Source: an uncultured Eubacteriales bacterium (GTDB taxonomy: Bacteria > Bacillota > Clostridia > TANB77 > RGIG9151). From it: a stretch of DNA of 13,786 nt. Numbering within the stretch: position 1 is the first letter of the stretch; every line of letters starts with the position of its first letter. Of this stretch, positions 1-13,786 are shown piece by piece. The position numbers were made by a program, and so were the translations under genes. Location of the stretch: positions 17,370 through 31,155 of the forward strand of contig CAZXFU010000005.1 in the NCBI GenBank assembly GCA_964640345.1, written 5' to 3'. The notes beneath the pieces were generated by a model. It searched no databases. It saw nothing but the letters and a program-made list of their open reading frames with translations, and was not told where the DNA came from.

Positions 1-1
1 C

Positions 2-664
2 AAGACAAGCTTTGAGCTTTCTCCAATAGTAAAAACTTGTGTCAATGGTTCATCTGAAATGGTTACAAATCTTTCACTTTCGTTTATAAGTATACTTTTT
101 AATAAGCAACTTATGGAGTTTGTCGGAGCAAATGGCGTTTCGGCTTATGGTGTAATAATGTATGTTGGCTTTTTGTTCGTTGGAACGTATGTTGGATATT
201 CTATTGGAAGTGCACCTGTTATCAGTTACCATTATGGTGCGTGTAATAAAGCAGAACTAAAGGGGCTGTTTAAAAAGAGTTTAAAGTTACTTGGAATGGT
301 GGCAATTGTTATGACGACTCTGGCAGAAATTTTAGCAGAGCCTATGGCTAGTATATTTGTAGGATATGATAAGGAGTTACTTAACCTTACGGTTAATGCT
401 TTAAGGTTATATTCAATTTCTTATGTGCTAAGCTGGTTTAATATATTTGCATCTTCGTTCTTTACGGCGTTAAATGATGGCTTTGTATCTGCACTTATAT
501 CATTTTTACGTACTTTGGTTTTTCAGGCGTTATCAATCTTAGTGTTACCGAGAATACTGGGGATAAACGGCATATGGCTTTCAGTGGTTGTCGCTGAAGT
601 AGTGTCTTTAATGGTTAGTATTGTTTGCTATATAAAGAATGCAAAGAAATATGAATATGTTTAG
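2..664 (+). CDS. MATE-family efflux transporter, C-terminal part (5' end lies outside the window)
   Basis: The frame is open from base 2 (KTSFELSPIVKTCVNGSSE precedes the track's Met at 59) and ends at TAG 662-664. It is a polytopic hydrophobic protein laid out like the C-terminal lobe of Firmicute MATE proteins (GANGVSAYGVIMYV, ISYHYGA, FTALNDGFVSALISFLRTLVFQ, LGINGIWLSVVVAE). The assignment rests on remembered family resemblance. Confidence 0.7.
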   Translation, partial: KTSFELSPIVKTCVNGSSEMVTNLSLSFISILFNKQLMEFVGANGVSAYGVIMYVGFLFVGTYVGYSIGSAPVISYHYGACNKAELKGLFKKSLKLLGMVAIVMTTLAEILAEPMASIFVGYDKELLNLTVNALRLYSISYVLSWFNIFASSFFTALNDGFVSALISFLRTLVFQALSILVLPRILGINGIWLSVVVAEVVSLMVSIVCYIKNAKKYEYV

Positions 665-714
665 CCATCTTACTTAAGCATATCACTATTTTACAAAAAC
701 AATAGATTTATTCT

Positions 715-744
715 TTGACTTGTGGTAGAATAATGATGTATAAG
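715..744 (+). promoter_or_regulatory. Putative sigma-A type promoter for the acyl-CoA-synthetase-like / M50 / dxs gene string
   Basis: TTGACT (715-720), an 18-nt spacer, then TATAAG (739-744). An alternative extended -10, TGgTAGAAT, lies at 723-731. It sits 25 nt upstream of the ATG at 769. Motif match only. Confidence 0.35.
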
Positions 745-768
745 TAGAGGAAAGGATTGGTAATTTTT

Positions 769-2142
769 ATGGAACCAATAATGTCTAAGCCAAGATATGT
801 TGCAAGAGATATGAAAAATTTAAAAGACATGTTGGAGCAAACAGTGGCACTTTACAATGACAAAGAGGCTTTTGTAAAAAAGGCTAAAGATGTATATGTA
901 GGTGTTAATTATAAGAAGTTTAAAGAAGATGTATTTGGCCTCGGAAACGAGCTCATGAAGAGAGGCGTGGTTCACGAGAGAGTTGTGTTATTAAGTGAGA
1001 ATAGATATGAATGGTGTTTAAGTTTTATGGCAACAGTTTGCGGAAACGGAATTGCAGTGCCTCTTTCTACTGATTTGAGCGACAGTGAGATTGTATCAAA
1101 GATAAATTGTGTTAAGGCTAAGTTTATAGTATTTTCTGAGAGGTATAGGTACTTAGTTAAGAGTATAAAACGTAAGTGCCCTACTTTAGAGTGTGTTATT
1201 GATATGGATACTATTATTGAAGACGTTGATAGTCTTTCTTTGCTTAGAATGATAGAGATAGGAAATAAAGACATTCAAAATGGAAATTCTGAGTTTGTAA
1301 AGTATGAGATTGACAGTGAAAGCGGAGCAGGTATTTTCTTTGGGGATACTATTGTTAAAGATAAACCTGTTTTGCTTTCACATAAAAATTTTATTTCGGC
1401 TATTACCGGATTTGTGTCTTTTTTACCGATTGTGTCTGACGACAAAACCGTTGTATTGCAGCCACTTAGTCGTGCATTCGTTTGTATAGATAATTTTTTG
1501 GCTTTAATTTCAAAAGGAGCTACTGTGAATTTTGCTGAAAGCGGAAAGCCTGTAAGCGAATTGCTTATTGACAGTAATCCTTCAATAATTTTTGCTTCAA
1601 AAGAGTTATTTTATGATATTTATAAAGGAATATGGTCAGACCTAGGGAATATGCCGAATATTCGTAAGACAAAGGTTTTGATGGTAATAAGTTTGATTTT
1701 AACAAAGCTTAATATCGATTTGAGGCGTAGGATTTTTAAGGATATATTAAAGAACTTTGGTAAAAACTTAAAGTTGATAGTTATATCTGGGAAGGATTTT
1801 AAAAACAGAATTTTAAGAGATTTTTCAATTTTTGGACTAAATACTGTTGAATGTTACGAGATGATAGAAGCTTCATCTGTGGTTTTTGTTAATGATAAAA
1901 AAGATTTCTTTTGGGATAATATGTTGGGAAAGCCGCTTCCGGGTGTTAAGACGTGCATACTTAATTCTAACGGCAAAGTGCCGGGGGAAATTTCGATATC
2001 TGGAGATAGTGTTATGCTAGGATATTATGACGATAAGAAAGCAACATCAAAGGTTATGAAAAATGACACCCTTTATACCGAGCAAACCGGATATACGGAC
2101 AAAAACGGTGTTTTTTACTTAATAAACAGAAAAAGAAAGTAA
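769..2142 (+). CDS. Acyl-CoA synthetase (ANL/AMP-binding) homologue with decayed catalytic motifs and no C-terminal subdomain
   Basis: I prefer the ATG at 769, which has an AGAGGAAAGGA RBS at 746-756. The track's start at 757 is a TTG overlapping that RBS. The protein is collinear with Firmicute long-chain acyl-CoA ligases (VVLLSENRYEWCLSFMATVCGNGIAVPL, LLSHKNF, PLPGVKTCI, VMLGYYDDKKATSKV). The P-loop position reads FFGDTIVKDKPV (1336-1371) instead of TSGTTGxPKGV. The GYGxTE position reads ECYEMIEAS (1849-1875). The YxTGD position reads YTEQTGY (2074-2094). The ORF stops at INRKRK* (the A8 hinge), TAA 2140-2142. Confidence 0.75.
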   Translation: MEPIMSKPRYVARDMKNLKDMLEQTVALYNDKEAFVKKAKDVYVGVNYKKFKEDVFGLGNELMKRGVVHERVVLLSENRYEWCLSFMATVCGNGIAVPLSTDLSDSEIVSKINCVKAKFIVFSERYRYLVKSIKRKCPTLECVIDMDTIIEDVDSLSLLRMIEIGNKDIQNGNSEFVKYEIDSESGAGIFFGDTIVKDKPVLLSHKNFISAITGFVSFLPIVSDDKTVVLQPLSRAFVCIDNFLALISKGATVNFAESGKPVSELLIDSNPSIIFASKELFYDIYKGIWSDLGNMPNIRKTKVLMVISLILTKLNIDLRRRIFKDILKNFGKNLKLIVISGKDFKNRILRDFSIFGLNTVECYEMIEASSVVFVNDKKDFFWDNMLGKPLPGVKTCILNSNGKVPGEISISGDSVMLGYYDDKKATSKVMKNDTLYTEQTGYTDKNGVFYLINRKRK

Positions 2143-2154
2143 GGAGTGATGTTA

Positions 2155-2796
2155 ATGTCATTTATAATAGAAAAGATAATTTATGTAGTACCGGCGGTAC
2201 TTATAGCATTGTCATTACATGAGTTTGCACATGGGTGGGCTTCATATATGCTAGGTGATCCTACTCCTAAATCTCAGGGAAGGTTATCTATTAATCCTTT
2301 TCAGCATCTTGATTTAGTCGGAACGCTCTTATTGTTTTTCTTTGGATTTGGTTGGGCAAAACCTGTTATGGTTGATTCGAGGTATTATGAGAATCCAAAG
2401 AGTGATATGGTAAAAGTGGCACTTGCAGGACCTGTTATGAATTTTGTAGTTGCTTTTATTTCTTTGTTTATTATTGGGATATTAGAAAAAGTTGGGGTAT
2501 CGATAAATAGTTTAAGTATTTATGTTATCAATCTTTTAAATTGTATTGCACTGATAGACATAGGACTTGGGGTTTTTAATCTCATTCCTGTTCCGCCACT
2601 TGACGGTTCAAAGGTTTTACTTGCAATTCTGCCCGCGAAGTCATATTTTTCATATATGAGATATGAACAGTTTGGAATGATTGTTTTGATGTTATTTGTG
2701 TGTTTGGGAGCATTTGATGGATTTTTGATTGGCACAAGGAATAATATTGTTAATGGAATGATAAATATTATTTCAAAGATTTTACAACTAGCATAA
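2155..2796 (+). CDS. Site-2 protease family (peptidase M50) integral-membrane zinc metalloprotease
   Basis: The HExxH zinc motif appears as LHEFAHG, and the second signature as NLIPVPPLDGSKV. There are several hydrophobic helices. The ATG at 2155 lies 8 nt after the GGAG of AAGGAG (2141-2146), which overlaps the upstream stop codon, so the two genes are translationally coupled. The track's starts at 2146 and 2149 are too close to the RBS. Confidence 0.85.
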   Translation: MSFIIEKIIYVVPAVLIALSLHEFAHGWASYMLGDPTPKSQGRLSINPFQHLDLVGTLLLFFFGFGWAKPVMVDSRYYENPKSDMVKVALAGPVMNFVVAFISLFIIGILEKVGVSINSLSIYVINLLNCIALIDIGLGVFNLIPVPPLDGSKVLLAILPAKSYFSYMRYEQFGMIVLMLFVCLGAFDGFLIGTRNNIVNGMINIISKILQLA

Positions 2797-2845
2797 TGTA
2801 AAATAAATTTAGTGAAGAATATATATAGTTTAGTGGTGGTAGAGT

Positions 2846-4714
2846 ATGTACAAATTGTTGGATAGTATACAGAAACCGAGCGATATAAAAAGGTTTAACA
2901 ATATGGAATTAGAGGCTTTGGCTCAAGAGTTGCGTGACTTTATGCTAGAGAACATTTCAAAAACCGGTGGGCATGTTGCGTCAAATTTCGGAATTGTTGA
3001 GCTTACTTTGGCATTGTTTAAGATTTTTGATTTTGATAATGACAAGATTATTTTTGATGTTGGGCACCAGAGTTATCCATATAAAATTCTTACCGGAAGG
3101 AAAGATGATTTTCCTACTTTGAGGCAGTATAACGGTATTAGCGGATTTCCTAAGCGTGAAGAAAGTAAGTATGATTTTTTTGATACGGGGCATAGTAGTA
3201 ATTCGATTTCTGTTGGACTTGGAATGGCGAAAGCAAGAGATATCCAAATAAGGGATTACAATGTGATTTCTGTTATCGGAGACGGTGCTTTAACCGGCGG
3301 TATGGCATATGAGGGGTTAGATGCTCTTGGTTTTAGCAAGACAAAAATGATTATTATACTAAATGATAATCAAATGTCGATTTCACCTAACGTTGGAGGA
3401 TTGTCTGAGTATCTTAACATGGTTAGGATCAATAAAAGATACAATGAATTAAAAAAGAGTGTTCAAAATAGGTTGGATGAAAAAAATGTTATTTTGAAAT
3501 TGTTAAAGAAGATAAAAAACAGTATAAAGACGCTATTTGTTCCGTCTATGTTTTTTGACGATTTGGGTATTAGATATATTGGACCGATAGACGGTCATAA
3601 TATTTCAGAGATGTCTGAGATTTTCGAAAAAGCAAAAGAGCTTGATGAACCTGTTGTTATACATGTTGTGACTAAGAAGGGTAAAGGCTACAAGTTTGCG
3701 GAAGAGAATCCTAATAAGTTTCATGGGATTTCCCCTTTTAATCCTGAGAACGGAGAAGTTTTAAGAGAAAGTGACAAAGTTACATATTCTAAGGCGTTCG
3801 GAAATGCAATGGTAGATATTGCCAAGAATAACAAAAATGTTGTGGCTATAACTGCAGCCATGACGGAAGGAACAGGATTAAGCAGTTTCTCAAAGCTATA
3901 TCCTAATAGATTTTTTGATGTTGGAATTGCTGAACAGCATGCAGTTTCTTTTGCGGCAGGTCTTGCTACAGAAGGTCTTCAGCCTGTTTTTGCGGTTTAT
4001 TCTACATTCTTGCAAAGGGGTTTTGACCAAGTTATGCAAGATGTTTGTATGCAAAATTTGCCTGTTGTTTTTATGCTAGATAGAGCAGGACTTGTTGGAA
4101 ATGATGGAGAGACACATCAAGGTGTTTTTGATATTTCTTATCTTTCTATGATACCTAATTTGACTATTTTAGCTCCAAAGTGTGCGGACGAAATGGAAAT
4201 ACTTTTAAAGTATGCTCTTTCATTAAAGAAACCTGTTGCTATAAGGTATCCAAGGGGGGGAGATGATAGTTCCCTTGGGTTAAAGCCAATTGTTAGAGTT
4301 GAACAGGGGAAATGGGAGATCTTATCTAAGGGAGAGAGGGTTGCTTTAATTGCAACCGGTAAAATGGTTGGTAAGGCTATGGCATCAAAGAAAATATTAG
4401 AAGAAATCGGCATAAATCCTATGATTATAAATGCTACTTTTATAAAACCGCTTGATGTTGCTTTAATAAAGCGTTTAATTAGGGAGAAATATAATATTAT
4501 AACTTTGGAAGATAATGTTGCTATTGGCGGTTTTGGAAGTTTAGTTTTAAAAGTGCTTTCTAATGCAAGATATAAAGGAAGTTTCAGAATGATGGCTTTT
4601 AAGGATAGGTTTATTTCACAGGGGAGTGTGGAAGAGCTTATGAAACAGGAAAAAATGAGTGTGGAAGAAATTGTTAAAATTACTAAAAAACTTTATAATT
4701 CTAAGAAAGCTTAG
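2846..4714 (+). CDS. dxs: 1-deoxy-D-xylulose-5-phosphate synthase
   Basis: The 622-aa protein has the DXS-typical N-terminus (LLDSIQKPSDIKRFNNMELEALAQELRDF) and GHQSYPYKILTGR. It carries the thiamine-diphosphate motif GDGALTGGMAYEGL...NDN, plus the transketolase-like pyrimidine-binding block (FDVGIAEQHAV) and C-terminal domain. Confidence 0.95.
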   Translation: MYKLLDSIQKPSDIKRFNNMELEALAQELRDFMLENISKTGGHVASNFGIVELTLALFKIFDFDNDKIIFDVGHQSYPYKILTGRKDDFPTLRQYNGISGFPKREESKYDFFDTGHSSNSISVGLGMAKARDIQIRDYNVISVIGDGALTGGMAYEGLDALGFSKTKMIIILNDNQMSISPNVGGLSEYLNMVRINKRYNELKKSVQNRLDEKNVILKLLKKIKNSIKTLFVPSMFFDDLGIRYIGPIDGHNISEMSEIFEKAKELDEPVVIHVVTKKGKGYKFAEENPNKFHGISPFNPENGEVLRESDKVTYSKAFGNAMVDIAKNNKNVVAITAAMTEGTGLSSFSKLYPNRFFDVGIAEQHAVSFAAGLATEGLQPVFAVYSTFLQRGFDQVMQDVCMQNLPVVFMLDRAGLVGNDGETHQGVFDISYLSMIPNLTILAPKCADEMEILLKYALSLKKPVAIRYPRGGDDSSLGLKPIVRVEQGKWEILSKGERVALIATGKMVGKAMASKKILEEIGINPMIINATFIKPLDVALIKRLIREKYNIITLEDNVAIGGFGSLVLKVLSNARYKGSFRMMAFKDRFISQGSVEELMKQEKMSVEEIVKITKKLYNSKKA

Positions 4715-4739
4715 ATGGTTCTAGTGCAATGTTTTTGCT

Positions 4740-5882
4740 TTATTTTAACGCCGGACGAGTCGGATCTATTACTTTTTCTGCATCAAAGTAATTTTCTGTT
4801 AAATACTCTTTTCTCTTGAATAAGTTGTATCCGTCTAGGTTAAAGCGTGTCATTATTACGTTGTCTCCGTCATGTAGTGATAATTCCGGTGTTTTTTGGA
4901 CAGGACAGAAGATGTTAAACCCTTTATTTACTATATATCTGTATCTTTCGTCATCAGTTTTGAACCTAAATCCGAATGGGGAGATATAGATGTTTGTTTT
5001 TCCTGTTACTGGCTCAATATATTTTATCCAGCGTTCTGTGTCGTGCTTTAGCTGTTCCATTGTTACTGTGTAGTTTTTGAAGTATTGGTTATGTGTGTAA
5101 CTGTGGCATGCAAATCTCCAACCTGTTTCTTTTAGTTTGTTTGCTACTTCTGTTGCATCACTTATTGCTTTTTCAAGCTCTTTGCCGGTTAGGTCTGTTA
5201 TTCTATATCCTAATGCTCCTTGATATCCGGTTAATGCTAATATTCCTTTTGCACCATGGAATGAGAATTCGGGATGTTCTTTTACAAAGTCGTCTAATAT
5301 TGGCATTACGTCGGCTTCTCTTGAGATTATTGTCTCGCCGTTTGGAGTTACTATCTCGTTTGCAACTTCTCCATTTTTGTCTAATACGAGTTTTGTCGCA
5401 AATCCATCGGGTTTCATATAGTCATAGTAATTTACATCATCTATGGATAATACTAACGGTTTTCTTCCTTCAGGAAGATAGATGTCTTTTTTCTTTATCT
5501 TTGTAGGGTCTGCTGGGTCTTGCTCAATTAATTCTTCTATATCATATAACATGTATCCGCGGTCTAGTAATTCTGGTAACATTTTTTTGAATTCTGAGAC
5601 CGTTGTCATCCAATAGTTATAGCCGTTTGCTCGACTGTCGTTATCAAATGCTAAGTCGGTGTAAGCGATTAGGCTGTGAAAGAATACATGATGCACAGGT
5701 CCTTCATATTTTACCAGAATTTCGGGTTCTTCTTTTTCTTCCTGAGTGCTATCTGAAGTTTGAATGTTTGAATTTGGATTTTCACTTGCGAATGCACTTT
5801 CTTTTGATTTTTTTATGTACGTGATTAGTCCGACACATAATATAACTACTAAAGTTATTATAATCATTGCCCTTTTTTTCAT
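4740..5882 (-). CDS. Membrane-anchored polysaccharide deacetylase (NodB/CE4-like) family protein
   Basis: The start is taken at MKKRAMIIITLVVILCVGL (ATG 5882-5880), which has GGAGG at 5894-5890 and a 7-nt spacer. The track's longer start at 5924 has no RBS. There is an N-terminal signal/anchor helix, a DD-type motif (LVLSIDDVNYYD) and a His motif (ACHSYTHNQ) typical of CE4 deacetylases. The gene is convergent with dxs, with a 25-bp gap and no obvious hairpin. Confidence 0.75.
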   Translation of the reverse strand: MKKRAMIIITLVVILCVGLITYIKKSKESAFASENPNSNIQTSDSTQEEKEEPEILVKYEGPVHHVFFHSLIAYTDLAFDNDSRANGYNYWMTTVSEFKKMLPELLDRGYMLYDIEELIEQDPADPTKIKKKDIYLPEGRKPLVLSIDDVNYYDYMKPDGFATKLVLDKNGEVANEIVTPNGETIISREADVMPILDDFVKEHPEFSFHGAKGILALTGYQGALGYRITDLTGKELEKAISDATEVANKLKETGWRFACHSYTHNQYFKNYTVTMEQLKHDTERWIKYIEPVTGKTNIYISPFGFRFKTDDERYRYIVNKGFNIFCPVQKTPELSLHDGDNVIMTRFNLDGYNLFKRKEYLTENYFDAEKVIDPTRPALK

Positions 5883-6033
5883 TTTTATACCTCCATACTT
5901 AGATTTTTGCACAAAAATTGACAAATTTCAACAGGATTTTTTTGTTAATTGAAAAAGATTTTTAAATTGCTTGTACTTTGTGGTAAATTTTATATATACT
6001 TATATGCAGAGAGTTTTTGAACAGGGGGATAAG
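5883..6033. promoter_or_regulatory. Divergent intergenic region that should hold the promoters for the deacetylase gene (-) and mltG (+)
   Basis: This is a 151-bp AT-rich gap between two divergent starts. A + strand candidate is TTGCTT (5967-5972), N18, TATATA (5991-5996). A consensus TTGACA at 5918-5923 lacks a well-spaced -10. A - strand candidate is TTGAAA-N17-AAAAAT. None is compelling on its own. Confidence 0.3.
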
Positions 6034-7032
6034 ATGAATAGGAGAATTGTGGTTGTTTTGATTTTAGGTGTTGTTTTTTTTACCATATTTTTTGGTATAG
6101 TTACTGTTAAAAATATAGACACAGAAATGTTAAATAGCGAGAAGATTATTGTTATAAAGCCAAGTAGTGGTGCCAAGGCTATTGCAGGTGTTTTAAAAAA
6201 TAGCGGTGTTATAAAGAGCAAGTTTTTCTTTATAAATTACATTAAGAGGCAGGATGTTGCCACAAAATTAAAACCCGGTACTTATAAGTTTGGACCAGGT
6301 AAGGTTACATTTGATGATATATTAAATAAGTTACTTGAAGGCGAACAGGAAGAATATATAACGGTTACTATTCCGGAGGGGTATACTGTGGCTCAAATTG
6401 CAAAATTATTTGCAGATAAAGGGATTGTTACAGAGGAGAATTTTTTGAAGTATGCTTCAAGTTTAGATATTCCGTATGATTATATTCCAAAAGGCAGTGA
6501 TTATAGGCAACTTGAGGGATATTTATTCCCAGATACATATCAAATACCTGTTTCGTGGAATGAAGAGAAGATAGTTGATTTACTACTTTCTGAATTTGAT
6601 GCCCATTGGTCTGATGAATATGATAAGAGAGCTAAGGAACTTGGTTTTTCTGTTAATGAGATTGTGACTATTGCTTCGCTTATTGAACGTGAAGCTAAGG
6701 TTGACAAAGAGAGACCACTTATTTCTAGTGTTATTCACAACAGACTAAGAAAGGGGATGCTACTTCAAATTGATGCTACCGTTCAGTATTTGTTACCTGA
6801 GCAAAAGGGGAGACTCTTGTATAAGGATTTAGAGGTTGATTCTCCATATAATACTTATAAATATGAGGGTCTTCCGCCAACAGCAATTGCAGCACCGGGA
6901 ATATCATGTATAGAAGCAGCATTATATCCGGACGATACTGAGTATTATTATTATAGGGCAAAGGCTAGCGGAAATGGAGAACATTATTTTTCAAAGACGT
7001 TTGAGGAACATGTAAGTTATGCTGGCAAGTAG
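6034..7032 (+). CDS. mltG: Endolytic murein transglycosylase MltG (YceG-like family)
   Basis: I prefer the ATG at 6034 (MNRRIVVVLILGV, a TM anchor), which has AGGGGGA at 6023-6029. The track's start at 5971 has no RBS. YceG signatures are present: LASLIEREAKV (catalytic Glu region), QIDATVQY, and SPYNTYKYEGLPPTAIAAPG. Stop TAG at 7030-7032. Confidence 0.9.
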   Translation: MNRRIVVVLILGVVFFTIFFGIVTVKNIDTEMLNSEKIIVIKPSSGAKAIAGVLKNSGVIKSKFFFINYIKRQDVATKLKPGTYKFGPGKVTFDDILNKLLEGEQEEYITVTIPEGYTVAQIAKLFADKGIVTEENFLKYASSLDIPYDYIPKGSDYRQLEGYLFPDTYQIPVSWNEEKIVDLLLSEFDAHWSDEYDKRAKELGFSVNEIVTIASLIEREAKVDKERPLISSVIHNRLRKGMLLQIDATVQYLLPEQKGRLLYKDLEVDSPYNTYKYEGLPPTAIAAPGISCIEAALYPDDTEYYYYRAKASGNGEHYFSKTFEEHVSYAGK

Positions 7033-7095
7033 GTAAAATGGGGTTACTGAAAAAATAGTTAAAATTTATGTAGATTTTTGTCGAAATGATATATG

Positions 7096-7124
7096 TTGAA
7101 AAAAGATGAAAAATATAGTAAAAT
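7096..7124 (+). promoter_or_regulatory. Putative sigma-A promoter of the NRPS gene
   Basis: TTGAAA (7096-7101), a 17-nt spacer, then TAAAAT (7119-7124). It lies about 30 nt upstream of the ATG at 7157, and the RBS GGGAGGG is at 7144-7150. Motif match only. Confidence 0.45.
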
Positions 7125-7156
7125 ATTAATGGCAATAGTTTTTGGGAGGGATTACT

Positions 7157-8446
7157 ATGAAGAATCTATATGGTTTAACTTATTCGCAGAAAAATATATT
7201 GAATATAAGTAATTTGTATCCTAATTCGGCAATAAATTGTATTTCTGGTACTTTTAAGATTGTTGGAAGCGGTAACGCAGAAGCATTAAAAAGAGCCATA
7301 AATTTATATGTAAAAGATAACGACGGATTAAGGATAAGGATTACTAAAGATTCCGGCGAGTTTTTGCAATACATAGAAGATTATAGTGAAATTACTCTTG
7401 AAGAAATTGAATTTGATAATGAGAGAGAGCTTTATATATGGGAAGAGATAGAGAGTAAAACGACTATTCCTACGTTAGATAATGCTCTTTTTTATTTCAA
7501 AATTATAAAGATAAAGAATGGTGATATTGGTTATTTTGTAAAATGTAATCATATAATAAGTGACGCTTGGACTTTTGTTGTGCTTGTTAATGGAATTATG
7601 GAGTATTATAAGGAGATTGTTAGCGACAATAAAGTTATTGAGATTATAAAGCCGTCAATTGTTGAGCATATTGAGGCTGAAGAAGCTTATTTTAAGTCAG
7701 AAAGGTTTAAAAAAGATAAGAAGTATTGGGAAGATAATTTAGATGATATAAATCTAAAGACGATTTTGAAGAAGAGGAACAAGAACTCTATTGAAGCAAA
7801 GCGAACAAGTGTTGTTCTTCCTTCTAGGCTTAATGAGAAGATATATGAATACTGTAAGGAGAATAAGACTTCGCCGTTTAATTTGTTTGTTTCTGCTTTG
7901 GCTATGTATGTAAAGAGAGCGACTAATAAGGAAGATGTTATTATTGGTACTACGACTTTAAACAGAACTAATGCTAAGGAAAAAGAAATGTGTGGTATGT
8001 TTGTTAATACGTGTCCTATAAGAATTAAAATTAAGGATACGATGAATTTTAATGAGGTTGTAAAGTCACTAAATATTTCTTCTATGTCACTTCTTCGTCA
8101 TCAAAAATATCCTTATGAGCTTCTGACTGAAGATTTAAGAGAAAAGTATGATTTTAAAGATAATTTGTTCGATATAGTATTAAATTATCAGAATGCTAAG
8201 TTTGAGAGCAGTGACGAGACAGGCATTAATTATACTACTCGTTGGCATTTTAGCGGTTCTCAGGTTGAGTCATTAATAATAAATATAAATGATAGAGAAG
8301 ATTCAGGACAGCTTATTGTAAGTTATGATTACTTAAAGGATTGCTTTAATTTTAAGGAAATTGAGTACTTACATAAGCATATGATCGGTCTACTTTGGCA
8401 TGCTCTTGATAATGATGCTAAGAATATTGCGAATATTGAAATGTTA
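7157..8446 (+). other. NRPS condensation domain C1 (aa 1-430), atypical active site
   Basis: Core motifs occur in order: TYSQKNIL (C1), GLRIRI (C2), CNHIISDAWT (C3, 7544-7573; the consensus is HHxxxDG), CGMFVNTCPIR (C5, 7991-8023), HQKYPYE (C6, 8099-8119). The catalytic second His and the Asp are retained. The first His is Asn and the Gly is Ala. Confidence 0.85.
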
Positions 8447-11400
8447 CCGGAAGAGGAACAGGATAGGATTTTAACGAGGTTTAATAATGTTGAACTTAGT
8501 GATGAGTCAGCAGATATTCAGGTTGAAAAACGTAAAAACAGAAATGTTAAGGCGTATATTTTGGATTCAAACAGAGTGGCTTTACCTATAGGTATACCTG
8601 GAGATTTATATGTTAGCAGGAAGATAAGTGGTGACGAGATTGAAAATCCTTATGAACCAGGCAAAAAGTTATATAAGCTCGGGGTTATTGCAAGATGGTA
8701 TCCTAAGGGAGATATTGAGATATTAAATAGCGATGACGAGAGGCTTCTTGTACCTAAGTTTAATATGAAACGTCCTGTAAAGACTATTAATACTGTTTGG
8801 ACAGGAAGTTTTGTTACAGAACCTGTTAAACCTTATGTTAAGAGATTTGCCAGAGTTTTTAACTATAGAATAAAAATGGATTTTGCGGATTACAATCAAG
8901 TACTTCAAGAGTTAGTGGATAAAAGTAGTAAGATAAATACAAACAAAGACGGAATAAATGTAATTTTGTTAAGGCTTGAAGATTATATTAGAGATAATTC
9001 GGGTAGTGCTAGTGAGAAGATAGCTATAGTCGAGGAAACTACAAAAAGGCTTATTGATTTACTTGCTAAGGTTGAGAGTACTACGTTGTTTGGCATATTT
9101 AAGAAATCTAACAGAATTAGCGACGAAAGAATTCTTAATTCTATAGAAGAGAATAGTGAGAAAATACTTTCTGGTATTAAGTCCAATAAGAATATTTTTG
9201 AGTTAGATATTAAAAATATAGTGGCTGATTACTGTATAGAGAATAAATTTGATGATGAAAATGATAAAATTGCTCATATCCCTTATACTAAGGAGTTTTA
9301 TGCGGGGCTTTCGGCTGAAATTTGCAGAAAGATAGTTGCACTTACAAGAAAACCATACAAGGTTATTGTACTTGATTGCGATAATACTTTGTGGGGTGGT
9401 GTTTGTGGTGAAGTTGGTACGCATGGCATCGAAATTTCAGAAGGGTTTAAGTCGTTACAGAGATTTGTGCTTAATAAACAAAAAGAAGGTTTTTTACTTG
9501 CAATTGCAAGTAAAAACAATTTTGAAGATGTTCTTGATGTTTTTGATAATAATGATGATATGCTATTAAAGAGAGAGGACATTGTAAATTGGAAAGTAAA
9601 TTGGGATAATAAGGCTGATAATGTAAAGAAAATGGCGAAAGAACTTAATTTGGGCATAGATAGTTTTATTTTCTTAGATGACAATCCTATGGAATGTATG
9701 AATATGATGACCGCTATTCCTGAGGTGCTTACGTTGAATGTGCCATCTAAAGAGGCCATTCCTATGTTTTTAAGGCATTTATGGGCTACGGATAATTTGA
9801 TTGTTACTGCCGAGGACAGGGAAAGAAGTAAGAGATATATAGAAGAGCAAAAGAGAAAAGATGCTGAAAAAAGCGTTAATTCTCTTGGAGAGTTTATTAA
9901 GGAGTTAAATATAAAGGTTAGCATGAGGGAAATTGCCGAGTGTGAAGTGCCGCGTGCTTCACAAATGACACTTCGTACAAATCAGTTTAATCTTAGTACG
10001 ATAAGAAGAACTGAAAAGGATTTGGAGGAGCTTATAGGGGATGACTCGTATAAAGTTTTTGTAATTGAGGCAAATGACAAGTTTGGAGAGTATGGAATAA
10101 TCGGACTTGTAATTTTGAAAGTTGAAGATGTTATAAAGGTTGATACTTTCTTATTAAGTTGTAGAATTCTTGGCAGGAATATTGAAAACATTATATTAGA
10201 CGGGATCAAAATTTTTGCTGATGGTATTGGCAAGGAAAAGGCTGTGTTTGAGTACATAAAGTCTGAGAAAAATAAGCCTATACTAAATTTTTTAGACAAG
10301 ACACCATTTTTTTGTTCGAAGAAGGGAACAGATTCAGCTGTTTATGAACTGACTATGAAAGATGTCCCTCAGATTGAAGATGTGGAATTATTATATAATA
10401 GGGCTTTTGAAAAAAGGGCAGTATGCGAAGAAAAAATAGAAGTAAGTGCACCTGTTATAAAAGAGAGTGATACAAGTTCTAATAACGGCGAGCTTATTTT
10501 GGTTAACAACAAGCTTATAAAAAGTGCTACTAATAAGGAATATCTGGTTGTTTTAAGAGAATATACAGGTCAGAAGATTATTGACTCAATAGAGAATAAG
10601 ATTATAAAAGGTGAATACAGAAAGCCGACTACAGATACGGAAGTAAGACTTTGTCAGATTTGGTGTGATGCCTTAAAATTAAAGCAAGTCGGTATATCAA
10701 ATGATTTCTTTGAAATCGGTGGAGATTCGCTTTCCGCTGTTTTTGTGTTATCTCAAATATTAAAAGAATTTAAGGTTACACTTGGCCTTACAGATTTGTT
10801 CACTGCTAAAACTATAAGAGAGATTGCTGAACTTATTGACAAGAAAAAAGTTGAGGAATATCTCCCTATTCCGAATGTACCAAAAAGCGAGTACTATGAA
10901 TTGTCTTCTGCACAGTCAAGAATGTTCTTAATAAATCAGATTGAAGGCGGAAGTGCTAAATATAATGAAACTCAGATGCTAAGGGTAAAGGGAAATTTAG
11001 ATAAAGATAGGCTTGAAAATGCGTTTAAAGAGATAATAAAGAGGCATGAAATTTTAAGAACAGGATTTTTCATGGTAGATAATAAACCTGTTCAAAAAGT
11101 CTTTGATAGTGTGCCTTTTAAAATTAAATATTTAGATGCGGACGAAAGCGAATTAGATGAGATAAAGAACGAGTTTGTGAAGGCATTCAACTTGGGTAAT
11201 CCGCCTCTACTTAGAGTGCTTTTGGTTAGGATTAATGACCATGAACATATGATGTTTTTTGATATACACCATATTGTTATAGATGGCACGTCGTTTGGTA
11301 TTTTTATAAATGAAGTTTTAAGTTTATATGAAGGAAGAAAGCTTTGTGAGATTAAGAAGCAATATAAGGATTTTGCTGCTTGGCAGAATAATGAGGCTAA

Positions 11401-13786
11401 ATCCGAAACAATAAAAAAACAAGAAGATTTTTGGATGAAGCAGTTTGAAGATGAAATTCCTGTATTGAATCTTCCGACAGACTTTGCAAGACCGCTTGTT
11501 CCAAGTGGCAAAGGAAATAAAGTTTATTTTACAATCGATAAAAAGACTACAAAAAGTATAAAAAATATATGTCAAGAAACAGAAACGACGATGTTTATGT
11601 TTTTATTTGCAGTTTATAATGTTTTATTGCACAGATATTCTAATCAAGAAGATATTGTGGTTGGAATTCCTGTTGCGGGCAGAAATCATCCGGATACTGA
11701 AAATATGCTAGGTATGTTTATAAACACTCTTCCAATAAGAACTGCTCCAAAGGGAAACATGACTTTCGTTGAGTATTTACTGCAAGTAAAAGATGTGATT
11801 ATAAAGTGCTTAGAAAATCAAGAATTCCAATACGAGAAGATTGTTAATGTGTTAAATGTTACAAGAGATATGAGCAGAAATCCTTTGTTTGACGTTATGT
11901 TTTCGCTTCAAAACATGGACATTCCAAAGACAAAGACCAGTGATTTGGAATTTGAACAACTTGAGTTTTCAAATGGTACTTCAAAGCAAGATTTAAGTAT
12001 GTTTATTAGAGAAGTTGATGATAAACTGGAAATTGAGACTGAATTTAGTACGGATTTGTATAAGGCTGAGTCAATTAATCGTTTCAATGAGCATTATTCT
12101 AATTGCATTAAAGCAATTTTAAGCAAGCTTGACGCGAAGTTAGGCGAGTTTGATTTCTTAACTCGTGATGAAAAGAGTGTAATTAAGGCATTTAACAGTA
12201 CTTCATATGTATATAATGAAAGCTTAACGGTAAAAACACTTTTTGAAGAGCAGGTTAAAAAGACGCCAAATAATATTGCAATAGTTTTTGGCGGCGAAGA
12301 AATATCATATTTAGATTTAAACAAAAGGGCTAATAGGGTTGCAACAATATTACGTGAAAACGGTATAGGACCTAATAAATCTGTTGGTGTTATGCTTGAC
12401 AGATCGATAGAATTAATCGTTGCTTTGCTGGGTGTTGTTAAAGCGGGTGGATTTTATGTGCCGATAGATCCTGAGTATCCTCAAGAGAGAATTGAGTACA
12501 TATTAAATAACAGTAAGACAAATGTATTACTTACGCAAGAAAGATTAAAAGATAAGGTTGAATTTTCGGGTAATAAGTTATTGATGAGTAAGGAATTAGG
12601 TGTTGAAGATAAAAATCCTGAGTCGATAAACGATAAAGATGATTTGATTTATACAATTTATACGTCAGGTTCAACAGGAAATCCTAAAGGAGTAATGCTT
12701 ACTATAAAAAATATTGTTAACTTTATTTTTGGAGTGAAGAACAGAATTAAATTTACACAAGAAGAAGTTATACTTGGTATTACAACTGCATCCTTCGACA
12801 TTTTCGTACTTGAGACTTGGTTGCCGTTATGCTCCGGATTAAAGATTGCACTTACTTCTGCTTCAGAGCAGTTAAATGTAAGAAAAATAATAGAGGTTAT
12901 AAAGAATAATAGAGTTACAACGGTGCAAATGACCCCTTCAAGATTAAAACCTGTTTTGCAGTTTGGAAGCACGGATGATTTCGCTAATTTACAAAATGTA
13001 TTAGTAGGTGGGGAACCGCTTACTCCTGAAGTTTTGAAGTTGGCTCAGGAAAAGACAAGTGCGAAGATATACAATATGTATGGCCCTACTGAAACTGCGG
13101 TTTGGTCTTCAATAGCAGATATGACAGACACAGAAGAAATTACGATTGGTGAGCCTATTGCAAACACGACTTTCTACGTTTTGAATGATCAAGGAGCAAT
13201 TCAGCCATTTAATGTAGAAGGGGAATTGTGCATTGGCGGTAGCGGACTTTCCGCAGGTTATAAGGACAGAGAAGATTTAACGAAAGATAAGTTTATCGAT
13301 AATGCTTTGGTGGGAGAGAAGATTTATAAAACCGGAGATAAAGTGAAATTAACCGATGAAATAAAACTAAGATTTATTGGAAGAATTGATAACCAGATTA
13401 AGTTTAGAGGTTATAGAATTGAAGTCCAGGATATTGAAAGCAACATTACTAAATATAACGGAATAGATAAATGCGTGGTTGTGCTGAATAATAAAGGCGA
13501 TCAACTATGTGCATATTATGTGTCTGATTTTGAGATAGACGATAAGCTTATAAAGGAGTATTTGTTTAATAAATTACCAAATTATATGATACCCACATAT
13601 TTTGAAAGGTTAGAGGAATTTCCGTTTACTCCAAATGGCAAAATTGATAGGAAAAAATTGAAAGAGAAGGCTGACAATACTGAATTCGCTAATGAAAATT
13701 CTGAGATTGACGGTGAAATTCAAGAAAAACTTTGTAAATGTTTCCAAAAGGCTTTGGATATTCCAACAATAAATAAGAATGAGAAT
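7157..13786 (+). CDS. Nonribosomal peptide synthetase, N-terminal 2,210 aa (3' end outside the window); C - A relic - FkbH-like - T - C - A(Gly) - T...
   Basis: This ORF is not in the supplied track. The ATG at 7157 follows GGGAGGG with a 6-nt spacer. Manual translation of every codon from 7157 to 13786 found no stop, and 6,630 nt is exactly 2,210 codons. It contains two sets of condensation core motifs, one full adenylation motif set A1-A10, GGDSL carrier motifs and HAD-IIIC/FkbH motifs (see the domain entries). Confidence 0.95.
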   Translation, partial: MKNLYGLTYSQKNILNISNLYPNSAINCISGTFKIVGSGNAEALKRAINLYVKDNDGLRIRITKDSGEFLQYIEDYSEITLEEIEFDNERELYIWEEIESKTTIPTLDNALFYFKIIKIKNGDIGYFVKCNHIISDAWTFVVLVNGIMEYYKEIVSDNKVIEIIKPSIVEHIEAEEAYFKSERFKKDKKYWEDNLDDINLKTILKKRNKNSIEAKRTSVVLPSRLNEKIYEYCKENKTSPFNLFVSALAMYVKRATNKEDVIIGTTTLNRTNAKEKEMCGMFVNTCPIRIKIKDTMNFNEVVKSLNISSMSLLRHQKYPYELLTEDLREKYDFKDNLFDIVLNYQNAKFESSDETGINYTTRWHFSGSQVESLIININDREDSGQLIVSYDYLKDCFNFKEIEYLHKHMIGLLWHALDNDAKNIANIEMLPEEEQDRILTRFNNVELSDESADIQVEKRKNRNVKAYILDSNRVALPIGIPGDLYVSRKISGDEIENPYEPGKKLYKLGVIARWYPKGDIEILNSDDERLLVPKFNMKRPVKTINTVWTGSFVTEPVKPYVKRFARVFNYRIKMDFADYNQVLQELVDKSSKINTNKDGINVILLRLEDYIRDNSGSASEKIAIVEETTKRLIDLLAKVESTTLFGIFKKSNRISDERILNSIEENSEKILSGIKSNKNIFELDIKNIVADYCIENKFDDENDKIAHIPYTKEFYAGLSAEICRKIVALTRKPYKVIVLDCDNTLWGGVCGEVGTHGIEISEGFKSLQRFVLNKQKEGFLLAIASKNNFEDVLDVFDNNDDMLLKREDIVNWKVNWDNKADNVKKMAKELNLGIDSFIFLDDNPMECMNMMTAIPEVLTLNVPSKEAIPMFLRHLWATDNLIVTAEDRERSKRYIEEQKRKDAEKSVNSLGEFIKELNIKVSMREIAECEVPRASQMTLRTNQFNLSTIRRTEKDLEELIGDDSYKVFVIEANDKFGEYGIIGLVILKVEDVIKVDTFLLSCRILGRNIENIILDGIKIFADGIGKEKAVFEYIKSEKNKPILNFLDKTPFFCSKKGTDSAVYELTMKDVPQIEDVELLYNRAFEKRAVCEEKIEVSAPVIKESDTSSNNGELILVNNKLIKSATNKEYLVVLREYTGQKIIDSIENKIIKGEYRKPTTDTEVRLCQIWCDALKLKQVGISNDFFEIGGDSLSAVFVLSQILKEFKVTLGLTDLFTAKTIREIAELIDKKKVEEYLPIPNVPKSEYYELSSAQSRMFLINQIEGGSAKYNETQMLRVKGNLDKDRLENAFKEIIKRHEILRTGFFMVDNKPVQKVFDSVPFKIKYLDADESELDEIKNEFVKAFNLGNPPLLRVLLVRINDHEHMMFFDIHHIVIDGTSFGIFINEVLSLYEGRKLCEIKKQYKDFAAWQNNEAKSETIKKQEDFWMKQFEDEIPVLNLPTDFARPLVPSGKGNKVYFTIDKKTTKSIKNICQETETTMFMFLFAVYNVLLHRYSNQEDIVVGIPVAGRNHPDTENMLGMFINTLPIRTAPKGNMTFVEYLLQVKDVIIKCLENQEFQYEKIVNVLNVTRDMSRNPLFDVMFSLQNMDIPKTKTSDLEFEQLEFSNGTSKQDLSMFIREVDDKLEIETEFSTDLYKAESINRFNEHYSNCIKAILSKLDAKLGEFDFLTRDEKSVIKAFNSTSYVYNESLTVKTLFEEQVKKTPNNIAIVFGGEEISYLDLNKRANRVATILRENGIGPNKSVGVMLDRSIELIVALLGVVKAGGFYVPIDPEYPQERIEYILNNSKTNVLLTQERLKDKVEFSGNKLLMSKELGVEDKNPESINDKDDLIYTIYTSGSTGNPKGVMLTIKNIVNFIFGVKNRIKFTQEEVILGITTASFDIFVLETWLPLCSGLKIALTSASEQLNVRKIIEVIKNNRVTTVQMTPSRLKPVLQFGSTDDFANLQNVLVGGEPLTPEVLKLAQEKTSAKIYNMYGPTETAVWSSIADMTDTEEITIGEPIANTTFYVLNDQGAIQPFNVEGELCIGGSGLSAGYKDREDLTKDKFIDNALVGEKIYKTGDKVKLTDEIKLRFIGRIDNQIKFRGYRIEVQDIESNITKYNGIDKCVVVLNNKGDQLCAYYVSDFEIDDKLIKEYLFNKLPNYMIPTYFERLEEFPFTPNGKIDRKKLKEKADNTEFANENSEIDGEIQEKLCKCFQKALDIPTINKNEN
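8444..8740 (+). other. Vestigial adenylation-domain relic (aa 430-528)
   Basis: LPEEEQDRILTRFNN (8444-8488) is a typical C-A junction and A-domain leader. About 20 aa later comes AYILDSNRVALPIGIPGDLYV..., then KLYKLGVIARWYPKGDIEILNSDDE (8546-8740). This mirrors the xYVLD...P.G..GELxIGG / YxTGD / DG.IEflGR.D region (A6-A8). The roughly 330 aa carrying A1-A5 are absent, and GG, TGD and GRxD are mutated. Confidence 0.65.
8777..10369 (+). other. FkbH-like domain (HAD superfamily subfamily IIIC), aa 541-1071; predicted glyceryl (1,3-bisphosphoglycerate-derived) loading unit
   Basis: The HAD motifs are intact: motif I, VLDCDNTLWGGV (DCDNT at 9374-9388); motif II, LLAIASKNN; motif III Lys in NWDNKADNVKKMAKEL; motif IV, FIFLDDNPME (DD at 9677-9682). 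The N-terminal extension typical of FkbH-like proteins is present (WTGSFVTEPVKPYVK...ILLRLEDY). So is the C-terminal acyltransferase-like block, FGEYGIIGLV...FLLSCRILGRNIE (Cys at 10160-10162). Confidence 0.8.
10628..10849 (+). other. Thiolation / carrier domain T1 (aa 1158-1231)
   Basis: TDTEVRLCQIWCDALKLKQVGISNDFFEIGGDSLSAV, with the phosphopantetheine-attachment Ser at 10727-10729. The following helices LSQILKEFKVTLGLTDLF...IREIAELI fit the PCP/ACP fold pattern. Confidence 0.85.
10889..12151 (+). other. NRPS condensation domain C2 (aa 1245-1665), canonical
   Basis: YELSSAQSRMFLI (C1), RHEILRTGF (C2), DIHHIVIDGTS (C3; HHIVIDG at 11267-11287), YKDFAAWQ (C4), LGMFINTLPIR (C5), NQEFQYE (C6), RDMSRNPLFD (C7). 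Confidence 0.9.
12152..13660 (+). other. NRPS adenylation domain A2 (aa 1666-2168), predicted glycine-activating
   Basis: All core motifs are intact: ISYLDLNKRAN, VKAGGFYVPID, YTSGSTGNPKG (12659-12691), SFDIF, NMYGPTE, GELCIGGSGLSAGY, YKTGD, GRIDNQIKFRGYRIE, LPNYMIP, PNGKIDRKKL. Ten specificity residues were read by gap-free alignment to GrsA-PheA numbering and give D-I-L-Q-L-G-M-V-W-K. Confidence 0.9.
13703..13786 (+). other. Start of carrier domain T2 (truncated by the window edge)
   Basis: EIDGEIQEKLCKCFQKALDIPTINKNEN matches the first helix of a PCP (x-E-x-L-x-x-I/F-x-x-x-L...) just upstream of where FFxxGG(H/D)SL would be expected. The Ser motif itself lies beyond the window. Confidence 0.5.

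Follow-up and report, generated by a model that had tools for sequence, protein, structure and literature searches.

A putative acyl-glycerate-glycine NRPS with an FkbH loading domain, encoded next to a 7TM sensor kinase in an uncultured Eubacteriales bacterium

The window analysed here is a stretch of 13,786 nucleotides of DNA from an uncultured Eubacteriales bacterium (GCA_964640345.1 CAZXFU010000005.1:17370-31155). From position 7157 through its last base at 13786, the forward strand of the window contains a frame that is free of stops for 2,210 codons, a run whose probability of arising by chance is about 10^-85 at the base composition of the window. An earlier note, made from the sequence alone, had drawn attention to this frame and to an ORF list that holds only short antisense ORFs across 7180-12972. 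Translation and the presence of the ORF in two independent ENA assemblies confirm the former observation, and the latter is also correct, as the list leaves out ORFs that run off the source. The upstream neighbours of the gene include the housekeeping genes encoding DXS and MltG, and the G+C content of the genome is 33%, in keeping with the housekeeping surroundings and AT-rich genome described in that note.

The features of the locus are collected in Table 1. The promoter-like site listed there is a consensus match only, and shuffled sequence averages 3.1 such sites. No riboswitch or other RNA element was identified, with 0 Rfam matches across the window and a leader of only ~32 nt ahead of the NRPS gene, and the repeats within the ORF are limited to a single 35-nt pair, which is at chance level.

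Table 1. Features of the NRPS gene and of the genes that follow it. Positions are those of the window unless the contig L082 is named.
Feature	Position	Strand	Remarks
Promoter-like site, sigma-70-like TTGAAA-17 nt-TAAAAT	7096..7124	+	10/12 consensus matches; in the 124-nt gap after mltG
Ribosome-binding site GGGAGGG	7144..7150	+	6 nt ahead of ATG 7157; read from sequence
NRPS gene, codons 1-2210 of 2487	7157..13786	+	cut by window end; full length from L082 5412-12875
C1, N-terminal starter-like condensation domain	7157..8491	+	aa 1-445; Pfam Condensation
C1 active-site motif NHIISDAW	7547-7570	+	second His and Asp kept
A-domain remnant (A6-A8 stretch of A core)	8543..8776	+	aa 463-540; aligns with TycB 788-867 and McyB
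FkbH-type glyceryl loader	8777..10381	+	N-terminal subdomain, HAD phosphatase core, C-terminal subdomain
FkbH HAD motifs	DCDNT 9374-9388; SKNN 9509-9520; LDDNP 9674-9688	+	
FkbH C-terminal subdomain Cys, in LLSCRILGR	10151-10177	+	
T1 carrier domain	10646..10837	+	aa 1164-1227; PF00550, 54.6 bits
T1 GGDSL	10718-10732	+	Ser1191, predicted phosphopantetheine attachment site
C2, canonical condensation domain	10889..12178	+	HHIVIDG at 11267-11287
A domain, code DILQLGMVWK (glycine type)	12242..13642	+	PF00501, 288 bits; AMP-binding_C
T2 start, first ~20 residues	13724..13786	+	window stops short of GGDSL serine
Histidine kinase, 587 aa	L082 12877-14640	same strand	HisKA_7TM (PF16927, 113 bits), PAS, HisKA, HATPase_c
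Response regulator	L082 from 14640	same strand	REC and 220-aa tail

The 3' end of the gene was read from L082, a 14,811-bp contig of another ENA assembly that was found via the DXS and MltG proteins of the window. This contig matches window positions 1746-13786 with 2 mismatches in 12,041 nt (99.98% identical) and is from the same species. On L082, the NRPS stop lies 834 nt beyond the window, yielding a protein of 2,487 aa and a gene of ~7.5 kb of which 89% is within the window, and only the remainder of T2 (FFALGGDSL) and a TE domain (GFSAG, GNHF) are left to complete the NRPS. The ATG of a histidine kinase (HK) gene lies 1 nt after the NRPS stop, and the HK gene in turn ends in a stop that overlaps the start ATG of a gene for a response regulator (RR). 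The NRPS gene is the first of a predicted three-gene operon that encodes the NRPS, a HisKA_7TM-PAS kinase and the RR. In the clade of the window this regulator is without HD-GYP, and Pfam gives no match for the 220-aa tail that it carries.

Since the T2 remainder with TE, the stop, and then HK and RR follow one another on L082, the gene is bimodular and is not part of a larger cluster. The earlier note was right that an NRPS gene is cut by the window edge, and the downstream extension it proposed does supply a release domain, the TE; the further modules, PPTase, MbtH and transporters that it expected there are absent after the NRPS gene on L082, and with two modules neither the term 'megasynthetase' nor the expectation that gene and cluster exceed the visible part is upheld. 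An ORF that runs past the window edge and the frequently very large size of NRPS genes might suggest that the window shows the beginning of a giant NRPS of many modules, with modules, release domain, PPTase, MbtH and transporters further downstream in a larger cluster, but this has next to no chance of being correct in light of L082, barring a misassembly of that contig, and of the orthologues at loci L004 and L005, which are 2,518 and 2,500 aa long and have the same neighbours.

Pfam and NCBIfam searches recovered every domain of the earlier list, namely two C domains, one A domain, one T domain and the start of a second, with Condensation (PF00668, two stretches, 645 bits), AMP-binding, AMP-binding_C and PP-binding all matched and the A domain exceeding the cutoff of TIGR01733 (391 bits versus 317). 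The core motifs of this A domain, TSGSTGNPKG, NMYGPTE, YKTGD, GRIDNQIKFRGYRIE and PNGKIDRK (A10 lysine), are present. What that list overlooked is the content of the ~700 aa (aa ~446-1160) between C1 and T1, which comprise an A-domain remnant and a full FkbH domain. The latter matches TIGR01686 over aa 735-1049 with 284.2 bits, against a cutoff of 146.65, and the solved FkbH-like protein PDB 3SLR matches aa 550-886. Among 13 family members, DCDNT, SKNN, LDDNP and the Cys of LLSCRILGR are invariant or nearly so; from the OzmB literature we take the Cys in the C-terminal subdomain to be the putative glyceryl acceptor. It is close to certain, as read from the sequence, that the whole protein has the order C-Arem-FkbH-T-C-A-T-TE and ends where L082 places its stop.

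The protein database contains no close relative of this NRPS, the best full-coverage matches being C-Arem-FkbH-T-R proteins that are 42-45% identical to it. A search of the same database with C1 alone yields over 100 clusters of C-A-T-R proteins of ~1,450 aa. A scan of species-representative genomes identified the same eight-domain order at L004 (73% identity), L005 (66%), L007, L009, L011 and L015, and the first two of these, from uncultured Eubacteriales/Clostridia, have neighbours as in the window. C1 is 42-47% identical to the C1 of cassette relatives, by which we mean loci where an NRPS of this C1 type is followed by a kinase gene. All 11 C1-A-T-R loci of the genome scan carry the serine code DVWHFSL[VI]DK, and relatives of this kind with Gly and Thr codes were also found in the wider survey.

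These relatives point to the origin of the FkbH subfamily. Over residues ~325-412 of the module-1 A domains in C-A-T-R relatives, which are mostly Ser-coded, the A remnant shows 35-47% identity (E down to 1e-17), and the remnants of other family members reach 55% identity and 1e-23 with module-1 A domains of C1-A-T-R relatives. Derivation from the module-2 A domain of the gene itself was considered and rejected, as that comparison gives E = 1.5 (a separate BLASTP was marginal, with E = 0.045), far weaker than the matches to module-1 A domains of the relatives. Because the remnant is closest to mostly Ser-coded module-1 A domains, the FkbH subfamily descends from enzymes of the C-A(Ser)-T-R kind, whose serine A domain was largely displaced by FkbH. 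Glycerate has an OH where serine has its NH2, and the exchange would therefore turn an amide into an ester. Conservation of the remnant (81% with L004 and 69% with L005) is equal to or above that of the catalytic domains and above that of the linkers, which suggests that it retains a structural role.

The specificity of the module-2 A domain was read by extracting its 10-residue code with the FDxxxxE, NxYGPTE and PxGKxDR motifs as anchors. The resulting code, DILQLGMVWK, is identical in L004, L005 and L011, and departs from the classical glycine code of the Stachelhaus table, DILQLGLIWK, at two positions only, with M for L and V for I, such that this domain is predicted to be of the glycine type. 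LgrA, whose module 2 activates Gly, is the best match among solved structures and was considered as additional support for Gly; it was set aside since its score sums two A domains and the pocket residues of LgrA-A2 differ.

In NRPSs, FkbH domains take the place of A domains, and the glycerate they load comes from 1,3-bisphosphoglycerate; in the vioprolide and corramycin pathways the C domain ahead of FkbH esterifies the glycerate with a fatty acid (PMC8949500, PMC10099666, PMC12397197). By homology, biosynthesis in the window's NRPS would begin with FkbH taking D-1,3-bisphosphoglycerate, dephosphorylating it and loading the glyceryl unit on T1. The N-terminal C domain would then use acyl-CoA or acyl-ACP to esterify a hydroxyl of the glycerate with a fatty acyl group; the likely target is the 2-OH, because it occupies the position of the serine amine in the parent family. 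The A domain would load glycine on T2, C2 would form the amide bond, and TE would release (O-acyl)glyceroyl-glycine, either as the acid or as a small lactone. Of this predicted product, inferred from domain order and code, the glycerate-glycine core is probable, and for its acylation by C1 we lean slightly in favour.

C1 starts at residue 1 of the protein and has no carrier domain upstream. In this N-terminal placement it resembles the lipoinitiation starter C domains of SrfAA (surfactin), RzmA (rhizomide) and CDA, and the solved starter C domains 7C1H and 8F7F rank with its best structural matches and align over nearly its full length. Its matches to solved structures are all weak (~60-74 bits) and about equal, however, with the starter domains 7C1H and 8F7F scoring 67 and 62 bits, below the 74 bits of the elongation domain 2JGP, and the acceptor in the window's NRPS would be a hydroxyl rather than an amine. 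The cassette contains no FAAL, ACP or acyl-activating enzyme, and no ACP is encoded in the window or in the cassettes of relatives; the donor is therefore expected to be an acyl-CoA or acyl-ACP of primary metabolism. A 461-aa AMP-binding gene 5 kb upstream was examined as a candidate acyl activator and discarded, as it is syntenic in the closest relatives only and absent from other cassettes.

The missing activating enzyme and ACP would equally suit a C1 that is catalytically dead in the window's clade, with unacylated glyceroyl-glycine as the product, and so would the first His of the HHxxxDG motif, which in C1 is replaced by N in the window and by S in its closest orthologues, L004 and L005. 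Yet the catalytic His, the second of the motif, is retained along with the Asp, and the identity of C1 to its orthologues (73% in L004 and 65% in L005) is on par with that of the other domains, including active ones, where a dead domain of 445 aa would be expected to decay. We therefore regard loss of C1 activity as improbable, and continue with (O-acyl)glyceroyl-glycine as the predicted product.

When compared by domain order, the closest counterparts of the first module are VioA of vioprolide and ComK of corramycin, with the order FAAL-ACP-C-FkbH-T; the likeness lies in C-FkbH-T, with FkbH in the place of an A domain (PMC8949500, PMC10099666, PMC12397197). The window's NRPS differs from these in that its C domain is N-terminal with no fused or adjacent FAAL-ACP, it has two modules only, it carries an A remnant before FkbH, its release is by TE, and it is tied to a sensor kinase. 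The enzyme is thus a variant of C-FkbH-T systems of the vioprolide and corramycin kind that is N-terminal, remnant-bearing, two-module and TE-releasing. The glyceryl-ACP loaders of the FkbH type that stand alone or are embedded in PKSs, such as FkbH, OzmB and Tmn16 (TIGR01686), have in common with its FkbH domain the HAD DxDxT, SKNN and DD motifs, the SCR Cys and a carrier domain that comes next, but they feed methoxymalonyl or tetronate polyketides, whereas the glyceryl group here is predicted to be an NRPS unit that is condensed with glycine.

The C-A(Ser)-T-R and C-A-T-C-A-T-R NRPSs of anaerobic Bacillota have C1 domains of the same type (31-47% identity) and the same downstream HisKA_7TM kinase and regulator, and their first A domain is the source of the A remnant. 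Relative to the C-A(Ser)-T-R enzymes, the window's NRPS has FkbH for the A domain, a predicted ester for the amide, and TE in place of reductive release, for which the expected product is an acid and not an aldehyde. The C-A-T-C-A-T-R loci of the gut can be likened, by architecture and source alone, to the published dipeptide-aldehyde clusters (Guo 2017; ruminopeptin, Schneider & Balskus 2018; both as cited in PMC12327764).

The kinase gene behind the NRPS gene is a general feature of NRPSs with this type of C1. Our domain survey covered 75 loci from genomes and 55 from metagenomes. In it, an HK is encoded on the same strand within 400 nt 3' of the NRPS gene in 53/53 C1-type loci for which 2.5 kb or more of sequence is available downstream, 37 of which are non-redundant and fully annotated, as compared to 0/52 of the other loci, where FkbH is found inside large NRPSs. 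The cassette loci span several phyla, and in each a REC protein comes after the kinase. In Bacillota this regulator is usually REC-DUF3369-HD-GYP, an 'RpfY'-type c-di-GMP phosphodiesterase regulator (preprint 10.1101/2021.11.05.467447), and REC-HATPase is the form that occurs in Ignavibacteriales and Deltaproteobacteria. Precomputed gene calls from the cultured Dehalobacter sp. TBBPA1 give the order PPTase, C-A(Gly)-T-R, HK, REC-DUF3369-HD-GYP, and those of a second contig likewise agree with the NRPS-HK linkage.

The NRPSs of these cassettes are of Ser-R, Gly-R, Thr-R, Ser-Thr, glycerate-R and glycerate-(Gly/Ser/Asn/Pro)-TE types, and also include C-A-T-C-A-T-R genes from human-gut metagenomes. 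mltG was considered as a part of the system and excluded, since its linkage is confined to FkbH-type loci of Bacillota. A search of the literature, with the primary papers on gut dipeptide aldehydes outside its scope, found no description of an NRPS-kinase cassette, and the family is widespread and apparently unstudied.

Several observations suggest that the kinase may sense what the NRPS makes. Across the 37 non-redundant cassettes, sensor identity was described by 0.25 + 0.21 x kinase-core identity + 0.23 x same predicted product class, and the coefficient of 0.23 was reached in 0/2,000 label permutations, although this association between product and sensor is confounded by shared ancestry, by mosaic recombination and by the NRPS 3' end abutting the sensor-coding DNA. 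Individual pairs illustrate both directions. L008 from Deltaproteobacteria and L012 from Clostridia, both glycerate-R, are 82% identical in the sensor versus 49% in the kinase core, while L006 and L010, which differ by the second NRPS module, are 47% identical in the sensor versus 80% in the core and 81% in REC. A loop insertion is common to all sensors of bimodular-glycerate loci, including that of L010, and is lacking from glycerate-R sensors.

The most detailed of these comparisons is that of L115 and L122, whose DNA is 98-100% identical from C2 through RR outside a patch in HK. In this pair C1-A1 has been replaced, with a Val-type code in one and a Thr-type code in the other, and HK aa 113-166, 4 kb from C1-A1, contains 22/24 of the substitutions together with 18 synonymous differences. 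As two non-adjacent segments have been exchanged together, physical linkage alone is an insufficient explanation. A counter-case is provided by L115 and L137, which have the same codes and a sensor identity of only 60%.

Since sensor domain and predicted NRPS product vary together, this product is likely the ligand of the kinase. Judged from these sequence comparisons, the odds are about even that the adjacent kinase senses the NRPS product as a self-made, lipid-like signal. We assign a probability of roughly 60% to the overall account, in which a bimodular acyl-glycerate-glycine NRPS is encoded in an operon with a kinase for which its product is the likely ligand. In most relatives, the kinase would feed an HD-GYP c-di-GMP phosphodiesterase regulator.

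More tentatively, and with somewhat less than even odds, the cassettes may represent a previously unrecognised, multi-phylum class of systems for cell-cell signalling or self-signalling in which a small NRPS makes a lipid-like signal that acts on a 7TM kinase and, usually, an HD-GYP regulator. The signal makers of such a class would be NRPSs for acyl-Ser/Gly/Thr aldehydes or alcohols, for dipeptide aldehydes and for acyl-glycerates. Specificity groups would arise where the specificity domains of the NRPS and a sensor patch of ~55 residues are replaced as a pair.

The arrangement of a synthase gene adjoining a multi-pass membrane HK is reminiscent of CqsA/CqsS, RpfF/RpfC/RpfG, Dickeya Vfm and agr. 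The Rpf system also has an HD-GYP output, as would most cassette relatives with their REC-DUF3369-HD-GYP proteins. In Dickeya, the Vfm system comprises NRPS-type signal groups with A-domain polymorphism in vfmO/P (PMC9306890). As reported for Vfm, synthase specificity in the cassettes changes in step with a segment of the receptor, but the Vfm polymorphism is linked to a permease and not to a kinase. None of CqsA/CqsS, Rpf, Vfm and agr is homologous to the NRPS synthase or the kinase sensor of the cassettes.

The principal competing explanation for the cassettes is that the NRPS makes an ordinary specialised metabolite, such as an antibiotic, surfactant or protease inhibitor directed at other organisms or the host, and that the two-component system regulates or accompanies its synthesis with no sensing of the product. 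Regulators are common within biosynthetic clusters, and distant C-A-T-C-A-T-R relatives occur in human-gut metagenomes, where such NRPSs are reported to make protease-inhibiting dipeptide aldehydes (as cited in PMC12327764). Yet the regulators of the cassettes are HD-GYP or HATPase-type proteins and not DNA-binding ones, and would therefore not directly switch on the NRPS gene; no resistance or export genes are present. The invariable kinase linkage extends across phyla, and the sensor changes with the product even where the flanking DNA is identical. We consider this explanation unlikely, though it is the strongest of those set against product sensing.

Clearly weaker still is the proposal that the product is a structural lipid of the envelope, an acyl-glyceroyl-glycine aminolipid, with the kinase monitoring the state of the membrane or envelope. 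The predicted product is amphiphilic, and the Bacillota gene lies in a conserved core region that adjoins mltG and has murA-like and ftsQ genes close by, an arrangement kept in three species whose proteins are 66-73% identical. However, NRPS turnover is too slow for bulk lipid synthesis, the linkage to mltG is seen only in FkbH-type loci of Bacillota where that to HK is universal, and the diversity of second residues (Gly, Ser, Asn, Pro) suits a signal better than a bulk lipid. An envelope lipid is accordingly a doubtful product.

The window holds most of a complete gene of 7.5 kb, which is tractable and whose predicted product is simple, rather than a fragment of a huge cluster. As a case of NRPS evolution, it shows a serine A domain that has been hollowed out, with an FkbH glycerate loader in its place and a conserved remnant left behind, and the predicted exchange of an amide for an ester, with the scaffold otherwise kept, offers a natural template for module engineering. 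That NRPSs of this family are invariably coupled to a 7TM sensor kinase which co-varies with them suggests that anaerobes, among them Clostridia of the human gut, have a new family of signals made by NRPSs. If true, the human-gut dipeptide aldehydes, which have been described as inhibitors of host proteases, would primarily be bacterial signals. The predicted ligands and the mapped candidate specificity patch together form a testable ligand-receptor hypothesis, for which Dehalobacter sp. TBBPA1, as a cultured carrier of the cassette, is a possible experimental system.

The clearest view of what the cassette's kinase may sense came from two human-gut-type cassettes, L115 and L122, which are 98-100% identical at the DNA level from the second condensation (C) domain to the regulator. 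They differ by replacement of the segment spanning C1 and the first adenylation (A) domain and, separately, by a ~55-aa patch in the kinase sensor (aa 113-166), directly C-terminal to the conserved motif WTNxxHHLFY. This patch is a candidate ligand-specificity region. A single genome can also hold two cassettes: Deltaproteobacteria MAG225 carries L008 and L010, one with a glycerate-R and the other with a glycerate-Gly-R NRPS, and their sensors differ in line with these NRPS types. A further locus, L083, holds a tandem pair of cassettes in which the C domain is followed by an A-domain remnant and an FkbH glycerate loader.

Coordinates of the features discussed
Feature	Locus	Position	Strand	Remark
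Kinase, sensor comparison	L115	17417-19228		Human-gut-type cassette
Kinase, sensor comparison	L122	11054-12865		Human-gut-type cassette
Response regulator	L082	14640-14810		REC domain
Response regulator	L004	17552-18574		REC domain
Response regulator	L005	17291-18313		REC domain
C-A(Gly code)-T-R cassette	L079, Dehalobacter sp. TBBPA1	CP162385.1, 2775219-2793529		
AMP-binding and M50-type metalloprotease genes	Window	757-2796		Pfam AMP-binding for the first
394-aa protein gene	Window	4740-5924	-	Weak polysaccharide-deacetylase match; between dxs and mltG

While regulator output in most cassette relatives is an HD-GYP domain, the 340-aa response regulator of the window's clade instead joins its REC domain to a 220-aa tail that has no Pfam match at E <= 1 and is faintly similar to the C-terminal region of the clade's own kinase.

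In seven cassettes (L070, L093, L094, L096, L099, L103 and L109) the NRPS has the order C-A(Ser)-T-C-A(Thr)-T, and no release domain can be recognised ahead of the kinase gene. The cassette of Dehalobacter sp. TBBPA1, a cultured carrier, has an Sfp-type PPTase directly 5' of the NRPS and a histidine kinase and REC-DUF3369-HD-GYP regulator 3' of it, and is a possible experimental entry point.

In-line C-FkbH-T modules also occur, two or three per protein, in large NRPSs at L017 (Clostridium zeae), L018 (Paenibacillus methanolicus), L022, L027, L029, L031 and L032, implying peptides that bear several glycerate (depsi) units. None of these seven loci has the cassette's sensor kinase.

Upstream in the window, the sole Pfam match of the 461-aa AMP-binding protein is AMP-binding, with no C-terminal subdomain detectable by Pfam. 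The gene for the 216-aa membrane metalloprotease, which has a weak 'daptide HExxH' match, starts 4 nt after it. L004 keeps this pair, which lies outside the NRPS cassette at other loci. The 394-aa protein had no match in an NCBIfam search, and its gene, present in L004 and absent in L005, is the only one on the minus strand. The plus strand carries nearly all genes and has a strongly positive GC skew throughout (about +0.3 over 1-13786), a pattern that fits a position on the leading strand of a Bacillota-type genome.

Follow-up and report, generated by a model that had tools for sequence, protein, structure and literature searches.

The ORF that runs to the end of the window, the 13,786-nucleotide stretch of DNA analysed here, carries between its N-terminal condensation domain (C1) and an FkbH unit an ~65-residue segment (aa 463-525, nt 8543-8731) that descends from the A6-A8 part of an NRPS adenylation (A) domain. 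Judged by its sequence, this relic is catalytically dead, having lost the residues needed for adenylation, yet purifying selection acts on it as strongly as on C1 and FkbH, and it is kept rather than decaying. We consider it fairly probable that the segment is what remains of the A domain of a C-A-T-type module in which loading passed to FkbH, presumably kept as a structural adaptor.

Translation begins at nt 7157, with an ATG after GGGAGGG, and the ORF extends for 2210 aa up to the window end, continuing past it. Pfam and NCBIfam profile searches give the domain order C1, segment, FkbH, T, C2, A2. Re-translation of nt 8441-8760 gave exactly the protein sequence quoted in a sequence-only reading of this DNA. 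The features are as follows.

7157-8440, + strand: C1, N-terminal condensation domain (aa 1-428; PF00668), with active-site motif NHIISDA
8441-8488, + strand: C-A interdomain linker or leader MLPEEEQDRILTRFNN (aa 429-444), from alignment to C-A-T-R proteins; helix predicted
8489-8542, + strand: degenerate A-domain N-terminal stub (aa 445-462), then the deletion junction; from alignment, pLDDT <50
8543-8731, + strand: relic, the C-terminal beta subdomain of an A core, A6-A8 to the hinge (aa 463-525), from homology, fold and selection
8732-8791, + strand: post-hinge linker NSDDERLLVPKFNMKRPVKT (aa 526-545), identity 0.34, pLDDT <50
8792-9361, + strand: N-terminal domain of the FkbH cassette (aa 546-735), from TVWTGSFVTEP, the start of free-standing FkbH homologues
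9359-10303, + strand: HAD-type glyceryl transferase/phosphatase domain of FkbH (aa 735-1049; TIGR01686), with DCDNT and LSCRILGR
10646-10837, + strand: T1, carrier domain putatively loaded by FkbH (aa 1164-1227; PF00550, 54.6 bits)
10889-13666, + strand: C2-A2, the next module, canonical, with A2 intact (PF00668, PF00501, PF13193, TIGR01733)

The relic comprises the elements KAYILD, LPIGIPGDLYVS and ENPYEPGKKLYKLGVIARWYPKGDIEIL. The upstream C domain and the downstream carrier domain share one uninterrupted polypeptide with FkbH (PF00668, PF00550), and we rejected a frameshift or pseudogene, since the reading frame is open for 2216 codons. FkbH matches TIGR01686 over aa 735-1049 with 284 bits, against a cutoff of 146.65, and has HAD motif I (DxDxT) as DCDNT, which is invariant in the FkbH alignment. 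C1 is probably of the starter type by structural resemblance: its AF2 model (pLDDT ~90) finds starter C domains among its Foldseek matches, including RzmA 7c1l (TMt 0.89) and CDA C1.

A resemblance of the segment to A6-A8 had been proposed from the sequence, and comparison with other A domains confirms it decisively. Searching aa 445-545 against PDB sequences with phmmer returned 23 matches, all of them NRPS A domains at A6-A8, for example TycB 9bfd_B 788-867 (E 6.2e-8), PheA 1amu 395-433 and SrfA-C 2vsq 817-864. Against 1.84 billion representatives, phmmer gave 7597 matches at E<=1e-3. Of the best 150, one is an orthologue (78% identity) and the other 149 are large multi-domain proteins of 3161-7709 aa, each matched in several places; the four of these places that we inspected are A6-A8 of A domains. 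Single A domains matched the relic with up to 51.6 bits (i-E 7.5e-9 at this library size). In a profile-profile comparison by hhalign, a query profile built from relic-bearing linkers only matched template columns 783-868 of an alignment of C-A-T-R synthetases (probability 99.8%, E 8.5e-29). The resemblance had originally been drawn to A2 of the same protein, and there the best path is indeed collinear as described, but its score is not significant: the Smith-Waterman score of 42 was equalled by 225 of 2000 shuffles (p about 0.11), BLAST gave E 0.086 and phmmer -1.5 bits. A2 is a poor comparator for the relic. A Pfam search of the segment gave zero matches, PF00501 included, because the PF00501 model extends barely beyond A6 and PF13193 begins after A8; NCBIfam gave weak matches only (EntF model, E 1.5e-4), and a word-indexed homologue search with a 7-sequence alignment as query returned seven short, uninformative fragments.

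Upstream of FkbH, the C-A-T-R profile matches the window ORF at positions 9-456 and 788-868 only. The C-A junction is normal, as had been noted from the sequence, with aa 429-444 matching LSEKEKxKILYxFNxT of C-A-T-R proteins column for column; the stub that follows (aa 445-462) is the counterpart of ..YPxdKTIhqLFEEQ and is still recognisable as such in the homologues P0003-P0007. The N-terminal core with A1-A5, including the P-loop (A3) and the substrate pocket (A4-A5), is absent, a gap of ~316 aa (profile positions ~472-787) close to the ~330 aa given by the sequence-only reading. Our alignment also bears out two further details of that reading, namely that the relic falls ~11-12 aa short of a normal A6-A8, because the A6 part GGxGVARGYxxxxELT is cut down, and that GG, TGD and GRxD are all replaced. 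In place of the catalytic motifs the window reads GDLYVSRK, then, after 12 deleted columns, YKLGV and LNSDD, so that A6 has lost its second half, A7 the Asp of (Y/F)xTGD and A8 its GRxD. Beyond what had been noticed before, the remainder of A8, A9 and A10 (Asub) is also missing: FkbH starts ~20 aa past the hinge, with no A9 and no A10 lysine subdomain in between. Past the A8 hinge, all that would belong to the A domain (Asub, A9-A10) gives way to the FkbH N-domain and HAD domain, after which come the usual A-T linker and T. The post-hinge linker aligns ambiguously, either to QVKIRGFRI of A8 or to YMVPSFFV of A9, and may be a diverged A8 remainder.

C1 is most closely related to C-A-T-R synthetases of ~1450 aa, with which it shares 40-47% identity, and the relic likewise finds its best A-domain matches in these proteins. 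They provide the relatives with an intact A domain at the same position that the sequence-only reading had looked to, and the sharing of these relatives by C1 and relic supports its proposal of an ancestral amino-acid-activating A domain whose loading was since taken over by FkbH. These synthetases, of a lipopeptide-aldehyde type (P0011-P0121), have the same C-A linker and the same A6-A8 sequence style as the window protein, but unlike it possess a complete, presumably active A1-A10 and no FkbH. In the relic-bearing homologues P0002-P0004 and P0006 the similarity reaches across the A-T linker into T and R: collinearity with the C-A-T-R profile holds over 5-471, ~790-867 and 956-1448, with FkbH in place of Asub and the profile resuming at ~956, after A10, to run through T and R with ~610 bits.

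An AlphaFold model of the relic consists of beta strands with pLDDT 91-96, and each of its top 50 Foldseek matches is an A-core structure of the NRPS type (aligned over 73-80 columns, rmsd from 1.6 Å), including 6eby_B, which comprises 77 aa of the A domain of FscH; since the alignments behind both structure models included genuine A-domain sequences (fragments in alignment A3, whole C-A-T-R proteins in alignment A5), these models are biased toward the A-domain fold. The linker aa 429-444 is modelled as a helix, and the stub and post-hinge linker have pLDDT <50. In a combined model of C1 and relic, the pLDDT of the relic drops to 74-84, and nearly all Foldseek alignments end after the linker helix; the sole alignment covering the C domain plus the relic, to 9bfd_B, spans 872 columns, is gapped and has an rmsd of 8 Å.

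The arrangement had been called rare, which is not supported: the relic defines a clade whose MAGs carry the labels Clostridia, Bacillota, Deltaproteobacteria and Ignavibacteriales, and it occurs in a second lineage. Within our genome sample, the relic is present in only 12 of 80 FkbH units, and most C-FkbH junctions are direct. The second lineage comprises loci L032 and L036, which carry the relic with the same boundaries (LFEE|IDNTK...EYLGK) and are collinear with an intact C-A-T-C-FkbH paralogue, L029 (67%, 73% and 84% identity over three blocks). Their FkbH groups with relic-less paralogues in 100 of 100 bootstraps and with the window's clade in 0 of 100; the relic looks to have been kept in two separate lineages. 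The independent origin is based on NJ trees, and the same picture could result from gene conversion between FkbH paralogues, of which those genomes have many. Conversely, locus L009 lacks the relic although it lies inside the relic-bearing clade (95 of 100 bootstraps) and has the same C type; this locus and 28 loci with a direct C-FkbH junction mean that the relic is not universally required.

The sequence-only reading took the segment for a vestige or fossil. As a neutral fossil it would be a functionless leftover not yet deleted or randomised, and several observations fit this: the relic has no catalytic motifs left, L009 in the same clade and many C-FkbH junctions manage without it, and the flanking stub and post-hinge linker are degenerating (identity among homologues 0.23 and 0.34). 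The conservation of the relic itself is hard to reconcile with a useless, decaying scar. Among seven homologues the identity of its core is 0.64, on a par with that of the catalytic domains (C1 0.58, FkbH-HAD 0.65). Between the window and locus L001, where synonymous sites are saturated, pN is 0.153 for the relic, 0.153 for C1 and 0.132 for FkbH, and the relic's dN/dS is about 0.05-0.13 in three lineages (0.051 for L003-L004 and 0.128 for L032-L036). The residues kept at >=90% (YILD, PIG, G and LY of GELY, NP, LY, ARW and GDI) belong to the structural core, unlike GGxGxARGY, the A7 Asp and GRxD, which are lost across relics. Moreover, MAGs with the labels of several different phyla still have the relic, and the same piece is retained in the second lineage. 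We therefore disfavour the idea of a neutral leftover and regard it as unlikely.

For a retained structural adaptor, selection speaks indirectly in favour; the relic-less counter-examples speak against, as do the lower pLDDT of the relic in the combined model and the single Foldseek alignment that covers it together with the C domain. On this view the relic would fold on its own, as a small beta module on the C-terminal linker of the C domain that preserves part of the C-A "platform", with the old A8 hinge as the tether point from which FkbH-T1 would reach C1. By analogy with the C-FkbH-T modules of vioprolide and corramycin, FkbH would charge T1 with a glyceryl unit taken from a phosphoglycerate donor, C1 as a starter-type domain would acylate this unit, and C2 would hand the product on to the amino acid that A2 activates. 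A stronger version, which we hold only tentatively and think more doubtful than the adaptor role, is that the A6-A8 beta subdomain forms an autonomous platform element required by some C domains, and that two independent FkbH replacements kept exactly that piece; the boundaries, which both lineages share, fall between FEEQ and IDNxK-YILD and at the A8 hinge.

C-FkbH-T modules are already known. In vioprolide, corramycin and cystomanamide modules, a HAD-type FkbH in the place of the A domain loads glyceryl on T, reviews give D-1,3-bisphosphoglycerate as the donor, and in vioprolide the upstream C domain esterifies glycerate with a fatty acid (PMC8949500, PMC10099666). The window shares this C-FkbH-T order, with an FkbH above the curated cutoff, but its protein begins with C1 rather than with FAAL-ACP as in the known systems. 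The reviews describe FkbH in these systems as a simple replacement for the A domain and mention no A-domain relic. A literature search, which did not extend to subscription papers such as the original vioprolide and cystomanamide reports, found nothing on an A-domain remnant beside FkbH, and the relic is apparently undescribed in the literature searched. A precedent is StaS, the stripteamide synthase, a C domain with a truncated A-like region that is needed for activity, implying a structural role for the remnant (bioRxiv 10.64898/2026.06.15.732422). Both proteins have a starter-type C domain of NRPS origin together with a catalytically dead A remnant, which in the window protein is an A-derived region fused to the C domain and without adenylation motifs. 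StaS differs in that it keeps the N-terminal part of the A domain, with no loading or T domain after it, whereas the window keeps A6-A8, linked to FkbH-T.

A further comparison is with interrupted A domains, in which an auxiliary domain, e.g. a methyltransferase, lies between A8 and A9 and the A domain keeps A1-A10 and is active. The foreign domain enters there just after the A8 hinge, the same place as FkbH here, but the window has lost A1-A5 and A9-A10. NRPS engineering often fails at domain junctions, and the window apparently holds a natural experiment in which a module's A domain was swapped for an unrelated loading enzyme, FkbH, its sequence marking the breakpoints and the part of the old domain that selection has preserved. 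With L029 set against L032 and L036, and with the C-A-T-R relatives, there is a before-and-after pair from which the evolutionary route can be reconstructed and tested. If the platform proposal is true, the relic would define a minimal A-domain fragment and fusion points for grafting a non-A loading domain behind a C domain; if the relic is dispensable, it is still a clean record of the switch, and little more. The linker looks empty because Pfam-based annotation misses the relic, and similar relics may hide in other "A-less" modules.

The purifying selection on the relic fits any binding function, and the segment might instead be a docking surface for a partner in trans, e.g. an MbtH-like protein, which it could recruit because the A6-A8 subdomain binds such proteins in A domains. 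In sequence and fold the relic matches 6eby_B, the "interface forming region of FscH adenylation domain", crystallised with the MbtH-like protein FscK (PDB 6EBY) as a separate 77-aa chain that covers the same ~75-residue A-core stretch. That piece was, however, cut by experimenters from an active A domain, and the relic has no MbtH-like gene nearby: the MbtH-like signature is absent from every frame of the window and, bar one spurious match, from 78 related loci within +/-6 kb. We accordingly find a docking role improbable and prefer a structural adaptor within the C1-FkbH-T1 polypeptide. A chance or compositional resemblance to A6-A8, for which the comparison with A2 could be cited as no better than shuffles, is refuted by the E-values against the PDB (6e-8), the 1.84e9-sequence library (i-E 7.5e-9) and by hhalign (8.5e-29), with every match landing on the same A6-A8 columns.

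Since it sits immediately upstream of FkbH and its closest homologues conserve it, the segment could also be read as a genuine N-terminal region of FkbH rather than as A-derived, a reading refuted by FkbH homologues that begin without it and by A domains being the sole detectable homologues of the segment. The FkbH start TFTxEP (aa ~549 here) is common to all 78 loci. A free-standing FkbH homologue, P0001, begins at this motif with nothing upstream; it was the sole match of a word-indexed search with the segment plus the FkbH N-domain as query. FkbH likewise begins at TFTxEP at the N-terminus of its ORF in 15 loci, and the 28 loci with C joined directly to FkbH make the fusion at this same point, with about 15-25 residues between the two domains in the junctions printed.

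The NRPS ORF carries the following features, with domains assigned from Pfam and NCBIfam:

nt 7157 to beyond the window end, plus strand: NRPS ORF, ATG behind GGGAGGG, 2210 aa
aa 1-~428: C1
between C1 and FkbH: unannotated stretch
aa 735-1049: FkbH (TIGR01686, 284 bits against a cutoff of 146.65)
aa 1164-1227: carrier domain T1
aa 1245-1674: C2
aa 1696-~2170: A2, an intact adenylation (A) domain

We examined nt 8441-8760 (aa 429-534) of the unannotated stretch, whose translation exactly matches that quoted in the sequence-only reading. That reading saw here a resemblance to the A6-A8 region of an A domain, and all tests except one were decisive in its favor. The exception was the proposed shuffle-controlled comparison with A2, which lacked significance, A2 being a distant comparator: the Smith-Waterman score of 42 was equalled by 225 of 2000 shuffles, with a BLAST E of 0.086 and a phmmer score of -1.5 bits, although the best path was still the collinear one. 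A phmmer search of aa 445-545 against PDB sequences gave 23 matches, all to one common stretch of NRPS A domains: TycB (9bfd_B 788-867, E 6.2e-8), McyB, LgrA, GrsB, SrfA-C (817-864), PheA (395-433), and EntF (824-864). A complete HMMER search through 1.84 billion representative sequences recovered 7597 proteins with E<=1e-3. Of the best 150 listed, one is an orthologue with 78% identity and the other 149 are large multi-domain proteins, each matched in several places; the four stretches inspected show the pattern '..YILD..GELYvGG..ARGY..NPy..'. The best A domains, scored singly at this library size, reached 51.6 bits (i-E 7.5e-9). Finally, with the segment's A-like core (aa 463-525, nt 8543-8731) hereafter called the relic, hhalign matched a profile built exclusively from relic-bearing linkers, without any genuine A domain, to columns 783-868 of an alignment of C-A-T-R synthetases with a probability of 99.8% and an E of 8.5e-29. 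These E-values refute a chance resemblance. In an AlphaFold2 model of aa 418-556, aa ~462-527 form beta strands (pLDDT 91-96), and each of its top 50 Foldseek matches in the PDB is an NRPS-type A-core structure (73-80 columns, rmsd from 1.6 Å); since real A-domain fragments entered the input alignment, the model is supportive but not independent.

Alignment of the window protein and its relatives to the C-A-T-R synthetases reveals which A-domain parts are retained. The C-A linker is kept (MLPEEEQDRILTRFNN in the window versus LSEKEKxKILYxFNxT in C-A-T-R), as are the first ~30 A-domain residues ('..YPxdKTIhqLFEEQ'), which are clear in the homologues P0003-P0007 and degenerate in the window. After this stub ~316 profile positions are absent, in line with the missing A1-A5 core described earlier. 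Similarity restarts at '(D)N(V/I)K-YILD' and ends at the A8 hinge ('GDIEYLGR', in the window 'GDIEILNS'). A6 has lost 12 columns from its second half ('GGxGVARGYxxxxELT'), which explains why the segment had appeared about 11 aa shorter than in A2, and both the A7 Asp and the A8 Arg/Asp are replaced. Lacking these motifs, the relic is incapable of adenylation. A point missed earlier is that the loss extends to the remainder of A8 and to A9 and A10, taking in all of Asub; the FkbH cassette occupies its place. The post-hinge stretch (window 8732-8791, aa 526-545) reads 'ERLLVPKFNM' in the window and in loci L001 and L002, and aligns ambiguously, to A8 'QVKIRGFRI' in one alignment and to A9 'YMVPSFFV' in another; other relic-bearing proteins have a Lys/Glu-rich linker here.

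Outside its own small family, C1 is closest to the ~1450-aa C-A-T-R synthetases (40-47% identity over C1), and the relic's top-scoring A domains belong to the same family, outscoring nearly all of 754 A-domain stretches in proteins from the 1.84-billion scan. The C-relic-FkbH-T architecture is found in six proteins, P0002-P0007, at 42-45% identity. Four of them (P0002, P0003, P0004, and P0006) align with the C-A-T-R profile over positions 5-471 (~700 bits) and ~790-867, and past FkbH match it again at 956-1448 (A-T linker, T, and R; ~610 bits). This is the pattern left when an FkbH cassette takes the place of Asub in a C-A-T-R scaffold and A1-A5 are excised. With both flanks collinear with the profile, the domain replacement first proposed from the sequence is therefore well supported. 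In P0003, P0006, and P0007 (loci L004, L006, and L008), FkbH is separated from T by an additional domain of glyoxalase/VOC type (PF13669/PF00903), which hints at on-line modification of the glyceryl unit; at this position the window has only a linker of ~110 aa (aa 1050-1160) with low conservation (identity 0.30).

A scan of GTDB species genomes for FkbH regions gave 78 loci, whose FkbH units were then classified with local HMMs. In all classified units '(V/I)x(I/V)aaTFTaEP' (window aa ~549) marks the beginning of the FkbH N-domain. This motif lies at the ORF start in 15 units and also begins the fragment P0001; 28 units are fused straight to a C domain (linker ~15-25 residues in the junctions printed), and 12 carry an A relic. 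The 'TFTaEP' start in the ORF-start units, the direct fusions, and P0001 refutes the idea that the segment is part of FkbH. Many relic-less junctions (for example L046, L013, L010, L024, and L030) read '(L/I)F(S/T)xxEKxxI(E/K)xKR' right before FkbH, and that of L046, HNIEGKRKSNNINNTTTN, resembles a stretch of L032; speculatively, direct junctions might descend from relic-bearing ones by further deletion. Seven Magnetococcales loci (L018, L023, L027, L034, L037, L043, and L045) form a separate FkbH clade, preceded by a ~350-residue match to C-domain profile positions ~7-357, the first three quarters only, which may be a truncated or divergent C-like domain.

A better-preserved relic ('LFEE|...') is encoded at L032 and L036, which come from two related genomes of uncultured Eubacteriales, and lies behind a C domain of another type. 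A paralogue in the L036 genome, L029, retains an intact A domain (C-A-T-C-FkbH-T). L032 and L036 are collinear with L029 in three blocks, given here for L032:

L032 5-481, L029 4-480: C, linker, and A N-terminal stub, 67% identity
L032 482-560, L029 797-877: A6-A8, 73% identity
L032 564-1289, L029 1517-2242: FkbH and T, 84% identity

The L032/L036 form thus corresponds to the intact form with A1-A5 and Asub-T-C removed, making L029 and L032/L036 (OY969939.1, OW818645.1) a natural before/after pair. In a neighbor-joining tree of FkbH domains, the window clade (the window protein, L001-L008, L012, and L009) was recovered in 95/100 bootstraps, L032/L036 clustered with paralogues lacking the relic in 100/100, and no replicate joined the two groups that carry it (0/100). 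Each relic is closest to the A domain usually found behind its own type of C domain. Two independent events, an apparent recurrence with boundaries agreeing within a few residues, would be the simplest reading, with the caveat that gene conversion may have occurred between the numerous FkbH paralogues in the L032/L036 genomes. OW818645.1 has at least seven separate FkbH-containing NRPS loci (L013, L019, L026, L028, L031, L032, and L041) and OY969939.1 at least five (L015, L016, L029, L036, and L040); glycerate-loading modules are unusually expanded in both.

The relic is under selection. Among seven homologues, mean pairwise identity is 0.64 in the relic core, 0.58 in C1, and 0.65 in the HAD part of FkbH, and 0.23 and 0.34 in the linkers flanking the relic. 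In the codon comparisons synonymous sites are near saturation, but pN of the relic equals that of the catalytic domains: between the window protein and L001 it is 0.153 for the relic, 0.153 for C1, and 0.132 for FkbH. Relic dN/dS is 0.051 (L003-L004), 0.082 (L003-L006), and 0.128 (the close pair L032-L036). The residues conserved at >=90% are hydrophobic or turn-forming ones within the fold (YILD, PIG, G and LY of GELY, NP, LY, ARW, GDI); ligand-binding residues are lost. The idea of a decaying fossil is contradicted by this conservation and by the pN and dN/dS values.

We infer that the relic persists as a small folded adaptor linking C1 to the loading domain. Part of the C-A platform known from NRPS modules (PMC10510592) would thereby be preserved, with the old A8 hinge serving as attachment point for FkbH-T1. 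Such a role is plausible because the same ~75-residue A-core stretch was crystallized as a separate chain bound to its MbtH-like partner (6EBY), and because StaS, which has a starter-type C domain and a truncated A-like region, loses activity when that region is removed (bioRxiv 10.64898/2026.06.15.732422). The 28 direct C-FkbH junctions count against a strict requirement, as does L009 (CAVYEU010000026.1, ORF 3007-9093): its FkbH lies in the relic-bearing clade (95/100) behind a C-A-T-R-type C domain, and both relic and C-A leader are absent, which looks like secondary loss. The relic might instead dock an MbtH-like protein, a possible but unsupported reading since no MbtH-like gene occurs in the window or within 6 kb at any of the 78 loci. 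A neutral fossil is disfavored by the selection data.

C-FkbH-T modules are already known, and the reviews consulted go no further than stating that FkbH 'stands in place of' the A domain (PMC8949500, PMC10099666). Searches of an open-access library, which leaves out the primary vioprolide and cystomanamide papers, turned up no account of an A-domain relic located here. What makes the relic notable is that it shows evidence of selection, that it apparently recurs, and that the before/after pair marks usable fusion points. The window's FkbH is intact (DCDNT, LSCRILGR, score above cutoff). By analogy with vioprolide and corramycin (PMC8949500, PMC10099666), glycerate would be loaded onto T1 by FkbH and acylated there by C1, after which C2 would join the product to the substrate of A2. 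C1 opens the protein, and among the Foldseek matches of its predicted model are two starter C domains, RzmA and CDA C1. Upstream of the NRPS lie genes for a MatE fragment, an AMP-binding enzyme, an M50 peptidase, DXS, a deacetylase (minus strand), and YceG. The free-standing AMP-binding enzyme (461 aa; window 757-2142, plus strand; PF00501 E 5e-29) lies 5 kb upstream on the same strand as the NRPS, with the housekeeping genes for M50 peptidase, DXS, and YceG intervening, and could be a candidate activator of the acyl group transferred by the starter-type C1.

Follow-up and report, generated by a model that had tools for sequence, protein, structure and literature searches.

Results

The stretch of DNA analysed here (the window, 13,786 nt) ends inside an NRPS gene, whose reading frame opens with an ATG at 7157 on the + strand, 8 nt downstream of a GGGAGG ribosome-binding site (at about 7143-7148), and runs for 2210 aa up to the end of the window, where it is still open at its 3' side. 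The gene immediately upstream encodes YceG, no other biosynthetic genes were found near the NRPS gene in the orthologous loci, and an Rfam search of the window gave no match. The best homologue of the protein in a word-index search is only 40% identical to it. Profile searches placed its Condensation (twice), AMP-binding and PP-binding matches as given in Table 1, and the overall order of domains is C, A relic, FkbH, T, followed by C-A and the beginning of a second T; domain scans of the orthologues L001 and L002 gave the full enzyme as C-relic-FkbH-T-C-A-T-TE. The first-pass annotation had already read module 1 as C-(A relic)-FkbH-T, with the FkbH and carrier part at 8777-10849 (aa 541-1231), and the profile scores, the conserved motifs and the fold all uphold this order.

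Table 1. Features of the NRPS gene and its upstream region, in window coordinates
Feature	Position	Strand	Residues (aa)	Remarks
Promoter-like TTGAAA-17-TAAAAT	7096..7124	+		5' of the NRPS gene; 1 site vs 2.4 in shuffles, not significant alone
C1 condensation domain	7163..8470	+	3-438	Extreme N-terminus of the protein; Pfam PF00668, 250 bits
A relic	8540..8749	+	462-531 (approximate)	A6-A7-A8 part of the A core alone, ending at the hinge
FkbH N-terminal extension	8789..9358	+	545-734	Alpha/beta; model pLDDT >90
HAD-IIIC phosphatase domain	9359..9775	+	735-873	TIGR01681, 62.4 bits
GNAT-like C-terminal domain of FkbH	9809..10396	+	885-1080	Holds Cys1002 at nt 10160-10162
Linker FkbH-T1	10397..10645	+	1081-1163	Disordered stretch, then short conserved helices
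T1 carrier	10646..10837	+	1164-1227	Pfam PF00550, 54.6 bits
C2 condensation domain	10889..12178	+	1245-1674	Pfam match; canonical HHIVIDG
A2 adenylation domain	12242..13642	+	1696-2162	TIGR01733, 391 bits
T2 start	13700..13786	+		Cut off at the window edge; in orthologues the remainder of T2 and then a TE follow

The FkbH unit is full length, as the first-pass annotation had maintained on account of an N-terminal extension, four intact HAD motifs and an LSCRILGR block, all of which are present. The two profile searches that it had suggested both scored above the curated cutoffs, with TIGR01686 (FkbH) matching aa 735-1049 at 284.2 bits (cutoff 146.65, E 1e-84) and TIGR01681 (HAD-IIIC) at 62.4 bits (cutoff 35.75). 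The structure prediction that it had likewise proposed yielded a model of pLDDT 87.5, in which the N-extension and the HAD domain resemble PDB 3slr and are followed by a GNAT-like domain. The N-extension is in fact homologous to the N-terminal part of 3slr by sequence (E 7e-31, 3slr residues 32-377) as well as by Foldseek (E 1.8e-21, TM-score on target 0.76), and Foldseek on the C-terminal domain returned GNAT acetyltransferases with probability 1.00 and TM-scores on target of 0.6-0.76. PDB 3slr, which is the N-terminal part of BF1531 of Bacteroides fragilis, is the sole solved structure matching the N-extension and HAD domain; it represents only part of a protein that is itself uncharacterised, and has neither the GNAT-like domain nor a carrier.

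Conservation was read from an alignment of the window FkbH with 35 homologues (36 sequences), with all of which the N-extension could be aligned. The residues of HAD motifs I (DCDNT, aa 740-744, nt 9374-9388), II (SKN, 785-787), III (K819) and IV (DD, 841-842) are either invariant or conserved at 90% or more, and within LSCRILGR (aa 1000-1007) the residues S1001-C1002-R1003-x-L-G1006 are invariant, Cys1002 being found in 36/36 sequences. The proposal of the first-pass annotation that Cys1002 is the thioester Cys was exact as to position and names an invariant residue; such a role is plausible, but sequence alone does not single this residue out, because Cys741, within DCDNT, is equally invariant. 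The chemistry that the annotation had foreseen, namely ATP-free loading of glycerate onto T1 with a hydroxyl offered as acceptor to the preceding C domain, agrees with profiles, motifs and fold, as a prediction.

A different way of charging T1 was also considered, in which the FkbH unit is dead or has a different substrate and T1 receives its load in trans, the candidate loader being an AMP-binding protein encoded at 757-2142, five genes and 5 kb upstream of the NRPS gene and syntenic in locus L001. We find such an arrangement hardly credible, as the catalytic motifs of FkbH are all intact and invariant, and the AMP-binding protein is without a C-terminal subdomain, is only weakly like fatty-acid ligases, and is missing beside the NRPS in L003, L005 and L007. 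Given the missing subdomain and the lack of conservation alongside the NRPS, this protein was rated unlikely as an acyl supplier as well as a trans-loader.

Between C1 and FkbH lies what we describe as an A relic. Functional A domains carry A1-A10, with the Asp of A7 and the Lys of A10; in module 1, A1-A5 and the C-terminal subdomain gave no match, and in the relic the YxTGD of A7 has degenerated to YKLGV. On sequence comparison the relic is statistically real, with significance reached only by a profile of three orthologous sequences, which found A domains of NRPSs among the PDB entries (LgrA 1543-1624 and GrsA 393-433) at E 1.3e-9, and by TIGR01733, of which it covers positions 299-381 of 409. 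Pfam on the relic segment alone found nothing to E 0.01 (0.19 for one orthologue), pairwise BLASTP against A2 gave E 0.30, and a library-wide phmmer search with the relic matched many A domains through query positions 8-84. The segment is 79% and 68% identical between orthologues and is modelled as an all-beta structure with pLDDT 62-73. Thirteen of the 103 FkbH fusions examined belong to the relic-bearing clade.

C1 is the first domain of the first module, and an N-terminal C domain is also found in the closest homologues. Judging from its sequence, it looks active and maintained. Its active-site motif reads NHIISDA (aa 131-137, nt 7547-7567) and retains the catalytic His132 and Asp136, both invariant in an alignment of a clade whose members have drifted apart to about 32-45% identity, and its identity to two orthologues (73% and 65%) is on a par with that of the catalytic domains; the first His of HHxxxDG is replaced, by Asn in the window and by Ser in two orthologues. 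As to subtype, starter C domains (RzmA-Cs, CDA-C1) and LCL-type C domains scored about alike, whether by phmmer against the PDB, by the clade profile against the PDB, or by Foldseek. C1 may resemble the starter C of SrfAA or LchAA. PDB 8f7f was dropped as the SrfAA reference, since it is the C domain of SrfA-C, and P0130 (named lchAA by one source) was without a close PDB relative. Since C1 begins at residue 3, it has no docking extension; no carrier was found in front of it, nor a FAAL or ACP in the window or the orthologous loci, and no acyl-activating enzyme or ACP adjoins the NRPS gene in any locus.

It is possible, though in our judgement unlikely, that C1 is chemically idle, a structural or docking leftover of an ancestral C-A-T module, with glycerate acting as a plain starter and glyceroyl-glycine (C5H9NO5, 163.05 Da) or a morpholine-2,5-dione-type lactone as the product. 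An idle domain would fit the loss of the first His and the lack, in every locus, of an adjoining acyl-activating enzyme or carrier, and FkbH loading modules without a C domain are in fact common among the homologue clusters (FkbH-T, FkbH-T-TE) and known from suomilide SuoB (PMC8609519). However, C1 is full length, its His132 and Asp136 have stayed invariant despite the divergence of the clade, and it is conserved as the catalytic domains are. Furthermore, in lipoinitiation the starter C domain ordinarily draws on acyl-CoA or on acyl-ACP from the FAS, and no dedicated gene next door is required.

Two other readings would keep C1 active with a different donor. In one, which we regard as very unlikely, the assembly line begins elsewhere, ahead of this module, and C1 is fed a peptidyl or polyketide chain by the carrier of another synthetase, so that glycerate becomes an internal, ester-linked unit. 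An internal C-FkbH-T is the published norm, as in module 4 of cystomanamide (PMC9581180) and of CspD (bioRxiv 10.1101/2020.08.10.245514), and in the control locus L011 a relic-less C-FkbH-T protein comes directly after another NRPS gene. In those relic-clade loci that include upstream DNA, however, the upstream genes are housekeeping genes or a PPTase and never NRPS or PKS genes, and the absence of a docking extension has a sole exception in P0209, where about 547 aa precede the C domain. The other reading, highly improbable to our mind, has C1 working iteratively, with glyceroyl-Gly-S-T2 donating to the hydroxyl of a newly loaded glyceryl-S-T1, to give oligo-depsipeptides cyclised by the TE. 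Iterative depsipeptide synthetases do exist (enniatin and cereulide types), and an N-terminal C domain without an assigned donor, a hydroxy-acid acceptor and the TE of the orthologues would suit such a mode; yet the same C1 is kept in single-module relatives (C-relic-FkbH-VOC-T-TE or -R; C-relic-FkbH-T), and an external acyl donor therefore fits better than iteration.

Downstream of FkbH, the linker has the lowest identity between orthologues (41-59%) and a model pLDDT below 50 at model residues 547-570, with helices at 578-603. T1 carries its phosphopantetheine site, Ser1191, in GGDSL (aa 1188-1192, nt 10718-10732), whose residues likewise show 90% or higher conservation, if not invariance, against the 35 homologues. 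The specificity code of A2 reads DILQLGMVWK, the same as in both orthologues, by alignment to a GrsA fragment that gave all ten reference residues, the W at position 331 being read by eye in the window copy, where it falls in an alignment gap. This code appears glycine-like, glycine codes reading DILQLGxIWK.

The window ends before the point at which the loci of its relatives hold a further feature. There, in 7 of the 8 relic-clade cassettes (7 loci, one with two cassettes), namely in L001, L002, L003, L005, L006 (two cassettes) and L007, a 7TM histidine kinase gene and a response-regulator gene come after the synthetase gene; neither L008 nor the relic-less control L011 shows this adjacency, which concerns relatives only.

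Discussion

The explanation that we favour puts module 1 at the start of a compact NRPS with two modules, in which the A domain has given way to an FkbH glyceryl-loading unit and survives only as the A relic, a conserved remnant with a structural rather than a catalytic role; we lean towards this explanation taken as a whole, from FkbH loading through TE release. The identities of the domains, their intact motifs and folds, the build of the orthologues and the glycine-like code are observed, whereas the substrate, the order of the FkbH steps, the acyl donor of C1 and the mode of release are what we infer. The FkbH unit would capture 1,3-bisphosphoglycerate as an enzyme thioester, with Cys1002 the favoured residue and Cys741 the alternative, the HAD domain, with Asp740 and Asp742 in catalysis, would strip off the 3-phosphate, and the glyceryl group would then move onto the phosphopantetheine arm of T1. 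C1 would esterify a glycerate hydroxyl with an acyl donor supplied in trans, either an acyl-CoA or an acyl-ACP, in a role resembling that of the ester-forming C domain of vioprolide and corramycin, here in starter position; because glycerate as an acceptor has hydroxyls only, any condensation on it would yield an ester. C2 would take the T1-bound (acyl)glyceryl as donor and join it to glycine from A2, and the TE, seen in the orthologues only, would free an (O-acyl)glyceroyl-glycine or a lactone. An O-acyl-glyceroyl-glycine or lactone is predicted because the orthologues are built as C-relic-FkbH-T-C-A-T-TE with a glycine code in the A domain. Formation of a methoxymalonyl or hydroxymalonyl extender, or of a tetronate, was rejected, because the loci are without an FkbK/FkbI-type dehydrogenase, an O-methyltransferase or a FabH-like gene.

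The layout itself is not new. The first-pass annotation had taken C-FkbH-T to be an undescribed type of module, a claim refuted by its publication in at least five systems (cystomanamide, vioprolide, corramycin, clostyrylpyrone and foxicin), and the database survey that it had recommended found a Condensation domain also in about 12 of the best 120 FkbH homologue clusters. The start-module work on vioprolide and corramycin is reportedly that of Auerbach (2018) and Yan (2018). These start modules are given as FAAL-ACP-C-HAD/FkbH-T with an ester-forming C domain characterised in vitro, and in vioprolide FkbH replaces the A domain and the C domain links a fatty acyl group to glycerate as an ester (PMC8949500; PMC10099666; PMC8609519, citing Auerbach 2018). 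The resemblance to the present module is close, since in both cases FkbH takes the place of A in a C-x-T module early in the line, an ester-forming C uses T-bound glycerate as its acceptor, and the next C hands the acyl-glyceryl unit to an amino acid. Yet in those systems the donor is delivered in cis by an upstream carrier, a fused FAAL-ACP before the C domain, whereas here C1 is N-terminal with no FAAL or ACP nearby and the upstream gene is that for YceG. Moreover, theirs are large myxobacterial lines, whereas the enzyme described here is one of roughly 2500 aa, with two modules, in low-GC Clostridia, and has an A6-A8 relic between C and FkbH, a comparison made with vioprolide and corramycin through their published descriptions.

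Module 4 of cystomanamide, (C-fkbH-PCP) in PMC9581180, which cites Etzbach 2014, and the C-F-ACP module of CspD for clostyrylpyrone in Clostridium roseum (bioRxiv 10.1101/2020.08.10.245514) share the C-FkbH-carrier order and an ester to glycerate made by the C domain, and CspD shows that the layout was already present in Clostridium; foxicin has ...ACP-C-FkbH plus PCP-TE (PMC5318452). Both modules 4, however, are internal and fed by an upstream carrier in cis, whereas the present one is in starter position. Stand-alone enzymes such as FkbH, OzmB, Tmn16/Mad7 and ZmaN also belong to TIGR01686, with an N-extension, a HAD and a C-terminal domain, invariant motifs, and the same expected conversion of 1,3-bisphosphoglycerate to glyceryl-S-carrier, but they act on a separate ACP and mostly serve the making of methoxymalonyl-ACP, hydroxymalonyl-ACP or tetronates, and their partners (dedicated dehydrogenases, a FabH-like enzyme) are not present here. 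Suomilide SuoB, dysinosin, the cyanopeptolin type and the abundant FkbH-T-TE proteins, on the other hand, have FkbH fused to a carrier and glycerate as a starter for an NRPS, as here, but all of them are without a preceding C domain, and the glycerate hydroxyl is therefore not a condensation acceptor on that line. While the module type is already known, what is new is the A relic, the carrier-less N-terminal C domain, and the kinase gene that is almost always next in the relatives; none of the A6-A8 relic as a mark of the clade, an N-terminal C without a preceding carrier in C-FkbH-T, or a histidine kinase and response regulator after the synthetase in the relic clade is described in the literature searched.

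The relic indicates how such a module originated, with an ordinary C-A-T start module losing A1-A5 and the mobile subdomain, and FkbH now hanging from the former hinge. The relic/FkbH junction for this reason offers engineers a natural site to swap loading units. The module as such is one more example of the known entry of glycolytic glycerate into non-ribosomal products, here in uncultured low-GC anaerobes, and greater promise is offered by the surrounding genes, with their order of synthase, 7TM kinase and response regulator. CqsA/CqsS and LqsA/LqsS are pairs of a synthase and a membrane sensor kinase, and the relatives are like them in that the synthase gene adjoins a gene for a histidine kinase with several membrane passes and a response-regulator gene, with paralogous cassettes in tandem; there is no sequence relationship to those systems, and the likeness is one of gene order alone, in relatives. 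As a tentative and admittedly speculative proposal, the small NRPSs of C-(A relic)-FkbH type in anaerobic Clostridia might be synthases of a new class of glycerate-based acyl-depsipeptide signals, with the 7TM histidine kinase and response regulator as the cognate receptor pathway, outputs that include HD-GYP c-di-GMP phosphodiesterases, and diversification through tandem duplication and swaps at the back end (TE, R, or an extra Gly module). The conserved and sometimes duplicated order of synthase, 7TM kinase and response regulator makes a concrete and testable case for signalling molecules as the products of these small enzymes in Clostridia of the gut or rumen type.

Results

The NRPS reading frame opens with an ATG at 7157, preceded by a GGGAGG ribosome-binding site, and runs for 2210 codons to the window end, with five genes on the plus strand and one on the minus strand before it (see table). 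This sole minus-strand gene lies under a local dip of GC and AT skew. Profile scans bore out the first-pass annotation, which had placed an FkbH-like unit in a first module built as C-(A relic)-FkbH-T: TIGR01686 and TIGR01681 both match above their cutoffs and far beyond chance, and the relic gave profile matches of its own.

Features of the window and of the loci of related NRPSs (L001-L008)
Feature	Coordinates	Strand	Remark
MatE fragment		+	window, upstream gene
AMP-binding protein	757-2142	+	461 aa; core complete, C-terminal subdomain absent
M50-like membrane peptidase	2146-2796	+	starts 4 nt past AMP-binding gene
DXS		+	window, upstream gene
Polysaccharide deacetylase	4740-5924	-	weak match; 394 aa
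YceG		+	window, upstream gene
C1, Condensation	aa 3-438	+	profile scan
FkbH unit with carrier	8777-10849 (aa 541-1231)	+
FkbH profile	aa 735-1049	+	TIGR01686, 284.2 bits, curated cutoff 146.65, E 1e-84
HAD-IIIC profile	within NRPS frame	+	TIGR01681, 62.4 bits, cutoff 35.75
Cys741	9377-9379	+
Cys1002	10160-10162	+
T1, PP-binding	aa 1164-1227	+	profile scan
C2, Condensation	aa 1245-1674	+	profile scan
A2, AMP-binding	aa 1696-2162	+	profile scan
AMP-binding, M50-like pair	L001 512-1900, 1897-2547		syntenic with window pair
Deacetylase-like gene	L001 4444-5589	-	syntenic with 4740-5924
VOC/glyoxalase	L003 3024-6389		product aa 448-571
VOC/glyoxalase	L005 8001-13700		product aa 1112-1223
VOC/glyoxalase	L006		first NRPS
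Sfp-type PPTase gene	L003 286-825		adjoins NRPS, upstream
Sfp-type PPTase gene	L008 9745-10506		adjoins NRPS
Frame break	L003 2880-3030		stop, restart ~100 nt on
Frame break	L004 2573-2616		two gene calls overlap
Kinase + regulator	L001 15759-18574
Kinase + regulator	L002 15527-18313
Kinase + regulator	L003 6430-9712
Kinase + regulator	L005 13741-17318
Kinase + regulator	L006 4679-7727, 11913-14972		tandem cassettes, L006 1-14972
Kinase + regulator	L007 13630-17027

When the FkbH unit was aligned with 35 homologues at 33-44% identity (36 sequences in all), D740, C741, D742, T744 and W746 of the DCDNTLW motif, K819, D841-D842 and S1001-C1002-R1003-x-L1005-G1006 proved invariant and the SKN motif at least 90% conserved, in keeping with the four HAD motifs previously described as intact. 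The AlphaFold model obtained from this alignment is confident (mean pLDDT 87.5, pTM 0.76); in Foldseek searches of the PDB, its N-extension and HAD part match the N-terminal part of BF1531 (PDB 3slr; E 1.8e-21, TM-score 0.76 on the target; sequence search, E 7e-31), and its C-terminal domain matches GNAT acetyltransferases (TM-score 0.6-0.76 on the target, probability 1.00). Cys1002, whose codon had been correctly located and which had been proposed as the thioester Cys, immediately follows a beta strand in the model and is itself immediately followed by an R-x-x-G-x-N loop and a helix. The corresponding part of the GNAT fold is the binding site of the CoA or pantetheine cofactor, and the choice of this residue fits for that reason. 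We nonetheless treat it as a candidate, since Cys741, which separates the catalytic Asp pair of HAD motif I, is likewise invariant (36/36) and offers a second possible site of covalent chemistry.

The A-domain relic was missed by Pfam and by pairwise BLAST. A profile built from the window and its two orthologues matches NRPS A domains in the PDB (LgrA 1543-1624 and GrsA 393-433; E 1.3e-9), query positions 8-84 match many A domains of large NRPSs among 1.84 billion representative proteins searched, and TIGR01733 matches the relic at positions 299-381 of 409 (E 3e-4 in the window, 1.9e-7 in L002). It extends over motifs A6-A8 as far as the hinge, with A7 reading YKLGV as against YxTGD; the C-A linker (LPEEEQDRILTRFNN) has been retained, and motifs A1-A5 (~330 residues) and the entire C-terminal subdomain are absent. 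Relic identity between orthologues (79% and 68%) equals the conservation of the catalytic domains, and the relic is predicted to form a small all-beta element (pLDDT 62-73); most likely it is a retained structural piece, and the FkbH-T part may have been attached at the former A-domain hinge. Other C-FkbH-T proteins span the distance from the C end to the FkbH N-extension with ~15-30 residues and lack the relic. An A6-A8 HMM run over the 130 residues preceding the N-extension of 103 FkbH proteins found the remnant in only 13, all of one clade, which makes it a clade marker. In two metagenome contigs, L003 and L004, the NRPS frame is interrupted within the relic and N-extension region or shortly behind it, and these breaks are either assembly errors or pseudogenes.

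The complete enzyme was seen in two orthologous loci retrieved by a scan of GTDB genomes, L001 (an uncultured Eubacteriales MAG, 73% identity) and L002 (a Clostridia MAG, 66%), where proteins of 2518 and 2500 aa, respectively, read C-relic-FkbH-T-C-A-T-TE. Both share YceG, DXS and the M50-like gene upstream with the window, and L001 also the AMP-binding gene; no further biosynthetic genes were found at either locus, and the AMP-binding/M50-like pair was not found adjoining the NRPS in more distant relatives. Members of the relic clade are small NRPSs that differ in their back ends: T-C-A-T-TE in the window (TE via the orthologues), L001, L002, L007 and the homologous protein P0153, T-C-A-T-R in L004, T-C-A-T-C in L008, VOC-T-TE in L003 and VOC-T-R in L005, with the homologue P0157 consisting of C-relic-FkbH-T alone. 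The VOC/glyoxalase domain, methylmalonyl-CoA epimerase-like, separates the FkbH unit from the carrier in several relatives; the window protein has a 110-aa linker at this position. A gene for an Sfp-type phosphopantetheinyl transferase (PPTase) adjoins the NRPS in L003 and L008, and none was found in the window, L001 or L002.

Discussion

The C-FkbH-T layout had been thought undescribed, and this did not hold, as module 1 shares its C before FkbH with several published systems. Cystomanamide and vioprolide are both named in PMC8949500, where an ester-bond-forming C domain is said to attach a fatty acid to the vioprolide glycerate, and cystomanamide module 4 is given as (C-fkbH-PCP) (PMC9581180). 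Corramycin ComK (FAAL-ACP-C-HAD-T) is described as sharing the vioprolide architecture (PMC10099666). In Clostridium roseum, CspD contains a C-F-ACP module for which D-glycerate addition via an ester bond is proposed (bioRxiv 10.1101/2020.08.10.245514), and in foxicin a PCP-TE protein follows FoxBII, whose last domains are ACP-C-FkbH (PMC5318452). In vitro work on the vioprolide-type ester-forming C is that of Auerbach et al. 2018 (cited in PMC8609519). Our database survey adds that about 12 of the best 120 FkbH homologue clusters also carry a Condensation domain, the remainder being mostly FkbH-T-TE or FkbH-T. The module type is thus known already; what is new is that the C stands in starter position, that an A6-A8 remnant is conserved, that the enzyme is a compact one from Clostridia and that kinase-regulator neighbours recur.

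The glycerate chemistry suggested initially is reasonable, and the motifs and folds make it very probable that the cis FkbH unit would convert 1,3-bisphosphoglycerate to glyceryl-S-T1, glyceryl-S-carrier chemistry having reportedly been published for OzmB and for vioprolide; loading of T1 in trans is hardly credible. A glycerate hydroxyl would then be esterified by C1 with an acyl group coming in trans. C1 begins at residue 3, with neither a docking extension nor a carrier in front, and a donor chain supplied by another synthetase seems improbable. Inactivity of C1 would be a more serious alternative, albeit an unlikely one; the His and Asp of its N-H132-I-I-S-D136-A motif are invariant in the clade alignment down to ~32% identity. 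Neither in sequence nor in fold searches did the scores of C1 separate starter C domains from LCL and other types. Iterative use of C1 on the enzyme's own product is very improbable. Its closest relatives are likewise N-terminal C domains, from Clostridia and Paenibacillus NRPSs, and because these carry behind C either a complete A domain (P0125-P0127, P0133) or a relic (P0121, P0122), an origin of module 1 from an ordinary C-A-T start module would fit. After esterification by C1, glycine would be added by C2. The A2 code, taken by alignment to a GrsA fragment (all ten reference residues were reproduced), is DILQLGMVWK in L001 and L002, and the window copy agrees save for one alignment gap; we take it to be a glycine code. 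Release by the TE would give the predicted (O-acyl)glyceroyl-glycine or a lactone thereof, and the chain as a whole we consider fairly probable.

Downstream DNA is available for eight relic-clade cassettes from seven loci (L006 holds two), and in 7/8 a HisKA_7TM (PF16927) histidine kinase (586-630 aa) and, after it, a response regulator lie 3' of the NRPS gene on the same strand. The pair is absent downstream of the NRPS in L008, which looks Gram-negative since it carries DUF481, and in L011, a relic-less C-FkbH-T control locus with ABC transporters in place of the pair. The kinases are full-length homologues (34-75% identity, membrane part included), and the regulator outputs vary, with HD-GYP in some, REC and HATPase_c in L006 and no known output in L001 and L002. 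The two L006 cassettes are paralogous (kinases 56%, regulators 52% identical), a tandem pattern that resembles diversifying signal/receptor pairs. Our literature search found no paper tying PF16927 kinases to NRPSs. The window ends inside the NRPS, and the gene order NRPS-kinase-regulator, seen in its relatives, suggests that the kinase may either sense the NRPS product as a signal or control its production. If the signalling reading were true, the interest of this NRPS would grow.
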